NCBI GenBank assembly: GCA_040218735.1
Contig: JAVJQW010000038.1
Coordinates: 238,562-302,561, forward strand
Source: Deltaproteobacteria bacterium
Lineage (GTDB): Bacteria; Myxococcota; Kuafuiibacteriia; Kuafuiibacteriales; Kuafuiibacteriaceae
Length of the DNA stretch: 64,000 nucleotides
Direction of reading: 5' to 3'
Shown here: positions 1 to 64,000 of the stretch, piece after piece
Layout: each line of letters opens with the position of its first letter
How positions within the stretch are numbered: position 1 is the first letter of the stretch
Translations under genes and position numbers: made by a program
Notes under the pieces: model-generated
Databases searched by the model: none
The model's input: only the letters and a program-made list of their open reading frames with translations
What the model was told of the DNA's origin: nothing

Positions 1-171
1 CTGCGCGTCGCGTATGCGTCGCGCGCGCCGTTCGGCGACGAGCCGACGCTCGACATGTTGCAGGGCGGAGCGCGGCTGAGGCTGTTCAGCTGGCTGTTCG
101 CGGAGGCCTACGCGCAGAAGGGTCGCGCGTTCGAAGCCGGCGCGGGGGTGACGGTGGCGTGGCTCCCCTGA
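1..171 (+). CDS. 3' end of a gene entering the window; hypothetical, possibly outer-membrane beta-strand protein
   Basis: Frame 1 is open from base 1 to TGA 169-171 (...LRLFSWLFAEAYAQKGRAFEAGAGVTVAWLP*), with host-like codon usage and alternating hydrophobic residues. Confidence 0.55.
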   Translation: MRVAYASRAPFGDEPTLDMLQGGARLRLFSWLFAEAYAQKGRAFEAGAGVTVAWLP

Positions 172-206
172 CGCGAAGTCGAACGAGATGTGGCAGAGTC
201 GGCGCG

Positions 207-1094
207 ATGCGTTGGCTGCTCCTGCTCTTGGTCGCTCTGTCGTTTGCTTGCGAGGGCAAGCTCGACAAGGAGCGTTTCCGTCGTCGCGCGGAGAAGGCGT
301 ACATCGAGGTCAACTCGGGTTGGACGATCATCAAGCGCGACCTGCACGAGACGATCTTCGTGCGCGGCGATCAGGTCGACACACTCGACGTCCAGACGAT
401 GTTCGAGGACTACGAGAAGAGCGGTCAGAAGGGGTCGGACTATTTCGAGGCCTGGATGGCGGAGCGCAAGGCGGAGGCCGAGGCGCGCCGGCGAACGCTG
501 GAGCAGGCCAAGTCGGAGGTCATCCCGATCATCAAGAGCGAGAAGTGGATTCGGGTGCAGGACCTCGGGGCGATCGGACCGGAGCGCATCCGCGACCAGA
601 TTCGCCCATGGCGGCAGGAGGTCGCGCCCGACGTCTTCGCGGTCCTCGGCATCCCCGAGGAGAAGCTCGGCTATCGCTTCGCCTCGATCGAAGAGGTGAA
701 GGCGTCGAAGGTCTCGGACGACGCGTGGATGAAGATCGGCATGGAGAACGTCCGCCGCATCGTCGGTGAGCCGACCGGCCAAGAGATGCGCATGGAGGAC
801 AAACTGAAGGTCTTCGACCTGAAGAACGTCGACGGCGTCTCCGCGCTGCTGCTGGACCCGCGCTTCCGCGCGAACATGCTCGAGAAGTTCTCGCTGTCAG
901 AGCTGGGCGCGGCGGTGCCGATCCGCAACGTGCTGATCGTGTTCGACCCGGCGGACTTCACCACGATCAAACCCATCCGCGCGCGCGCGCGGCAGCTGTA
1001 TGACTCGCAGAACCACCCGGGGTTCAGGGGGTTGTTGAGGTTCGATAAGAACGTGGTGACGGTGCTGGACTCGGGGGAGGACAAGAAGAAGTAG
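207..1094 (+). CDS. Lipoprotein with DUF1444/YtpQ-like C-terminal region
   Basis: Signal peptide [15 protein letters not shown] (lipobox Cys); motifs SALLLDP and [14 protein letters not shown] resemble DUF1444. Confidence 0.6.
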
Positions 1095-1100
1095 AGGGGA

Positions 1101-1353
1101 TCGGATTCGGACACGGACTCGGATTCGGTTTACGGACACGGATTCGGTTACGGACACGGATTCGGACACGGATTCGGTTACGGACACGGATTCGGTTACG
1201 GACACGGATTCGGACACGGACACGGACACGGATTCGGACACGGACACGGATTCGGACACGGACACGGATTCGGTTGCGGACTCGGATTCGGATTCGGACA
1301 CGGACTCGGATTCGGCTACGGACTCGGATTCGGTTACGGACTCGGATTCGGAA
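1101..1353. repeat. Degenerate hexamer tandem array (TCGGAT/ACGGAC/TCGGAC/ACGGAT/TCGGTT), about 42 units
   Basis: Directly visible between two convergent stop codons; a single 1-nt phase slip near 1131 argues against coding. Confidence 0.95.
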
Positions 1354-1355
1354 TC

Positions 1356-1389
1356 TGCTGGCGGCGCCCCTCGCGGAGCGCCGCCGGCA
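1356..1389 (-). terminator. 15-bp GC-rich hairpin with GCGA tetraloop, downstream of four-helix-bundle gene 1
   Basis: Arms 1356-1370 and 1375-1389; loop reads GCGA on the minus (sense) strand; no U-tract. Confidence 0.6.
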
Positions 1390-1399
1390 TGACCTTCGC

Positions 1400-1753
1400 C
1401 TAATGCGTCAGCCGATACAGCATCGCGTTAATCCTATCGATGAGCTCCATGCTCACCGCGGCGTCCTCCGCCTTCACGTACCCCCAGGCCACCGCCACGC
1501 GCAGCGCGCAACGCACTTCGTCCGCGCTGCCCGCAGCCACCGTGTAGTGATATGTCCTCGACCCGCCCTCCCGTCGACGCCCCTCACCGAGATTCAGCGC
1601 CACCGAGCTCGCGGCGTCCCGAATCTGCTTCGCCAAGCTCGCGTCCTTCTTTCGGATCTTGCTCACCACGTCGACGAGTTCCTCGATGAGCTCCACGCTC
1701 ACCTCCAGAACGATGAACCGACCAGGAGAGGCTGCATTGTTTTTTCTGTTCAT
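1400..1753 (-). CDS. Four helix bundle protein (TIGR02436 / 23S rRNA IVP / bAvd-like), copy 1
   Basis: 117 aa with LAKQIRDAASSVALNLGEG...GSADEV...WGY family motif; GGAGG before the ATG. Confidence 0.9.
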   Translation of the reverse strand: MNRKNNAASPGRFIVLEVSVELIEELVDVVSKIRKKDASLAKQIRDAASSVALNLGEGRRREGGSRTYHYTVAAGSADEVRCALRVAVAWGYVKAEDAAVSMELIDRINAMLYRLTH

Positions 1754-1918
1754 ACCTCCCCCCGGCGCAGGCGGCGTGACGAACGGCCCTCCCTTCGTTC
1801 GGTTACTTTGAGTGGAATCTATTCGGTGGCTCGGTCGTGGTGGGGAATCGGAACCATAGGCCGATCGGCACGACGGTTGCGCTGCACATAAGGGATGAAC
1901 AGAAAAAACAATGCAGCC
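1730..1918. ncRNA. Candidate structured leader or antisense RNA (or ssDNA fold-back) of four-helix-bundle gene 1
   Basis: Perfect 24-bp inverted repeat, 1730-1753 with 1895-1918, enclosing motifs GCAGCGCAAC and GTCACGCCGCCTGCGC (sense strand) shared with the gene 2 leader. Confidence 0.6.
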
Positions 1919-2055
1919 GTCGGCCGGTAGCTCGGTGTGTGCACCTCAACCAAGAAGACGGAGAGAGAGTCCTCCCCTTCAATCCTGCAGAAGAAAGAAC
2001 CTCTCCCGTCAAAGTGCCTTAGGGAGTTGAAACCATCCCCAGTACCACGACCCCC

Positions 2056-2178
2056 GGCCGAGTCCTTGGTTGGGTTCACACCCTTTGAGCAGCGCAACGG
2101 ACGCGCCAAGGCCCGCAGACGGTCCTTGTCACGCCCCCTGCGCTGAAGGGGGGCATGAACCCAACCAAGAACTCGACC
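2056..2178. ncRNA. Candidate structured leader or antisense RNA of four-helix-bundle gene 2
   Basis: 24-bp inverted repeat, 2056-2079 with 2155-2178 (3 transitions, all G.U on the minus strand), enclosing GCAGCGCAAC...GTCACGCCCCCTGCGC. Confidence 0.6.
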
Positions 2179-2502
2179 TACCGCTTCGTGGCGCTCGACG
2201 TGGCGCTGGAGATGATTCGTCAGCTCCGAGAGCCGCTTGCGAAGATTCGAAAGCACGATGCGGATTTGGCGAAGCAGATTCGGAAGGCGGCGGCGTCGGT
2301 GCCGTTGAACGTCGCGGAGGGGAGCCGGCGCGCGGGGGGCGATAGAGCGTATGCGTTCCGAGTTGCGCTCGGGAGCGCCGACGAAGTGCGCGCGGCGTTG
2401 CTGTGCGCGGATGCGTGGGGGTACGCGGAGGTGGACGAGGAGCTACTGGCGACGCTGGATCGCTTGATGGGGCTCATCTGGGGGCTCGGCGGTAGGCGGT
2501 AG
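2155..2502 (+). CDS. Four helix bundle protein (TIGR02436 family), copy 2
   Basis: 115 aa with LAKQIRKAAASVPLNVAEG...GSADEV...WGY; clearly paralogous to copy 1. Confidence 0.9.
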   Translation: MNPTKNSTYRFVALDVALEMIRQLREPLAKIRKHDADLAKQIRKAAASVPLNVAEGSRRAGGDRAYAFRVALGSADEVRAALLCADAWGYAEVDEELLATLDRLMGLIWGLGGRR

Positions 2503-2504
2503 AG

Positions 2505-2546
2505 GAGGAGGCTCGGCGCCGTCGCGAGGCGGCGCCGAGCCTCTTC
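2505..2546 (+). terminator. 19-bp hairpin with GCGA tetraloop, downstream of four-helix-bundle gene 2
   Basis: GAGGAGGCTCGGCGCCGTC-GCGA-GGCGGCGCCGAGCCTCTTC; fully paired with two G.U; no real U-tract. Confidence 0.65.
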
Positions 2547-2555
2547 GATCGCGAC

Positions 2556-2738
2556 TCGGAAACGGAGACGGACTCGGATTCGGACTCGGACTCGGACTCG
2601 GACTCGGATTCGGATTCGGACTCGGATTCGGACTCGGATTCGGATTCGGAATCGGACGCGGAATCGGAATCGGAATCGGAATCGGAATCGGAATCGGAAT
2701 CGGATTCGGTAACGGATTCGGACTTGGTGTCCGAATCC
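2556..2738. repeat. Hexamer tandem array (TCGGAC/TCGGAT/TCGGAA), about 28 units, ending in a snap-back hairpin
   Basis: Directly visible; GGATTCGGAC 2714-2723 pairs with GTCCGAATCC 2729-2738. Confidence 0.95.
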
Positions 2739-3401
2739 CTACGAATCGATCTCCTCGCGCGCCCGCGCATCCAACAACGCGTTCAACCCCCGCGAGATCT
2801 GCTGCGGCTCGTACGTCCCCCGCGGCACGCACCGCCGATACACGTCACCGTTCGTCGCCGCCGTCACGGCGTCGCGGATCTCGTCGAGGGGCTCGACCAC
2901 CAGCGAGTCCAGTCGTCGGGAGAAGAACACGAACACCACGAACGCGATCAGGCCGACGGCGGCGGCGGACCAGGCGCCGGCGAGGCCGAGGCGTTGGGCT
3001 TCGGTGTCCTGTTCGCGCATGGAGCGGCGGTTGATGCCGGAGAGGGCGACGATGGCGTCGACGACGCGGCCGCGGACGGCGCGGTCGTTGGGGCGCTCGA
3101 ACATCGTCTTGGCGTCGCGTTCGATCGCTTCGAGGTAGGGGCGCTCCTCCTCCTCCGTGACGTTGTTCTTGGCGCGCTCGAGCGCGCCGTCGAACTGCGT
3201 ACGCCCCTCCTTGTCGAACGACTCCGTCGCGATCACCGTCAGCATCTCCTCCGCCGCGCGGATGCTGTACTCGTTCTCCGCGAGGATGCGCTCGATCGCC
3301 GGGGACATGCGGGCGAGGAGGGCGATGCCCGTGAAGACGCCCGCGAGCTGGAACACGAAGAGCGTCCCGACCGCCGCGCGGATCTCGCGGCGGACCGTCA
3401 T
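2739..3401 (-). CDS. Membrane protein: TM, four-helix periplasmic sensor, TM, HAMP-like; no kinase domain
   Basis: Start MTVRREIR overlaps the trkA stop (ATGA); ILAENEYSIRAAEEM resembles KinB/4HB-MCP sensors; EPLDEI...GD...E...GLNALLD is HAMP-like. Confidence 0.65.
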   Translation of the reverse strand: MTVRREIRAAVGTLFVFQLAGVFTGIALLARMSPAIERILAENEYSIRAAEEMLTVIATESFDKEGRTQFDGALERAKNNVTEEEERPYLEAIERDAKTMFERPNDRAVRGRVVDAIVALSGINRRSMREQDTEAQRLGLAGAWSAAAVGLIAFVVFVFFSRRLDSLVVEPLDEIRDAVTAATNGDVYRRCVPRGTYEPQQISRGLNALLDARAREEIDS

Positions 3402-4066
3402 GACAGCTTGCTCGCGAGGTCGGTCGCGTCGTTCGCGGCGGTCGCGACGACCAGCACGTCGGACGAGGACAGCGGGGTGTTCGCGTCCGGCAGGACGGCT
3501 TGCACCGCTCCGTCGATCTTGCGGCGCACCGCCACCACCGTCACGCCGAGCTTCGCGGGCAGGTTCGCCTCGCGCAGCGACTTGCCGGCGAGGGAGTCGG
3601 GGACCTGGAGCTCCGTGATGACCAGGTTCCCGCCGAGCGGGATCTGGTCCACGACGTTCGAGTGCGCGAGCCGCGCCGCGAGCCGCTCGCCGAAGGCGCG
3701 CTCCGGGTTCACGACCTCGTGCGCGCCGACGAGGCGGAGGATGCGTTCGTGGATGGTGTCGTTGGCGCGGGCGACGATCCGCTTCGCGCCCATCTGCCGA
3801 AGGAGGGCCGTCACTACGATCGAGCCGTCGCGTGACTCGTCGCCGATCGCCACGACGCACAGGTCGCGCTCCGCGGGCTGCGTGCGGGCGAGGGCGGCCT
3901 CGTCGGCTGCGTCGAAGGCGACGGCCTCCGCGGCCCACGTCGAGGCTTGCTGCACGAGCCGGTCGTCCTGGTCGACGACCATCACCTCGACGCCGTGCTG
4001 CGCGAGCGCCCGTGCGGTCGACATGCCGAACTGGCCGAGACCCAGGATGAGTGCCTGTGTCTTCAC
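3398..4066 (-). CDS. trkA: TrkA/KtrA family K+ uptake regulatory (RCK) subunit
   Basis: GLGQFG Rossmann motif; ILRLVGAHEVVNPERAFG; C-terminal TrkA_C. Confidence 0.92.
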   Translation of the reverse strand: MKTQALILGLGQFGMSTARALAQHGVEVMVVDQDDRLVQQASTWAAEAVAFDAADEAALARTQPAERDLCVVAIGDESRDGSIVVTALLRQMGAKRIVARANDTIHERILRLVGAHEVVNPERAFGERLAARLAHSNVVDQIPLGGNLVITELQVPDSLAGKSLREANLPAKLGVTVVAVRRKIDGAVQAVLPDANTPLSSSDVLVVATAANDATDLASKLS

Positions 4067-4100
4067 GTCGCCTGCTTTGTCGTCCGACGCGCCGGTCAGG

Positions 4101-6047
4101 TCAACCGACGGGGACGTCCTCCTCGGGCAGCCGCCACCCCGAGTCGGGCGCCTGGTCCGCGAGCCAGAGGAACGCGGTGAGCGGTCCGATGCGGCCGACG
4201 AACATACACGCGCCGATGATCACCTTGCCGACCGCGTCGAGTTTGCCGGTGGCGCCCGTCGACAGGCCGACCGTGCCCAACGCGGAGAACGACTCGAACC
4301 ACAGGTCCGCGACCGGGATGTCCTGCGTGAGCGTCAACGCGATCACCGCGCCCACACTGGACGCGACGCCCAGCGACATGACCGCCGCCGCCCGGTAAAC
4401 CGTGATGTGCGCGAGGCGACGGCCGCCGACCTCCGCTTTGGCCACGCCGCGCAACGCCGCGAGCACCGCGAGCGTCAGCACCGCGATGGTCGTGGTCTTG
4501 ATGCCCCCCGCCGTGGAGCCCGGGCTCCCGCCGATCAACATCAACACGATCATGATTGCGTGCGTCGCGGGCGCGAGGTGCGCGAAGTCGACCGAGTTGA
4601 AGCCCGCGGTGCGAAGCGTGACCGACTGGAACCACGCGTTGTGGAGCCGGTCGACGACGTCGAGGTTCAGGAGCGCACCGTTCCATTCGATCGCGCCGAT
4701 CAAGAGCGCCGGGACGACGGTCAGCAGCGCGCTCGTCACGAGGACGAGGCGCGCCTGGAGCGACACCCGCTCGCGTCGCACGAACCGCGGGAGCATCACG
4801 ACCGTGGCCGGCCCAAGGCCGCCGATGATGATCGTGAGTGCGATGACGTGCAGGACGAACGGGTCCGTTTGGTAGGGCACCAGGCTGTCCGACTGCAGCG
4901 CGAAGCCGGCGTTGCAGAACGCCGACACCGCGGTGAACAGCCCGCGCCATATCGCGGTGGGGAGCGCGTCGCCGGCGAAGTAGAACCGCGTGGCCAGCAG
5001 CAGCGCGCTGACCCCCTCCGTGGCGCCGGTGACGGTGAGGATCATCCGGACCGCCCTGCGAATCGAGGGGCCGCCCTCGGTGCCGAGGACACCGGCCGCG
5101 GCGCGCTCGTAGGTGAAGCTCACGCGACGGTCGAGGACGAACAGCACCGCGACCGACAACGCCATGATGCCGAGCCCGCCGACCTGGATCAGCGCGAGGA
5201 TCGTGGCTTGCCCGGCGAAGGTGAAGGCGGTCGGCGTGTCGACGACGATCAATCCCGTCACACACACCGCGCTGATCGCGGTGAACGTCGCGTCCAATCC
5301 GGACAGCACCGGTCCCGCCGACGCGTACGGGCTCGACAGCGCGACGGCGCCGATGACGGCGAGCAACGAGAACGTCGCGACGACGAAGCGGCCGGGGCGG
5401 CGCAGGAGGAAGTCGAGGTCGCGCGCCACCATCGCGGGGGCTGCGACGACGAGCAACGCGACGCCCGCGAGGACGGGGCCCACCGCGACCAACACGCCGA
5501 ACGGGTCGTAGAAGAGGACCGTGATGACACCGCCCGCGACGATCGCGCCCGCGACTCGGTTCATTCCGCCCAGCGCGTTGCGTGCGTAGCGCGCGGCGAA
5601 CACGAGCGCGGCCAGCGACGCGACGATCAGCGACGCGTCGCTGATGCCGTCCGCTGGTCCGCGGAGGCCGCCGAAGTACCCGGCGAAAGCGCAGACGATC
5701 AACGCATCGCGCGCGTCCTTACGTTCCGTCATCGCCGCGAGTGACACGCGGCGGACGAACATGCGCGCGAGGGTGGTGCTCACGACGAGGCCGAGCACGA
5801 GGGCGCGCGCGGGGGCGTCGACGAGGAGCGGTCCGCTGACGAGGACGAACGCGACGGCCGCGACGAGGATCAGCACGCGAGCCAACGCTTCCATGCGTGG
5901 CATCACGAACCCGGCGGTCACCGCGGCGACCGCGCCGGCGCCGAGGACGATCGCGAGCGCAGGATCGACCAGCGAGATGGACGTCTGCGTGGCGGCGCCG
6001 AAGAGCGGCACCGCGCACAGGCCGAGGACGACGAAGGTGCCGCGCAC
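4101..6047 (-). CDS. trkH: TrkH/KtrB family K+ transporter with extra N-terminal TM segments
   Basis: SAVCVTGL, SAFCNAGF, RTAGFN, GGSPGSTAGGIK and SALGTVGLSTG filter motifs. Confidence 0.92.
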   Translation of the reverse strand: MRGTFVVLGLCAVPLFGAATQTSISLVDPALAIVLGAGAVAAVTAGFVMPRMEALARVLILVAAVAFVLVSGPLLVDAPARALVLGLVVSTTLARMFVRRVSLAAMTERKDARDALIVCAFAGYFGGLRGPADGISDASLIVASLAALVFAARYARNALGGMNRVAGAIVAGGVITVLFYDPFGVLVAVGPVLAGVALLVVAAPAMVARDLDFLLRRPGRFVVATFSLLAVIGAVALSSPYASAGPVLSGLDATFTAISAVCVTGLIVVDTPTAFTFAGQATILALIQVGGLGIMALSVAVLFVLDRRVSFTYERAAAGVLGTEGGPSIRRAVRMILTVTGATEGVSALLLATRFYFAGDALPTAIWRGLFTAVSAFCNAGFALQSDSLVPYQTDPFVLHVIALTIIIGGLGPATVVMLPRFVRRERVSLQARLVLVTSALLTVVPALLIGAIEWNGALLNLDVVDRLHNAWFQSVTLRTAGFNSVDFAHLAPATHAIMIVLMLIGGSPGSTAGGIKTTTIAVLTLAVLAALRGVAKAEVGGRRLAHITVYRAAAVMSLGVASSVGAVIALTLTQDIPVADLWFESFSALGTVGLSTGATGKLDAVGKVIIGACMFVGRIGPLTAFLWLADQAPDSGWRLPEEDVPVG

Positions 6048-6048
6048 G

Positions 6049-6753
6049 TCAGGTCGCGAGGACTTTGCGCTCGCCGGACGCTCGGCCCGGGACGCGCAGC
6101 ACGTACTCGCCGGGCACCAGGAACACGACGGAGCGCCGCGCGGCGTCCTCCTCGTCCTTCACGAGCATCGGCGCGCCGATACGGCTGTCGATCTCGGGAG
6201 GCGGGAGCGAGCGTCCGCGTTCGTCGGTCGCGGTGAGCGAGAGGACCTCGCCGATGTTCACCGTGACCTTGCCGCTCTTGTCGTGGCCTTCGATCTCGAT
6301 GATCGACTTACCCATCGCGCGGAGCGCGTGGACGGAGAGGCCGGACGTCGGCTCGTAGGATCGGAACCCGTCGCTCTCGAGCTCCGGGATGCGGTCGCGC
6401 ACGCGGACGGCGCGCTCGAGCACGCCGAGGCCCTCGTCGATGCCGTTGCGGACCTCTTGCGTCAGCTCTTCGAGGAGCTCGTCGCGCGCGCGGCGGATGT
6501 CGTCGCTCGTCAGCTCGCCGTTGACCTTCTCGGAGAACCGCAGCGCGATGGCGACGCCGAGCTCGCGGAGCGGGGAGGGGCTCTTGGCGAGGAGCGTCTC
6601 GAAGTTCGCGACGTCGAACGACAGCCAGTACTCGGCGTTGGAGAGCATCTTCTTCAGCGTGTCGTTCACCGCGTTGGTCGCGGACAGATCGATCCCGCCG
6701 ACGAGCTCTTGCATCACGGGGTGGCTGCGTCTGGACTCCACGGCAGACGTCAC
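6049..6753 (-). CDS. Hypothetical protein
   Basis: GTG 6751-6753 overlaps the upstream stop; host codon usage; helical then beta-rich sequence. Confidence 0.65.
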   Translation of the reverse strand: MTSAVESRRSHPVMQELVGGIDLSATNAVNDTLKKMLSNAEYWLSFDVANFETLLAKSPSPLRELGVAIALRFSEKVNGELTSDDIRRARDELLEELTQEVRNGIDEGLGVLERAVRVRDRIPELESDGFRSYEPTSGLSVHALRAMGKSIIEIEGHDKSGKVTVNIGEVLSLTATDERGRSLPPPEIDSRIGAPMLVKDEEDAARRSVVFLVPGEYVLRVPGRASGERKVLAT

Positions 6754-7310
6754 TGGCCCAGGATGTTCACGTCGATGAGTAGCCGGATCGTAGTGCGGAT
6801 GGTGATCGCGACCCCGCGCGGCTCGGCGAGGTTCACGGTGGCGCTCACCGTCATCGCCTCGGCGGTCGCGTAGGGTTTGAGGTTGAAGTCCGTCGGGACC
6901 TCCAGCTCCGTCGAGCTCGTCATCGGGACGGGGAGCGGGAGCTCCGCGAGCATCGCCTCGGGTTGACCCGTCGCGGTGACCTTCATCGTCATGCTCTCGA
7001 CGTAGAGGTTGAGCTCCTCGAGGCGGGCGTCGCCGCTCTGGTGCTCGACCTCCAGGGTCACGGACTTCACGTAGATCGCGTCGACGTCGTCGGGCGAGAT
7101 CCCCTCGTCGGCGAAGGTCCCCGACCGTGACAGGTCGATGTTCGAGAAGCCGGCGCCGAACGACGGCGCGTAGGGCCCGGTGATGCCGGTGTCCGAGCGG
7201 GGGATCGAGGCTTCCTCGACGATCACCTCTTCGAACTCGTCCAGCCCGCCGCACGCCGCGAGCGTGAGCGCCGCGCTGGCCAGTAGGTGTCTTCGAAGCA
7301 CGGCCCGCAT
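6750..7310 (-). CDS. Hypothetical lipoprotein
   Basis: MRAVLRRHLLASAALTLAAC lipobox; beta-rich mature part. Confidence 0.75.
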   Translation of the reverse strand: MRAVLRRHLLASAALTLAACGGLDEFEEVIVEEASIPRSDTGITGPYAPSFGAGFSNIDLSRSGTFADEGISPDDVDAIYVKSVTLEVEHQSGDARLEELNLYVESMTMKVTATGQPEAMLAELPLPVPMTSSTELEVPTDFNLKPYATAEAMTVSATVNLAEPRGVAITIRTTIRLLIDVNILGQ

Positions 7311-7359
7311 CCTACCCGGGAGTGTTGGCCCCGTGCTACATGATCGCGCTGAACGCCCG

Positions 7360-8946
7360 ATGATCTTCCACTGTCCCGCCTGCTCGGCCGGGCACACGGT
7401 GCCGGTCTCGATGATCCCGAACGGCGGGATGGACATGACCTGCCGCCGCTGCTCCGCGTCGTTCCTGGTCGACGTCGACGAGCCCGCGGTCGTCGAGGAG
7501 GAGGATCCGACGGTCGCCGCCAAGGCCGAAGCGACCGCGATCGGGGTCGCGAACCCCTACGACGAGCTCGTCCCCGACGCCCAGCTGATCCGCCCCGGCG
7601 GCGAGCTGCTCGACCTGGACGACTCCTCCGACGACACCGAGGCCCTCGTCGCGGCCGAAGACCGCGCCCGCTCCGCCGACAAACCGACGATCCCGATCGA
7701 CCACAAGCGTGTTCCGCTGGGCCCGGACGAGGTGGGCGTCGACCCGGAGATCGACAACACCCAGCGCTTCGACGTCGAGGAGGAGGACGTTCCGACCTAC
7801 GAGCCGGACGTCATCGGGATGCAGGACATCGATGGCGGCGGCCTCGGCACCTCACGTCCCCCGAGCCGCCGCGCGCCGACCCCGGAGCCGCGCAAGCTGG
7901 GCGGCAGCAAACCGCCGCCCTCGTCGTCGACGACCCGGCCTCCGTTCGACCGTGACGATCTCTACGCCAAGGTCGCCTCCGGCCGCTACGAAAAGCCCGA
8001 AGCCCCACCGGAGCCGGCCTCCAACGTCCCGCGCGAACGCGCTTGGAACGAACCCTCGTCGCTGATCTTCACCGGCGCCGGATCCGACTCCGCGCTGCGA
8101 CGCTTCGCCGAGTGGCTCAACCGCGCCCCGTTGCCGCTGAAGGTCGCGTTGATCGTGTTCCCGGTGACGCTGGGCCTGACGCTGGTGCTCACGGCGGGGC
8201 CGAAGCGGGGGGAGCCGGTGGACGTGGGGGCCGTGGGTTCAGTGGATTCTACTCAAACGAGCCCCAGCGAGGTTCCCGGTCCGGGTCCCGGTCCGGGTCC
8301 CGAAGCGGGCACGGGTTCGGGATCGGGCAAGGGCTCGGGCTCGGACTCGGACACGGGATCGGATTCGGACTCGGATTCGGACACGGGATCGGATTCGGGA
8401 TCGGATTCGGACTCGGACTCCGGGTCGGATTCGGACACCGACGCGGACGCCGTCGCTCGTTCGCGTTCGGGACCCGGACCGGAACCGGGACCCGGACCGG
8501 GTGCCCTGCGCTTCCGCGACCCCACGGCGGCTGAGGGCCAAGCCTACATCCAAGCCCCCAACACCCGCCTCCGCGCCACCGCGGCGCCGCGCGGTCGCAC
8601 CGTCGCGCGGCTCGGCGCCGGACAGCTGGTCCAGCGCTACGATCGGCGCGGCGAGTTTGCGTTGGTGTTGGTCGCGCCGGACGGTCCGGTCGGGTTCGTC
8701 GACGAGGGGCGCCTCGGGGCGCGAAAGCCGGTCGTGGCGCTCGCCGAGGACATCGCGTTCGAGGGGTGCTCTTCGACCGGGAGCACGCTGGACGCATGCC
8801 TGTTCGCGGCGAAGCAGAAGGAGGGCGCGTGCGTCGACGGCTGTGGTGCCGACGGTGCGCGCTGTCGCGAAGCCTGTCAGATCGCGTTCGAGCGCTGCAC
8901 GCGCCAGTGCCAGCCGCCGAAGCGTCGGCGGCGTCGGCGGCGTTGA
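7360..8946 (+). CDS. MJ0042-type zinc-ribbon membrane protein with GP/SD linker, SH3-like and Cys-rich C-terminal domains
   Basis: MIFHCPAC...MTCRRC zinc ribbon; acidic/Pro linker; one TM; TRLRATA...VARL...GPVGFV SH3b-like; 8-Cys tail. Confidence 0.8.
   Translation: MIFHCPACSAGHTVPVSMIPNGGMDMTCRRCSASFLVDVDEPAVVEEEDPTVAAKAEATAIGVANPYDELVPDAQLIRPGGELLDLDDSSDDTEALVAAEDRARSADKPTIPIDHKRVPLGPDEVGVDPEIDNTQRFDVEEEDVPTYEPDVIGMQDIDGGGLGTSRPPSRRAPTPEPRKLGGSKPPPSSSTTRPPFDRDDLYAKVASGRYEKPEAPPEPASNVPRERAWNEPSSLIFTGAGSDSALRRFAEWLNRAPLPLKVALIVFPVTLGLTLVLTAGPKRGEPVDVGAVGSVDSTQTSPSEVPGPGPGPGPEAGTGSGSGKGSGSDSDTGSDSDSDSDTGSDSGSDSDSDSGSDSDTDADAVARSRSGPGPEPGPGPGALRFRDPTAAEGQAYIQAPNTRLRATAAPRGRTVARLGAGQLVQRYDRRGEFALVLVAPDGPVGFVDEGRLGARKPVVALAEDIAFEGCSSTGSTLDACLFAAKQKEGACVDGCGADGARCREACQIAFERCTRQCQPPKRRRRRRR
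8275..8501. repeat. In-frame hexamer array (TCGGAY/ACGGGA) bounded by 30-bp inverted repeats
   Basis: 8275-8304 is the reverse complement of 8466-8501 apart from one 6-nt insertion. Confidence 0.85.
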
Positions 8947-8950
8947 GGCT

Positions 8951-11203
8951 TCACAGCCCCCACTCGACCGCGACCGTGCGCTGACGTTCGATCTCCTCCG
9001 CGTCACCCACCGCCTCCGCGAGCTCCGGCCACACCGTCGGCTCTGGCAGGCCCGCGTCCGCCAACCAGCGCGCGGCGGCCTCGGGGCCCATCGACGCCCC
9101 GAACCCGACCACGACGTACCACGCCGGCGTCGGCTCCTCGTCGTCCTCGCGCCCGATCGCGTACTCGTCCCCGCTCTTGATCCACATCGCGCCGCCCTCG
9201 GCGTCGAGGGCCTCCGCGAACGCCTCGATCGCGTCGTCGTCCGGGCGCGCGCCGTCGAGGTGGTAACTCGTGAACCCGCCGGCCTTCTTCGTCGCGACGA
9301 CGGCGAAGTCCACGGGGCCTTCCTCGCCCTCCGCCGGCTGCGCGACGGGCTGCGGATCGAACACGACCTCGTCGCCCTTGTGTTGCGGCTCGCCGGGGCT
9401 CGCGAGCTCGAGCACCCGCGCCGTCACCGGACCGGTCCGGAGCGCGAACGTCGCGGTGGTGCGGCCGTCCGGCTCCTCGAACACCACGCGGCACGTCCCC
9501 CACCGCGCGCCGATCGGCGTGTCACCCGCTTCGACCGGGTGCTCCAACGCGATCGCCGCGGTGCGCACGAGATCCCACCGACCCACCATCGTCGCCGCGA
9601 GCGCGCGATCCCACTGCGTGTCGGCGTCGGTCTCGCCCTTCGCGACCATCCGCTCGATGTGCTCGAGCGCCGCGTCCCAGTCTCCTGCGCGCCGCTCGAC
9701 CCACGCGGCGGCGTCGTCGATGCGCACGTCGTCGCTCAGTGACAGCGCCTCTTCGAGGTATCGGCGCGCGCCGCCGAAGTCGTCCGTCCGCGCGGCGAAC
9801 TGCGCGCGCAGCCCGAGCACGAGCGCGCGTAGCTCGTCTCCTTCGACTCGCGCGAGGAGCGCGTCGAACGCCTCGAAGTCCTCCTCGCGTCCGTACATGT
9901 CCGCGAGCGCCACGACCACCGACTCCTCGTTCGGCGACGCCGCCATCGCGTCTTCGTACGCCGCGATCGCGCGCTGCGGTTGGCCGAGGGTGAACAGCGC
10001 GTCGCCGAGCGCCTTCGCGCGCTCCGCGTCGAGCGGCTCCATCGCCGCGACCGCGTGCAGCACCTCGATGTCCTGCTCCGGATCCTCGCCGAGCTCCTGC
10101 AGGCGCTGCGCGAGGGTCTCGGGGTCCACCGACGGCGCACCCTTCCTGCGCTCGGTGAGGAGCTCTTCGATGATGCGGATCCGATCCGGCGCGTCGAGCG
10201 GGCGGTGCAGCTCGGGGGCGATCCGGCGGAGGTCTTCGAGGGTGTCGGCGACCGTCCCGTACGCGCGCCGCGCGAGCGCGAGGTGCGCGCGACGCTGCGC
10301 GACGATGAACGCGGCGCGCATGGCGCCGCTGTCTTCGAGGTCCTCGTGGAGGTGACGGAAGAACATGCCGAGCCGCCACGTGTTCTCGACCGTGCCGGCG
10401 ATCGCCAGCTCCGTGATCGTGTCCGTGTACCGATCGTAGTCGTCGCGGATGCCGTGGATCTCGGACGACTTCGGCAGCGCCTCCTTCGCCTCGTCGTACC
10501 GACCGAGCTTCGCGAGGATCCGCGCGTGGTCGATCCCCTTCGACAGCTCGAACGCGCGCCCCGCCTCGGGCACCGATGCACGCGCGTTCGTCTGCAGCGC
10601 CTCGTCCGGACGCCCGAGCTGAAGGAGCGACGACACGATCGCGCCGCGCATCTGCGAGCCCTCCGTCGCGCCCACCTCCGCCTCCGCCTTGCGCGCGAGC
10701 TCCAGCGCTTCGTCCGGGCGCCCGTCGTCGAGGATCGCCGACGCGAGCTCCGACGAGATGCACATGTAACAGGGCCACTTCGGGTCGATGCGCGCGAGCG
10801 TCTCCTCGGCGACCTCGATGCGCTCCGCCGCGTACCCCGGACCGTCCGCCTTGCCGTAGCAGTTCGCGAGGTCCTGCACGACGCAGACGCTCTGCGGGCA
10901 CTGCTTCGTCTCTTCGCGGTTCGCGAAGTCGAGGAGGTCGACGGCTTCGGGCAGCGAGCGCTTCACCTCGCACCGCTTCAACACGCGGCTCTGCAGGAGC
11001 CAGTGCCGGAAGTAGACCTCCAGCCATGGGCTCTTCTTCGCGCGCGCTGCGGCGAGCGCCTCGCCGATCAACGCTTCGACTTCGTCGTGCCGGTGCTCGA
11101 CCGTGTAGTGCGGCACCACCTCGATCAGCTCGCAGAGCCTCAGCTCACCGGCTTCGTACAGCTCTTGTTGGAGGTCCTGCACCCACGCCCAGATGTCCAT
11201 CAC
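8951..11203 (-). CDS. Tetratricopeptide repeat protein, partner of the HSP90-like ATPase
   Basis: Helical TPR-like repeats; conserved-looking CPQSVC and WPCYMC motifs; GTGA overlap with the upstream gene. Confidence 0.8.
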   Translation of the reverse strand: MMDIWAWVQDLQQELYEAGELRLCELIEVVPHYTVEHRHDEVEALIGEALAAARAKKSPWLEVYFRHWLLQSRVLKRCEVKRSLPEAVDLLDFANREETKQCPQSVCVVQDLANCYGKADGPGYAAERIEVAEETLARIDPKWPCYMCISSELASAILDDGRPDEALELARKAEAEVGATEGSQMRGAIVSSLLQLGRPDEALQTNARASVPEAGRAFELSKGIDHARILAKLGRYDEAKEALPKSSEIHGIRDDYDRYTDTITELAIAGTVENTWRLGMFFRHLHEDLEDSGAMRAAFIVAQRRAHLALARRAYGTVADTLEDLRRIAPELHRPLDAPDRIRIIEELLTERRKGAPSVDPETLAQRLQELGEDPEQDIEVLHAVAAMEPLDAERAKALGDALFTLGQPQRAIAAYEDAMAASPNEESVVVALADMYGREEDFEAFDALLARVEGDELRALVLGLRAQFAARTDDFGGARRYLEEALSLSDDVRIDDAAAWVERRAGDWDAALEHIERMVAKGETDADTQWDRALAATMVGRWDLVRTAAIALEHPVEAGDTPIGARWGTCRVVFEEPDGRTTATFALRTGPVTARVLELASPGEPQHKGDEVVFDPQPVAQPAEGEEGPVDFAVVATKKAGGFTSYHLDGARPDDDAIEAFAEALDAEGGAMWIKSGDEYAIGREDDEEPTPAWYVVVGFGASMGPEAAARWLADAGLPEPTVWPELAEAVGDAEEIERQRTVAVEWGL

Positions 11204-12999
11204 GTCCCCTTCAGCAGCGCTTCGACGGAAGCGTTGATCGTCTCCAACACGGAGCGCACGTCCTTCACCACGCTGTCCGCGCCCTGGCTCGCCATCACCT
11301 TCGCAAACGCCACCAGCAGCTGCGCTCCCGACGCGCGCCGCGACGGCTCGGCGTCGAGCAGCTGCCGCACGACGGGCGCATCGACGTTCACGTACAGCCG
11401 CGCTTCGGGCCGCTCCTCGAGCTTCGCGGTGAACATCCGCGCCAGCCCCAACGCCGCGCTCCCGATGCGGCGGTCGGCGTCGTCCGACTCGATGCGCGCC
11501 TTCATCTGCGCTTCGCGATCCGGCACCACGACCAGCGGCAAATACGTCGGCTCGAAGTGCGCGAGCTGCAAGCTCATCCCCTCGACCCCCGCGTCCTCGA
11601 GCAGCGCGCGCAGCGCGTCGCCGTCTTCGAGCTCGGCGTCGCGGAACAACGCGCGGTTGCCGTGCTCGGTGCCGAGCTCCACCACGCGGTATCCGCGCTG
11701 ACCCGCGACGCGCTTCGCGAACGGGAACGCCGCGAAGCGTGTCCCGGTCACGACCGGCACCAGCAGCGCCGAGAAGAGCGTCTCCTCCGGCGCGCCGCGC
11801 TCGCCGAGCGACACGTAGATCGTGCCTTCGCTGCGCTTCGCCACCGTCGCCATCGTGAGGTCACCGGCCGAAGTGGGCACGGTGAGATCGTCCACGACGA
11901 TCTCGAACAGCTGCGGGTCCGACAGCGCCGCCCCGAGCAGCGCCTCGTTGTGGCGTCGCAGGATCCGCCGCCAGTTCGCCGGGTCGTGCCGCGCCGTGTG
12001 ACGAAGGCCCGCGATGAGTGTGTCGCGCACCAGCGCCTGGACCTCTTCGAAGACGTCGTCCTCGCACAGCTCTTCGCGGCTCGCCGTCGGCGCGAGCCGC
12101 TCGCTCTCGATGACGCCGCCGACGAACCCCGCCCACGGCGGGACGAGCTTGCGGGCGTCGTCGCTCACGAGCATCCCGCGGACGAAGACGGACATGTTGC
12201 GGTTGTCGCTCGTCGCGTAGGTCGACCCGTCCTGGATCCACAGCGTCCCGCGGTGACCGTCGCCTTCGAGATCGTACGCGCAGATCGGATCGAACGTCCG
12301 CTCGAAGTGGCGCGCGAGCGCGAGGTCCGCCTTGGTCTTCTTCACCCCCGTCGGCGCCGGGTCCTGCCGCCACCACGGCGCGAGGACGTTCGCGCGCTGC
12401 TGCCGCGCGCCGTCGAGGAACACCGGCGTGGGGAGCAGGGCGCAGTAGTGCTCGACGAGGTGTGCGATCGCGTCAGGCTCGGCGAGGTGCTCGAACGCCG
12501 GCGCGAGGTGCAACACCACGGTCGTCCCGACCGCGCGCGTCGTGGGGTGCGGCTGGATCGTGAACCGTTGCCCGTTGTCGCTCGCGAAGTGCCAGGTTCG
12601 ATCGGGCGTCTGGTACGACGTCGTGAAGACCTCGACACGCCGGCTCACGACGAACGCCGTCAAGAACCCCAGCCCGAACATGCCGATCAGATCGTTCGCC
12701 TCGCCCTTTTCGCGGAGCGTGCGCGTGTAGCCGCGGCCGATCGTCGCGAGGTCACGTTCGAGCTCCTCGTCCGTGAGGCCGGCGCCGGCGTCGCAGATCT
12801 CGATGCGCCCGGGCGTCGCCGTGACGGTGATCCACGCCTCGAAGGGCGCCTTGGACTCGATCCGCCGCCGCACGCAGGAGTCGTGTGCGTTCTGGACGAG
12901 CTCGCGCATCGCGACGGCGGGCGTCGAGTACAGGTTCTTGCCCAGGACCTGGAGCAGGCCGGGGAGATCGACGCGGGTGGCTTCCAGCCGAGCCGTCAT
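11200..12999 (-). CDS. HSP90 family (HtpG-paralog) GHKL ATPase
   Basis: NLYSTP...RELVQNAHDS, DAGAGL, IGMFGLGFL, GTTVVL and PTASRE motifs. Confidence 0.9.
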   Translation of the reverse strand: MTARLEATRVDLPGLLQVLGKNLYSTPAVAMRELVQNAHDSCVRRRIESKAPFEAWITVTATPGRIEICDAGAGLTDEELERDLATIGRGYTRTLREKGEANDLIGMFGLGFLTAFVVSRRVEVFTTSYQTPDRTWHFASDNGQRFTIQPHPTTRAVGTTVVLHLAPAFEHLAEPDAIAHLVEHYCALLPTPVFLDGARQQRANVLAPWWRQDPAPTGVKKTKADLALARHFERTFDPICAYDLEGDGHRGTLWIQDGSTYATSDNRNMSVFVRGMLVSDDARKLVPPWAGFVGGVIESERLAPTASREELCEDDVFEEVQALVRDTLIAGLRHTARHDPANWRRILRRHNEALLGAALSDPQLFEIVVDDLTVPTSAGDLTMATVAKRSEGTIYVSLGERGAPEETLFSALLVPVVTGTRFAAFPFAKRVAGQRGYRVVELGTEHGNRALFRDAELEDGDALRALLEDAGVEGMSLQLAHFEPTYLPLVVVPDREAQMKARIESDDADRRIGSAALGLARMFTAKLEERPEARLYVNVDAPVVRQLLDAEPSRRASGAQLLVAFAKVMASQGADSVVKDVRSVLETINASVEALLKGT

Positions 13000-13070
13000 G
13001 GCGCGACAGCCTAACCGCTTACGGGCCCGGCGAAAGCGAACTTGTGCGCTGGCTGTGGTGAATTGTGTCC

Positions 13071-14246
13071 ATGGCCTCGCCGATCGACACCCTCCGCTCC
13101 TCACCGCGCGCCCCGTTCGTCGAACCGCCCACGCCCCGGGCCCGCAGGTCGGCGCCGATCGTGCCGGCGTTCGACGCCGCCGCGTCGGCCTACGGGCAGC
13201 AGACCGGGCGCGCGAGCACCACGAGCGGACCGGCGCAGCTCGCGCAGCTCGTCGCGAAGGACTTCGAGGTGAGCCCCGAGCAGCAGCGCTTCGAGCGCAT
13301 GATGCGCACCGACACGAAGCTGTTCGTGAACCCCACGAAGTCGCGGACCAACTGCAGCGAGTGTGCGATCGCGCTCGACCGTCGCTTCGGCGGCGACATG
13401 TCGGCGGTCGCGCGCGACGAAGCGATCAGCGCGCACGGCGGAGACCCGATCGTCGGGATGCTCGCGGAGCTGGAGCGCCCCGAGGTCCACGCGAAGTTGA
13501 TCGGCGACGACGAACCTGACCCGCAGCTCGCCGCGCTCCGCGCCGGCGACATCACGTTCGCCGACCTGCGCGCCGGCGGGCGCGCGAAGATCGAAGCGGC
13601 GATCGAGACCCTCCGCAGCACCGACTTCACCGAGGACAGCACCACGGCGGAGCGCGCGGTCGCCGAAGTCGCGGCGCTCCCGCACGTCGTCTTGATGGGG
13701 CGGCACAACGCCGAGGACTACTCGATCCAGGAGGTCGCCCGCCGCCTCGGGCGACCGAGCGAGGACATCGAGCAGTTCGCGTCCAAGGAGTCCGGGCTGT
13801 GGGCGCAGATCCCGTTGTTCGACGTCGAAGGATTCAACGCCAAACAGCTCGTCCCCGTCGCGCGCCGCAGCGGCGTCGCCGACGCGCTCGGCAAACGCAT
13901 CCGCGCGATGAAGACCAACGAGCGCGCCGTGCTGTCGTTCCTCGCGGTGTCCCCCGACGGCCACGTGCACGCGCACCTGTTGAACGTCGTGAAGCCCAAC
14001 ACCACGCGCCCGCTGCCGGGCGGCGGCACGCACACCATGGGGCCCGACGAGTTCATCGTCGACGGGCAGCTCGGCCACGTCTACGAGCTCGACGCGTTCC
14101 TGAGGTTCACGTACCCGAACCTGCTCTACGCCGAGCTCCTCCCCACCGGCACCGAGCTGCACGACGGGAAGAACCTCGCGCTGTTCCGCACGCTCCGCGG
14201 CGGGGCGATCAAAACGCAGGAGGCGCTGCGCTGGGCAGCGTGGTGA
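13071..14246 (+). CDS. Papain-fold toxin (Tox-PL / glutamine deamidase-like) domain protein
   Basis: TNCSECAIALD, HLLNVV and FIVDGQLG match the Tox-PL C/H/D(xQ) motifs; Pro/Ala-rich N-terminus. Confidence 0.65.
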   Translation: MASPIDTLRSSPRAPFVEPPTPRARRSAPIVPAFDAAASAYGQQTGRASTTSGPAQLAQLVAKDFEVSPEQQRFERMMRTDTKLFVNPTKSRTNCSECAIALDRRFGGDMSAVARDEAISAHGGDPIVGMLAELERPEVHAKLIGDDEPDPQLAALRAGDITFADLRAGGRAKIEAAIETLRSTDFTEDSTTAERAVAEVAALPHVVLMGRHNAEDYSIQEVARRLGRPSEDIEQFASKESGLWAQIPLFDVEGFNAKQLVPVARRSGVADALGKRIRAMKTNERAVLSFLAVSPDGHVHAHLLNVVKPNTTRPLPGGGTHTMGPDEFIVDGQLGHVYELDAFLRFTYPNLLYAELLPTGTELHDGKNLALFRTLRGGAIKTQEALRWAAW

Positions 14247-14248
14247 GA

Positions 14249-16315
14249 TCAGCGCTGCTTCACGATGAGTGTGTACGGGCCGGGTAGGCCGGACGACACC
14301 ACGATCGTGTAGTCCCCCGCGCCGTCGAGCGCGACGCCCCACGCGGCGCCGAGCTGCGTGGAGATCGCGGCGCCGTCGGGATCGCGGACCTGGATCTGCC
14401 GCTGGTACGCGCCCTCGCCGAGCGCGACGTCGATCGTGACCGCGCCGGTCGCCGTGTACGTGTACAGGTCGAGGTCGGACGCGTCCGAGAGCTCTCCGAC
14501 GGCGGCGTCGATCGGGTTGGCCAACGCCGTCTCTTCGCCGGGGGCGTCGTTCGGCTCGACCTCCATCACGCCGGTCACCGGCGTGATCTCGGCCGACAGA
14601 TCGTACGTGTAGAGCGCGCCGCCGAAGCCGTTGTTCGCGTTGTGCACGGACGCGATGTAGCGGTCGGTCGTCGGCAAGTACGCGAGCGCGCGCGGCGCGC
14701 CCTGGCCGAACTGTCCGACGCCGTTGGGCCCGTACACCCGAATCGAAGGGTCGAAGTCCGCGACGCCGTCGTTGCCGACCACCGACAGATCCGCGACCGC
14801 CCGAACGCCCGGGTTGAGGTAGTGGCGACGGATCGAGCCCGCCGGGTTCAGCTCGCCCGAGAGCGTCCCGGTCGACGTGAACGTCCCGCCGACCGGCGGC
14901 CGGAAGACGACCGTCGTGAGGATGCCGTACCCGAACAGCGGCCCGCCCTCGTTCGCCGGCGGGTCGGCGAGGTTCGGCTGGTGCACGACGAGCATGTGGT
15001 ACGTCCCGGCGTACGGGAACACGGCTTCGATCTTGGGTGCGAGGCCGGACGAGTCGAGGCTCGTGTACAGCGCCTCGAACTCACCGTCCTCGCGGATCTG
15101 TCCGAGCAACATCGCCGGGTCCGTCGAGTTCGCGGGCAGGATGATGCCGTCGAACGCGAGCGTCTGGCCGGCCTGCGCCTCGAAGAAGTACCAGTCCTGG
15201 TCGGGCTGCCCGAGCGGCGCGCTGATCTCGCCGTCGGTGCGTCCCGGCACCGTCATCGCGCTCGCGATGTCGATGCGATCGTTCGGCTCGAGGTCGCCGA
15301 TCAGCTCCGGCTGATCCACGGTCAGCCGAACTTCGCGGTCCTCGCCGTACACCGCGATGTAGTCGAGCACGACGCGGATCGTCTTCGGATCGTCGGGCTC
15401 GAAGACCACGCGCGAGTCGAAGTAGCCGTCCGCGAGGTTGTCGGAGACGTAGATCGTCTCGCCGTCGTCGACCTCCACGTACAGCACGGTGTCGACGCCT
15501 TCGTTCGACAGCCCGCGGCCGAAGTCGGTCTGCGTGGAGATGCGCGAGAACTGCGCTTCGAGCGTAGCGTCGAAGACGAACACCTCGTTGTCGATCGTGT
15601 ACGGCTCGTTGGCCACGGGCAGCGTGAGCATCGTGCCCTCCACGGGGAGCGCGCGGATCGACAGCGCGTAGCCGTACGCGTCGCTGCCGCGCGGCTCGTC
15701 GCCGAGGATGCCGCGCCGGTCCGCGACGCCGATCGTGTACGTGCCGGCCTCCGCGACGTAGACCTGCCGCTCGGCGACGAACAGCCCGTCCGTGTACCGC
15801 GCCACGTCTTCGAAGCCGCCGCCCATGATCTCGACGTACGGCTCGAGCAGCGACTCGGAGCTCGTCCGTGCGACACGCAGCTCCAGGAGCGTCTGCGCGG
15901 GCACCATCACGTCGTACGTATCCATCTGCTGCTCGGCGCCTTCCTCGATCACGCCGCGCACCTCACGGATGTGTCGAAGCGGCTCGAGCGAAAGCGTCGT
16001 CCCGGTGACGTTGCGCTCCTCGTCGAACACACACTGGTCCTGCTCGGCGCGCCCCGCTTGGCCGTCGTTCGGCGTGGCGGGGCAGGTGTCGCAGGCGTCG
16101 CCGACGCCGTCGCTGTCACGATCGCGCTGCTCGGGGTTGGCGAGCGCGGGGCAGTTGTCCTCGTCGTCGAGCCAGTCGTCGCCGTCCATGTCGGGGCCGC
16201 GCGGGCCCGCGTCGCGTTCGACGCCGCCGTCGCGGGCGGTCATGGTGTCGTCCGAATCGTCGCCGCCGCTGCACGCGGCGAGGACGAGGCAGCCTGCGAT
16301 CAGAGCACGGCGCAT
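14249..16315 (-). CDS. Lipoprotein with thrombospondin type-3 repeats and PPC-like beta domains
   Basis: LVLAAC lipobox; DNCPALANPEQRDRDSDGVGDACD; EPND...D.Y repeats. Confidence 0.8.
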   Translation of the reverse strand: MRRALIAGCLVLAACSGGDDSDDTMTARDGGVERDAGPRGPDMDGDDWLDDEDNCPALANPEQRDRDSDGVGDACDTCPATPNDGQAGRAEQDQCVFDEERNVTGTTLSLEPLRHIREVRGVIEEGAEQQMDTYDVMVPAQTLLELRVARTSSESLLEPYVEIMGGGFEDVARYTDGLFVAERQVYVAEAGTYTIGVADRRGILGDEPRGSDAYGYALSIRALPVEGTMLTLPVANEPYTIDNEVFVFDATLEAQFSRISTQTDFGRGLSNEGVDTVLYVEVDDGETIYVSDNLADGYFDSRVVFEPDDPKTIRVVLDYIAVYGEDREVRLTVDQPELIGDLEPNDRIDIASAMTVPGRTDGEISAPLGQPDQDWYFFEAQAGQTLAFDGIILPANSTDPAMLLGQIREDGEFEALYTSLDSSGLAPKIEAVFPYAGTYHMLVVHQPNLADPPANEGGPLFGYGILTTVVFRPPVGGTFTSTGTLSGELNPAGSIRRHYLNPGVRAVADLSVVGNDGVADFDPSIRVYGPNGVGQFGQGAPRALAYLPTTDRYIASVHNANNGFGGALYTYDLSAEITPVTGVMEVEPNDAPGEETALANPIDAAVGELSDASDLDLYTYTATGAVTIDVALGEGAYQRQIQVRDPDGAAISTQLGAAWGVALDGAGDYTIVVSSGLPGPYTLIVKQR

Positions 16316-16326
16316 CACGTCCCTAC

Positions 16327-17274
16327 CTACCGCGCGGAACGTTCCGTTGGCAAAGCTGCGTAACTTTCCACCCATCCGTCGACGCCCCGATCCTTCAGCG
16401 CGCGGACGACGCGGCGCGCCGCGGTCGGCGTCGCACACACCGCGACGAGCGCACCTCCGGTTCCGCCTGCGCCGCTCATCTTGGCGCCGAGCGCGCCCGC
16501 GGCTTCGGCGGTCTGCACCGCCGCGCGCACCTCCAGGCCCACCAGCCCGAACCCGTCGAGGATCCCCTGGGCGATCTTCATCGCGCGCCCGACCAGCTCC
16601 AGGTCGCCGGTGCGCAACCCTTTCACACCGGCGTCGGCGGCCGCGCCGAGGGTGTCCATCGCCGATCCGATCAACTGCGGCGCGGCGCGGCGCGTCTCCC
16701 CGATCCGCGCGACGACGGGGGCCGTGCCGCCGTGGACCCCCGCGGTGGCGACGACCACGTACACCGGCGCACCGATCCGCAGCGGCTTCACGCGGATCCG
16801 ATCCGTACGCTGGAACCGGATCGGTGCTCCCCAGATCGACGCCGCGGGATCGATCCCGGAGGGGCGCCCGTGCGCGACGGACTCCACGTCGATGGCGCGC
16901 GCGAGGAGCTTCGGCTTGCTCTTCGGCGTCCCGAGGGCCCGCAGGGTCGCGACGGCGAGCGCCGCGGAGGAGCCGAAGCCGGCCATCGGCGGGACGCCGA
17001 GGTCCACGCGCACGTCGAGCGCGTCGAACGAGGCCCCGAGCGCGCGCCGCAGCAGCTCCACGGGCGCGGCGGCGCGGTGGGCGTCGGGGATGGTCGCGCG
17101 ACGGGGGACGCGTACGTCGACCTGGCCGCTCCCGTCCCGCAGCGTGACCTTCACGTGTTTCGATAGGGGGAGGGCGACCGCGGCCGCGCCGTAGACGACG
17201 GCGTGCTCCCCGAACAGGATGACCTTGCCCGGGGCTTCACCCGTTCGCTTCACTTTTAGCTTTCGCCTCGGCAC
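16327..17274 (-). CDS. mvk: Mevalonate kinase
   Basis: APGKVILFGEHAVVYG, GFGSSAA, HGRPSGID, GAKMSGAGGTGG. Confidence 0.93.
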   Translation of the reverse strand: MPRRKLKVKRTGEAPGKVILFGEHAVVYGAAAVALPLSKHVKVTLRDGSGQVDVRVPRRATIPDAHRAAAPVELLRRALGASFDALDVRVDLGVPPMAGFGSSAALAVATLRALGTPKSKPKLLARAIDVESVAHGRPSGIDPAASIWGAPIRFQRTDRIRVKPLRIGAPVYVVVATAGVHGGTAPVVARIGETRRAAPQLIGSAMDTLGAAADAGVKGLRTGDLELVGRAMKIAQGILDGFGLVGLEVRAAVQTAEAAGALGAKMSGAGGTGGALVAVCATPTAARRVVRALKDRGVDGWVESYAALPTERSAR

Positions 17275-18530
17275 TTGGTGAGCTCGTGCGCGACGCGCTC
17301 GGCGGAGACCGGTCCGCCCTCCAGCGTGCGCTCCACGACGCGATCCACCTCGTCCGGTGAAGCGCCCGCGGCGAGCGCGAGCTGGCGGGCGTGCAGCGCC
17401 ATGTGGCCGCGCTGGATCCCCTCGGCGGCGAGCGCCCGGAGCGCGGCGAGGTTCTGGGCGAGCCCGACCGACGCGAAGATCCCCGACAGGGTGCGGGCGC
17501 TCGAAACCCCCATCAGCTCGCGGAGGAGCTGGATCGAGGGGTGGCTACGGGTGATGCCGCCGACCGTGCCCACCGCGAGGGGGAGCTCGATGGAGCCCGC
17601 GAGGTGCTCGCCCTCGAGCGTCCACCGCGTCAGGCCGCGGTACTGGCCGTCCCGGGCCGCCCAGGCGTGGGCACCCGCTTCGATCGAGCGCCAGTCGTTG
17701 CCGGTCGCGATGGCGACGGCGTCGATCCCGTTCAGCAGGCCCTTGTTGTGCGTGGCCGCGCGGAAGGGATCGAGGCGCGCGAACCGATCCGCCTCGGCGA
17801 TCCGCTCCGCGACTTCGCGTCCGCCGACGGCTTCGACGGGGATCCGGGTCTGGGCGCGCGCGAGGCGGTGCGCGGCGAGGTTCGAGAGGATCCGCAGGTT
17901 CACCGGGAGGCCCGTCAGCTCCGTGACGACGGGTGCGGTGCTCTCGCAGACGTGGTTGACGACGTTCGCGCCCATCGCGTCCACGACGTCGATGACGACG
18001 TGCAGGATCACCATCGGCGGTCCGCCGTCGGGATCGGTGAGGCGCCGGATCTCGGTGCGGACCAGGCCTCCGCCGCGCGCGGCCATCGGGCGGCACGCGT
18101 CGGTGGCGGCGGCCTCGACGCGGTCGATGCCGGCGCGGAGGGCGTCTTCGGCGGATCGGGCCGAGGCGTCGTCGGGCGGACAGAGCTGCAGCTGTCCGAT
18201 CATGTGGGACGGGTCGCACGTCGCGGTGAAACCGCCGCCCGCGCGCGCCATCTTGGCGGCGTTGGAGAAGGCGGCGACGACCGAGGGCTCTTCGACGGCC
18301 ATCGGGACCAGGTAGTCGGTGCCGTTGACCTTGAGGTTGAGGCCGATCCCCAGGGGCAGGGAGAGCACGCCGACCACGTTTTCGATGAGCTTGTCGGCGA
18401 GGGCGAGCGCGAGGGCGTCGGGATCCAGGGCGCCGAAATCGTCCACCGGCCGGCCGAGCAGCTCGGCCAGGACCGACCGGCGTTTCTCGACGGGCCACTT
18501 GTAGAAGCCCGGAAGGCGCGAGTCGGTCAT
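17256..18530 (-). CDS. mvaA: Hydroxymethylglutaryl-CoA reductase, class II
   Basis: ENVVG, EEPSVVAA, DAMGAN, RAATHNKG, EGIQRGHMALH. Confidence 0.95.
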   Translation of the reverse strand: MTDSRLPGFYKWPVEKRRSVLAELLGRPVDDFGALDPDALALALADKLIENVVGVLSLPLGIGLNLKVNGTDYLVPMAVEEPSVVAAFSNAAKMARAGGGFTATCDPSHMIGQLQLCPPDDASARSAEDALRAGIDRVEAAATDACRPMAARGGGLVRTEIRRLTDPDGGPPMVILHVVIDVVDAMGANVVNHVCESTAPVVTELTGLPVNLRILSNLAAHRLARAQTRIPVEAVGGREVAERIAEADRFARLDPFRAATHNKGLLNGIDAVAIATGNDWRSIEAGAHAWAARDGQYRGLTRWTLEGEHLAGSIELPLAVGTVGGITRSHPSIQLLRELMGVSSARTLSGIFASVGLAQNLAALRALAAEGIQRGHMALHARQLALAAGASPDEVDRVVERTLEGGPVSAERVAHELTKCRGES

Positions 18531-18645
18531 CCGGCGACCCGTGTAGTGGAGGCATCCGGCGAGGGTCAACCAGCGGCTACATCATCGCGAAAACCAAGGT
18601 GCGTTCCGGCTTGACGCGGATGTCACCCCCTTCTAGAGAGCCCCC

Positions 18646-21600
18646 GTGGCGAAGAAGAAGACGCGCTTGGAAGAGGAGTCGTACCGACTCTGGTTCTTCA
18701 TCATCGGCCAGCTCCTGATGCTCTCCATGGTCTGGCTGGTCTACCAGGAGTTCTTCAGCCGGCGGCCCTGGAAGGACGTGCAGCTGGGTTGGTTCCAGGT
18801 GGAGAAGGCGCGGGCCAACAAGAACCTCGAAGCCGAGCAGAAGTTCCTGAAGTCCGGCACCCTCACGGTGAAGGACGAGGACGGCGAGGAAGAGGAGATC
18901 GACGTCGGCGAGCGCGTTGCGACCCTGCAAAAGGAGATCGCGGAGCTCGAAGGCGCGATCGTCGACAGCCCGAAGTACGTCGAGTTCACGCGGCTCAAGC
19001 AGGAGCTGGCGGAGGCGGAGATCGTCGTGAAGGACGAGGAGATGCGGCTCGCGTTCTCCAAGGCCGACGAGGACGAGTACTACTACTACTACCGCCACGC
19101 AAAACACGCGGGTCATGACGACCACATCGCGGAGGCGGAGGCCGAGTACGAAGCGCGCCACAAGATCGTCCTCGAGAAGAGCGCCATCTACGACGCGGCG
19201 ACGGCGAAGCGCGACGCGATCCTCGACAAGGTCGCGGCCTTCCAGACCGAGCTGAACGCGAAGAAGGCCGAGCTGGCGAAGTTCGAGAGCGGCCTCGCGG
19301 CGGCGCAGCGGACCGTCGACTCGACCAAGGAGCAGTGGACGTCGATCGAGCAGTTCTGGAACCAGGAGATCGACCTCGTCGATCGCTGCCACACCTGCCA
19401 CGTCGGCTGGAACAAGTGCGGCTACGCGCACCCCGAAGAGATCCTGAACGCCGTGCTCTACGAGGGGCAGAAGGCGGCGGACATCCGCAAGTTCTATTGC
19501 GTCACGCGCACCGAGGCGGAGGCGTACATGGAGGCGGCCGAAGAGATCCGCGACTCCTGGTACGAGGACGAAAAGCTCACGTTCGAGGACGTGAAGGACA
19601 AGCTGTACACGGCAGGCGCGCCCGAGGACGCGGCGGAGAAGGTCACCGAGCCGGTCCTCGCGACGGCGATGAACCTCGGCGTCAAGCAGTCCGACGCGGA
19701 CGTCTTGTACCGCACGCACCCGGACTACTGGGGCCTGATGACGAAGCACCCGGTGCAGACCTACGGCTGCACGACCTGCCACTACGGGCAGGGGCGTCAG
19801 ACGAAGGGCGTCGCGCTGAACTACCTCGCGGCGTACCTGTGGGACGGCGCGCGTCACCTCGCGCCGTTCGACCACGCGACGAGCGACCACTACTGGATCG
19901 AGCAGATCCTCGACAACGACCGCAACCACACGGAGGCGTCGTGTTTCAACTGCCACGAGAAGGACTACGAGCTCGACTTCGCGCCGAACCTCACGGAGGG
20001 CCGCAAGCTCGTCCAACACCTCGGCTGCACCGGTTGCCACCCGCTGGGTGAGCTCGATCCGGAGCGCAACCACGGACCGCCGCTGACCGCGGTGAAGTCG
20101 AAGATCGACGTCGCGTGGATGAACGCGTGGATCCAGAACCCGCACCAGATCCGCTCGCGTACGCGGATGCCGAACTTCTGGCCGACCGCGGTCGACAAGG
20201 AAGGCAAGCGGGACGCGTCGCGGAACGACTGCAACGCGTTCGACTACGCCAAGGGCGGTCCGCCGGCGCCGGCCGTGTGGATGAACTGCGCGGACCAGCG
20301 CGACGAGGAGTCGGGCTACATCATGGCGTACCTCCTCGATCAGTCGGAGGAGCCGACGATGCCGACGATGCCCGCCTCCGCCGACGCGGCGAAGGGCCAG
20401 GAGATCGTCGAGAAGGTGGGTTGCCGCGGCTGCCACAACCTCGACGAGTGGACCCAGGCGTCGCACATGCCGGGCAGCGAGGCGCGTGACCTCGCGCCGA
20501 ACCTCACGGAGATCGGCGACAAGCTGAAGAACCCGGGCTGGATCTACCAGTGGGTCAAGAACCCGAAGGGCTGGTGGAAGCACACGCGGATGCCGAGCCT
20601 CCGTCTGACGGACGAGGAGGCGTGGAACGTCGCGGCGTACCTGTCGGGCAAGTCGGCGAAGAGCTACCAGCTGCCGGCGCGCACGCAGGCGGCGATGGAC
20701 AAGGACGACGCCGCGGAGCGCGGCAAGAAGCTGATCGGTTACTACGGTTGCTTCGGCTGCCACGACATCAAGGGCTTCGAAGGCCAGTCGCGGATCGGTG
20801 CGGACCTGACGCTGTTCGGTTCGAAGCTGCCGCACAAACTCGACTTCGGCGACGTCGAGGAGCTGATCTCCGATCCGCACAACCAGACGTGGGAGGCGTG
20901 GCTGCGTCAGAAGCTGGCGGCGCCGCGTTCGTACACCTACGAGCGTGCGACGACGCGCATGCCGAAGTTCCAGCTCACGGACCGGGAGATCGACCAGATC
21001 GTGCTGTTCCTCAAGAGCCAGAACGAAATGGACAAGGACTACCCGGAGCACGTGAAGCACATGCAGGACGAGCGTGACGTGGCGATCCAGCGCGGCGAGT
21101 ACCTGCTGGACGCGTACAACTGCTCGGGCTGCCACCTGATCGACAAGCAGGGCATCGACGTCGACGGCGACCACAAGATGGACGGCGGCGACATCTTCCG
21201 GCTCTACGCGGGGACGGACGACCAGTACCGCGCGCCGCCGAAGCTCATCCGCGAGGGTGCGAAGGTCTACCCGGACTGGTTCTACAAGTTCCTCAAGGAG
21301 CCCTTCAAGCTGCGCGAGAACTACGAGATCCGGATGCCGACGTTCCAGTTCGACGACGAGACGGCGCAACAGATCGTCGCGTACTTCGCGGCGAAGGCGA
21401 ACACCGGCTACCCGTACGTCGAGAAGAAGGTCGACGTGTTGTCGGCGGCGGATCGTGCGACGGCCGACAAACTCTTCAACGAGGCGCAGTGCCTGAACTG
21501 CCACACCCTCGGCGGCGACCCGCCGACGGATCCGAAGAACGTCGCGCCGAACCTGACGCTGACCTACGAGCGCCTGCAGTACGACTGGCTGTTCCACTGG

Positions 21601-21834
21601 TTCAAGAACCCGCAGGAGCAGCAGCCGGGCGTCGGCATGCCGAACTTCTTCATCCCGGTCGACGACGAGCCGGGGGTCTACGAGACGCCGCTGACGGACA
21701 TCGCGGACGGGGACTGGCGCCGCCAGATCGAGCTGCTCCGCGCGTACGTCATCGAGCTCGGGTACAAGAAGAAGATGGGCGAGGCCGAGTCGGCCGAGTC
21801 CAAGCCGAAGAAGAAGAAGAAGCGTCGCGGATAA
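18646..21834 (+). CDS. Membrane-anchored octaheme c-type cytochrome
   Basis: N-terminal TM, coiled coil, eight CxxCH motifs (CHTCH, CTTCH, CFNCH, CTGCH, CRGCH, CFGCH, CSGCH, CLNCH) and repeated (R)MP.F distal-Met motifs. Confidence 0.92.
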   Translation: MAKKKTRLEEESYRLWFFIIGQLLMLSMVWLVYQEFFSRRPWKDVQLGWFQVEKARANKNLEAEQKFLKSGTLTVKDEDGEEEEIDVGERVATLQKEIAELEGAIVDSPKYVEFTRLKQELAEAEIVVKDEEMRLAFSKADEDEYYYYYRHAKHAGHDDHIAEAEAEYEARHKIVLEKSAIYDAATAKRDAILDKVAAFQTELNAKKAELAKFESGLAAAQRTVDSTKEQWTSIEQFWNQEIDLVDRCHTCHVGWNKCGYAHPEEILNAVLYEGQKAADIRKFYCVTRTEAEAYMEAAEEIRDSWYEDEKLTFEDVKDKLYTAGAPEDAAEKVTEPVLATAMNLGVKQSDADVLYRTHPDYWGLMTKHPVQTYGCTTCHYGQGRQTKGVALNYLAAYLWDGARHLAPFDHATSDHYWIEQILDNDRNHTEASCFNCHEKDYELDFAPNLTEGRKLVQHLGCTGCHPLGELDPERNHGPPLTAVKSKIDVAWMNAWIQNPHQIRSRTRMPNFWPTAVDKEGKRDASRNDCNAFDYAKGGPPAPAVWMNCADQRDEESGYIMAYLLDQSEEPTMPTMPASADAAKGQEIVEKVGCRGCHNLDEWTQASHMPGSEARDLAPNLTEIGDKLKNPGWIYQWVKNPKGWWKHTRMPSLRLTDEEAWNVAAYLSGKSAKSYQLPARTQAAMDKDDAAERGKKLIGYYGCFGCHDIKGFEGQSRIGADLTLFGSKLPHKLDFGDVEELISDPHNQTWEAWLRQKLAAPRSYTYERATTRMPKFQLTDREIDQIVLFLKSQNEMDKDYPEHVKHMQDERDVAIQRGEYLLDAYNCSGCHLIDKQGIDVDGDHKMDGGDIFRLYAGTDDQYRAPPKLIREGAKVYPDWFYKFLKEPFKLRENYEIRMPTFQFDDETAQQIVAYFAAKANTGYPYVEKKVDVLSAADRATADKLFNEAQCLNCHTLGGDPPTDPKNVAPNLTLTYERLQYDWLFHWFKNPQEQQPGVGMPNFFIPVDDEPGVYETPLTDIADGDWRRQIELLRAYVIELGYKKKMGEAESAESKPKKKKKRRG

Positions 21835-21838
21835 CACC

Positions 21839-22390
21839 TTGCCCCTCCTCGGGCTGCTTGCGGCGATGACGGTCACCACTACGGTGACCGTCGAGACCCC
21901 CGAAGGTGTGCGCCCCGCGGTGCACGCCGTCCTCTACCAAGTCGAACCCAAACCCGCGGCCGCGCCGCGGGAGCGCACCCCTCCGCTCGAGCTGCGCTGC
22001 ACGCCGCGTGGTGTGGAGCCGGAGGTGTCCGTGCTCGTGGGGTCACGGCGCGTGGTCGTGCTCAACGACCGCGCGGCGTTGACGCACGTGCGGATCGAGC
22101 AGGCGTCGGGGTTGGTGTTGCTGACGGCGACGTTGGTGTCGCGCGGCCAGCGGACGCCGCAAGTCAGGCTTCGCCCGGGCCGCGTACGAATCACGTGTCG
22201 GGTCGAGGGGGCGTCTGCGGACGGCTTCGTCCTGGCGCTCCCGCACACGCGGTACGCCGTGAGCGACGAGGCCGGCGCGGTGCGCTTCGAGGCCGACGAG
22301 GGATCGCGGTGGCGGGCGTGGCACCCGCGGCTCGGCCGGATCGACTACACCCAGACGGCCTCGGCGTCGCTGTCCCGGCCGACGTTCTGA
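21839..22390 (+). CDS. Secreted hypothetical protein, degenerate cupredoxin/carboxypeptidase-regulatory-like
   Basis: Hydrophobic N-terminus; YAVSDEAG and AWHPRLG resemble that family; directly follows the cytochrome gene. Confidence 0.5.
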   Translation: MPLLGLLAAMTVTTTVTVETPEGVRPAVHAVLYQVEPKPAAAPRERTPPLELRCTPRGVEPEVSVLVGSRRVVVLNDRAALTHVRIEQASGLVLLTATLVSRGQRTPQVRLRPGRVRITCRVEGASADGFVLALPHTRYAVSDEAGAVRFEADEGSRWRAWHPRLGRIDYTQTASASLSRPTF

Positions 22391-22418
22391 GACCATCTGC
22401 GGTATCGTCGCGTGCGTC

Positions 22419-26168
<3,750 letters not shown>

Positions 26169-26199
26169 TGGTGCGGGGCTCGTAGCGCCGTTGCGGTGA

Positions 26200-26261
26200 G
26201 GGCTGGGGCTCGGGCTGGGGCTCGGGCAAGGGGGCGTTGAGTCGACCGGAGGGCCTTGCCC
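26200..26261. repeat. Short (GGGCTS)n hexamer array with inverted repeat, between convergent genes
   Basis: GGGCTG GGGCTC GGGCTG GGGCTC GGGCAA; GGGCAAGG 26224-26231 pairs with CCTTGCCC 26254-26261. Confidence 0.7.
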
Positions 26262-26267
26262 CGGTTG

Positions 26268-27569
26268 TTAGATCGCCGGTTGTTCGCAGGGGCCGATGAC
26301 GCCGGTGGGATCGATCGGGCCGCCCGCCTGGTCCGCGGTCGACGAGGTGTTGGTGCGCAGGATGCCCTGGTCCCACCCCGCCGGGATGACGCCGTTCTGC
26401 GCGCGGGCGCCGATCGCCATCGCGGGGGCGGTGATCTCGACGTTGCTGAAGGTCGTCGCCGGGAGCGTCTGGCCCGCGACGTCGATTAGGAGTCCGGCGC
26501 GTCCGCTGTTGGTGATCGTGATGTCCTCGTACGACGAGCCCGGCGTGGGGCCGACGATCTGGATCCCGTCGCCGAACGGCACCGCGGTGGTCTCGAGCAC
26601 GAGCTGAATGAGCTGCGTGTCGCGCACCTCGAGGTCGTGCAGCGCGAGGCTCGCGGAGTCGAGCGCGACCACCGCGCCGCTGCCGTTGCCGACGAGGCTC
26701 CCGCTCACCTCCAGCGCGTCCGCCGACTGCGCCCACACCGCCGGTTTGTCGTTGTTGATCGCGGTGAGGCCGAGGTGCGCGGCGAGCGGCCGGGTCCCCG
26801 CCGCGCCCGCGTGCACCAAACCGAAGCCCTCGTTCTCCTGCACGCTCAACCCCAGGGTGTCGACGGTGACCTGACCGTCGAAGTACGCGGCGTATCCGTG
26901 CGGGAGCGCCGGCGGCGCGCAGGTTCGGTCGAGCGCGATGTCCTCGAGCATCACCGTCCCGGCCTGAGCGAACACGCCGACGTTCATGTTGTTGTTTGCG
27001 TCACCGCCCGTCCACGTCACCGCGGAGTTGAACGCCGCCACGCCCGCGACCGAGAAGCGCTGCACCGTCACGTTCGTGAGCTGCGCGTCGGCGACGTCCG
27101 TGATGCGGAGCCCGTGGGTCGCGCCGGTCGTCGCGCCGCCGCACACGGCGCTCCCGACGATCTCGACGTCCACGAGGGACGCCGTCGCGACCTGGTCGAG
27201 CTGCACGCCGATGCCCGCGTCGACCTCGACTTCGACATCTTCGATCTGCACGCTCCCCGTGCCGGCGCTCTCGATCGCGACGCCGTCAAAGAGACGCACG
27301 CGGACGTTCTGTAGGCGCGCCGGCGACCCGCCCGACTGCAGGACGATCGGGCCATCCGAAGGCCCGATCTCCACCACGCTCGCCTTGCTGACACCGACCA
27401 GCGCGACGCCGGGCGGGATGGTGACGCCGCCGAACATCGTGCACTCGGGGAGGGTGACCGTGCCACCCGTTGCGTTGGCGAGCGCGTCCGCGATCGTGTC
27501 GCGGTCGCAGGGATCGCCGGAGCATCCGACGAGCGCGACGATCGAGCTGACGACGGCGAGCCTTCGCAC
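26268..27569 (-). CDS. Right-handed parallel beta-helix lipoprotein
   Basis: VRRLAVVSSIVALVGC lipobox; repeated L.DV.V/GL.I beta-helix rungs. Confidence 0.75.
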   Translation of the reverse strand: MRRLAVVSSIVALVGCSGDPCDRDTIADALANATGGTVTLPECTMFGGVTIPPGVALVGVSKASVVEIGPSDGPIVLQSGGSPARLQNVRVRLFDGVAIESAGTGSVQIEDVEVEVDAGIGVQLDQVATASLVDVEIVGSAVCGGATTGATHGLRITDVADAQLTNVTVQRFSVAGVAAFNSAVTWTGGDANNNMNVGVFAQAGTVMLEDIALDRTCAPPALPHGYAAYFDGQVTVDTLGLSVQENEGFGLVHAGAAGTRPLAAHLGLTAINNDKPAVWAQSADALEVSGSLVGNGSGAVVALDSASLALHDLEVRDTQLIQLVLETTAVPFGDGIQIVGPTPGSSYEDITITNSGRAGLLIDVAGQTLPATTFSNVEITAPAMAIGARAQNGVIPAGWDQGILRTNTSSTADQAGGPIDPTGVIGPCEQPAI

Positions 27570-27722
27570 GCCGGGGAGCTTGCCACACCGACGTCGTGCC
27601 TGGGGACGCGGAAGCGGCGCGTCGCCGCGCTCACGACCCGAATGAAATTCGCCGGACCGAGCGGAGCCCCGCACTGAAGCTCCCGCTGGCCAAAGGCTGC
27701 GCCGAAGGAAATGCGTTGAGGC

Positions 27723-28235
27723 CTACGGGATCGAGGGCGCCAGGCTGTAGTCCTTCGACGAGCCGCTGTGGCACCCCTCGCACGTCGGGTGGGCCACGCC
27801 GAAGAAGTCGTAGTCCGCCGGGTCGTCGCTCTTGCCGATGACCTCGTACCAGGTCCACGTGTCCTTGCCCGCGCCGTCGCCGGTCTTGATCGACGCGGCG
27901 TACCCGTCGAGGTCGGTGCCGTCGTACAGCTCCTTCACCGACATCGCCCCCAACGGCATGGGGAAGGTCCCGGCGTTGAAGGCCTCGGCGTACTTGTCGT
28001 TGTAGTAGACGCGCACGTCGCCGTGCGGCCCCGTCGACTCGTGGATCGCCGGCTCCTTGCGCCAGTCGAGGTAGGTCCCGCCGAAGACGAAGTTGGCGGT
28101 CGCGATCGCGGTCGAGACGTCGGCCGTGCTCCCGTCGTTCCCGACCGGGACCGCGGTGGCGTCGGGGTTGCCGCCCGTATCGCTCGTGCCGCACGCGGCG
28201 CAGACCAGGACCATCAGCAGGCTGATTCGTCGCAT
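27723..28235 (-). CDS. Cytochrome P460 family lipoprotein
   Basis: Lipobox VCAAC; GAMSVKELY, WTWYE and C-terminal CEGCH...KDY pattern of the P460/c'-beta fold. Confidence 0.75.
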   Translation of the reverse strand: MRRISLLMVLVCAACGTSDTGGNPDATAVPVGNDGSTADVSTAIATANFVFGGTYLDWRKEPAIHESTGPHGDVRVYYNDKYAEAFNAGTFPMPLGAMSVKELYDGTDLDGYAASIKTGDGAGKDTWTWYEVIGKSDDPADYDFFGVAHPTCEGCHSGSSKDYSLAPSIP

Positions 28236-28317
28236 CGGTCCGGACCATCCCGCGCCTGTCGTGGTCGGGCAACCCGGCGGCCCGCGATCGCCGCGGATGC
28301 GCTATGCTCGCGCGCCC

Positions 28318-30450
28318 ATGAGCGCGCGGGAGAACGGAAAGGCCCCGGAGACCGGTACCGGCCGGTTCGTGAACCGCGAGCTGTCGTTCCTCGAGTTCAA
28401 CCGACGCATCCTCGACGAGGCCGCGGACGCGTCCGTGCCGCTCCTGGAGCGTCTCAAGTTCGTCTCGATCGTCAGCGCGAACCTCGACGAGTTCTTCATG
28501 GTGCGCGTCGCCGGCCTCAAGCAGCAGCTCAAGAGCGGCGTGCTCGAAGCGGGCCCCGACGGGATGCTCCCGTCGGAGCAGCTCTACGCGATCCGACAGC
28601 GCGTCGCGACGCAGATCGAAGCGCAAGAGAGCTTGCTCCTCCAAGAGCTCCTCCCGCGCCTCGCCGAGGAGAAGATCCACATCCTCTCCCGCAACGACAT
28701 CCCGGACGACATCCGCGCGTCGCTGCGCCCGTACTTCGACACGCAGGTCTTCGGGATGCTGACGCCGATGGCCGTCGACCCGGGTCACCCGTTTCCGTTC
28801 CTCAAGAACCGCACGCTCAACCTCGCGGTGCACCTCCTCCCCGCGAGCAGCCCCGGCGACGCGGTGCCGCTCACCGCGGTCATCCAGGTGCCGACGCTGT
28901 TGCCGCGCTTCGTGGAGGTCGGCATCCCGGGCGACCTCGCGGTGGCGTTCGTCGAGGACGTCATCACGCTGCACGTCGACACGCTGTTCCCGGGGATGCG
29001 GATCCTGGAGTGCGCACCGTTCCGGGTGATTCGGAACTGGGACCTCTCGTTCGACGAAGACGAGCAGGAGGATCTCCTCGACACCGTGCAAAAGGAGCTG
29101 CGCAAGCGGTGGCGCCTCGACGCCGTGCGCCTCGAGGTCAGCGACGTCGCGAGCCCCGCGCTCGTCGAGCGTCTGCAGACCTCGCTGTCCCTCGAAGAAG
29201 CCGACGTGCAGCGTCACCGTGGACCCCTCGCGCTCGCGGATCTGCGCGGACTCCTCGAACGTGTCGGGCGCTCCGATCTCCGCGACTCGCTCTTCCAGCC
29301 GGTCACGCCGCCGGACTTCCGTGACTCCGAGAACGTCTTCGCGCCGATCGCGCGCGGCGACATCCTGGTGCACCACCCCTACGAGTCGTACGAGCCGGTC
29401 CTCGACCTCCTCGAGCAGGCGGCCACCGACCCGAGTGTCCTCGCGATCAAACAGACGCTCTACCGCATGAACCGCGACTCGCCGCTGCTCGCGTCGCTGG
29501 TGCGCGCCGCCGAGAAGGGCAAGCAGGTCACCGCGCTCGTCGAGCTCAAGGCGCGCTTCGACGAGGAAGTGAACGTCGAGTGGGCGCGTCAGCTCGAAGC
29601 CGCCGGCGTACACGTCGTCTACGGGATGATCGGGCTGAAGACCCACTGCAAGGTCACACTCGTCGTCCGCCGGGAGCCGTCCGGGCTCGAGAGCTACGTG
29701 CACCTCGGCACCGGCAACTACAACGAGGAGACCGCGGCCATCTACTCGGACCTGTCGTTCTTCACCTCGCGCCGCGACGTGTGTGAGGACATCGCGACGC
29801 TCTTCAACCTCCTCACCGGTTATTCGGCGCCGCCGAAGTGGAACAAACTCGTCGTCGCGCCGCTCGGTTTGCGCAAACGTGTGCTCGACCTGATCGAGAC
29901 CGCGCGACAGTCCGCCAAGAAGGGCAAGCCGGCGAAGATCATCATCAAGACGAACGCACTCGTCGATCGTCAGACGATCGATGCGCTGTGCAACGCGGCC
30001 AACGACGGCGTGCAAGTCACCTTGCTCGTGCGTGGACCGTGCGGCTTGAACGTCGGGGCGCCGGGCGTCAGCGACCGCATCGAGGTGCGGATGTTGATCG
30101 ACCGCTTCCTCGAGCACTCGCGCGTCCTCTACTTCACCGACGGCGACCGCGAGCGTGTCTACGTCACGAGCACGGACATCATGCCCCGCAACTTCGACCG
30201 GCGCGTGGAGGTCATGATCCCCATCGAGGACCAGCGCCTGAAGCGCCGCATCGTGGACGAGATCCTCGCGCTGGAGCTCGCCGACAACACCAAGACCTCC
30301 GTCCTCGCGCCGGACGGGCGCTACGTCCGCGTGGCCCCCGGCGACGAGCGGCCCCTGCGGGCCCAGGCGGAGCTCATCCAGCGCGCGCGCCGCCGCGCCC
30401 GGGCCCACGACCAGGGCAAGGCGAAGAAACGCAAGAAGCGGGCGAAATAG
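28318..30450 (+). CDS. ppk1: Polyphosphate kinase 1
   Basis: NRELSFLEFN, NLDEFFMVRVA, HHPYES, ELKARFDEE, KTHCK, GTGNYN, RFLEHSR. Confidence 0.97.
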   Translation: MSARENGKAPETGTGRFVNRELSFLEFNRRILDEAADASVPLLERLKFVSIVSANLDEFFMVRVAGLKQQLKSGVLEAGPDGMLPSEQLYAIRQRVATQIEAQESLLLQELLPRLAEEKIHILSRNDIPDDIRASLRPYFDTQVFGMLTPMAVDPGHPFPFLKNRTLNLAVHLLPASSPGDAVPLTAVIQVPTLLPRFVEVGIPGDLAVAFVEDVITLHVDTLFPGMRILECAPFRVIRNWDLSFDEDEQEDLLDTVQKELRKRWRLDAVRLEVSDVASPALVERLQTSLSLEEADVQRHRGPLALADLRGLLERVGRSDLRDSLFQPVTPPDFRDSENVFAPIARGDILVHHPYESYEPVLDLLEQAATDPSVLAIKQTLYRMNRDSPLLASLVRAAEKGKQVTALVELKARFDEEVNVEWARQLEAAGVHVVYGMIGLKTHCKVTLVVRREPSGLESYVHLGTGNYNEETAAIYSDLSFFTSRRDVCEDIATLFNLLTGYSAPPKWNKLVVAPLGLRKRVLDLIETARQSAKKGKPAKIIIKTNALVDRQTIDALCNAANDGVQVTLLVRGPCGLNVGAPGVSDRIEVRMLIDRFLEHSRVLYFTDGDRERVYVTSTDIMPRNFDRRVEVMIPIEDQRLKRRIVDEILALELADNTKTSVLAPDGRYVRVAPGDERPLRAQAELIQRARRRARAHDQGKAKKRKKRAK

Positions 30451-30520
30451 GCCTCCGCGGGGCTCCTGGCGGTCATCAGGGGCGTTGACTCGCTCTTCGA
30501 GGGGTCTTAGAAGCCGCGAG

Positions 30521-31618
30521 ATGATCGTTGATCTGCAAGTCAACATCGAACACGACGGCGAGGCCGTCGACCCGGCCGCGCTCGTCTCGGGCGCGAAGGC
30601 CGCGGGCCTGGACGGCGTCGTCCTCCTCAAGGACGGCGAGCTGCGACCCGACGTCGCCTCCTACGCCGAAGCCGGCGAGGCCGAGGGCCTGCGCGTCTAC
30701 TCGGGCGCGCGCGTCGCGACGAACCACGGGTTGATCCTCTGCATCTTCCCCGAGTCCAATGTCGACCTGTCCGACGGCTGGGCCGAGATGGACGAGGACG
30801 TCTACGACGCGCACGCGTTGGTCGACGCGGTCGAGGAGCGGGGCGGCGTCACCGTCGCGCTGCGCCCCTACGACCGTGACGTCGCCAAGCCGATGGGCGA
30901 CCACCTCTTCGCGCTGCAAGGGCTCACCGCCTGTGAGGTCGCGAACGCGTCGGTCGCCGACGTCGCCAACGACCTCGCGCTCGAAGCCGCGTCCAACATG
31001 GAGATGCCGTGCGTCGGCTCGAGCGACGCCCAGGGCACGGACGGGCTCGGTACCACGGCCACGCTCTTCCGCGAGCCGGTCACCGACGCTGCGTCACTCT
31101 GCGAAGCGATCAAGGGCGGCGACTGCTGGCCGCTCGCCTTCTCCGATCGTGCACCGCCGCCCCCGAAGCGCGAGGAGCGCAGCGGCGGACGCGGTGGTCG
31201 TGGACGTCGCGGCGGTCGCGGGCGTGATCGTGATCGTGATCGTGAGGGCGGCGGCCGCGGTAACCGCGGCGGTCGTGGACGACGCGGCGGCGGCGGTGGT
31301 GGCGGCGGAGGCGGCGGCGGTGAGCGCGACGGCAACCGCGTGGACTACGTGCCGAACAGCGAGCGTGACGGCGGCCGAGGTGGTCGCGGGCGGCGCGGCG
31401 GACGTGGTCGCGGCCGCGGAGGTCCGAAGCGTCCGGACGATTACGGCAACCTCGTGCTCGAGCCGCCGAAGAACGTCAACATCGACGAGAACGCCGGCAA
31501 CCTGATCCGCCCGGATCATCAGGACAACATCGCCGAGGACATCGGCAACCGCCTCGCGCCCGGCGAGGCTTCGCCGTACCGGCCGCAGGCCCCCGAGGTC
31601 TACGACGACGAGGATTGA
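30521..31618 (+). CDS. PHP-domain protein lacking metal-binding histidines, with RGG-rich tail
   Basis: PHP barrel layout (IVDLQVN, GLDGVV, LRPY, SSDAQ) then RGGRGRRGGR repeats. Confidence 0.7.
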   Translation: MIVDLQVNIEHDGEAVDPAALVSGAKAAGLDGVVLLKDGELRPDVASYAEAGEAEGLRVYSGARVATNHGLILCIFPESNVDLSDGWAEMDEDVYDAHALVDAVEERGGVTVALRPYDRDVAKPMGDHLFALQGLTACEVANASVADVANDLALEAASNMEMPCVGSSDAQGTDGLGTTATLFREPVTDAASLCEAIKGGDCWPLAFSDRAPPPPKREERSGGRGGRGRRGGRGRDRDRDREGGGRGNRGGRGRRGGGGGGGGGGGGERDGNRVDYVPNSERDGGRGGRGRRGGRGRGRGGPKRPDDYGNLVLEPPKNVNIDENAGNLIRPDHQDNIAEDIGNRLAPGEASPYRPQAPEVYDDED

Positions 31619-31625
31619 GCCTCGC

Positions 31626-32360
31626 TCACGCGCGCGCCACGAAGCTGAACGAACCTTCGGTGAGGTCGACGACGTCGCCGGCCCACCGCCTCAGCACGAG
31701 CGAGCGCGCCTTCTGATAAGCCGAGAAGAGCCGCGAGTCCGTCATGGTCTCGAGCGGTCTCCCCTCGCCGAGCGCCCGGTGCGCTTCGGTGAGCAGGCCC
31801 TTCTCGATGAACACCGAGCTCGAACACAGGCGCGCGTGCGAGGCGATCTCCGTCTGCAGGCCGAGGTCGCGCTCGAGGCGACCGTCGATCACCTCGATGG
31901 CGCGCAGCATCTTGCCGGCGCGGTCGCGAATCACGAGCCCGGCCGTCGGGCGCTCCAGGTCCAACGCGGCTGAGAGCTGCCGGACGTCGCGGGCCGGCCC
32001 GGGCGCGCCCCACTTCGCGGGGATCGGCGCGGAGCCGAGGAGGGCGACGGCTTCACTGGCCCGTAGCCAGCGACGCTCGTCGGCGCTCAGCGTGATGGTG
32101 TGGACGGTGCGCGGCTCGATCCGCGCGAGGAAGTCGAACGCCGCCGCGGGCGCGTAGGGACCGATGCGTTGGCCGGCGAGGTCGGCCAGATAGATCGGGA
32201 GCGCCTCCGAAAGCCCCGGGAGGTCGCCCAGGTTCTTGTCGAAGGTGAGTAGCTCGAGCATCGCGAACGAGTCGTCCGGATCGACGCCATCGAGCGCATC
32301 GGCCACCGCGGGTTCCACGCCGCTCTCAACCCCCGGACGTGTGTCCATCATCCCGCTCAT
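31626..32360 (-). CDS. Hypothetical protein
   Basis: 244-aa ORF with host codon usage, co-oriented downstream of the kinase. Confidence 0.6.
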   Translation of the reverse strand: MSGMMDTRPGVESGVEPAVADALDGVDPDDSFAMLELLTFDKNLGDLPGLSEALPIYLADLAGQRIGPYAPAAAFDFLARIEPRTVHTITLSADERRWLRASEAVALLGSAPIPAKWGAPGPARDVRQLSAALDLERPTAGLVIRDRAGKMLRAIEVIDGRLERDLGLQTEIASHARLCSSSVFIEKGLLTEAHRALGEGRPLETMTDSRLFSAYQKARSLVLRRWAGDVVDLTEGSFSFVARA

Positions 32361-32403
32361 CGGCGATTCATCATGCGCCGGAAGCTTGGCGTTCGAAAGC
32401 GAG

Positions 32404-35400
32404 TCAGCCCGGGCAGAGGAGGGCCGCGTAACGGGGTGGGTTCTTGACCCCCATCTGACGGAGCGCGCGGTCGGCGTCCTCGACGAGGGTGTGTCCGGAG
32501 GACCGCCCGAGCGATTGTCCGCGCCGAAGTCGGCATACGGCGGCGTGGGCGCGCATCCCGGCGGCGTCGAAGCCTTCGGCGGCTTGTTCGAACAGCTCGG
32601 CCGCCTCGGCGGCGAGCCCGATGCCGCGGTTGGCCTGGCCGCGGATCATGAGGGCGGCGGCGATGGTCCAGGGGATGCCTTCCTTCTCCAGGCGGTCGGC
32701 GTCCTGGCGCGCGGCGGAGAGGAGCGGGCGGTGGTCGTCGGTGGTCGCGACGGCGGAGAGGGCGGCGCGCGCGCGGAGGAAGAGGGCCTCACACCGAATC
32801 ACCTTCACGCGGAGGATGTTGGAGGCGCGCAGCGGCTTCCAGGTCTTCGAGACCCGGCGCCACGCGCGTCGCCCCTGGCCGGTGTACATGTCGATCTGCA
32901 CGAGCGACGCGAGGGCCCACCAGTGGTGCAGGAAGAAGCCGGCCCGCACCGCCTCCGAGCGCGCGGTCTCGAGCTCGCGTTTCGCGAACGCCGGTTGGTC
33001 GGCCATTAGCAGCACCACGTTGGCGTTGCCGGACATCCTGAGGATCGTGCTCGCGTAGACGTTGTGGCGCGTGCGTGCGTCGTGGAGGGTCTCCTCCAGG
33101 ACGGCGTCGAGGCCCTCGACCTGCCCGAGGTACCCGCGTGCCCAGATGCCGAACGCCATCGCGGTGGTCAGCTCCCAGTCCACCCCGGTGCACTGCGACG
33201 ACAGGATCTCCACCGCCTCACGTGCGGCTTCGAGGGTCTCTTGCCAACGGGACTCGTGGTTCGAAGCGAGCACCCGTCCCAGCGCCGCAAACCCCCTGAC
33301 GTACGGCGCGTCGATGCGCTCCGCGAGCTCGTCGAGCAGGCCCACGACCTCTCGCGTTCGTTCCTCGCGAGGTTTGCCGTCGCTGGTGAGGAGCGCGAGC
33401 TCCCACGCGAGCGCGCGCGCGATGCGGTTCGGGTCGCCGGCTTCGAGGGAGAGGTAGAGGTAACGCGTCGTGAAAATGCCCGCGGTGAGCGGGTCGATCA
33501 TCGCGAGGCCGACGCACGCCGACCAGCACGCGTCGGCTTGCAGCAGCGTGTCGCGGTCCAGCTTGGAGCGCGGACGCTCCTCGAACGCGAGCCCCCGCTT
33601 CTTCAGGCGCGCGCGGTGCACGCGCGTCTCGGTCACCGCGCGCTGCGGTGAGTCGGGGAGCACCATCTCGTACGCGCTGAGCACTTCGTCGAGCACGCGC
33701 ATCCCTTCGATGACCTTGCCGAAGCGGAGGAACTGTTCGGCCGCGCGCCGCTTCATCTCCAAAGCGTGGGTCTTCGACGGCGCCTCGGCGGCGGTCTCGA
33801 GGTAGGCGTCGGCGGCGTCCGCGCGGCCCGCGGTCTCGAGCGCCTTCGCGTGCTCCTTGAACAGCTCGTAGCGAGACTTGTCGTTCGAGGACAGCTCGAT
33901 GGCTTTGCTCGACAGCGCGGCGGCCTGGTCGAACGCGAGCGCGTCGTACGATCGATTCGCGGCGCGGCGTGCGGCGTGCGCGGCTTCGTCGTTCTGTCCC
34001 GACTGCACGAGGTGCTCGACGACGAACGTCGGATCGACCTCCTCCTCGACGCCGTACGCGCGCGCGATGGCGAGGTGTTTGTTCTTGAGCTCGTCCGCCG
34101 GGAGGCGCTCGCGCACCGAGAGACGAATGCGATCGTGGTAACACTCGATCTCGTCCCCCGCCGCGGTCGGTCGCGTGCGCGCGAGGTGTTGCGTGATCAA
34201 CAGCGCCGGCGCCGCGTAGTCGCGTGGGTCGAGGCCCGCCGCGCGGTTCGCGACGTCGCGCGGGAGCGGACGTCCCGCCACGGCGAGGACCTCGAGGAGA
34301 CGACGTGCTTCGCGCGGCAACCCGGCGACGCGTTTGTGCACGGCCTCGTCCAGCGTGAGCCGCGGCTTCACCGACGGCTCCTTTACTTCACTCGCCCGCT
34401 CGGCGTGTGCGTGGCGCGCGAGCTCGAAGATGAACAGCGGGCTACCGCGGGACTCACTCGCGATCGTGCGCGCGCGTTTCTCGAGCTCGTCGGCGGGCAG
34501 GGCCGGGACGGTGGCGCGCACGGCGGCGGCGTCGTCCGCCCGCGGTGGGGCGTCGGGCTCGCTCAGCATCGCTCGGGCGAGCGCGAGCGCGGCGTCGTCT
34601 TCGAGCGGACCGACGCGGAGCTCGTCCACCTCGAAGGCTTCGTCGGTCGGCGCGCGGAGCACGCGGAGGAGGCGGTTCGCGTCGCGGTCGTCGGTGCGGT
34701 ACGCGGCGACGAGCATCAGCGGCGGCGCGGCCGGCGGGCGGAGCAAGTCCATCAGCAGCTCGGCGCTGTCGGTGTCGCCGAAGTGCAGGTCGTCGAGGAA
34801 CAGCACCACAGGGCGTTCCTTCGTCAGCGCCGCGAGCAACCCGCGGAACGCGGCAAACGCGCGCGTGCGGAGCTCCATCGGATCCGGCGCGGTGGCCTGC
34901 TGCGACGAGATGCCGTGGATGACGTCGACGCGGTTGAGCACCGGGAACACACGCGCGAGCGCGCCGATGCCCTCCGGCAGCAGCGCCTTCACCTCGTCGT
35001 CGCTGCGGCGCCTCAGGGCGCGGCTGATGCCGTCGACGAGGCTGTCGAGCGCCTTGAACGGGACGAGCTCGTGTTCGTAGCAGCGCCCGGCGAAGACGTG
35101 CGCGCGACCGCGGTCGCGGAGGTCTTCGAGGAAGCTCCTTACGAGGGTGGTCTTGCCGATCCCCGCGGCCCCCGACACGTGCAGCACGACGGGGCGTCCG
35201 CTCTCGAGGCGCGCGAAGGCGTTCTCCAGCGCCTCGGCGTGGCGCTCACGTCCGACGAGGCGAGGCCCCGGGTCGAGCGCGGGCCGCGCGTACGCCGGCG
35301 TCGCGAGGTGCGGGACGCGGCCCCCCAGGCGCTCGAGGATCTCGCGTCCGATCGGGCGCTGTTTGGGATCCGTACGCAACAGATCTGCCGCGAGCTGCAC

Positions 35401-36267
35401 GAGGTCGCGCGGGAGCTCACTCTGCAGCTCACTCGCGAGCGGCGGCTCGCGTTGCTGTTTGTCGTAGACGACCTGGTAGAGCGTCCCGGTGAAGGGGAGG
35501 CGCCCGGTGAGCGCGCGGAACAGCATGACCCCGACGCTGTACCAGTCGCCGGCCTTCGAGCTCGGCGCGCCGCCCGCTTGCTCCGGCGGCATGTACGCGA
35601 CGGTGCCGACCATCGACTCCATGCGGCTCTTGTCGAGCGAGTCCTCGTCGATGTCGGTCGCGAGCCCGAAGTCCAAGATGACCACGCGCTCCTGCGCGAT
35701 CATCACGTTGGAGGGTTTGAGATCGCGGTGCAGCTTGCCGGCGTCGTGGAGCGCGACGAGGCCCTCGGCGAGGCGCGTCAGCGCGTGGCGCAGGCGGTCG
35801 ATGTGGAGCGGCGGTGGCTCCTGGCCGAGGAGCGCCTGGGTCGAGTCGTCGACGGTGATGTCGGCGGGGTCGATCGTGATGTCGAGCGACTTCGTCTTGG
35901 ACGCGGCGTCGACGAGCGCCGCGGTCGGTGCGGTCTTCGGATCGACGGCGTCGGAGCCGGGGCGCACGTACTCCAGGAACCCGACGCCCTCGACGAGCTC
36001 CATCGTGTAGAACCACGTGTCGCCCTCGGACACGAGCTCGTGCAGGGTGACGAGGTTCGGGTGGCTGACGTCGGCGAGCGCGCGGAACTCGCGCTTGAAG
36101 CGGTAGATCGCGCCGGGGCTCAGGCGGAGCAACGTCTTGAGTGCGACGGTCGCGGCGCGTTTGCGATCGTAGACTTCGTAGACGACGCCCATGCCGCCTT
36201 CGCCGATGCGGCGCTGAACGCGGTACCGGTCGGTGCCCGCGAACTCGTGCGGCTTGAGGTCGGCCAC
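32404..36267 (-). CDS. Ser/Thr protein kinase with AAA/STAND-like ATPase and helical repeats
   Basis: GEGGMG, HRDLKPSN, DFG, YMPPEQ; Walker A GAAGIGKT; Walker B LFLDDLH. Confidence 0.92.
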   Translation of the reverse strand: MADLKPHEFAGTDRYRVQRRIGEGGMGVVYEVYDRKRAATVALKTLLRLSPGAIYRFKREFRALADVSHPNLVTLHELVSEGDTWFYTMELVEGVGFLEYVRPGSDAVDPKTAPTAALVDAASKTKSLDITIDPADITVDDSTQALLGQEPPPLHIDRLRHALTRLAEGLVALHDAGKLHRDLKPSNVMIAQERVVILDFGLATDIDEDSLDKSRMESMVGTVAYMPPEQAGGAPSSKAGDWYSVGVMLFRALTGRLPFTGTLYQVVYDKQQREPPLASELQSELPRDLVQLAADLLRTDPKQRPIGREILERLGGRVPHLATPAYARPALDPGPRLVGRERHAEALENAFARLESGRPVVLHVSGAAGIGKTTLVRSFLEDLRDRGRAHVFAGRCYEHELVPFKALDSLVDGISRALRRRSDDEVKALLPEGIGALARVFPVLNRVDVIHGISSQQATAPDPMELRTRAFAAFRGLLAALTKERPVVLFLDDLHFGDTDSAELLMDLLRPPAAPPLMLVAAYRTDDRDANRLLRVLRAPTDEAFEVDELRVGPLEDDAALALARAMLSEPDAPPRADDAAAVRATVPALPADELEKRARTIASESRGSPLFIFELARHAHAERASEVKEPSVKPRLTLDEAVHKRVAGLPREARRLLEVLAVAGRPLPRDVANRAAGLDPRDYAAPALLITQHLARTRPTAAGDEIECYHDRIRLSVRERLPADELKNKHLAIARAYGVEEEVDPTFVVEHLVQSGQNDEAAHAARRAANRSYDALAFDQAAALSSKAIELSSNDKSRYELFKEHAKALETAGRADAADAYLETAAEAPSKTHALEMKRRAAEQFLRFGKVIEGMRVLDEVLSAYEMVLPDSPQRAVTETRVHRARLKKRGLAFEERPRSKLDRDTLLQADACWSACVGLAMIDPLTAGIFTTRYLYLSLEAGDPNRIARALAWELALLTSDGKPREERTREVVGLLDELAERIDAPYVRGFAALGRVLASNHESRWQETLEAAREAVEILSSQCTGVDWELTTAMAFGIWARGYLGQVEGLDAVLEETLHDARTRHNVYASTILRMSGNANVVLLMADQPAFAKRELETARSEAVRAGFFLHHWWALASLVQIDMYTGQGRRAWRRVSKTWKPLRASNILRVKVIRCEALFLRARAALSAVATTDDHRPLLSAARQDADRLEKEGIPWTIAAALMIRGQANRGIGLAAEAAELFEQAAEGFDAAGMRAHAAVCRLRRGQSLGRSSGHTLVEDADRALRQMGVKNPPRYAALLCPG

Positions 36268-36274
36268 GGCGTGT

Positions 36275-38521
36275 TCAGTCGTCGCCGGCGTAGCGTGCCT
36301 TCAGCAGGTAGGCGGCACACTCCGCGGTGCACGGCTTGGCGTAGCCGAAGCGCGACTCCATGACCTCGATGGTACGTTCGGCGGCCTTGCGCGTCTCGTC
36401 GCGGACGTTTTTGTCGTTCTCGTCCACCAGCAGGTCGAGGAGCGCACGGAGGTTCTTCGCGATGACCTTCCGCTGCTTCGCGAAGTAGTCGGACTCCATC
36501 TTGTCGATGTAACCGGCGAACAGCTCGCGGTAGTTCGGCTTGTCGCCCTGGTGATCGAGGCTCCACGCGCCGATGCGGTTGATGATCGAGTGGCGGAAGT
36601 CGTCGCGGCTCTCCCCCTCGGCGAGGATCAACGACTCGACCTCGGACATCAGCTCGGTGTCCGGGTCGACGTACTTGCCGGTGATCTTGTCGAGGAGCTT
36701 CTCCTTCTTCACGAAGTGCGAGACGTGGACGATGTACTTGGTGAACAGCTCCTCGTACTTCGCTTCTTCGACGAGGCCCATGCTCGTCCGAACCTCGTCG
36801 TCGAGGAGATCCAGCCACCAGTCGTGCACCGCGTGGATGAAGTGGGCGTTCTCGTGGAAGCCGTGCCGCGGCTCCTGCTTGAGGAAGTCGTACAGCGACG
36901 GGTCGCTCACCAGCTCGCGTAGCTCGTCGAACACCGGGAGCGGGCTGAGGCAGCGGTACTCGGGGCGGTGCGCGGCGTTGAGGATCAGCGTGCGGATCTC
37001 ACGCGCAGAGGCGCCGAGCTGACCTTCGTAGCGCGCGACGTTCTTGTACTCGTCCTCGATCGTCGACACCGCGCGCAGCAACTCGCGAGCTTCGTTGGCG
37101 CTGCACCACGACGGGACGGTGGCGTCGTCGTAGAGCCGCAGCTTCTCGATCGGCGAGAGGCGCTTCATCGTCTCCTGGATCTTGTCGTCGTAGTGCTCCG
37201 GGTTCGGCCACTTGAGGCGCGTGAGCACCGCCCACATCGCGGCGACCTCCACGACGTGTGGCGCGAGCGGCTTCGCGATCGTGGCGTCGGTGATCTGCCG
37301 TTCGTAGATCTGGATCTCGTCGGAGTAGCGACGCAGGTACGGCACGCGCACCAGCTCGATGCGGCCCTTGAAGCTGTTCCAGTCCGGGTGCTGCTTGAAC
37401 GCCGCGAGCTGGTCTTCGTTGCTCGACGCCACGAGCAGCTCGTCGAGCAGGATCTTGAAGTGGGGGAGGGAGGCGGTCGCTTCCTCGCTCGTGGAGAGGA
37501 GGTACTTGAACGCTTCGACCGGTCTCTTCAGTAGATCGGCGAACTCCAACATCCCGCGGTTGGCGTTCACGAGCGGACCGCCGATCTCGAACAGCGGCAC
37601 CGACTGGAGCGCACGCGGCAGGTTCGCGATGGAGCGGTCGGCGGTGAGCTGACGTGCGTCGGCGTCGACGTGCATCTGCGGCTCGACCGTCGCGACGCCC
37701 TTGCCGTAGGACACCGACACGTAGAAGCGCTCCACCTGCACGTGTTTCAGCACCTTGGCGTGGTCGCCGTCGTTCGCCATGAGGAGCGCGTCGTAGATCG
37801 CGCGGTCGCGGGGCGAGAGGTCGCCCTGCAGGATGTACTTCGAGATCACGAAGTCATCGGGGAGGCGGCCCTCCTCGCGGAGCTTGGCGATCAGCTTCGC
37901 GCGCTGCGGCTTGGGGAGGAAGAAGATCGGGTGGTCGCGCAGCTCGCAGGGGAGGCGCGCGTCGATCTGGTCGGAGCCGAGGTGGGCGTAGCTGCTGCTG
38001 ACGTCGGCGCGGTCGTCGCGCGAGGCGCCGAAGCCGAGCGTGGTCTTCTCGATCTTCTCGGAGGGGAAGATCCACGCGTACGAGTACAGCGCGCCCTCGG
38101 AAGTATGGGAGTAGTGCTCCATCGCCGACTGCACGCAGTGGATGATCGAGCTCTTCGCGGAGCCGTTCGGGCCGTGCAGGAGGATGAGGCGGGAGACCTT
38201 GCCGTCGCGGACGAAGTTCGTGACGAGCCGGTAGATCTCCTGCTGCACCGGCTCTTGGCCGGCGACCCGGCCGTCGCCGTCCGCCCAGGGCGCGTCGAAC
38301 AGGTTGTAGCGCGTGACCTTGCCGCGGGGGAGGGCGCGCTCCGTCGCTCCGTAGTGGTGGAAGACGTCGCGGACGTACTGCATCGCCCCGCGGAGGTTGG
38401 CTGCGGGTTTTTCGAGCAGCAGCTCGAGCCACTCGCCGTAGCCGAGGATGGTGCGGTCTTCGTCGAACGTGTGTTTGACGTCCGACGAGAGCTGCTTCAG
38501 CACATCGCGCGCTTCAGTCAC
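36275..38521 (-). CDS. prkA: PrkA family serine kinase / AAA+ protein
   Basis: LHGPNGSAKSS, GPLVNANRGMLEFADLLKRP, GASAREIR. Confidence 0.88.
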   Translation of the reverse strand: MTEARDVLKQLSSDVKHTFDEDRTILGYGEWLELLLEKPAANLRGAMQYVRDVFHHYGATERALPRGKVTRYNLFDAPWADGDGRVAGQEPVQQEIYRLVTNFVRDGKVSRLILLHGPNGSAKSSIIHCVQSAMEHYSHTSEGALYSYAWIFPSEKIEKTTLGFGASRDDRADVSSSYAHLGSDQIDARLPCELRDHPIFFLPKPQRAKLIAKLREEGRLPDDFVISKYILQGDLSPRDRAIYDALLMANDGDHAKVLKHVQVERFYVSVSYGKGVATVEPQMHVDADARQLTADRSIANLPRALQSVPLFEIGGPLVNANRGMLEFADLLKRPVEAFKYLLSTSEEATASLPHFKILLDELLVASSNEDQLAAFKQHPDWNSFKGRIELVRVPYLRRYSDEIQIYERQITDATIAKPLAPHVVEVAAMWAVLTRLKWPNPEHYDDKIQETMKRLSPIEKLRLYDDATVPSWCSANEARELLRAVSTIEDEYKNVARYEGQLGASAREIRTLILNAAHRPEYRCLSPLPVFDELRELVSDPSLYDFLKQEPRHGFHENAHFIHAVHDWWLDLLDDEVRTSMGLVEEAKYEELFTKYIVHVSHFVKKEKLLDKITGKYVDPDTELMSEVESLILAEGESRDDFRHSIINRIGAWSLDHQGDKPNYRELFAGYIDKMESDYFAKQRKVIAKNLRALLDLLVDENDKNVRDETRKAAERTIEVMESRFGYAKPCTAECAAYLLKARYAGDD

Positions 38522-38568
38522 ACCGCGAGGTTTAACATCGACCCGACGACGGCGCGACGCGCGCGCGG

Positions 38569-38865
38569 TCAAGGTTGCCGGGCGATGCCCACGACCACGG
38601 CGATGACGAAGAACCCGACGCAGGCGAGGACGGTCCACAGGGCGCCCTTTTCGGGTTTGGTCGCGGCGATGAAGTCGCCGGCGCGTTTGCGGTCGGCCTC
38701 CGAGAGGGACGTGTCGGCCTGTTTTTCGCCGAGCGCGGCGCGGGCGGCCGGGTAGTCGCCGCCGGCGAAGAGGTCGATCGCCCGGCTGAGCGGGTCGGGG
38801 CCGCCGTCCGTCCGCTTCTGCTGCGGGAGGTCTTTGCCCTTCTTCTTCTTCTTCGACTTCGCCAT
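38569..38865 (-). CDS. Small hypothetical protein with C-terminal TM helix
   Basis: Lys-rich N-terminus, GDYPAARA, hydrophobic C-terminus. Confidence 0.7.
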   Translation of the reverse strand: MAKSKKKKKGKDLPQQKRTDGGPDPLSRAIDLFAGGDYPAARAALGEKQADTSLSEADRKRAGDFIAATKPEKGALWTVLACVGFFVIAVVVGIARQP

Positions 38866-38936
38866 GGCCTACGCCCCTACTCCACCTACTGAACGCAGAT
38901 CCAGCGCTAAGTGTGCGATCTAAAACGGCGGAAGCC

Positions 38937-38965
38937 TTGACGGTCTTCCCGGGACCCCCTACTTT
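38937..38965 (+). promoter_or_regulatory. Sigma70-type promoter of the dcw operon
   Basis: TTGACG (38937-42), 17-bp spacer, TACTTT (38960-65). Confidence 0.7.
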
Positions 38966-38973
38966 CCCTCTTG

Positions 38974-39018
38974 GTGGTGGAAAGTGGTGCGAAGTGGCTC
39001 GTATGAGCCGCGAAGTGG
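38974..39018 (+). promoter_or_regulatory. MraZ binding repeats
   Basis: GTGG at 38974, 38984 and 38994 (10-bp period) and at 39015, directly upstream of mraZ. Confidence 0.8.
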
Positions 39019-39051
39019 ATCATCTTTCCTAATTTTCTCCAAGGCGAGTCC

Positions 39052-39501
39052 ATGTTCCGCGGTCGCTACGAACACAACGTCGATGCGAAGGGTCGCCTCG
39101 CGTTGCCGTCGAGTTACCGGCGTCTCCTCGCGGACGCCGGCGCGGACCACCTCGTCGTCACCACGCACATCTCGGATCCGTGTCTCGTCGCGTACCCGCC
39201 CGACGAGTGGGCGGCGTTCGAGAAGCAGCTCGCGAAGCGGCCGCAGTTCAACGAAGGCGTGATGCTGATGCGCCGGCTCTACGTCGGCAACGCGCACGAC
39301 TGCGGCATCGACAAGCAGGGGCGGATCCTTCTGCCGCCGACGCACCGCGCGTACGCGAAGCTCGAGAAGGGCGCGTGCTGGGTCGGCGGGATCCGCACGC
39401 TCGAGATCTGGGCGGCCGACGCCTGGCAGGACGACGTCGAAGGTCAGCGCAACAAGGTCGGTCCGCAGATCTTGTCGCAGCTGTCGGAGCTCGGAATCTG
39501 A
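39052..39501 (+). CDS. mraZ: Division/cell wall transcriptional repressor MraZ
   Basis: MFRGRYEHNVDAKGRLALP; DKQGRILLP. Confidence 0.97.
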   Translation: MFRGRYEHNVDAKGRLALPSSYRRLLADAGADHLVVTTHISDPCLVAYPPDEWAAFEKQLAKRPQFNEGVMLMRRLYVGNAHDCGIDKQGRILLPPTHRAYAKLEKGACWVGGIRTLEIWAADAWQDDVEGQRNKVGPQILSQLSELGI

Positions 39502-40454
39502 TGGCCATCCACGCGTCCGTCCTCCTGCAGGAAGTCGTCTCCGGCATCGCGCCGAAGTCCGGCGGCGTCTACCTCGACGCGACGTGCGGGCTCGGCGGTC
39601 ACACCGAAGCGATCCTCGAAGCGTGCAACCCGGACGGTCGTGTGCTCGCCGTCGATCGTGATCCGCAGGCGATCGAGATGGCGAGCGGTCGCCTCGCGCG
39701 CTTCGGTTCGCGCGTCGAGATCGTCGAGGGCGACTTCTCGGACCTGCGCGTCTACGCGGAGGCGAGTGATTCGTTCCCGGCGGACGGCGTCGTCGCGGAT
39801 CTCGGGGTCTCGTCGTTGCAGCTCGATGACGCCGCGCGCGGCTTCTCGTTCATGCGCGAGGGGCCGCTCGACATGCGCATGGGCCCGGGCGTCGGACAGA
39901 CCGCGGCGGAGATGCTCGAAGAGTTCGATTGGCGGAGCCTCATGGAGGTCCTCAAGAAGTTCGGCGAGGTGCAGCGCCCGCGACAGGTCGCCGAGGCGAT
40001 CATCAACGCGCGCGACGCCGGAAAGCTCGCGACGACCGCGGACCTCGCGCAGGTGGTCGAGAAGGCGATCGGCGGGCGCAAGACGACGCCGATCCACCCC
40101 GCGACGCGCGCTTTCCAGGCGATTCGCATCGCGGTGAACCGCGAGCTCGACGAGCTGGATCGCCTCCTCGACGAGCTGCCGAACCTGGTGCGCCCGGGCG
40201 GGCGCGTCGCGATCATCGCGTTCCATTCATTGGAAGACCGGCTGGTGAAGTACGCGTTCTCGGATCCGGAGCCCGAGCCTCAGCCGCACCGTCTCCCGGT
40301 GGAGCCCAAGCGGGTGAAGGGCCCGTGGGAGGCGTTGACGAAGAAACCGATCACCCCGTCGGCGGCGGAGCTCGCGGACAACCCGCGGGCGCGGAGCGCA
40401 AAGCTGCGCGTCGCGCGCCGGCGGACGGAAGAAGAGATGGAGGTCGAAGCGTGA
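39501..40454 (+). CDS. rsmH: 16S rRNA m4C1402 methyltransferase
   Basis: HASVLL, DATCGLGGH, DLGVSSLQLD, PLDMRM, HPATRAFQAIRI, NPRARSAKLR. Confidence 0.97.
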   Translation: MAIHASVLLQEVVSGIAPKSGGVYLDATCGLGGHTEAILEACNPDGRVLAVDRDPQAIEMASGRLARFGSRVEIVEGDFSDLRVYAEASDSFPADGVVADLGVSSLQLDDAARGFSFMREGPLDMRMGPGVGQTAAEMLEEFDWRSLMEVLKKFGEVQRPRQVAEAIINARDAGKLATTADLAQVVEKAIGGRKTTPIHPATRAFQAIRIAVNRELDELDRLLDELPNLVRPGGRVAIIAFHSLEDRLVKYAFSDPEPEPQPHRLPVEPKRVKGPWEALTKKPITPSAAELADNPRARSAKLRVARRRTEEEMEVEA

Positions 40455-40798
40455 AGAAGAAGAACCGTGGCCTCCGTGGCTTCACAAACGACGTGCTCGG
40501 CCTCTCCGCGCTCGGCCCGGTGGGCCGCGCCATCCTCATCGCCATCCCGGTGACGGCGGCGGCGCTGTTCTACGTGTGGACGCACATCGAGTCGGTGCGG
40601 CTCGGCTACGAGCTGTCGGACGCGGCCGAAGCCCACGAAGTGCTGTTCGAGCGGAACAAGTCGCTCAAGGTCGACGTCGCCGCGCACAAGGCGCCGCAGC
40701 GCTTGGAGCGCATGGGTAAGAAGTACGGGCTGCGCCCGCCGCGCCCGGAGCAGATCATTCGGGTCGACGGTGACGACTCGGCGGGGGCGCGGCCGTGA
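40451..40798 (+). CDS. ftsL: Cell division protein FtsL
   Basis: Position in dcw cluster; single TM, coiled coil, P.RLE...GL..P...QI. Confidence 0.85.
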   Translation: MKKKNRGLRGFTNDVLGLSALGPVGRAILIAIPVTAAALFYVWTHIESVRLGYELSDAAEAHEVLFERNKSLKVDVAAHKAPQRLERMGKKYGLRPPRPEQIIRVDGDDSAGARP

Positions 40799-43488
40799 GG
40801 AAGAAGAAGGCGCAGAGCCCCGACACGCTGTCGAGGCGCCTCGGCTCGCCGTCGACGATTCGTCGCGCGCGCCAGCAGGCGAAGAAAGGCCGCGGGCGCC
40901 CCGCGAAGACCGCACGGTCACGCGCGGACGATGCGAAGCCGGCGAAGAAGAAGTCCGCGGAGAAGACGGCGCTCTTCGGACGCAAGAAGGCCGCGGAGCC
41001 GCGCGGCGCGACGGCGCGCAAGAAGACGTCGGGCGACAAGACCGGACTGTTCGGCCGCAAGAAGGCCGGCGCCAAGACCGCGACGGTCGCGCGCAAGAAG
41101 ACGGGTGCCAAGGCTGGGTGGTTCGGCCGAAAGAACGCGTCGGCGGACCAGGCGGGCCGCGGGGCGACGAAGTCGCGCGTCACGACGGGGCGCGGCGGCA
41201 AGGCCGCGCGCGCGGGGTGGTTCGGTCGCGCGAAGAAGGCCGGGGCAGGGTGGCTCGGCGGTCGTTCGTCGACCGGTCGCCGCGGTGCGTCCGGGCCGGG
41301 CTGGTTCGCCCGGCGCACGGCTGAGAAGAAGAAGCGTCGCGCACAGCCGGAGCCGATGACCTCGCACCACGCGCGTCAGGAGAACGCGGTGCCGGGGCGT
41401 TGGCGCATCCGCGGCATCCTCGCGATCTTCGCGCTGGGCGCGTGTGTCCTCGTCGGTCGCGCGGCGCAGCTGCAGCTCGTCGAGGGTGACAAGTATGGGG
41501 ACATCTCGAACGGTCAGGCGGATCGTTCGTTCTCCATCCCCGGCAAGCGCGGCGTGATCACCGACCGTCACGGTCGCGAGCTCGCGATCACCGTCGACGT
41601 CGACTCCGTCGTCGCGAACCCGCGCATGGTCGACGCGTCCGCGGTCGCGTCGAAGCTCGCGCCGATCCTGTCGCGTTCGAAGGCGTCGCTCGAGAAGAAG
41701 CTCTCGTCGAAGAAGTACTTCACGTACCTGTCGCGTCGCGTCGACGCCGCGACCTCGAAGCGCGTGCGCGACGCGAAGCTCCGCGGCGTCTGGACGCAGC
41801 CGGAGCCGAAGCGCTTCTACGCGAACGTCGGGCTCGCTTCGCACATCCTCGGGTTCACGAACCTCGACGGCGCCGGCAAGGCGGGCGTGGAGATGGTGCT
41901 CGACGAGCACCTGCGCGGGCAGAGCTGGGTGCACCCCGGCATGCGCGACGCGCTGGGCAACAAGGTCTACTCGGAGGGCTTCCGCCCGCACGCGGAGCTC
42001 GAGGGCGCCGACGTGACGCTCACGATCGATCGCCAGATCCAGTACGCGGCGGAGACGGCGGTCGAGGCGGCGGCGACGAAGTACAAGGCCAAGAGCGCCG
42101 TCGCGGTCGTGATGCAACCGCAGACCGGTGAGGTGTTGGCGCTCGCGAGCTACCCGACGTTCAACCCGAACAACCTCAACGGCACGACGCCGCGCGACCG
42201 CACCAACCGTGCGGTGTCCGCGATCTACGAGCCGGGCTCGACGCTGAAGATGATCACGATCTCCGCGGCGATCGACGAGGGGCTCCTCGATCGCGACGCG
42301 ACGATCTACTGCGAGGACGGCGCGTGGCGCGTCGGCGGGCGCACGATTCACGACTCGAACCACAAGTACGGCAACCTCACGGTCACCGAGATCATGAAGC
42401 TGTCGTCGAACATCTGCTCGGCGAAGATCGGCTTCCTCCTCGAGCGCCAGCGCCTGCACGACTGGCTGTTCCGCTTCGGCTTCGGCGAGAAGACCGGCAT
42501 CGAGCTCCCGGGTGAGCTCCGCGGGCTGATTCGCCCCGCGAACAAGTGGCGCGACATCGCGCTCGCGAACATCGCGTTCGGGCAGGGCATCGCGGTGACG
42601 CCGCTGCAGATCGTCCAGGCCGCGTCGACGATCGCAAACGACGGCGTGATGGTGCGGCCGCGCATCGTGAAGCGCATCGTCGACAAGGCGGGGACGTCGG
42701 TCGCGCTGGATCCGGCCGAGACGCGTCGGGTGCTGAAGCCCGAGACCGCGCGCACCCTGCGCCAGATGATGGTCGAGGTGACCAAGGACGGCGGGACCGC
42801 GGTGACGGCGGCGGTGCCGGGGTTCGAGGTCGCGGGGAAGACGGGCACCGCGCAGAAGATCGACCCGGTGACGAAGGCGTACTCACACGAGCTGTACACG
42901 GCGAGCTTCGTCGGGCTCGTGCCGGCGGAGAAGCCGGAGGTCGCGATCTTGGTCCTGGTCGACGAGCCGAAGGGCTCGATCTACGGCGGCGTGGTCGCGG
43001 CGCCTGCGTTCGTGCAGATCGCGGCGGCGGCGCTCGCGGCGCGGGACGTGTATCCGAAGGAGGCGGCGGACAAGGAGGCGTTCCTGGCGAGCTTCAAGGA
43101 GGCGCCGAAGGCCAAGTCCCCCGACTCGATCTCGACCTCCTCCGAGTCCGAAAAGTGGTTGGAATCCAATGAGATAGACGGGGTTCCAACCGAGGAGGCC
43201 GGTCTGGAGATCGCGTTGTCCGACCGGGCCCAGGCGCTGCTCGGCGTCGAGGCGCCGGCCGCGCCCGAGCCGGCTCCGGCCGGGGCGGGCCGGACGCCGA
43301 ACTTCGTGGGTCTCTCAGTGATGGAAGTGCTAAACCGTTCCGCGGACGTACGTTGCGACCCGGTGGTGAACGGCACGGGCCGTGTGGTGAGGCAGAAGCC
43401 CGCCCGCGGTGCGCCGCTTCAGCCCGGATCCACGTGCGAGGTGTGGCTGCAGCCCGAAGGGGTGAAGCCAAAAGGGAGCGGAGCATGA
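40795..43488 (+). CDS. ftsI: Class B PBP (FtsI/PBP3) with long basic N-terminal extension and C-terminal PASTA
   Basis: RGVITDRHG, EPGSTLK, SSN, KTGTAQK. Confidence 0.93.
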   Translation: MRKKKAQSPDTLSRRLGSPSTIRRARQQAKKGRGRPAKTARSRADDAKPAKKKSAEKTALFGRKKAAEPRGATARKKTSGDKTGLFGRKKAGAKTATVARKKTGAKAGWFGRKNASADQAGRGATKSRVTTGRGGKAARAGWFGRAKKAGAGWLGGRSSTGRRGASGPGWFARRTAEKKKRRAQPEPMTSHHARQENAVPGRWRIRGILAIFALGACVLVGRAAQLQLVEGDKYGDISNGQADRSFSIPGKRGVITDRHGRELAITVDVDSVVANPRMVDASAVASKLAPILSRSKASLEKKLSSKKYFTYLSRRVDAATSKRVRDAKLRGVWTQPEPKRFYANVGLASHILGFTNLDGAGKAGVEMVLDEHLRGQSWVHPGMRDALGNKVYSEGFRPHAELEGADVTLTIDRQIQYAAETAVEAAATKYKAKSAVAVVMQPQTGEVLALASYPTFNPNNLNGTTPRDRTNRAVSAIYEPGSTLKMITISAAIDEGLLDRDATIYCEDGAWRVGGRTIHDSNHKYGNLTVTEIMKLSSNICSAKIGFLLERQRLHDWLFRFGFGEKTGIELPGELRGLIRPANKWRDIALANIAFGQGIAVTPLQIVQAASTIANDGVMVRPRIVKRIVDKAGTSVALDPAETRRVLKPETARTLRQMMVEVTKDGGTAVTAAVPGFEVAGKTGTAQKIDPVTKAYSHELYTASFVGLVPAEKPEVAILVLVDEPKGSIYGGVVAAPAFVQIAAAALAARDVYPKEAADKEAFLASFKEAPKAKSPDSISTSSESEKWLESNEIDGVPTEEAGLEIALSDRAQALLGVEAPAAPEPAPAGAGRTPNFVGLSVMEVLNRSADVRCDPVVNGTGRVVRQKPARGAPLQPGSTCEVWLQPEGVKPKGSGA

Positions 43489-45245
43489 GGCTGGACGAGA
43501 TCATCCGAGGCATCAAGATCGCGGACCGTCGGGGTTACTTCGACGCCGACATCACGGGCATCACCGTCGACTCGCGACGGGTGGAGCGCGGGAACCTGTT
43601 CGCGGCGGTGCGCGGCATGGCGCACGACGGGCACGACTACATCGTCGACGCGTTGAAGCGCGGCGCGATCGGCGTGCTCGCCGAGGAGTGGCCGGAGGCG
43701 GCGGACGCCGACACCAAGCCGAACGTGGTGTTGGTGCCGAACGCGCGTCGCGCGTTGGCGCTCGCGGCGGCGAACTTCTTCGGGCAGCCGTCGCGTCGTT
43801 TGCTCGTCGCCGGGGTCACCGGGACCAACGGCAAGACGACGGTGACGTACGTCCTCGAGTCGATCATCCGCGCGGCGAGCAAGAAGGTCGGCGTGATGGG
43901 GACGGTCGAGTGCCGGTACGCCGGTCACTCGGAGACGCTCGCGCACACCACGCCCGACGCGGTGCTCCTGCAGAAGAAGCTCGCGGAGATGACGGCGGCC
44001 GGGGTCACGCACGTGGCGCTCGAGGTGTCGAGCCACGCGTTGGATCAGGAGCGCGTCTCGGGCGTGCACTTCAAGGTCGCCGGCTTCACGAACCTGTCGC
44101 AGGACCACCTCGACTACCACAAGTCGATCGACACGTACTTCGAGGCGAAGGCGCGTCTGTTCTCGGAGTGCCTGCGAAAGAGCAAGGCGCGCGGGCGCAT
44201 GGCCGTCGTGAACATCGACGACGAGCGCGGGCCGCAGATCCTCGAGCGGTGGGGCGGCAAGTCGCTGTCGGTGTCGCTGGATCCCAAGAGCGATGCGGAC
44301 GTGGTCGCGCTCGACGCGAAGTACACGCTGTCGGGGATCGAGGCGACGGTGCGCACGCCGAAGGGGGTCTGGGAGATCGAGACTTCGCTCGTCGGTGAGC
44401 ACAACCTCTCGAACGTGCTCGTCGGCATGGGCATGGCGCTCGCGATGGGTTTCTCGAAGGCGCGCATCACGCGTGGCCTCCGTGCGCTCGAGCGGGTGCC
44501 GGGGCGCCTGGAGCGGGTGCCGAACGAAGACGGCAAACACGTGTTCGTCGACTACGCGCACACGCCCGACGCGCTGAACAAGGCGTTGGCCGCGGTGCGT
44601 CCGCTGACGAAGGGGCGGGTGATCGTCGTGTTCGGTTGCGGTGGAGATCGCGACAAGGAGAAGCGCGGTCCGATGGGCAAGGCCGTCGCGGACGGCGCGG
44701 ACATCGCGGTCGTCACGAACGACAACCCGCGCACCGAAGACCCGCAGGCGATCGCCGCGGCCGTCGAGGCCGGGTTGAAGGACGGCGGCTGGTCGACGAT
44801 GACCGCGGCGCCCGCCGCGAAGCAGTACAAGGTCGAGCTCGACCGGCGTTCGGCGATCCGCATGGCGATCGACTGGATGAACGAGGACGACGCGCTGGTG
44901 ATCGCGGGGAAGGGGCACGAGACCTACCAGATCATCGGCAAGGACAAACATCGCTTCGACGATCGTGAAGAGGCGCGTCGCCTCCTCGCGAAGATGCCGC
45001 CGCCGCCGCCGATGGTGTTCGACGACGGCACTTCCGAGGTGGACGCCGCGCAGGTCGAAGAGGCGCTGGAGATCGTCGACGGTGATGACGTCGTCGAGGT
45101 CGAGGCGCCGCAGAACATCACGCAGCTGGTCTCGGCGGACAACATCGTCGAGTCCGTGGACATCGAACCCGACATCGTCGACGTGGCCGACGAAGATTCC
45201 GGCGACGACCCCGAAGGGGGTCCGCCCAAAGACGGAGCGACTTGA
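43485..45245 (+). CDS. murE: UDP-MurNAc-tripeptide ligase (meso-DAP type) with acidic C-terminal tail
   Basis: GTNGKTT, EVSSH, DHLDYH, DYAHTPDA, DNPR, AGKGHE. Confidence 0.96.
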   Translation: MRLDEIIRGIKIADRRGYFDADITGITVDSRRVERGNLFAAVRGMAHDGHDYIVDALKRGAIGVLAEEWPEAADADTKPNVVLVPNARRALALAAANFFGQPSRRLLVAGVTGTNGKTTVTYVLESIIRAASKKVGVMGTVECRYAGHSETLAHTTPDAVLLQKKLAEMTAAGVTHVALEVSSHALDQERVSGVHFKVAGFTNLSQDHLDYHKSIDTYFEAKARLFSECLRKSKARGRMAVVNIDDERGPQILERWGGKSLSVSLDPKSDADVVALDAKYTLSGIEATVRTPKGVWEIETSLVGEHNLSNVLVGMGMALAMGFSKARITRGLRALERVPGRLERVPNEDGKHVFVDYAHTPDALNKALAAVRPLTKGRVIVVFGCGGDRDKEKRGPMGKAVADGADIAVVTNDNPRTEDPQAIAAAVEAGLKDGGWSTMTAAPAAKQYKVELDRRSAIRMAIDWMNEDDALVIAGKGHETYQIIGKDKHRFDDREEARRLLAKMPPPPPMVFDDGTSEVDAAQVEEALEIVDGDDVVEVEAPQNITQLVSADNIVESVDIEPDIVDVADEDSGDDPEGGPPKDGAT

Positions 45246-46615
45246 TAGCACGTGCGTCGAATTGGACCTCCTCGGAGGTCGCTCGCGCCGTGGGGGGCGA
45301 GCTGAGTGGTCCGGATCGACGCACGCTGTCAGGCGTGTCGACGGACACACGTGACCCGCTCGAGGGTCAGCTCTTCGTCGCGCTGGTGGGCGAGCGCTTC
45401 GACGCCCACGACTTCCTGCACAAAGCGATCGACGGTGGCGCGGCGGGCCTGCTCGTGGCGCGCGGCCGTGGCGGAGAGGTACCCGCGGACGTCGCGGTCA
45501 TCGAGGTCGACGACACCCTCTTTGCGCTCGGTGAGCTCGCGCGGGCGCACCGCCGGCGCCTTGGGACACCCATCGTCGCGCTGACCGGATCGAACGGCAA
45601 GACGACGACGAAGGAGCTGCTCGCGGGGATCCTGTCGCGCTCGAACGCCACGCTCAAAACCCAAGGAAACCTCAACAACCTCATCGGCGTTCCCATGACG
45701 GTGCTCGGAATCGAAGCGAGCCACGCCGTCGCGGTCGTGGAGATGGGGATGAACCAGCCGGGGGAGATCGCCCGTTACACCGAGATCTGCGAGCCGGTGG
45801 TGGGGATGGTCATCAACGTCGGCCCCGCGCACATCGGCGAGCTGGGATCCATTGAAGCGATCGCGGCCGCGAAGGGTGAGCTGTACGCGGGACTGCCCGC
45901 GGGCGCGGTGCGCGTGGTGAACGCGGACGACGAGCGTGTCGTGAAGGTCGCGGGGCCGGGCGGTCGCACGTTCGGGCGCGCGGCCGATGCGGACGTGCGG
46001 CTGGTGTCGACGGCCGCGGTCGGGGTCGAGCGGCAGCGCGTCGACCTGTCGATCGACGGGCGCGCGCTCACGGTCGAGATCCCGTTCCCGGGTGTGCACA
46101 ACGCGATGAACGCGACCGCCGCGGTGGCGGCGGCGACCGCAGCGCCGGTGACGGTGTCCGACGAGGACATCGTGGAGGGGCTCGCGTCGGTCGCGCCGGT
46201 CGCGCGCCGCTTGGTCCCCCGACAGATCGGGCCGTACCTCGTGATCGACGACTGCTACAACGCCAACGGCGCTTCGATGGTCGCGGCGCTGGAGACGGTC
46301 GCGGCGCGTGGTGCCCGGTTCGGTGCGTTGCTCGGCGAGATGCGCGAGCTCGGTGCGCACTCCGTCGCGGAGCATCGCCGCGTGGGTGAAGCGGCGGCGC
46401 GGTTGGGCGCGGCGTTCGTCGTGACGTTCGGCCCCGAGGCGAAGGCGATCGCCGACGGCGCCGCCGGTACGTCCACACACCACGAAGATGACGACCTCGA
46501 CGCCGCGTTCGCGGCGCTCACGGCCCGGCTCGAGGACGGTGACGTCCTGCTCGTGAAGGGCTCGCGCGGGATTCGGATGGAGCGGTTCATCGACCGTCTG
46601 GAGGCACAGGCCTGA
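45242..46615 (+). CDS. murF: UDP-MurNAc-pentapeptide ligase
   Basis: TGSNGKTTTKE, GNLNNLIGVP, EMGMN, DDCYNAN, KGSRG. Confidence 0.96.
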   Translation: MIARASNWTSSEVARAVGGELSGPDRRTLSGVSTDTRDPLEGQLFVALVGERFDAHDFLHKAIDGGAAGLLVARGRGGEVPADVAVIEVDDTLFALGELARAHRRRLGTPIVALTGSNGKTTTKELLAGILSRSNATLKTQGNLNNLIGVPMTVLGIEASHAVAVVEMGMNQPGEIARYTEICEPVVGMVINVGPAHIGELGSIEAIAAAKGELYAGLPAGAVRVVNADDERVVKVAGPGGRTFGRAADADVRLVSTAAVGVERQRVDLSIDGRALTVEIPFPGVHNAMNATAAVAAATAAPVTVSDEDIVEGLASVAPVARRLVPRQIGPYLVIDDCYNANGASMVAALETVAARGARFGALLGEMRELGAHSVAEHRRVGEAAARLGAAFVVTFGPEAKAIADGAAGTSTHHEDDDLDAAFAALTARLEDGDVLLVKGSRGIRMERFIDRLEAQA

Positions 46616-47700
46616 TGCTCTACCAACTTCTCTACCAGCAGATGGGGATCAACTTCTTCCGGTACCCCTCGACGCGCATCCTCCTCGCGGCGGGGTTTGC
46701 GCTGCTGCTGTCGATCTGGCTCGGGCCGGCGTTCATCCGTTGGCTGCGTCAGATGGCGATCGGGCAGGAGGTCCGTGACGACGGCCCGCAGACGCACGAG
46801 AAGAAGCAGGGCACGCCGACGATGGGCGGCACGCTGATCCTGTTCTGCGCGACGGTGCCGACGCTGTTGTGGATGGATCTCACGAACCGCTACGGGTGGT
46901 TCGTCCTCATCATCCTGCTCGGCTACGGGCTCGTCGGCTTCATCGACGACTACCGAAAGGTCGCGCTCAAGAACACCGCCGGTTTGCCGGGGCGCTACAA
47001 GTTGCTCGGGCAGCTGTTCTTCGGCGGCATCGCGCTCGGGTACCTGTTGTGGGCGACGCCGTACTCGACGGAGCTCGCGCTCCCGTTCGTGAAGCCGTCG
47101 TGGTTCTCGCCGGACATCGGCTGGGCGTACGTCCCGTTCGCGCTGCTCGTCCTGCTCGGAACGTCGAACGCGGTGAACCTCACGGACGGCCTCGACGGTC
47201 TGGCGATCGTGCCTACGGTCATCAGCGCCGGCGTGTTCCTGATCCTCGCGTACGCCGCGGGGGCGACGCTGTCCGGATTCAACCTCGCCGAGTACCTCCA
47301 AATCCCGCGCACGGCCGGCGCGGAAGAGGTCGCGATCCTGTGCGCCGCGCTGTGCGGCTCCGGGCTCGGGTTCCTCTGGTACAACGCACACCCGGCCGAA
47401 GTGTTCATGGGCGACGTCGGTTCGTTGGCGTTGGGCGGTGCGTTGGGCGCGCTCGCCATCGTCACGAAGAACGAGTTCGTCAGCGCGATCATCCACGGCG
47501 TGTTCGTGGCGGAGATCTTCTCCGTCATTCTGCAGGTCGGTTCGTACAAGCTCCGCGGCGGCAAGCGCATCTTCAAGATGGCGCCGCTGCACCACCACTT
47601 CGAGCTGTCGGGTTGGCCAGAGCCGAAGGTGATCGTGCGGTTCTGGATCATGTCCGTGTTGATGGCGCTCGTCGGGCTCGCGTCCCTGAAGCTGCGCTGA
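46615..47700 (+). CDS. mraY: Phospho-N-acetylmuramoyl-pentapeptide transferase
   Basis: KKQGTPTMGG, NAVNLTDGLDGL, FMGDVGS, APLHHHFE. Confidence 0.97.
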   Translation: MLYQLLYQQMGINFFRYPSTRILLAAGFALLLSIWLGPAFIRWLRQMAIGQEVRDDGPQTHEKKQGTPTMGGTLILFCATVPTLLWMDLTNRYGWFVLIILLGYGLVGFIDDYRKVALKNTAGLPGRYKLLGQLFFGGIALGYLLWATPYSTELALPFVKPSWFSPDIGWAYVPFALLVLLGTSNAVNLTDGLDGLAIVPTVISAGVFLILAYAAGATLSGFNLAEYLQIPRTAGAEEVAILCAALCGSGLGFLWYNAHPAEVFMGDVGSLALGGALGALAIVTKNEFVSAIIHGVFVAEIFSVILQVGSYKLRGGKRIFKMAPLHHHFELSGWPEPKVIVRFWIMSVLMALVGLASLKLR

Positions 47701-47713
47701 GGAGACCTGCGCG

Positions 47714-49111
47714 ATGGAAAAGAACGTCAGCTCGCGTCCGTTCAGCCCCGCCGCCGAAGCGCGCGCGCGCGTCGCGGCGATCCGCGACAAGTTGAAGGCG
47801 GGGAACGTCGTCGCCGCGGTCGTCGGCGGCGGAAAGAGCGGCGAAGCCGCGATCGATCTGTTGCGCTCCAAGGGCGCCGAGGTGCGGCTGTTCGACGACC
47901 GCGAGATCACGGTCGCCGGCCTGACTTCGTCGCCGATCGAACACGCCGCGATGGACGCGGTCGACGTCGTGGTGCTGAGCCCGGGGGTGCCGCGTCGCCA
48001 CCCGGAGCTGCAACCGGCGATTACGCGCAACAAGTTGGTAGGCGAGGTGGAGCTCGCGTCGTGGTTCGTGCGCGCGCCGATGGTCGGGATCACCGGCACC
48101 AACGGCAAGAGCACTACGACCGCGCTCGTGGGGAAGATCTTCGAGGTCGCCGGGCGGAAGGTGTTCGCGGGAGGCAACCTCGGCGAGCCGCTGTCGCGGT
48201 TGGCGATGGCGTCGGAGCCGGTCGACGTCGCGGTGGTCGAGCTGTCTTCGTACCAGCTGGAGTCGATCGTCACCGCGTCGTTCCGCGTGGGGTGCTGGCT
48301 CAACGTCGCGCCCGATCACACGGACCGCTACGACAACCTCGACGAGTACGCTGCGGCGAAGCGTCGTGTCTTGGATCGTCGTACGCACGACGGCGTCGCG
48401 GTGTTGAACGCGAAGGACCCGTACTGCTCGGGCATCGGCGTGCGCACCGGCGGTCCGATTCGGTGGTTCGCGGGCGCCGAGGCTTCGGATCTCGCAGGGC
48501 CGATGGGCACGCGTCTGTCGGGACCGAGCGAGGCCGTGCGCACCGACAACGGCGTCGAGGAGCGCTACCAGCTCACCGCGCCCTGGATCGTCGGCACGCA
48601 CAACAAGGCAAACGCGTGCGCGGCGATCGAGTGTGCGCGCGCGATGGACGTTACGCCGGCCGACGTGCAGGCCGGGCTCGATGCGTTCGGTGGTCTGCCG
48701 CACCGCTTGGAGCTCGTGCGGGACGATGACGACACGCGGTGGTTCAACGATTCGAAGGCGACGAACATCGAGTCGGTCTTCACCGCGCTCACCGCGCTGG
48801 CGGGCCGACGTGTGGTGTGGATCGCCGGCGGGCGTGACAAAGGCGCGCCGTGGGCGCCGCTCGCGGGGCTCGTCGACGATCGCGTCGACGCCGTGCTGGC
48901 GATCGGCGAAGCCGCCTCGATCGTCGAGGCCGCGTTCGGTTCGAAGGTCGAGCGGGTCGAGACACTCGAACGTGCGATCGCGCGGGCGCGAGAGCTCGCG
49001 GGCCCGGGCGTGGACGTGCTGCTCGCACCGGGCTGCGCGTCGTTCGATCAGTTCAAGGACTACGCCGAGCGCGGGGACGTGTTCCGGCGACTCGTAGGAG
49101 CGATCGCGTGA
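47714..49111 (+). CDS. murD: UDP-MurNAc-L-Ala-D-Glu ligase
   Basis: GTNGKSTTT, GGNLG, ELSSYQLE, NDSKATN, PGCASFDQF. Confidence 0.96.
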   Translation: MEKNVSSRPFSPAAEARARVAAIRDKLKAGNVVAAVVGGGKSGEAAIDLLRSKGAEVRLFDDREITVAGLTSSPIEHAAMDAVDVVVLSPGVPRRHPELQPAITRNKLVGEVELASWFVRAPMVGITGTNGKSTTTALVGKIFEVAGRKVFAGGNLGEPLSRLAMASEPVDVAVVELSSYQLESIVTASFRVGCWLNVAPDHTDRYDNLDEYAAAKRRVLDRRTHDGVAVLNAKDPYCSGIGVRTGGPIRWFAGAEASDLAGPMGTRLSGPSEAVRTDNGVEERYQLTAPWIVGTHNKANACAAIECARAMDVTPADVQAGLDAFGGLPHRLELVRDDDDTRWFNDSKATNIESVFTALTALAGRRVVWIAGGRDKGAPWAPLAGLVDDRVDAVLAIGEAASIVEAAFGSKVERVETLERAIARARELAGPGVDVLLAPGCASFDQFKDYAERGDVFRRLVGAIA

Positions 49112-50316
49112 AACACGACGACAACGATGCCCCCACTACGATGCCGCTCCCCGCGGACGTGGCGCCGGCGCAGATGGCGCGAACGATCGACCCGTGGATC
49201 GCGGGCGCGGCGATCTTCCTCGTCGCGGTCGGCATCGTGTTGGTCTACAGCGCGAGCGCGTTCCGCGCGCAGTCACAGACCGGCGATGCTTCGCTCTACC
49301 TCGTGCGTCACCTCTCGAGCGTGGCGGTCGGCGTCGTGGCGCTGTTCGTGGTGCTGCGCTGCCCGATCGAGTGGTGGAGTCGCGCCGCGTACCCGCTGCT
49401 GATCCTGTCGGCTGCGCTGTTGTGTCTGCTCTTCGTCCCGGGGCTCGGTCGGGAAGTGAACGGCGCGACGCGCTGGCTGCGGCTCGGCCCGGTCTCGTTT
49501 CAGCCCGGTGAGCTCGCGAAGCTCGCGATCGTCGTGTACCTCGCGCACTCGCTCGCGAAGAAGCGCGACAAGGCGTCGACGTTTTCGATCGGCTTTCTGC
49601 CGCACGTGATCGTGACGAGCTTCATCGTCGCGCTGATCATCGTGCAGCCGGACATCGGCACCAGCGCGGTGATCTACGCGACGCTCGGGTTGATGCTGTT
49701 CGTCGCTGGGACGCGCATCGGTTACCTCGTGCTCGCGATCGTCGCGGCGTTGCCGGTGCTGTACTCGTACGTCGCGACGCACAAACACGCTTGGTCGCGG
49801 TTGGTCGCGTTCCTCGAGCCGGAGGCGCACAAGCAGGGCGCGGGTTACCAGGTCTGGGAGTCGATCGTCTCGTTCGGCTCCGGCGGCGCGTGGGGGCTCG
49901 GGCTCGGCGCCGGCAAGCAGAAGCTCTACTTCCTGCCGGAGTCTCACACCGACTTCATCTTCGCGGTGATCGGTCAGGAGCTCGGACTGCTCGGCGTGGT
50001 CCTGGTGATCGGCGCGTTTGCGATCGTGATCGGTCGCGGGATGTGGATCGCGTCGAAGCTGCCGTGCCGCTTCCCGATGTTCCTCGCGTTCGGAGTCTCG
50101 TCGTGGCTCGCGCTGCAGGCGGCGGTGAACATGGCGGTGGTGATGGCGTTGGTTCCGACGAAGGGCCTGACGCTCCCGTTCGTGAGCTACGGGCGCTCGT
50201 CGATGATCATCTCGATGATCGCGCTGGGGGTGTTGCTGCGCGCGACGTCCGAGGCGCGCCAGACGGTCGGCGTGCGGCCGAAGGTCGTGTTGCGACGGCG
50301 GAGGGCGCGCGCGTGA
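49108..50316 (+). CDS. ftsW: SEDS peptidoglycan polymerase FtsW
   Basis: NGATRW, FQPGELAK, QPDIG, LPESHTDFIF, PTKGLTLPFVSYG. Confidence 0.95.
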   Translation: MKHDDNDAPTTMPLPADVAPAQMARTIDPWIAGAAIFLVAVGIVLVYSASAFRAQSQTGDASLYLVRHLSSVAVGVVALFVVLRCPIEWWSRAAYPLLILSAALLCLLFVPGLGREVNGATRWLRLGPVSFQPGELAKLAIVVYLAHSLAKKRDKASTFSIGFLPHVIVTSFIVALIIVQPDIGTSAVIYATLGLMLFVAGTRIGYLVLAIVAALPVLYSYVATHKHAWSRLVAFLEPEAHKQGAGYQVWESIVSFGSGGAWGLGLGAGKQKLYFLPESHTDFIFAVIGQELGLLGVVLVIGAFAIVIGRGMWIASKLPCRFPMFLAFGVSSWLALQAAVNMAVVMALVPTKGLTLPFVSYGRSSMIISMIALGVLLRATSEARQTVGVRPKVVLRRRRARA

Positions 50317-51401
50317 AGGTGTTGATCGCGGGTGGCGGCACGGGCGGTCACCTCTACCCTGGCATCGCGCTCGCCGAAGAGGTGACGACGCGCCAGAAGG
50401 GCAACGAGGTGTTGTTCGTCGGAACGCAGCGCGGCATCGAAGCGCGCGTCGTCCCGGGCCTCGGTTTTCCGATCGAGTACATCGACGTCGCCGGGCTCAA
50501 GGGGACGGGCCTCGGCAAACGCGTGCGCGGGATGGCGCAGGTGCCCATCGCGTTGATGCAGTCGATGCGGATCCTTCGCCGCTTCCGCCCGGACTTCGCG
50601 GTGGGGGTCGGAGGCTACGCCTCGGGGCCGGTGATCCTCGCGGCGTGGATGCTCGGGATGCCGACGGCGGTACTTGAGCAGAACACGGTGCCGGGCGTGA
50701 CGAACCGGATCCTCGCGAAGTTCGTTCGCGCGGTCTACGTGATGTTCGAGGCGTCGAAGAACTACTTCCCGCCGCACAAGGTGAAGCCGCTCGGGAACCC
50801 GATTCGCCGTCAGCTCCTCGACAACTTCCTGGAGGAGCGCGCCGACGAGAACGACAAGTTCACGGTGCTGGTGCTCGGCGGCTCGCAGGGCGCGCACACG
50901 CTGAACCTCCGCATGGTCGAGGCCGTGCCGCACCTCGCGCCGATCGCGGATCGAATTCGCATCGTCCACCAGACCGGGAAGAACGACGTCGACCTCGTGA
51001 AGGAGGGGTACGCGGACTCGGGGATCGACACCGAGGTGTCCGCGTTCATCGAGGACATGAGCACCGCGTACCGCAGCGCCGACCTCATCGTCTGTCGCGC
51101 GGGTGCGACGACACTCGCGGAGGTGATGGTCGTGAAACGCGCGTCGATCCTCGTGCCGTTCCCGTACGCTGCCGACAATCATCAGGAGCTGAATGGTCAG
51201 TCGATGGTCGACGCCGGTGCGTCGGTGATGTTGGTCGAGCGCGAGCTCGACGGCGAGAAGCTCGCGAAGCACATCACGGAGCTCTTCGAGAACCCGGAGC
51301 GTCGCCGGGCGATGGAGCAGGCGGCCGGTCTCGCCGGCCGGCCGGAGGCGGCGCGCGAGATCGTCGACGCGCTGTTCGACGCGACGAGGGCGGATCGATG
51401 A
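50313..51401 (+). CDS. murG: Lipid I GlcNAc transferase
   Basis: [30 protein letters not shown]. Confidence 0.97.
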
Positions 51402-52819
51402 GCACGGACCTTCACCCCGCGGTCGGCATGGGCCACCGCACGCGTTTGATTCACTTCGTCGGCATCGGCGGCATCGGCATGAGCGGCATCGCGGAGGTGC
51501 TGTTGAACCTCGGCTACGGCGTTCGGGGCTCGGACATGAAGTCGTCGGAGACGACGCAGCGGCTCGAGTCGCTCGGCGGCGACGTTCGCATCGGACACGA
51601 CGGATCGAACGTCGACGGCGTCGATGTCGTGGTCGTGTCGTCCGCGGTCAAGAGTGACAACGCCGAGGTGCGCGCCGCGCGGCGCGCGAAGATCCCGGTC
51701 ATTCGTCGCGCGGAGATGCTCGCGGAGCTGATGCGGCTGAAGTACGGCATCGCGATCGGCGGCACGCACGGGAAGACGACGACGACCTCTCTGGTCGCGA
51801 CGATGCTCACGCACGCGCAGCTCGATCCCACGGTGGTGGTCGGCGGCAAGGTGAACAAACTCGGCTCGACGGCGAAGCTGGGGCAGGGGCCGTACCTCGT
51901 CGCGGAGGCCGACGAATCCGACGGCTCGTTCCTGCACTTGTCGCCGACGATCGCGGTCATCACGAACATCGATCCGGAGCACCTCGATCACTACGTCGGG
52001 GGCATCGACGAGATTCGCGACACGTTCGTCTCGTTCGTGAACCGCATCCCGTTCTACGGGCTCGCGGTGCTGTGCATCGACCACCCCGAGGTGCAGGCGA
52101 TCCTGCCGCGCGTCGAGAAGCGCTACGTCACCTACGGGCTCAGCCCGCAGGCCGACATCATGGCGACGAACGTTCGCTTCGAAGGACCGAAGACCACGTT
52201 CGACATCGTGGTCGAGCAGGAGGTCCGCGGGACGGTGACGTTGTCGATGCTCGGGCGACACAACGTGGAGAACGCGTTGGCGGCGGTGGCGATCGCGCGG
52301 GAGCTCGGTGTCCCGTACGCGGCGATCATCGAAGCGCTCGAAGACTTCGACGGGGTGGAGCGACGCTTCACGGTGCGCGGCGTGGTCGATGACGTCATGG
52401 TCGTCGACGACTACGGTCATCACCCGGCGGAGGTGCGCGCGACTTTGGCCGGAGCGCGCGCGGCGTACCCCGGACGTCGCATCGTGGTGGCGTTTCAGCC
52501 GCACCGTTACTCGCGGACGAAGAACCTGCTCGACGACTTCGCGACGGCGTTCAACGACGCGGACGTCGTGCGGTTCACCCCGATCTACGCGGCCGGTGAA
52601 GCACCGATCGAGGGGGTGTCGACGGCGGCGTTGGTCGACGTCGTCGCGAACCACGGACATCGTGACGTGCGCGAGGTGGACGACGTCGATGCGGCGGTCG
52701 CCGCCGTGGTCGAAGAAGCTCGCGCGGGTGACCTGATCATCAACTTCGGTGCAGGGGACATCGGTCGCGCGGGACGCCTCGTGGTTTCCGCGCTCGAAGG
52801 ACGATCTGACGATCAATGA
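51398..52819 (+). CDS. murC: UDP-MurNAc-L-Ala ligase
   Basis: [43 protein letters not shown]. Confidence 0.97.
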
Positions 52820-53330
52820 TCGTCGCGATCGGGGCGCCGTTTTCGATCTCGATCGGCGCGCGGATCGTTTCGATCGTTTTTCGGATCATGAAAATGCCTA
52901 CAGCGGATCTGCTGTGGTGAATGCTGCGATCCCCGAAAGTCCAATTTTTTTCAACATTGTTGGTCACGGACCCCTATGAAGGGATTCGGTCTTCGGGTAG
53001 GCTCCGACCGTCGGGGATCGAAGGGGCCGAGCTCTCACGTCAGGATCGAACGCTATCTCATCGGTATCAGGACTTCAGTCGGGAGATCTGAAGTGTGAAG
53101 TAACGGATGAGGTTTGCGGGGATGCGAGGTGCGGGCGACGGAGCGAGTTTCCGACGTTCGGGGAGTTGGCTTTCGTGGTCGTCGGCGTCAAACGGAGCGG
53201 AGCTCGTATCGTCCAAGGGAGCCCAGAATTGGGCCTCTTGGATCGAATCGATCGCTTCATGGATCGGCCAGAGAAGACAGAAGTTGATCAGCTCGGCGGG
53301 CGCACCGAGCTTCGATCGTTTCGAAACCAG
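52816..53330. other. Lower-GC, GATC-dense, multi-hairpin intergenic insert (candidate ncRNA or regulatory region)
   Basis: 19 GATC in 52803-53317; stems 52927-36/53011-20, 53072-78/53088-94, 53212-53242 and 53290-96/53305-11. Confidence 0.5.
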
Positions 53331-53332
53331 AC

Positions 53333-54235
53333 ATGAGGAGCACGACGGTGACCAGTTCGATCAGCACGCGACCGCGTTCGAGCTCCCTCACGGATCGCGC
53401 CTCGGTGCGTGGCGTCAAGCGGCGCGTACGCAAGAACCGGAAGCGTGGCGTGGAGGTGCAGCCGAAGCGGAGGGCCATCTTCGGTTTCGGCAAGGTCGTG
53501 CTCGGCCTTGGCGTCGCCGCGGCGCTCGGCGTCGCGGGTTTGGAGCTGTCCGAGCACCTCGAGCAGAGCGAGCTCTTCGAGCTGGAGCGCATCGAGGTCA
53601 CCGGCAACACACGCGCGTCGGAGTCTGCGTTGGTTCGTCTCTCGGGGATCGCGCTGAAAGACAACCTGATGGCGATGGACGTCGATGCGACGGCGCGTAT
53701 GGTGGAGGCTCATCCTTGGGTGGCCGAAGCGACGGTGTCGCGGCGGTGGCCGAAGGGGGTCGAGCTGCACGTGGTGGAGCACGAGCCGCGGGTGCTCGTG
53801 GCGCTCGACCACTTCTATTACGCCAACGCCGACGGCACGATCGTGAAGCGCTACTCCCCGGGTGAACGGGAGACGCTCCCGGTCGTCACGGGGCTGTCGC
53901 GCGAACAGATCGAGACGGACGACGGAGAGTCGCGCGCGAAGCTGTTGCTCGCCTTGCGGTTCCTCGACGAGCTGGACGCGACGCTCGGCGCCGCCGCGCC
54001 CGGCATCGAGGAGATCCACGTCGACACCGCGGTGGGGCTGTCGTTCACGCAGCCCGACGACAAGACACGCGTCGTGATCGGGCACCCGCCGTGGGCGGAG
54101 CGCATCACGCGACTCGACCGTGTGAAGGAAGCGCTCGAGCGGCGCGGGGTCGAGGCGTCGACCATCATGCTGGACGGCCAGCAGCGGAAGGACCGTGCGG
54201 TCGCCCGCCTCGAATCGGGGGCAGGGGAGCCGTAG
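53333..54235 (+). CDS. ftsQ: Cell division protein FtsQ
   Basis: Basic cytoplasmic tail, TM, POTRA (IEVTGN...HPWVAEATVSRRWP), LPVVTG; upstream of ftsA. Confidence 0.9.
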   Translation: MRSTTVTSSISTRPRSSSLTDRASVRGVKRRVRKNRKRGVEVQPKRRAIFGFGKVVLGLGVAAALGVAGLELSEHLEQSELFELERIEVTGNTRASESALVRLSGIALKDNLMAMDVDATARMVEAHPWVAEATVSRRWPKGVELHVVEHEPRVLVALDHFYYANADGTIVKRYSPGERETLPVVTGLSREQIETDDGESRAKLLLALRFLDELDATLGAAAPGIEEIHVDTAVGLSFTQPDDKTRVVIGHPPWAERITRLDRVKEALERRGVEASTIMLDGQQRKDRAVARLESGAGEP

Positions 54236-54259
54236 AGGCGCCGAACCGGGAGTAGAGCC

Positions 54260-55483
54260 ATGGGTAAGAACGAGAACATCGTCGTCGGTCTGGACATCGG
54301 CACGACCAAGATCTGCGCCATCGTCGGCGAGGTCACGCCGGACGGTATCGACGTCATCGGTATCGGTACGTCGGCGTCGAAGGGCCTCCGTAAGGGTGTG
54401 GTGATCAACATCGCCTCCACGGTCGAGTCCATCCGGGCCGCGGTCGAGGAGGCCGAGCTGATGGCGGGCTGCGAGGTGTCGACCGTCTACACCGGCATCT
54501 CCGGTGGTCACATCCGCGGCTTCAACAGCCACGGCATCGTCGCGGTGAAGGACGAGGAGATCCGCGAGATGGACGTCGCGCGGGTCATCGACGCCGCGAA
54601 GGCGGTCGCCATACCGATGGACCGCGAGGTGATCCACATCTTGCCGCAGGAGTACCTGATCGACGATCAGGACGGCATCAAGGAGCCGCTCGGCATGCAC
54701 GGCGTGCGGCTCGAGGCGAAGGTCCACATCGTCACGGCCGCCGCGACCAGCGCGCAGAACATCATAAAGTGCGCGAACCGCACCGGGCTCGACGTCGCAG
54801 CGATCGTGCTCCAGCAGCTCGCGAGCGCCGAGGCCGTCCTCACCGAAGACGAGAAGGACCTCGGTGTCTGCCTCGTGGACATCGGCGGAGGAACGGCAGA
54901 CCTCGCGATCTACTCCGAAGGCGCCATCGTTCACACGTCGGTGCTGCCGCTCGGCGGCAACCACCTGACCACGGACATCGCGCTGGGCATTCGCACGCCG
55001 CAGAACGAGGCCGAGACGATCAAGCGCAACTTCGGTTGCGCGCTGGTCGAGCAGGTCGACGCCGAGGAGATGATCGAGGTGCCGTCGGTCGGCGGTCGCC
55101 GACCGCGTGCGCTGTCACGGCAGATCCTCTGCGAGATCATCGAGGCCCGGGTGGAAGAAATTTTCCAGCTCGTCCGCGAGGAGATTCGAAATACTGCCTA
55201 CGAAGATCTGCTCGCAAGCGGCGTAGTACTCACGGGTGGGACCTCACAACTTTCCGGAATTGCCGAAATCGCCGAGGACGTGCTAGGCCTCCCGATCCGC
55301 ATCGGAATTCCGCGGGATGTCGGCGGTCTCGTCGACGTCGTTCGGAGCCCAGCACACGCCACGGGCGTCGGGCTGATTCTCCACGGAGCGCAGAGCTTGA
55401 ATGGCAAGCTCGTCCACGCCCCGGAAAACAAGTTCGGACGAACGAAGGAACGTATGCGCAAGTGGATCAGCGAGATCTTCTAG
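54260..55483 (+). CDS. ftsA: Cell division protein FtsA
   Basis: VGLDIGTTKI, DIGGGT, GVVLTGG, amphipathic C-terminus. Confidence 0.97.
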   Translation: MGKNENIVVGLDIGTTKICAIVGEVTPDGIDVIGIGTSASKGLRKGVVINIASTVESIRAAVEEAELMAGCEVSTVYTGISGGHIRGFNSHGIVAVKDEEIREMDVARVIDAAKAVAIPMDREVIHILPQEYLIDDQDGIKEPLGMHGVRLEAKVHIVTAAATSAQNIIKCANRTGLDVAAIVLQQLASAEAVLTEDEKDLGVCLVDIGGGTADLAIYSEGAIVHTSVLPLGGNHLTTDIALGIRTPQNEAETIKRNFGCALVEQVDAEEMIEVPSVGGRRPRALSRQILCEIIEARVEEIFQLVREEIRNTAYEDLLASGVVLTGGTSQLSGIAEIAEDVLGLPIRIGIPRDVGGLVDVVRSPAHATGVGLILHGAQSLNGKLVHAPENKFGRTKERMRKWISEIF

Positions 55484-55510
55484 TCGCGAAGGAAATCTAA
55501 GGAGCCAATC

Positions 55511-56698
55511 ATGTTCGAATTCGAGGAAGTGATCCGGAACGACGCGGAGATCAAGGTCATCGGCGTCGGCGGTGGTGGTGGAAATGCTCTGCGCACGATG
55601 ATCGACTCGGGCCTCAACGGCGTCGAGTTCATCGCAGCCAACACCGATCTACAGGCACTGCGCGCCAACCCCGCGTCGCAGAAGATTCAGCTCGGCGCGG
55701 CCCTGACGAAGGGCCTCGGCGCGGGCGCCAACCCCGAAGTGGGCCGCAACGCCGCGATGGAAGATCGCGAGCGCATCGCGGACGCGATCGGCAACGCCGA
55801 CATGGTGTTCATCACCGCCGGCATGGGCGGCGGCACCGGCACCGGCGCGGCGCCGGTCATCGCCGAGGTCGCGCGCGAGTCGGGTGCGCTCACCGTTGGC
55901 GTCGTGACGAAGCCGTTTGTCTTCGAGGGCCGGCGTCGTGGACGTCAGGCGGAAGAGGGCATCCACGAGCTGCACAACGTGGTCGACACGCTGATCACGA
56001 TTCCGAACAACAAGCTGCTGCAGATCGCCGGCGAGAACACGTCGATGATGGACGCGTTCCGTCGCGTGGACGAAGTGCTGCTCAACGCGGTGCGCGGCAT
56101 CTCGGATCTGATCAACGTCGCGGGTCTGATCAACGTCGACTTCGCCGACGTCCAGACGATCATGTCGAGCCAGGGCCTCGCGCTCATGGGCACCGGCGTG
56201 GGCGAGGGACCGTCGCGCGCGGTGGACGCCGCGAACATGGCGATCAACAGCCCGTTGCTCGACGACATCTCGATCGACGGCGCGATGGGCATCCTGATCA
56301 ACATCACGGGCGGTCCGGACCTCAAGCTGCACGAGGTGAACGACGCGTCGACCGCGATCGCCGACGAGGCGCACGAGGACGCGAACATCATCTTCGGCTC
56401 CGTCGTCGACGAGAACGCCGGCGACCAGGTGCGCATCACGGTGATCGCGACGGGCTTCGAGCTCGGTGGCGCCAAGGGCGGACGTCGTCCGGTGCCGGCG
56501 CGCCGCGGCGAGCAGTCGGCGGTGACGTCGAACCTCCCCGCCACCGCGAAGGGCGGCTGGGACGACCGTGACATCCCGACGCACATTCGGCGTCAGCGCG
56601 AGCAGCACGTGGCGTCCCGCCGCGAGCGTGACCTCCTGCTCGACTCGGAGAACCCGTCGCTGGACATCCCGACGTTCCTCCGCCGCCAGGCCGACTGA
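55511..56698 (+). CDS. ftsZ: Cell division protein FtsZ
   Basis: [37 protein letters not shown]. Confidence 0.98.
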
Positions 56699-56748
56699 CC
56701 CCCCGGCTTTCAAAAGCGGGCTGCCGTGGTACGAATGGCGCCAGCGTC

Positions 56749-58395
56749 ATGCTGAAAGTCGACCCCACGCTGGACCACGTGCCGGCCCGCAAAGAGCACG
56801 TCATCGCGCTCTACGAGTCGATCAACCAGCCCCTGGTCAACATCCCGAAGTTCGGCACGGCGTCGACCGGCGCCTTCGTCCTCGGAACCCGCAACGATCA
56901 GGGCGCCTTCACGGCGTTTGTCTACCTCTACCAGCCCGAGACGCGCGCCACCGTGGTGTACGTCTCGGAGCCCCGCGCGCTCACCCTCGAGCAGTATCGG
57001 CGCGAGGAGCAGGAGGCGATTCGCTTCGTGGAGTCGATGGGGTTCATGGTGGACAACGTCCACTTCCCGACGCTCGCGCCGCCCGAGCAGGAGACGGTCA
57101 TGGGGCGGATCCCCATGTTCCGTCCGCCGAAGGCGCCCGAGGCGCAGTTCGATCCCGCGCCCTCGGCGTCCGACCCGTTCGGGACCGACCAGCTCGACGC
57201 CATCTTCGGGGGGCTCTCCGACAGCGACGCCAACGCGTTCCGCAGCGGGATGCCCGCGCCCGCTTCGCAGCGGCCGTCGGGGTCGGGGTCCTTCCCCAGC
57301 GTCCCGAGGTCGAACCCGACCGCGCCGCCGCCGTTTCAGGTGCACCAGGGCGGCTCGGCCCTGCCCGAGACCACGCGGCCGGGTGCGCCGCCCGGCGGGG
57401 ACGCTTTCGCGACGTCGCCCGGGATGTCGAGCCCGCCGCCGCTCAACTCCGCGTTCAGCAGCCAGCCGAACCTGTCGGTGCCGCCGCCGGCCGCCGCGAC
57501 GCAGCCGCCGGTGACGAACCCCGCGCCGACGTCGAACCCGGCCGGCGCGACCAACCCGCCGGCGCATTCGAAGGTGCCCGGCCCGGACGCGGCGGCGCTC
57601 GAGCGGCTCGGCCGGCTGCTCGGCTTGTTCACGATCTTGCTCGTGTGTTTGCTCGGCCTACCGCGGTGCAAGACGACCGGCCCGACCGCGCCGCCCGAGG
57701 CGGTCAACAGCCAGGTCGACATCGGGACGCAGCACCTCGCTCAAGGCGCGTATGCCGAGGCGATTCGCGCGTTCCAGGTCGCGTTGGACATGGACGACCA
57801 GCACCGCGACGCGCTGCGCGGGACCGCGCTCGCGTATCGTCAGCTCGGGATCCTGGACGAGTCGGAGAAGTTCTACCGCGCGTCGATCGAGGTGGCGCCC
57901 GACTGGTCCATCCCGAAGAACGAGCTTGCGGTCGTCCTGCTGCAGACCAGACGGTGTGAAGAGGCCAAACCGCTGCTGGAGGCGGTTCTGAAGGACATCT
58001 TCTACCCGACGCCGCAGTTCGCCGACCACAACCTCGCGAAGGCGATGGCCTGCCTGGGCGACACCGAGGGGGCGATCGACCGCCTCGAGAAGCTCGTCCT
58101 GAAGTACCCGAAGTTCTGCCTCGGCTACCTCACACTCGCGCAGATGTCGGCGGAGCTGAAGCGTCACGAGACGGTGATCTCCTCGTGCGACGACTTCGTC
58201 TACCAGTGCCTCGAAGACGACGCGATCAAGAAGTTCGTGCCCGCCGAGGACAGTGATCTGTGTTACCTTCGGAAGGGTCTCGCGTACGCGGAGCTCGGGG
58301 ATTTGGAGTCGGCTCGTGCCTCCTTTTCTCGCTGTCAGTCGAGAGGGCAGCTCGGAAAGGAATGCAAGAAGTCGCTCGAAATGCTCCCACCGTGA
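56749..58395 (+). CDS. tgl: Fusion of a Tgl-associated cytoplasmic domain and a Tgl/PilF-like Cys-rich TPR pilotin
   Basis: N-domain SINQP...FVESMGFMVD, Pro-rich linker, hydrophobic stretch plus Cys, TPRs with DIFYPTP and PKFCLGY; followed by HTH and recO. Confidence 0.7.
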   Translation: MLKVDPTLDHVPARKEHVIALYESINQPLVNIPKFGTASTGAFVLGTRNDQGAFTAFVYLYQPETRATVVYVSEPRALTLEQYRREEQEAIRFVESMGFMVDNVHFPTLAPPEQETVMGRIPMFRPPKAPEAQFDPAPSASDPFGTDQLDAIFGGLSDSDANAFRSGMPAPASQRPSGSGSFPSVPRSNPTAPPPFQVHQGGSALPETTRPGAPPGGDAFATSPGMSSPPPLNSAFSSQPNLSVPPPAAATQPPVTNPAPTSNPAGATNPPAHSKVPGPDAAALERLGRLLGLFTILLVCLLGLPRCKTTGPTAPPEAVNSQVDIGTQHLAQGAYAEAIRAFQVALDMDDQHRDALRGTALAYRQLGILDESEKFYRASIEVAPDWSIPKNELAVVLLQTRRCEEAKPLLEAVLKDIFYPTPQFADHNLAKAMACLGDTEGAIDRLEKLVLKYPKFCLGYLTLAQMSAELKRHETVISSCDDFVYQCLEDDAIKKFVPAEDSDLCYLRKGLAYAELGDLESARASFSRCQSRGQLGKECKKSLEMLPP

Positions 58396-58434
58396 GGCAA
58401 GGACAAGAGGGGAAGAAGGAAACGTAGCGCGGCG

Positions 58435-58812
58435 ATGCAAGCGATACCGAGAGAAGCACTGGCCGATCATCTTCGTAAGGCACTCGACAGCCACGACGTC
58501 ACCGTCGACGTCTTGGCGGATCGAACCAAAGTCACGCGCGCGACGATCAACGCGCTGCTCGACGAACCGGCGTCCGGCATCGTGCCCGAACGTGTCTATC
58601 TCCGCGGCCACCTCTCGGTCCTCGCTAGCGAGCTCAACCTCGACCGCGAACACACCCTCGACCTCTTCGACGCCGCGTTCCCCGCGGAGCCGACCACCCA
58701 AGATCTCTCGGGCGCGCCGCGCTTCGGCACGGGCAGCTTCGCCGTCGCCGCCGGCCTCGCCACCGTCGCGCTGATCGCCGTCGCGCTCGCCTTCGCCAAC
58801 GCGCTCGGCTGA
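58435..58812 (+). CDS. Short RodZ-like HTH protein with C-terminal TM
   Basis: LADRTKV...ALL...PERVYLRGHL HTH_25-like motif, then TM. Confidence 0.75.
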   Translation: MQAIPREALADHLRKALDSHDVTVDVLADRTKVTRATINALLDEPASGIVPERVYLRGHLSVLASELNLDREHTLDLFDAAFPAEPTTQDLSGAPRFGTGSFAVAAGLATVALIAVALAFANALG

Positions 58813-58827
58813 GCGCGCACCTCGACA

Positions 58828-59583
58828 TTGGCCCGCGCGGACGAAACGTTCGACGCGATCGTCGTCGGCGGCGTCGACTTCGGTGAAGCCGATCGCGTCG
58901 TCCACCTCATCACCACGCAGGGGCGGGTCGCCGCGTTCGGTCACGGCGCGCGCAAGAGTAAACGCCGCTTCGCGGGCGCGCTGGATCCGTTCACCACGAT
59001 CGCCGCGACGATCTCGCACTCCAAGAAGCGGCAAGGCACCTTGCCGACGCTCACCGCTGCGGTCGTCGAACGATCGCGACTCCCGCTACGTCGCAGCCTC
59101 GAATCGATCGCGCTCGGCTCGTACTTCACGGAGCTCGTCTGGCGCGTGACGCCGGAGGGCGACACGTCGGACTCGATGTTCTCGCTGCTGACGGCGGCGC
59201 TCGACGCGCTCGAAGTCGAGGACGCATCACTCGCGTCGCGTCGTGCGTTCGAGCTGTTCGTGCTCGACGAGCTCGGCTACACACCGCAGCTCGATCGTTG
59301 TGTTGCTTGCGGCGACGTGACCGATCGTCCGCACGTCGACTTCGAACGCGGCGGTGTCCTGTGTCCTGCGCATGCGGAGGGCGCTCCGTTGACCGGACCG
59401 AAGACCATCCAGTGGACCGAAGGGGTCTTCCGCGCCTCGTCATTCGAGCCGCTCGGCGGATACGACGCCGAGTGGGCGCACCGCGCCGCGGTGCGGTTGG
59501 GGGCGCCGATGTCACGGTTCTTCGCGACGCTCCTCGACTACCCGCTGAAGGCGACGCGAATGCTCGAGGACCTCGAGCTCTGA
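58828..59583 (+). CDS. recO: DNA repair protein RecO
   Basis: FGEADRVV, GARKSKRRF, LGYTPQLDRCVACG...GGVLCP. Confidence 0.93.
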   Translation: MARADETFDAIVVGGVDFGEADRVVHLITTQGRVAAFGHGARKSKRRFAGALDPFTTIAATISHSKKRQGTLPTLTAAVVERSRLPLRRSLESIALGSYFTELVWRVTPEGDTSDSMFSLLTAALDALEVEDASLASRRAFELFVLDELGYTPQLDRCVACGDVTDRPHVDFERGGVLCPAHAEGAPLTGPKTIQWTEGVFRASSFEPLGGYDAEWAHRAAVRLGAPMSRFFATLLDYPLKATRMLEDLEL

Positions 59584-59584
59584 T

Positions 59585-60127
59585 CTACTTGCGTGACTCG
59601 AGCGTCTGCACGGCGCGCCCGATCGCCTCGCGCGCCTGCGTACTCTCGGGGAGCCCCTCGGCGACGTGGCGCGCGTGCAGGAAGTGATACGAGCGAATCA
59701 GGGACTCGATCGCCTGCGCGGCCGCGAGGAGCTCGGCGGCGGCGGGGTCGGACGGGGCCTCCTCGAGTCGGCAGCGCGCGACGATGCGCAGCCGGTCGAC
59801 TTCGATCGCGTCGGCGGTGACCTTCCATGCCTCGGCGTTCACGTCGGCCTCCGGCGCGCGCGACAGCGCTTCACCGCCGACGACGCGCACGCGCGCCTCG
59901 AGCTTCTCGAGGTCTTCGGCGCAGGCGCGCAGCGCGCGGTCGTCGACGCGGTCGAGCCTGTCGAGGCGCTCCACGGAGGGGAGCCGGTCCAGCGTCCGAA
60001 TGATGCCGCGCAGGATGATCGCGCAGAAGCCGATGATCGCCAGCGCGAACAGGATGCGCACGAAGCGCCGGTACGGACGCAGCGCCTTGCCTTCCTCGTC
60101 GCGTTTGACTGGCGTGGCGTCGTTCAA
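59585..60127 (-). CDS. Hypothetical single-TM helical protein
   Basis: N-terminal TM, paired Cys, coupled to the upstream hydrolase. Confidence 0.65.
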   Translation of the reverse strand: MNDATPVKRDEEGKALRPYRRFVRILFALAIIGFCAIILRGIIRTLDRLPSVERLDRLDRVDDRALRACAEDLEKLEARVRVVGGEALSRAPEADVNAEAWKVTADAIEVDRLRIVARCRLEEAPSDPAAAELLAAAQAIESLIRSYHFLHARHVAEGLPESTQAREAIGRAVQTLESRK

Positions 60128-60951
60128 GCCGTCTTGGACGTACCGCGCTTGTCGTCACGAGGCCAGTCTGCGGCCAGGCACTCGGCGATCTCGACCGCGT
60201 AGAACTTCTGCGGGTTGTGGCCGCCGTCCGGGAAGCAGCGCCGCACCCCGGGGGGCACGACCTGCGCCATGGCCCGAGGGATCTCCGGCTCGATCAGCGG
60301 GTCGTCTTCACACCAGACCACACCCGTCGGGACGGTCGCGCGCCGCAGGCGGTCCGCGTGCGCCGGGATGTCCACTTGCTCGAGCTGGAGCATGGTTCGC
60401 CGGTAGGCACCGTCGGCGTAGCGCCCGCGAAACCCACCGGCCGCGAACAGGCGCGACACGACCGGACGCAGCCAGCGCGCCCGGCGCTGGGAGCGGAGGA
60501 GGGTGGCCATCGTCCGGTATGGCATTCGACGAAGCGCGCGATGCTCCCGAAGCCCCGGCGTCGCGAGGAGCACCAACCGCGCGACGCGATCGGGCCAGGC
60601 GTCGGCGACGGCGGTGGCGATGATGCCGCCCATCGAGTGACCGAGGAGGTCGACGCGTTCGATGCCCAACGCGTCGAGGAACTCCACGACCAGCGCGGCG
60701 CGGCTCGGGACGTCGAAGTCGGGGCCCGTTCGTTCGGGGGTGCCGCCGAAGCCGGGGAAGTCGATGCGGAGCATCCGGCCGTGGGCGGCGACCGCGGGGG
60801 CGAGCCAACGGAAGTCGCGGAGGGAACCGGGGAGCCCGTGCAGCGCGAGCGCCGGGGCGCCCTCGGTCGCCCCTTCATCGACGAACGTCATCGGTCCGCG
60901 CGGAAGGTCGATCGTGCGCGGCGTGGGATCACTCGGTCGCTCGGGGTGCAC
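60124..60951 (-). CDS. Alpha/beta fold hydrolase
   Basis: LHGLPGS, GHSMGG, EDDP, GGHNP. Confidence 0.9.
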   Translation of the reverse strand: MHPERPSDPTPRTIDLPRGPMTFVDEGATEGAPALALHGLPGSLRDFRWLAPAVAAHGRMLRIDFPGFGGTPERTGPDFDVPSRAALVVEFLDALGIERVDLLGHSMGGIIATAVADAWPDRVARLVLLATPGLREHRALRRMPYRTMATLLRSQRRARWLRPVVSRLFAAGGFRGRYADGAYRRTMLQLEQVDIPAHADRLRRATVPTGVVWCEDDPLIEPEIPRAMAQVVPPGVRRCFPDGGHNPQKFYAVEIAECLAADWPRDDKRGTSKTA

Positions 60952-60984
60952 CGGGTCGGGAGTATAGCCACGCTTCGGGCGGCG

Positions 60985-62625
60985 CTACTGCGGGATGGGC
61001 AGGACGATCGAGAACGTGCCGTCGGATCCGGAGAAGTCCTCGCCGAGGGACACGGTCTGACCCTCCACGTAGACGAACATCTCGACCCGCGCGTCCTCCA
61101 CCACCTCGCCGTCGATGCCGCCGCGGACGGAGCCAAAGACCTCGTTGCCGGGCGGGAGCCGAATCGGCGGGAGGGCGTGGTCGCCGGTGGTGTCGGGGAT
61201 CTCGATGACGACGGTGTCGACCGGCAGGCGCTCCCCGCCCGCGAGCGGATCGTCCGGGCGCACGACCATCAAGTAGCGACCCGGGTCGAGGTCGATCGCG
61301 AAGCGACCGTCGGCGCTCGTCTGGGCGTCGCGGGCGCGGAGGGTGTCGTCCAACGGATCGAAGTCGACGCGCGCGCGCACCGGCCGACCGCCGGCCGAGG
61401 AGACCTCGCCGATGACCGTCGGGCGCAGCGCGAGGATCAGCTGCTCGTCGATCGTGAAGTTCTGCCCGGCGCTGCGGAAGTCGAGCACCGTCTGCAGGCG
61501 CGCGAAGGACGAGCCGGCGGGCGGGAGCACCTCGACGATGTAACGCGAGCGCAGGAGCGGGATGACGTCGAGGCGATCGTCACCGACGTTCACGTGGACC
61601 TGGCCGCGTGCATCGGTGAGGCCCGTGATGCGATAGGCGGGCGGCGTGAGCCGGTCCGCGACCGCGACCGACGCGGTGAACGTGACCTTCGCGTCGGCGA
61701 CGGCGCTGCCCTGGCCGAGCTCGTCGAGGCCGACGATCGAGAGCGACACCGTGCCGCGGTTGTCGTCCGAGGAGCGCTCGATCGCGATCTCCAGCGCGCG
61801 GTCCCCTTCGGGATCCACGAGCACCGACTGCGAGAAGCCCCACGCAGGCTGCTGCTCGGAGGGGAGCATCGCGTTCACGCGGAAGAAGGTGTCGGTCGTC
61901 TCGGGGAGCCGAATCGCGTAGTCGCCGTTTTCGTCCGCGATCGCGATGGTGGATTCGAGGCGGCTCTTCTCGCCGATCGCCCGGACGATCGCACCCGGCA
62001 GGCCCTCCTGCGACGACTGCGCGAGCGTGACGCGCCCCTGGATCTGGCGGTAGCGCGTGGGGAGCGCGAACTCCTTCGGCAGCTCGGCCCCGGTCCGCAC
62101 GGAGAATCCGGTGACCTCGATGCCCGGGCGGTCCCGGTCGTCGGGGCGGATGCGCGCGGCGTAGTTGCCTTCGACGAGGGAGAAGCGCGCGCCGTTTTCG
62201 GTGTCGTCGCGCACCGTGGTGTTCACTTCGAGCTCGCGCCCCGGGATGCGGTTCGCGCCGTAGACGACGAGGTCGGCTTCGACGCGCTCACCCGCCGCGT
62301 CGACGACCACCGCTTCGTACGGGACCGGCTCGGGCATGCGCACCACGAGCGTCTGCGCGGCGTTCACGATCGGGATGTCGAGGCGCTGGTAGCGCGTGTA
62401 CGGCGAGTCGGACGGCGGCGTGACCTCGATGGAGATCGCGTCCGGGCCCTGCGTCATCTCGCGGTCGACGCATCTGAGCTCGACGCAAACCTCGTCGATG
62501 TTGCATTGGTCAGTCGTCTGACACTCGACGGGCACCGTGCCGAAGGCGTCGAGCGCGGCGTCGCTCGCGCATCCGAGGGATACGAGGAACCCGGCGACGA
62601 AGAGGAACGCGAGGACGTGTTTCAT
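60985..62625 (-). CDS. Lipoprotein with carboxypeptidase-regulatory-like (Ig) repeats
   Basis: LVSLGC lipobox, Cys-rich C..T.QC...EVC...C module, repeated D.DG.F/Y. Confidence 0.8.
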   Translation of the reverse strand: MKHVLAFLFVAGFLVSLGCASDAALDAFGTVPVECQTTDQCNIDEVCVELRCVDREMTQGPDAISIEVTPPSDSPYTRYQRLDIPIVNAAQTLVVRMPEPVPYEAVVVDAAGERVEADLVVYGANRIPGRELEVNTTVRDDTENGARFSLVEGNYAARIRPDDRDRPGIEVTGFSVRTGAELPKEFALPTRYRQIQGRVTLAQSSQEGLPGAIVRAIGEKSRLESTIAIADENGDYAIRLPETTDTFFRVNAMLPSEQQPAWGFSQSVLVDPEGDRALEIAIERSSDDNRGTVSLSIVGLDELGQGSAVADAKVTFTASVAVADRLTPPAYRITGLTDARGQVHVNVGDDRLDVIPLLRSRYIVEVLPPAGSSFARLQTVLDFRSAGQNFTIDEQLILALRPTVIGEVSSAGGRPVRARVDFDPLDDTLRARDAQTSADGRFAIDLDPGRYLMVVRPDDPLAGGERLPVDTVVIEIPDTTGDHALPPIRLPPGNEVFGSVRGGIDGEVVEDARVEMFVYVEGQTVSLGEDFSGSDGTFSIVLPIPQ

Positions 62626-63233
62626 TTCAGGCAGTCCTCGCTGTTGCCGAGCGTGGCCTCGGGCTCGATGAGCACCGTCCAGCGGACCTCGGTCACGCTG
62701 TAGGGCGGGAAACCTTCGACCTCCGGGTTCACGATTTCGCCGAGCCCGGACTCCGTGACGTCGACCTCGTCCGGGGGGACGAGCCACTGCGGCGCGTCGG
62801 TGACGAAGAGCGAGAGCACACCGATCTGCGCTTCGGCGTCGGTGTTCACGCTGACGTCGGCCTTCTCGACGAGGAGCGGGTAGTCCGACCCGGGCGTCAC
62901 GCGGCCGCGGATGATGCCGGGCTCGCCGGCTTCGTCGACGGTGATGCTGCCGGCGTCGGATTCACGCTGGCGTGTGCCGTCGAAGGCGACGAGTCGATAC
63001 ATGAGGTCGGTGTCGTTTTTATCGATGACGTTGGCGCGGACCCGGAAGCGCCGGCAGTCGTAGGGGACCTCCAGGATGAGCTGGGGCGGGTCGATGGTGG
63101 GGAGGTCGAGCTCGGGGGCGCTGTTGACGCGCTCTTCGATGAGGACGCGGTCCGGCGGGATCAGGCACGCGCTGGTGAGGCTACCGACGAGCGTGGCTTG
63201 TCCCAGGATCCGCACGACGTGCTGTAAAAGCAT
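62622..63233 (-). CDS. Hypothetical lipoprotein (true start may be GTG at 63215)
   Basis: LTSAC lipobox; stop overlaps the downstream start. Confidence 0.7.
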   Translation of the reverse strand: MLLQHVVRILGQATLVGSLTSACLIPPDRVLIEERVNSAPELDLPTIDPPQLILEVPYDCRRFRVRANVIDKNDTDLMYRLVAFDGTRQRESDAGSITVDEAGEPGIIRGRVTPGSDYPLLVEKADVSVNTDAEAQIGVLSLFVTDAPQWLVPPDEVDVTESGLGEIVNPEVEGFPPYSVTEVRWTVLIEPEATLGNSEDCLK

Positions 63234-63244
63234 TCGCCGTGCCG
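63229..63244 (-). promoter_or_regulatory. Putative sigma54 (-24/-12) promoter
   Basis: Minus strand CGGCACG-GCGA-ATGCT has GG-N10-GC spacing; lies just downstream of a sigma54 activator gene. Confidence 0.5.
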
Positions 63245-63379
63245 ACTTTGGGCCGGCGCCGAAACAAGCTCTCGAAACCACCACTTAGCCTTCGTACGGG
63301 GCAGCCCGGAGCGTCGGATCCCCGGACACCCCTGTCATACCGTGCCACAGGATGCCGTCGGCCTTCGAAAAACCGTCGA

Positions 63380-64000
63380 TCAAAGCCTCGGGGGCCGGTC
63401 GTCGCCGGGCCCCACGGTCAGGCCTTCGCTGCCGTCTTCGGGGGGAATCACCGCGCTCTGCTTCTCCAGGTGGCGGAAGATCGTCCGCGGATCCACGCCG
63501 AGGTCACGCGCGGTCTTGGTCCGGTTGCCCCCGTTCAGGTCCAGGACCCGGTTGATGTAGCGGGCCTGGAAGCGCTCCTTCGCGTCCGCGAGGGGGAGGA
63601 TTTCCTCGACGTCCTCCTCGCGCAGGTCGAGGTCGTCCGCGGTGATGAGGCTCTTGTCCGCGAGCACCACCGCCTTCTTGATGCGGTTCTCCAGCTCGCG
63701 GACGTTGCCGGGCCACCGGTACTTCTTCATCGCGACGAGGCAGGACTTCGAAAAGCCCTTCACGCGTCGTCCGTGCTCCTCGGAGGCGCGGGCGAGGAAG
63801 TACTTCGCGAGGATGTCGAGGTCGTCCTCGCGCGCGCGCAGCGGCGGCAGCCCGATCCCCACCACGTTGAGGCGATAGTAGAGATCCTCGCGGAACAGGC
63901 CCTGCCGGATCATCTGGCTCAGATCGCGGTGCGTGGCCGCAACAATGCGCACATTGGTTTTGATGGCATTGCGACCACCCACCATCGTGTACTCGCCCTC
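63380..64000 (-). CDS. Sigma54-dependent Fis-family enhancer-binding protein, C-terminal part (runs off the window)
   Basis: AATHRDL, FREDLYYRLNV, WPGNVRELEN, GNRTKTARDLGV HTH. Confidence 0.93.
   Translation of the reverse strand, partial: EGEYTMVGGRNAIKTNVRIVAATHRDLSQMIRQGLFREDLYYRLNVVGIGLPPLRAREDDLDILAKYFLARASEEHGRRVKGFSKSCLVAMKKYRWPGNVRELENRIKKAVVLADKSLITADDLDLREEDVEEILPLADAKERFQARYINRVLDLNGGNRTKTARDLGVDPRTIFRHLEKQSAVIPPEDGSEGLTVGPGDDRPPRL

Follow-up and report, generated by a model that had tools for sequence, protein, structure and literature searches.

A probable repeat-bounded accessory cassette of paired four-helix-bundle genes between protein-coding genes

Organization of the locus

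The DNA analysed here (the window) is a stretch of 64,000 nucleotides from contig C66 of the 11.6-Mb genome G000. Near its beginning lies a cassette of about 1.65 kb (positions 1095-2738), which consists of two back-to-back genes of the PF05635/TIGR02436 family, a spacer between them, a hairpin after each gene, and flanking arrays of hexamer repeats, and which as a whole represents an insertion or deletion when compared with G001, a genome of the same genus. An earlier note on this DNA assigned four parts to each gene, namely a leader, an open reading frame, a hairpin capped by GCGA and a hexamer array, and all of them were recovered in place. Its label of HAMP gene for one of the flanking genes was not borne out, as this gene has no Pfam match and only below-threshold NCBIfam matches.

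ORF1 (1400-1753, minus strand) and ORF2 (2155-2502, plus strand) encode four-helix-bundle proteins of 117 and 115 amino acids, respectively. The proteins are diverged paralogues with 50% identity, and both exceed the profile cut-offs of PF05635 (56.9 bits for ORF1 and 47.4 bits for ORF2; cut-off, 33.8) and TIGR02436 (56.3 and 51.5 bits; cut-off, 24). To our knowledge, PF05635 is a large family with no known function outside the diversity-generating retroelements (DGRs). Its members include the DGR accessory protein Avd and XCC0516, a homopentameric four-helix-bundle protein of solved structure (PDB 2GSC), and the resemblance of the window proteins to both is one of family membership at the sequence level; the profile of their clade matches 2GSC over residues 5-111 (E-value 1.5e-10, a sequence match). 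Members of the family have also been noted in cas loci (PMC3936711). Across the three copies of the cassette described below, the ORF1 proteins are 98-99% identical (94-95% in DNA, dN/dS 0.015-0.039) and the ORF2 proteins 96.5% identical (dN/dS 0.06-0.08), with dS of 0.20-0.26 between gene copies. Both proteins are thus under strong purifying selection (dN/dS 0.015-0.08). By analogy with XCC0516 and Avd, they could tentatively be regarded as oligomeric nucleic-acid binders, which may act on the repeats or the RNA of their own cassette.

The spacer between the genes is poorer in GC (0.545-0.58) than the neighbouring DNA (0.65-0.73), as had been described before. Its core between the two fold-backs (1919-2055; GC 0.545-0.565) presumably holds divergent promoters; a sigma-70 consensus scan of the spacer gave no match. 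Over its 401 nt, the spacer shows 91-96% identity among the copies, though the dS of the genes is as high as given above. Each gene is preceded by a long fold-back leader, and RNA folding agreed with the earlier description of both: the ORF1 leader RNA (1700-1930, minus strand) has a predicted energy of -98.2 kcal/mol (z -4.95) and that of ORF2 (2040-2200, plus strand) -83.3 kcal/mol (z -6.37), with none of 200 shuffled sequences equally stable in either case. The ORF1 fold-back (1719-1929, minus strand) contains a perfect 24-bp stem, formed by 1730-1753 with 1895-1918, that covers the AUG and codons 2-8, and the Shine-Dalgarno (SD) sequence lies at the base of a 141-nt structured loop. The ORF2 leader (2041-2196, plus strand), found both as a self-inverted match and by folding, is one long imperfect hairpin (palindrome 2056-2178), the 3' arm of which contains the SD sequence, the AUG and the first codons. 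In both genes, the SD sequence and the AUG are therefore predicted to be buried by pairing with an upstream inverted copy. Support from covariation among the copies is thin: none of the 78 predicted pairs of the ORF1 leader shows a compensatory change and five are broken in one copy, and among the 54 predicted pairs of the ORF2 leader there are two compensatory double changes and one broken pair.

The hairpins reported to follow the stop codons by a few bases are likewise present. The ORF1 hairpin (1352-1394, minus strand; -33.5 kcal/mol, z -3.73) has an 11-bp GC-rich core stem at about 1360-1385 with a GCGA cap in the sense RNA, and is kept in the copies on C13 (GCGA) and C43 (GAGA). The ORF2 hairpin (2505-2546, plus strand; -44.3 kcal/mol, z -5.74) has a 19-bp stem with a GCGA cap, and is kept in the copy on C70 and imperfect in that on C33. 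GNRA loops cap all six hairpins of the three copies (five GCGA and one GAGA; z -2.4 to -5.7), and long GCGA-capped hairpins occur at 11 further sites of the genome besides the cassettes. In the stem of the ORF1 hairpin, a U.G pair becomes a mismatch on the opposite strand, and the wobble pairs of the 3' hairpins are accordingly predicted to function in the sense RNA only. A scan for the intrinsic-terminator consensus called neither hairpin, both of which lack a following T-run; high-GC bacteria may terminate transcription without a U-run. The two subterminal hairpins were also considered as a REP/REPIN pair and rejected as such, being neither copies of each other nor dispersed in the genome.

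Pairing of an upstream segment with the ribosome-binding region has known precedents: fold-back inhibition of transposase translation in IS10 and IS50, and the RNase III-dependent unmasking of the ribosome-binding site of adhE in Escherichia coli. As in those systems, the SD sequence and the AUG are predicted to pair with a segment upstream, so that translation would be limited to transcripts which lack it or have been processed; unlike there, the stems of the window are much longer (24 perfect base pairs in one, 54 predicted pairs in the other). The leaders would probably keep translation off unless a transcript starts inside them or is processed, for instance by RNase III, and the 3' hairpins would end or stabilize the mRNAs.

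Arrays of 170-250 bp of NCGGAN repeats had been described outside both genes, and Tandem Repeats Finder (TRF) placed them at 1098-1352 and 2556-2722. With the alignment of the copies, the left array is delimited as (TCGGAN)n at 1098-1352 (42.5 units) and the right one as (TCGGAN)n at 2556-2738 (27.8 units at 2556-2722). The two were said to be arranged in mirror image; in fact, both read (TCGGAN)n on the plus strand, and their alignment scores 81 in direct and 21 in inverted orientation. Owing to this shared polarity, the arrays cannot pair within one transcript. A GGGGATCGG-type tip opens the left array and is common to the left ends of all three copies. The last 25 nt or so of the right array (2712-2736) form a small inverted tip, which recurs in the C33 copy but not in that on C70, and only some 12 nt at the very end of this array are flipped; the two extreme ends of the cassette are therefore inverted to each other over about 12 nt in two of the three copies. 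The left array varies in length: 72 nt, or 12 units (1174 to 1247), are skipped in a 13-kb contig from run X2, which comes from a strain in another metagenome that has the cassette at the same site.

The genome contains only 41 (NCGGAN)n arrays in total, and all six ends of the three copies have one, which is beyond chance. The arrays are not exclusive to cassettes. By a sorting into coding and non-coding that is approximate, since arrays are open in many frames, most of the 41 lie in open frames encoding Ser/Asp/Glu/Gly linkers. Solo non-coding arrays adjoin stop codons at four other loci, and one of these carries a tip of the same type as the left array of the window. As a separate observation, the G001 contig beside the solo-array site on C8 ends within a gene.

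Copies of the cassette and the empty site

Eight PF05635 matches were found in the genome, six of which belong to the module (two on C66 and one each on C13, C43, C33 and C70). They make up three cassette copies with mutually unrelated flanks, in which similarity ends inside the arrays; copies 2 and 3 are reconstructed from the ends of contigs, and C13 and C43, which carry the ORF1 halves, may be paired either way with C33 and C70, which carry the ORF2 halves. The ORF1 and ORF2 halves overlap by exactly 96 nt, and their starts are identical over 141 nt. This would be expected if a stretch of 186 nt that is identical between copies 2 and 3 broke an assembly at k = 141. We also considered an inverton, as the contig breaks fall on the border of the 24-bp inverted repeat, and dismissed it: the 186-nt identity and the 141-nt contig overlaps account for them. 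The core of the cassette matches only these three cassettes within the genome, and in 60 relatives its DNA gave matches of at most 51 nt.

The earlier note proposed to look for an empty site with the flanking genes directly adjacent, and such a site exists. On contig C308 of G001, the genes orthologous to the two neighbours of the cassette (83% and 73% amino acid identity) converge with stop codons 4 nt apart, and blastn homology to G001 stops at window position 1094 and restarts at 2779. This comparison covers one congener, G001, which is the only genome of the same genus and is 75% complete; within that 75%, it has neither PF05635 matches nor (CGGANN)8 arrays. At the other copies, homology to G001 ends 12 nt outside the array on C33 and is followed by unrelated DNA, the C13 flank is rearranged in G001, and the flank genes of C70 and C43 have no match there. 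A comparison of the cassette junctions with the empty site in G001 shows no target-site duplication. The ORF copies are 93-95% identical to each other, as compared with 81-82% for flanking DNA between G000 and G001, and the cassette was likely gained and copied within the present lineage; gene conversion could raise the apparent similarity among the copies, and deletion in G001, instead of gain here, is a possible cause of the empty site.

Contigs of four runs (X1, X2, X4 and X6), in which rare forms would be invisible, contained neither a joint across 1095-2738 nor a circle junction. One joint in X1 that appeared to go back from 2600 to 1348 proved to be the array-to-hairpin junction of the C43 copy itself.

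Occurrence of the same design in other genomes

Two further families of the phylum have multi-copy modules of the same head-to-head design, with five copies of a 1.6-kb pair at 94-99% identity in G124 and at least four pairs in G064. The flanks of these pairs are direct, as in the window (scores 31-53 direct versus 8-19 inverted), and the start or the SD sequence of each gene has an inverted copy in the spacer. By scanning, relatives of the clade were found at five loci in genome contigs and one locus in metagenome contigs. A start-occluding stem of 22 bp, unrelated in sequence to the window leaders, is predicted at a homologue in G010, and among the five homologue loci tested for such a leader it is absent from three (L036, L030 and L032).

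The suspected link of these genes to microsatellites holds well beyond the window. Over 29 loci from 29 genomes, an array with a period of 5-9 nt lies within 150 nt of the gene in 17, on both sides in nine, and there are 3.23 arrays per kb close to the gene versus 0.09 per kb beyond 400 nt. The association of the gene family with short-period arrays is therefore real and general. Among the single-gene loci, 14 of 24 have an inverted flank score of at least 18 that is above the direct score. G003 carries 15 or more cassettes, each about 455 bp long, that are 99% identical and lie between inverted (CCTGGA)n arrays; beyond these arrays comes a terminal inverted repeat of 29 nt. The locus in the window combines divergent paralogues, inverted repeats that cover the starts, direct flanking repeats and several copies, and it differs from this single-gene form, in which one gene is bracketed by mutually inverted arrays, in having two genes and direct arrays.

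Repeat units and proteins were compared at six of nine loci (L063, L069 and L076 were left out). Proteins with 66% and 72% identity from different GTDB families share a repeat unit, and two proteins of one genome that are 43% identical have different units. Judging from these sequences, the repeat unit is inherited together with the protein.

Nature of the cassette and possible routes of spread

The positions 1095-2738 most probably represent a repeat-bounded accessory cassette of the intervening sequence (IVS) type family that was gained and copied. The earlier suggestion of a mobile or selfish module stands insofar as the block is accessory, repeated and variably present (three copies, unrelated flanks, an empty site); its further suggestion that each gene forms a module of its own does not, as the recurring unit is the whole pair and not a single gene with its own array. 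In agreement with that note, the module contains no reverse transcriptase (RT), integrase or transposase. The three copies together with the absence at the site in the sister genome make it look like a transposase-free accessory element and not like ordinary genes. PADLOC gave no match for the cassette, and a known defence system is therefore not indicated. On the best reading, it is a non-autonomous cassette of the same broad kind as the 23S rRNA IVSs that carry ORFs, placed between ordinary genes and built as a twin.

The announcement of a new system should accordingly be tempered, as the ORF-bearing 23S rRNA IVS is the closest published thing. Such IVSs occur in Leptospira and, with the S23p ORF, in Coxiella burnetii (PMC4990558; Ralph and McClelland, 1993, cited there and in PMC3936711). 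In C. burnetii, two to three strain-variable copies of the tandem repeat GACAGAT directly precede an ORF that is reported as decaying (PMC4990558). In the literature searched, this is the only mention of short tandem repeats beside such a gene (PMC4990558). Common to both are a PF05635 protein, long RNA stems at the start of ORF translation, and the character of a small, sporadic, lower-GC "selfish" insert without a mobility gene. The window cassette differs in lying outside rRNA, in having two genes in place of one, in lacking a stem of paired flanks around the ORFs, and in flanking arrays that are direct and 170-250 nt long; moreover, its proteins are under strong purifying selection, in contrast to the decay described for the Coxiella ORF (PMC4990558).

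It is very unlikely that the cassette is a true rRNA-type IVS or a derivative, in which a stem formed by the flanks would be cut by RNase III to excise an ORF-bearing RNA from the host transcript. The shared protein family, the tandem heptamers before the ORF and the RNase III cleavage reported for the Coxiella IVS (PMC4990558), and single-gene relatives whose mostly inverted arrays could form such a stem speak for it. In the window, however, the arrays are direct and unable to pair within one transcript, and the long stems enclose the leaders instead of the ORFs. An Rfam scan of positions 1-5000 found no rRNA, only three sub-threshold matches to miRNA models, all inside the arrays, and the cassette does not occupy helix 25 or helix 45 of 23S rRNA, its flanks being protein genes. 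Least credible of all is a remnant or satellite of a DGR, with both proteins serving as Avd accessory factors for an RT acting in trans. PF05635 includes Avd-like proteins, is the commonest Pfam family beside DGR RTs (PMC10053308), and the genome has five RT genes; yet these RVT_1 matches (C28, C20, C8, C9 and C69) are away from all copies, with no RT within 5 kb of the window start or near the contig ends of the copies. The window genes also differ from avd in having no adjacent RT, template or variable repeats: the long repeats found are arrays and fold-backs only, no template/variable pair was seen among them, and each of the three copies forms a complete module that has no RT.

The two remaining explanations are both unlikely. 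If the genes were ordinary paralogues, an old two-gene locus would have been copied twice by segmental duplication, hexamers would have grown independently nearby, and nothing would be mobile; this would fit purifying selection as on normal genes, the location of most of the 41 arrays away from cassettes, some of them solo beside stop codons, and the failure to find either a mobility enzyme or a target-site duplication. It is at odds with arrays at all six cassette ends at which the similarity of the copies stops, with the empty site in the sister genome, with the gene-plus-array design that recurs with other units in other genomes, where copy number reaches at least 15 at 99% identity, and with the co-inheritance of repeat unit and protein. 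Were the cassette a MITE-like passenger, a transposase encoded elsewhere would recognize the inverted tips or the subterminal hairpins, and the arrays would be by-products. The inverted extreme ends of about 12 nt in two of three copies, the GC-rich hairpins just inside both arrays and the 29-nt terminal inverted repeat of the G003 cassettes agree with such a passenger; but no target-site duplication was seen, the hairpins differ from each other and are not dispersed, the core matches three cassettes only, and the match of the left tip is trivial because the tips consist of array units.

For a non-autonomous accessory cassette, the route of movement can be proposed only tentatively. The most likely one, and a possible one at best, requires no enzyme of its own and consists of recombination or slippage between the direct arrays of the cassette and like arrays elsewhere. 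The segment between the direct arrays would loop out as a circle, leaving a solo array behind, and the circle would re-enter at another array of the same hexamer unit. As the empty site of G001 is without an array, this route needs an earlier step that places an array there. A more doubtful alternative is that the short inverted tips are the target of some enzyme supplied in trans.

A further proposal, which we regard as improbable, is a matched protein-repeat system, in which each clade of proteins would recognize its own unit, as DNA or as an RNA duplex, and thereby drive the copying, recombination or expansion of arrays. Protein-repeat binding might then spread the cassette without a transposase and seed microsatellites throughout the genome, coding linkers included, as with the (NCGGAN)n unit here. 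In twins, the two divergent mRNAs might pair in trans through their complementary 3' array tails, which would tie together the fate or the co-assembly of both paralogues.

Under the preferred reading of a non-autonomous accessory cassette, the locus presents a cassette that is self-contained and under selection, is bordered by tandem repeats and has conserved controls at the RNA level. The locus also allows a clean comparison of a filled and an empty site between two genomes of one genus, defines the twin form with direct arrays, and offers experimental handles in the leader, the hairpin, the array and the two proteins. Should unit and protein indeed match in function, this family would connect a protein with the way in which short tandem repeat arrays arise in bacteria, a long-standing question.

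As a separate observation among the genomes compared, a repeat unit of about 335 bp in G006 resembles a gene fragment.

Layout and predicted RNA structures of the cassette

The block at 1095-2738 (1,644 nt) contains two head-to-head genes, ORF1 (1400-1753, minus strand) and ORF2 (2155-2502, plus strand), which are 50% identical and score above the curated cut-offs of both PF05635 and TIGR02436. It lies between a lipoprotein-like gene (207-1094, plus strand) with a visible lipobox and no Pfam or NCBIfam family, and a gene for a 220-aa protein (2739-3401, minus strand), for which the HAMP label of the earlier note was dropped: Pfam gives no match and NCBIfam only sub-threshold ones. Further right, a TrkA_N/TrkA_C gene (3398-4066) and a 648-aa membrane-protein ORF (4101-6047), both on the minus strand, are probably an ordinary potassium-uptake pair unrelated to the cassette. 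A clade profile of ORF1 and ORF2 matched the solved pentameric XCC0516 (2GSC; E 1.5e-10), and by family both proteins are predicted to be oligomeric four-helix bundles, kin of Avd, which binds nucleic acids and reverse transcriptase (RT). PF05635 is equated with Avd in the available text of PMC10053308 and mentioned in a figure legend of PMC10910872.

The four-part layout proposed in the earlier note (genes, leaders, hairpins and arrays) was confirmed in every component, with the polarity of the arrays corrected. The arrays had been described as mirror images; the left array (TRF; 1098-1352, 42.5 hexamers) and the right array (TRF; 2556-2722, 27.8 hexamers) both read (TCGGAN)n on the plus strand and are direct, with flank alignment scores of 81 direct versus 21 inverted. 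Reversed orientation is confined to the final ~25 nt of the right array (2712-2736), so that the cassette has short inverted tips.

The predicted leader RNA of ORF1 (1700-1930, minus strand; -98.2 kcal/mol, z -4.95, a stability matched by 0 of 200 shuffles) has a perfect 24-bp stem in which 1895-1918 pairs with 1730-1753, the start codon plus codons 2-8. That of ORF2 (2040-2200, plus strand; -83.3 kcal/mol, z -6.37) is a single long hairpin with the Shine-Dalgarno sequence (SD) and AUG in its 3' arm. Across the three cassette copies of this genome, the 54 predicted pairs of the ORF2 leader include two compensatory double changes and one broken pair, and the 78 pairs of the ORF1 leader include no compensatory change and five pairs broken in one copy; over three such close sequences, this conservation argues weakly for the fold-backs. 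The same design in unrelated sequences argues for them better: a homologue in genome G010 (loci L031 and L034) has a predicted 22-bp stem covering codons 2-8 (z -5.6 and -7.0), and in the twin modules (head-to-head paralogue pairs) of G124 and G064 the start or SD of each gene recurs in inverted form in the spacer. A start-occluding leader is absent at three further homologue loci (L036, L030 and L032). L031 and L034 are one single-gene cassette in two copies with identical leader and ORF; the stop codon of L031 is lost, and its frame continues for ~65 further codons.

The 3' hairpins carry GNRA loops in six of six cases across the three copies (five GCGA, one GAGA; z -2.4 to -5.7). Each of the two window hairpins contains one U.G pair that is a mismatch on the opposite strand, an indication that the hairpins act in the sense RNA. 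No T-run follows the cassette hairpins, and a terminator scan calls neither. Long GCGA-capped hairpins are not cassette-specific: the genome has 635 long tetraloop hairpins, 15 of them with GCGA, and four of these 15 belong to the cassettes.

Divergent promoters are presumed in the low-GC centre (1919-2055), and both mRNAs would then start with a fold-back concealing SD and AUG, so that translation would require either transcription beginning within the fold-back or RNA processing. The ORF1 and ORF2 mRNAs would be terminated or protected by their GNRA hairpins.

Copies of the cassette and the empty site

Eight PF05635 matches were found in the genome of the window (G000), two of them in the window and four at contig starts. 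Contigs C13 and C43 start with ORF1, its hairpin and array, and contigs C33 and C70 with the spacer, ORF2, its hairpin and array. The overlap between any ORF1 contig and any ORF2 contig is exactly 96 nt, and the first 141 nt are identical within each pair (C13/C43; C33/C70), as expected in a k=141 assembly if two further copies share an identical stretch of 186 nt; these ends are therefore read as two further complete cassettes, the pairing of the halves being ambiguous. With four contigs starting inside the cassette, the assembly understates copy number at first sight. The two other PF05635 genes, L001 (C39:37223-37516) and L002 (C9:276456-276764), lack hexamer arrays; the sequence upstream of L002 resembles an inverted copy of the gene's 3' end (inverted flank score 48 versus 8.5 direct).

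Similarity between copies stops inside the arrays, the DNA beyond is unrelated, and the arrays diverge far more than the cassette core. The ORF1 proteins are 98-99% and the ORF2 proteins 96.5% identical between copies (dS 0.20-0.26, dN/dS 0.015-0.08), and the 401-nt spacer is 91-96% identical, above the neutral-site expectation. Low dN/dS and spacer identity therefore mark both genes and the spacer as functional in every copy.

An empty site, of the kind the earlier note proposed seeking in close genomes, was found in G001, the sole other genome of the genus compared. On its contig C308, the two flanking genes have orthologues (83% and 73% amino acid identity), which converge with 4 nt between their stop codons and no cassette; in blastn, homology stops at window position 1094 and restarts at 2779. 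The G001 assembly, 75% complete in ~1,480 contigs, contains neither a PF05635 match nor eight (CGGANN) units in a row. Homology of the C33 copy to G001 ends 12 nt past the array, followed by unrelated DNA; the remaining flanks yielded no usable comparison. Between G000 and G001 the flanking DNA is 81-82% identical, and among the cassette copies the ORFs are 93-95% identical, figures consistent with gain and copying since the divergence of the two lineages. Deletion in G001 combined with gene conversion is a possible alternative to gain, the comparison being a single one. The evidence for gain and copying in this lineage is good, and the cassette is read as an accessory element. The earlier note had interpreted each unit of the block as a small selfish, mobile or protein-RNA module tied to microsatellites; copy number and the empty site support this interpretation in part, for gain and copying.

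Parts of the stretch occur in 22 public runs, none of them recorded as RNA; contigs from four of these, each from a different study, were compared with the window. Long flank contigs of run X1 enter both arrays with zero differences. A 13-kb contig of run X2 comprises the left flank, array and left hairpin and lacks 12 array units (72 nt), so the cassette occupies the same position in a second population, with variable array length. No contig in these four runs joins across the cassette.

Solo arrays, known systems and proposed routes of movement

The genome has 41 such hexamer arrays, six of which flank the three cassettes. Solo non-coding arrays lie directly 3' of stop codons at no fewer than four loci (at least C8:143787-143898, C42:399345-399462, C66:150652-150793 and C61:134943-135313) and could be attachment sites or footprints. 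The C8 array terminates in a GGGGATCGG-type tip, as at the left ends of cassettes, and the C61 locus consists of two mutually inverted arrays. By an approximate classification, most remaining arrays lie in frames open through the array and its 240-nt flanks, encoding Ser/Asp/Glu/Gly-rich linkers. One of these, the third in the window (8306-8448), encodes a Gly/Ser/Asp linker in a 588-aa ORF (7180-8946, plus strand); the 64% identical orthologue of that ORF on G001 contig C114 has a non-repetitive linker of similar length. Since runs of eight (NCGGAN)-type units are also absent from G001, G003, G006 and G011, the hexamer seems to have spread through coding linkers in G000 only.

A diversity-generating retroelement was rejected: neither the cassette nor the surroundings of any copy contain an RT, and there is no template/variable repeat pair; the five RVT_1 matches in the genome are on C28, C20, C8, C9 and C69. 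An rRNA intervening sequence (IVS) was likewise rejected, with no rRNA at the cassette and flanks that cannot pair. PADLOC gave no model matches, and Rfam no family at threshold, with three weak miRNA-model matches within arrays. As far as its available text goes, PMC4990558 describes a Coxiella IVS with tandem heptamers of variable number before the S23p ORF, excised by RNase III, and restates the old idea that an IVS is a former mobile element; in the open-access main texts searched, it was the only source with short tandem repeats beside such a gene. The available part of PMC3936711 lists 18 genes of the PF05635/TIGR02436 family in cas loci.

As the borders of the cassette are direct arrays of a unit also found solo beside stop codons, we infer that recombination or slippage between arrays would be the simplest enzyme-free route: loop-out would leave a solo array, followed by re-entry at another array. 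Alternatively, an enzyme acting on the inverted tips may move the cassette; two copies, that of the window and that of C33, have the tips, and the C70 copy lacks them.

Repeat arrays across the family

Cassette DNA was not found in 60 relatives. Among the 20 genomes of the GTDB class, a protein homologue (E<=1e-8) occurs in three of the 19 others, and PF05635 genes, frequently multi-copy, in 81 of 301 sampled genomes of the phylum; the closest loci are in MAGs labelled Myxococcales, Polyangiaceae and Deltaproteobacteria. Arrays were surveyed at 29 loci, the best match in each of 29 genomes, unselected for repeats. At 17 of them an array of period 5-9 nt lies within 150 nt of the domain match (on both sides in nine), with a density of 3.23/kb there versus 0.09/kb beyond 400 nt; three of the five distant arrays adjoin a partner gene.

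The repeat unit follows the protein (six of nine loci were usable for this comparison). CCTGGA is common to G003 and G022, whose proteins are 66% identical and whose GTDB families differ, and a GTTGAC/GTGGAC-type unit to G196 and G266 (72% identical), and the units of two G003 proteins with 43% identity differ. Arrays beside the G010 homologues contain the GACTCGGA core, as in the window arrays.

Flanks of single genes are mostly inverted. Head-to-head pairs, in the window and in three copies each from G124 and G064, have direct flanks, and in G197, where the pairs are tail-to-tail, the flanks are inverted; in G124 a 1.6-kb twin module is present five times (94-99% identity). The window cassette is a twin, direct-hexamer-array version of the IVS-type four-helix-bundle cassette, and this form is new. 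If transcription continued into the arrays, the 3' tails of its two mRNAs would be mutually complementary, a bimolecular counterpart of the stem formed from the inverted arrays of single-gene cassettes.

At least 15 cassettes of ~455 bp with 99% identity are present in G003, which belongs to the same family as G000; their order is terminal inverted repeat (29 nt), (CCTGGA)n, ORF and inverted array. The CCTGGA hexamer is absent from G000, G001, G010 and G006. In G003, two different cassettes have one and the same 1.4-kb element (L088, 3192-4594; L090, 3154-4556) directly at their CTAG ends, in opposite orientations; it is probably an insertion sequence.

Follow-up and report, generated by a model that had tools for sequence, protein, structure and literature searches.

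A conserved hairpin module at the translation start of PF05635 genes in small, multicopy gene cassettes of Myxococcota

The window analysed here, a 64,000-nt stretch of a Myxococcota contig, contains a 1.64-kb inserted segment located between convergent host stop codons, with protein-coding genes on either side. Its features are as follows:

1095..2738, no strand: whole inserted segment, comprising left array, gene 1, hairpin 1, spacer, hairpin 2, gene 2 and right array
1098..1352, no strand: left period-6 tandem array, about 42 units of TCGGAN type (Tandem Repeats Finder)
1400..1753, minus strand: gene 1, 117 aa, PF05635/TIGR02436 four-helix-bundle protein (Pfam E = 2.8e-15, also matched in NCBIfam)
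1730..1918, minus strand: hairpin 1 (inverted repeat I5), 3' arm 1730-1757 with the ATG plus 8 codons of gene 1, 5' arm 1891-1918
1765..1780, minus strand: conserved 3' half-core of hairpin 1, GTCACG..CCTGCGC type, with the ATG 11 nt further on (pattern match C66:240326-240341(-))
1919..2055, no strand: spacer of 137 nt between the back-to-back hairpins, A+T-richer by eye
2056..2178, plus strand: hairpin 2 (inverted repeat I6), 5' arm 2056-2083, 3' arm 2151-2178 with the ATG plus 8 codons of gene 2
2128..2143, plus strand: conserved 3' half-core of hairpin 2 (pattern match C66:240689-240704(+))
2155..2502, plus strand: gene 2, 115 aa, PF05635/TIGR02436 four-helix-bundle protein (Pfam E = 2.4e-12)
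2505..2546, plus strand: short G+C-rich inverted repeat (I8), 17-nt arms, 94% complementary, just 3' of the gene 2 stop
2556..2722, no strand: right period-6 tandem array, 27.8 units, consensus TCGGAA (Tandem Repeats Finder)

A sister genome of the same genus (G011, contig C308) lacks the 1.64-kb segment. Sequence comparison showed that it joins window positions 1-1094 (83% identity) to 2779-4400 (81%), with 35 nt separating the matches, and that the host stop codons lie only 4 nt apart there. The segment 1095..2738 is an insertion relative to G011, and the hairpins belong to a multicopy insertion, which the original prediction overlooked. The ends of the insertion in the window are the period-6 arrays, the hairpins not being terminal. 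Part of the left array and the right array are 73% complementary (inverted repeat I4), the plus-strand sense being the same in both, and arrays similar to the left array were found at no fewer than 10 other places in the source genome, G000. Inverted period-6 arrays flank other PF05635 genes of the lineage, at three of the five loci tested (L002, 58 nt, 93%; L036, 43 nt, 91%; L054, 50 nt, 92%). The spacer is common to three genomic copies, with 92-94% identity between them. The inverted repeat 3' of gene 2 is a possible terminator stem, although its T-run is not clear and it was absent from the output of a terminator scan. In contigs built from DNA runs, the locus is represented by short unitigs only, in which the variants equal other genomic copies.

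The two divergent genes both encode PF05635 proteins of the 23S rRNA intervening sequence (IVS) type, with Pfam scores of 56.9 and 47.4 bits against a cut-off of 33.8. Among the three genomic copies compared, synonymous and nonsynonymous changed codons stood at 18:1, 19:1 and 15:2 for gene 1 and at 14:4, 19:4 and 14:4 for gene 2. This large excess of synonymous changes indicates that the cargo proteins are functional and under purifying selection. The gene 2 product is 55% identical to a cassette protein of family f14. PADLOC assigned no defence family to the three proteins tested. To our knowledge, two very large families of small proteins, PF05635 (Avd-like) and DUF559 (Vsr-like nuclease), have a role known only in diversity-generating retroelements. 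Both multiply inside genomes, and one genome of the lineage holds 101 PF05635 matches.

The original prediction held that each gene carries an upstream inverted copy of its own first 8 codons, within a conserved fold that would bury the ribosome-binding site (RBS) and start codon. Both inverted repeats were found, pairing 1730-1757 with 1891-1918 and 2056-2083 with 2151-2178, and their arms overlap the starts of the open reading frames 1400-1753(-) and 2155-2502(+). In the inverted-repeat search, the 28-nt arms of hairpin 1 proved 96% complementary and 133 nt apart, with a perfect 24-nt core, and the 28-nt arms of hairpin 2 were 86% complementary and 67 nt apart, the 24-mer having three mismatches, all transitions and each a C.A on the sense strand. 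The 221-nt minus strand of 1715-1935 has a predicted folding energy of -97.6 kcal/mol (z = -5.74), and none of 200 shuffled sequences was as stable. The predicted fold covers the G-rich stretch before the ATG and the start codon itself in the window, in agreement with the suggested burial.

On comparison with their relatives, both inverted repeats are identified as versions of a single conserved hairpin module, about 110-190 nt long, which, as judged from sequence, makes up the 5' portion of small insertion-type gene cassettes that are present in multiple copies in Myxococcota. Its outer stem of 20-30 bp is free to vary in sequence, its internal loop is purine-rich and its inner core is invariant, consisting of two short helices broken by three fixed mismatches (C.U, C.A and C.C). 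The end loop ranges from 4 to about 100 nt across relatives, which extends the variable central loop already noticed between the two window copies. In the elements scored, the 3' arm begins 7-13 nt past the core. The 3' strand of the outer stem bears the translation start of the cargo, in the form of a Shine-Dalgarno sequence (SD) in some lineages and of the ATG plus about 8 codons here.

The claim that the arms co-evolve within a conserved fold holds beyond the window: arm sequences differ between subfamilies, being unrelated among gene 1, gene 2, G009, f14, G194/G197, G124 and G426, and each is complementary to its own partner. At least two Watson-Crick types occur at 33 of 44 pairs among 46 elements, and both sides have changed at 31 of 46 pairs. 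In the model alignment, 89% of cells are paired, whereas shuffles gave 74.4% and slid controls 31-47%, and double-changed cells number 290 against 97.8 +/- 9.1, a count that none of 500 shuffles reached; the covariation score is 0.388 versus 0.149. The compensatory C-G to G-C change reported between the two leaders is present, in the same column pair of this alignment. Mismatches counted in the stems comprise 61 G.U and 95 A.C, but 46 of the latter represent the single invariant C.A, which leaves about 61 to 49; a model-fitted alignment of 2018 cells contains 32 G.U and 34 A.C. Alignments A2 and A4 were made of elements of similar length, a MAFFT alignment of the nine first copies (A1) having misaligned the 5' halves, and A3 left out reverse-strand matches and three partial matches.

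Covariance model R1, seeded without gene-1 hairpins, matched hairpin 1 at C66:240294-240477(-) (window 1733-1916) with 60.1 bits and hairpin 2 at C66:240617-240738(+) (window 2056-2177) with 73.8 bits. The six matches in G000, obtained by scoring 150 of about 27,800 first-look candidates, all front a PF05635 gene. The search for further homologues that had been suggested was productive: copies occur in a second family, where 18 of the 92 genomes have them, and in three lineages besides this family and the source genome; in another set, 4 of 151 genomes carry the module. Predicted stabilities of the hairpins range from -73 to -125 kcal/mol. As a control of specificity, the model accepted 1 of 80 loci among the listed matches to a 14-base pattern, the rest being chance, and a 16-base pattern gave mostly chance matches outside f1 and f14 across 401 genomes. 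At locus L342, the pattern occurs beside a Phage_integrase gene; it fails to fold into a hairpin there and was therefore rejected as a chance match.

In Rfam 15, the window region 1000-3000 gave 14 weak matches at E values up to 10, the best scoring 27.8 bits where the gathering score is 101.7, and five related loci matched tRNA alone at E values up to 0.1. The fold thus corresponds to no family near its gathering score, as had been expected, and the module is a candidate new RNA or DNA motif family for Rfam-type libraries. Our literature search returned no paper tying PF05635 or DUF559 genes to this hairpin, to REPINs or to RAYTs, and the supplementary tables of PMC6006769, which give hairpins per Y1 subclass, may hold a relative.

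The position of the start codon relative to the hairpin varies. The homologous 3' arm in family f14 is a 5' untranslated region with an SD, the ATG comes after the hairpin, and alignment of the proteins places residue 3 from f14 opposite residue 11 of the gene 2 product. The upstream copy of a gene's own first 8 codons is thus a true description of both window genes and not a general feature of the module; the alignment identifies these codons as a former 5'-UTR arm, that is, a lineage-specific by-product. In G124, SD and ATG both lie just outside the hairpin. Among 104 cargo-bearing metagenome elements, 69 have an in-frame start 3-20 nt past the core (57 ATG, 8 TTG and 4 GTG); ATG accounts for 57/69 of starts at the first bases of the arm versus 21/35 of later ones. 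Both starts are kept in frame at L318.

The cargo varies as well. Of the metagenome elements, 103 are followed by 450 nt or more of sequence, those with less being excluded; they front a DUF559 gene in 57 cases, a PF05635-type gene in 37 and neither in 9, some of these 9 cargo-free elements being chance matches. Pfam confirmed all 8 DUF559 candidates tested, and DUF559 units occur in tandem at L312, L360, L398 and L413. In G426, a metagenome-assembled genome of Kofleriaceae, 10 R1 matches (E from 3e-7 to 4e-5) lie beside Y1_Tnp genes (PF01797, E = 3.7e-9 and 2.6e-7), with one hairpin about 150-250 nt upstream of the transposase gene and another downstream; at L271, inverted copies at 1501-1610(+) and 2455-2566(-) flank the gene. 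The same genome has hairpin-fronted PF05635 genes (L299 and L292). The same invariant core therefore precedes three unrelated families, PF05635, DUF559 and Y1 transposase. No Y1 transposase adjoins any of the 103 metagenome elements. G000 has five Y1_Tnp homologues, and a search with filters off placed this hairpin beside none of them; Y1 homologues of G197 and G369 likewise have no such hairpin as a neighbour, and G009, G191 and G410 gave no Y1 homologue with the query used.

Several known systems resemble these cassettes. In the passages of PMC4990558 that treat the Coxiella IVS, a PF05635 open reading frame lies within a 28-bp stem that is cut by RNase III. The 23S rRNA IVSs of Coxiella burnetii and Leptospira share with the window insert a PF05635 ('S23p') open reading frame, as in both genes here, a near-perfect stem of about 28 bp by the start region of the frame, the character of a selfish insert and short tandem repeats near the start. 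However, IVSs sit in helix 45 or 25 of 23S rRNA, whereas the window insert lies between convergent protein genes in a region without rRNA match. The IVS stem is made of the two ends of the element and encloses the open reading frame, while the stems described here enclose leaders of 133 and 67 nt and not the frames; they also have a mismatched invariant core, which occurs with DUF559 and Y1 transposase genes too.

Fold-back protection in IS10/IS50 and at the left end of IS200 relies on an inverted repeat at the outer edge that pairs with the RBS or start, leaving external transcripts untranslated. The module likewise pairs an upstream arm with the start region, G124 and the transposase units of G426 being exceptions. 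The IS10/IS50 stems are short, differ from element to element and go with a transposase gene, whereas the module combines a stem of 20-30 bp with a conserved inner core of about 20 bp, is common to unrelated cargo and in many cases provides the first codons, start codon included. The IS10 case is defined by an internal promoter; the counterpart in the module is putative, and a sigma-70 scan inside and beside the hairpin, spacer included, gave 0 sites.

REPs and REPINs with their RAYT transposases are also similar, in the hairpin of about 100 nt formed by two inverted halves, in the multiple, patchy copies, in stems that are Watson-Crick only with fixed irregularities and in the inverted copies that flank a Y1 transposase gene (in G426 at L271, but not in G000, G197 or G369). 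REPINs, however, mostly carry no gene and reach tens to hundreds of copies per genome, while the module nearly always accompanies a cargo gene, and does so in one orientation (94 of 103 metagenome elements and 6 of 6 in G000), and most carrier genomes show no matching transposase. A casual look at the module revealed no GTAG- or CGTC-type foot. A free MITE or REPIN was rejected, all six G000 matches being gene-linked. Membership of IS200/IS605 was rejected too, given that the subterminal hairpins of these elements measure about 20-25 nt and have the same orientation at both ends of the tnpA unit, whereas the module measures 110-190 nt and is inverted in G426, and that the window has no tnpA. 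Integron attC sites, which are associated with small promoterless cassettes, are imperfect hairpins 57-141 nt long; their sequence is poorly conserved, but their irregularities are, and the end loop varies. The fixed irregularities of the module and the tandem DUF559 units recall them; nevertheless, the module lies 5' of its gene with no integron integrase nearby, and attC was rejected for lack of conserved AAC...GTT boxes at the stem bases of the aligned elements and of an integrase in the window. An inverton with a phase-variable promoter was rejected as the main reading, since the orientation of the core to the gene is constant and the arms differ wholly between loci, so that no single site-specific invertase could read them. 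Contigs of four DNA runs contained no strand-change joints, a weak check given that contigs hide rare forms.

Our preferred, still tentative reading (probability about 0.45) is that the hairpin acts as an RNA fold-back hiding the translation start of the cargo, which it probably keeps silent on stray transcripts. When a transcript enters from outside the cassette, the 5' strand would pair back onto the translation start, and the cargo gene would go untranslated. The long perfect duplex may also be a substrate of RNase III, as are the 23S rRNA IVS stems that carry the same gene family. Given that the cargo is under purifying selection and that a stem this strong would block initiation, the productive mRNA would have to begin inside the hairpin or be processed. 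The internal promoter is thus putative, deduced from selection on the cargo. The invariant core would be read by a factor other than the cargo protein, be it a nuclease, a transposase or RNA polymerase. In favour of the fold-back are the covarying structure, the start at the first bases of the 3' arm in 69 of 104 metagenome elements, the occurrence of one core before different cargo, the tie of every G000 match to a gene, the selection on the cargo and the Coxiella stem cut by RNase III. Against it, cleavage of the outer stem by RNase III would, in this lineage, land within the reading frame, the sigma-70 scan gave no promoter, and the parity of G.U and A.C gives no RNA-type mismatch bias in the stems, and a constraint on DNA or on both strands fits as well or better. 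Hiding of the start is also not universal, given the SD and ATG outside the hairpin in G124 and the distance between hairpin and transposase start in G426. The three invariant mismatches would be superfluous for a simple fold-back.

The mismatch parity in near-purely Watson-Crick stems would suit a hairpin of single-stranded DNA that is recognised and cut by an IS200-like Y1 (HUH) transposase, with the PF05635 and DUF559 cassettes as non-autonomous passengers mobilized in trans and the overlap with the start as compaction or a secondary use. This reading, the main rival, which we consider on the unlikely side, draws on the G426 hairpins beside Y1_Tnp genes, with their inverted pair, and on the hairpin-fronted PF05635 genes of the same genome. 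Similarity between copies within a genome often begins a few nucleotides from the hairpin base, convergent pairs are alike from outer base to outer base over about 1000-1030 bp, copies are multiple and patchily spread, and the window unit is an insertion relative to G011. Fixed mismatches are used by the strand-specific hairpin-binding enzymes treated in the relevant passages of PMC6006769, but the Y1 end hairpins given there are of about 20-25 nt. The transposase link, moreover, is confined to one genome, in contrast to the 103 metagenome elements, the five G000 homologues and the three genomes without a detected homologue. Gene-less copies are rare (0 of 6 in G000; 9 of 103, some of them chance), unlike in REPIN populations, most units have a single hairpin and the window insertion ends in period-6 arrays with the hairpins internal. 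Contigs of the four DNA runs also showed no skip joints, which weighs little as contigs drop rare forms. The fold-back and this DNA-level role may coexist in a cargo-independent 'start module' with two uses, serving as a single-stranded DNA end for a Y1/HUH transposase and as an RNA that donates the RBS or the start and first codons to the following frame and silences that frame on foreign transcripts; we regard this combination as doubtful.

The core could instead be a transcription signal in two orientations, the hairpin being a by-product. The -24/-12 promoter class has the consensus GG...GC, in which GG is held to be essential. The bottom strand of the 5' half-core resembles this class, pointing away from the cargo: read by eye, the outward half retains GG and TGC at the correct spacing in every subfamily inspected, and that of hairpin 1 (about 1868-1884, plus strand) fits nearly perfectly. 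The sense 3' half-core keeps the spacing 12-14 nt 5' of the ATG, but has GT in place of GG. An internal start would account for expression of the cargo and for the ATG preference at the first bases of the arm, and the distance from core to 3' arm is fixed. Nevertheless, single or convergent units contain nothing evident for an outward promoter to drive, promoter function requires neither a covarying outer stem of 25-30 bp nor covarying P3/P4 helices, and the likeness was spotted post hoc in G+C-rich DNA, which makes this explanation improbable. Least probable is an autoregulatory operator, a leader hairpin to which the cargo protein would bind so as to repress its own translation, the control implied by the original prediction. 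Avd, a relative of PF05635, binds nucleic acid, the invariant internal loop resembles a protein site and the hairpin covers the start in the window, but a cargo-specific binder is unlikely when one core precedes three unrelated protein families, and the stem seems too stable to require a repressor.

A structured module common to PF05635, DUF559 and transposase genes thus lies on the translation start, within an insertion polymorphic between sister genomes. The case shows that a start codon can migrate into a structural element, with the result that proteins of unrelated families begin with a common N-terminal peptide specified by a hairpin arm; it also calls for caution in the choice of start codons by gene callers. 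If the start module with two uses is real, these units would represent an undescribed class of mobile gene cassettes that spreads PF05635 and DUF559 genes and would offer a first handle on how IVS-type genes move and are expressed.

The two genes in the window are divergent paralogues, and both products are four-helix-bundle proteins of PF05635/TIGR02436, the '23S rRNA intervening sequence protein' family. The divergent unit that they form with their hairpins is an insertion: on contig C308 of G011, which belongs to the same genus, the matches to window positions 1-1094 and 2779-4400 are separated by 35 nt, and the convergent stop codons, 1,644 nt apart in the window, lie 4 nt apart there.

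Features of the insertion in the window
1095-2738: inserted block with both genes, both hairpins and two period-6 tandem arrays
1098-1352: left period-6 array, TCGGAN type
1400-1753 (-): gene 1, 117 aa
1730-1757 and 1891-1918 (-): arms of hairpin 1, 28 nt, 96% complementary, spacing 133 nt
2056-2083 and 2151-2178 (+): arms of hairpin 2, 28 nt, 86% complementary, spacing 67 nt
2155-2502 (+): gene 2, 115 aa
2556-2722: right period-6 array, TCGGAN type

The inverted repeats originally predicted at both gene starts were recovered by repeat search, with the ATG of each gene at the beginning of its 3' arm, and the gene 1 leader folds at -97.6 kcal/mol (z = -5.74), a stability reached by none of 200 shuffled sequences. 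An Rfam search returned no matching family, as the prediction had anticipated. On the + strand, 1895-1930 can be read as an 11-codon ORF beginning with the mirrored ATG. The strand opposite each 5' half-core, at about 1868-1884 (+) and 2094-2110 (-), resembles a promoter of the -24/-12 class, and both stretches face away from their own gene, towards the partner gene.

Period-6 arrays adjoin many elements of a second family, f14, on the outer side, and inverted period-6 arrays enclose other PF05635 genes of the window's lineage in three of the five loci tested. Similarity between copies in one genome often begins no more than a few bases from the hairpin base, and convergent pairs are alike from outer hairpin base to outer hairpin base. 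Every unit of the TCGGAN-type arrays contains the word GANTC. Similar arrays are present in G002 and in at least 10 other places of the window's own genome, G000 (C58:358477, C67:43009, C61:135126, C70:93933, C66:150647, C66:162384, C8:299498, C42:399341, C55:113674 and C29:57330), while arrays of other hexamer units adjoin relatives of the cassette.

A covariance model (R1, 44 pairs) was built from an alignment, A2, of 15 f14 elements and three gene 2 hairpins, the gene 1 hairpins being kept out of the seed. With 150 of about 27,800 first-look candidates from G000 scored, R1 had exactly six matches in that genome, namely the three gene 2 hairpins and the three gene 1 hairpins, the latter at 60-69 bits. 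Matches were also found in 18 of 92 f14 genomes, where every element also scores, more weakly, on the reverse strand, in four of the 151 genomes of a phylum-wide sample (G000, G009, G032 and G124) and, ten times, in the Kofleriaceae MAG G426. As a specificity control, 80 loci (598 kb) drawn with a short, chance-prone pattern gave a single match, the Kofleriaceae one. Covariation was assessed in A4, in which 42 sense-strand elements are aligned by MAFFT, against the majority structure of single-sequence folds.

Covariation in A4 (figures that overstate independence, as they come from related sequences that also supplied the structure)
Cells paired: observed 89.0%; shuffles 74.4%; slid controls 31-47%
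Pairs changed on both sides: observed 31/46; shuffles 23.6; slid controls 14-19
Cells changed on both sides: observed 290; shuffles 97.8 +/- 9.1 (0/500 reach 290); slid controls 36-77
Covariation score: observed 0.388; shuffles 0.149; slid controls at most 0.122

These matches and the excess of double-changed cells bear out the prediction of a conserved, covarying fold. The parts of the hairpin are constant across elements, the arms being entirely different words across seven subgroups.

Parts of the hairpin, from the base inwards
Outer stem P1: 20-30 bp, sequence free
Internal loop inside P1: purine-rich
P2: 6-7 bp, invariant, with a C.C mismatch next to it
P3: 5-6 bp, covarying, e.g. GTTTCG/CGAAAC, GTCCCG/CGGGAC, ATCCCG/CGGGAT
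Single G-C pair after P3, between invariant C.A and C.U mismatches
P4: 6-8 bp, covarying
End loop: 4 to about 100 nt

The whole divergent unit is present three times in G000 (11.6 Mb, 70 contigs), at 92-95% identity; one copy is the window's, and the other two are split by contig ends, with gene 1 on C43 and C13 and the leaders and gene 2 on C33 and C70. Synonymous to nonsynonymous codon differences among the three copies number 18:1, 19:1 and 15:2 in gene 1 and 14:4, 19:4 and 14:4 in gene 2, and because these are nearly all synonymous, both proteins must be in use. G009, from another genus of the family, carries four more genes with very different first codons, each with its own upstream inverted copy, and two of them differ by a double compensatory change. 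By the covariance model, the hairpin occurs in only 2 of 20 genomes of the window's lineage (G000 and G009). PF05635 genes are highly multicopy in this lineage, three of its genomes having 101, 27 and 16 matches.

Many of the 101 matches in G001, of the same family as G000, contain exactly one in-frame TAG, and two of those listed have an in-frame TAA instead (example matches: C1:2722734, C5:92923, C1:1460156, C6:254295, C9:1098107); these genes could be a proliferating dead lineage or share a common read-through position. In the closest hairpin-less protein relative (L039, G013:C1:3828145-3831375; phmmer E = 5e-21), the region upstream of the gene contains three copies of a 12-nt palindrome, TCGGTCGACCGA. 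Another PF05635 gene of the lineage (L038, G005) has a different hairpin, at L038:1256-1446, just 3' of the gene, not enclosing it, with 62-nt arms, 87% complementary and 67 nt apart. At two loci of G191 (L116 and L134), the hairpin-PF05635 unit has a divergent gene about 40 nt to its upstream side, and the N-terminus of this gene's product resembles that of a DDE-type transposase, its putative family.

The original description of an upstream copy of each gene's own first 8 codons is true of the window genes, but it does not extend to the family. In f14, the homologous 3' arm is an untranslated leader ending in AAAGGAG, with the ATG about 5 nt past the hairpin, and in G124 the Shine-Dalgarno site and ATG lie just outside it. 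The gene 2 arm aligns base for base with the f14 leader in A2, and residue 3 of the f14 protein aligns with residue 11 of gene 2 (55% identity); therefore, codon 9 of gene 2, today TAC, is the counterpart of the old ATG. The old Shine-Dalgarno site has decayed, and in the window's lineage the start has shifted to an ATG at the arm's first bases. One metagenome element (L318) retains both starts, in frame. What stays constant is a hairpin whose end falls at or next to the translation start, rather than a codon copy.

A 22-base core pattern located at least 124 elements at no fewer than 119 metagenome loci. Among the matches listed, 103 elements had at least 450 nt downstream; directly behind the hairpin, 57 of these carry a gene for a Vsr-like DUF559 nuclease (all eight candidates checked by Pfam were confirmed), 37 a PF05635-type gene and 9 neither, at least one of the last (L342) being a chance match. 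Of the 104 cargo-bearing elements among those matches, 69 have an in-frame start 3-20 nt past the core, where the 3' arm begins (57 ATG, 8 TTG and 4 GTG; some of the TTG codons are probably not the true start). Because of these starts, unrelated proteins have arm-encoded N-termini in common, such as MTRTNNKPS in DUF559 proteins and MNPTKNS, MSRTHTT and MTTETNRPE in PF05635 proteins. In G426 the hairpin adjoins IS200-like Y1 transposase genes (PF01797), with inverted copies on either side of the gene at L271, and also fronts PF05635 genes. Since the hairpin precedes three kinds of gene, the invariant core is unlikely to be read by a cargo-specific binder. At each of four metagenome loci (L312, L360, L398 and L413), two hairpin-DUF559 units follow each other in tandem, equally oriented and 770-890 nt apart; PF05635 units tend instead to inverted pairs, convergent in f14 and divergent in the window and G271:C1. 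At L311 (metagenome), about 150 nt separate the end of a hairpin-DUF559 cassette (557-1019) from a tRNA gene, 1170-1243 (-).

The reading that fits most facts, to which we give a probability of about 45%, is a fold-back guard that would hide the translation start on outside transcripts, for which IS10/IS50 and IS200 offer precedents. In RNA entering from outside the cassette, the cassette's first bases would pair with the translation start, leaving the gene silent, and the duplex may be cleaved by RNase III. A perfect stem of 24-28 bp on the start codon would block initiation; given that purifying selection acts on the cargo all the same, productive mRNA would have to lack the 5' arm or be processed. 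Stem mismatches, in which G.U and A.C are at parity (about 61 G.U against 49 A.C with the invariant C.A set aside and 32 against 34 in the model-fitted alignment), count against such a guard, because selection on sense-strand RNA usually leaves another pattern. So do the uncovered starts in G124 and the G426 transposase units, and three fixed mismatches that it leaves without explanation.

The main rival, in which a Y1/HUH transposase would use the hairpin as DNA in the manner of REP/REPIN or IS200 ends, is possible although rather unlikely. It would account for the fixed irregularities, the Watson-Crick-only stems, the hairpins beside Y1 genes in G426, the boundaries of similarity between copies, the patchy spread and the insertion polymorphism; however, the transposase link was seen in only one genome, and in none of the 103 metagenome elements among the matches listed, the five Y1 homologues of G000 all lack such a hairpin, gene-less copies are rare, and the insertion ends in the window are arrays rather than hairpins. 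Guarding and transposition are mutually compatible. That the invariant core is a promoter seems improbable. Its 5' half keeps, on the bottom strand and in all subgroups, the GG...GC spacing of the -24/-12 class, pointing outward; the sense half-core, 12-14 nt upstream of the ATG, carries GT in place of the GG of that class.

Elements of this kind are already known: hairpins that hide the start at the borders of selfish elements, IVS stems and hairpins of the REP type. The Coxiella IVS carries the same PF05635 gene family and has a 28-bp stem that RNase III cleaves (PMC4990558). Our literature search found no paper linking PF05635 or DUF559 genes to such a hairpin. Three traits of the family seem to be new, namely the invariant mismatched core, the occurrence before cargo genes that are unrelated to each other and the donation of a start codon.
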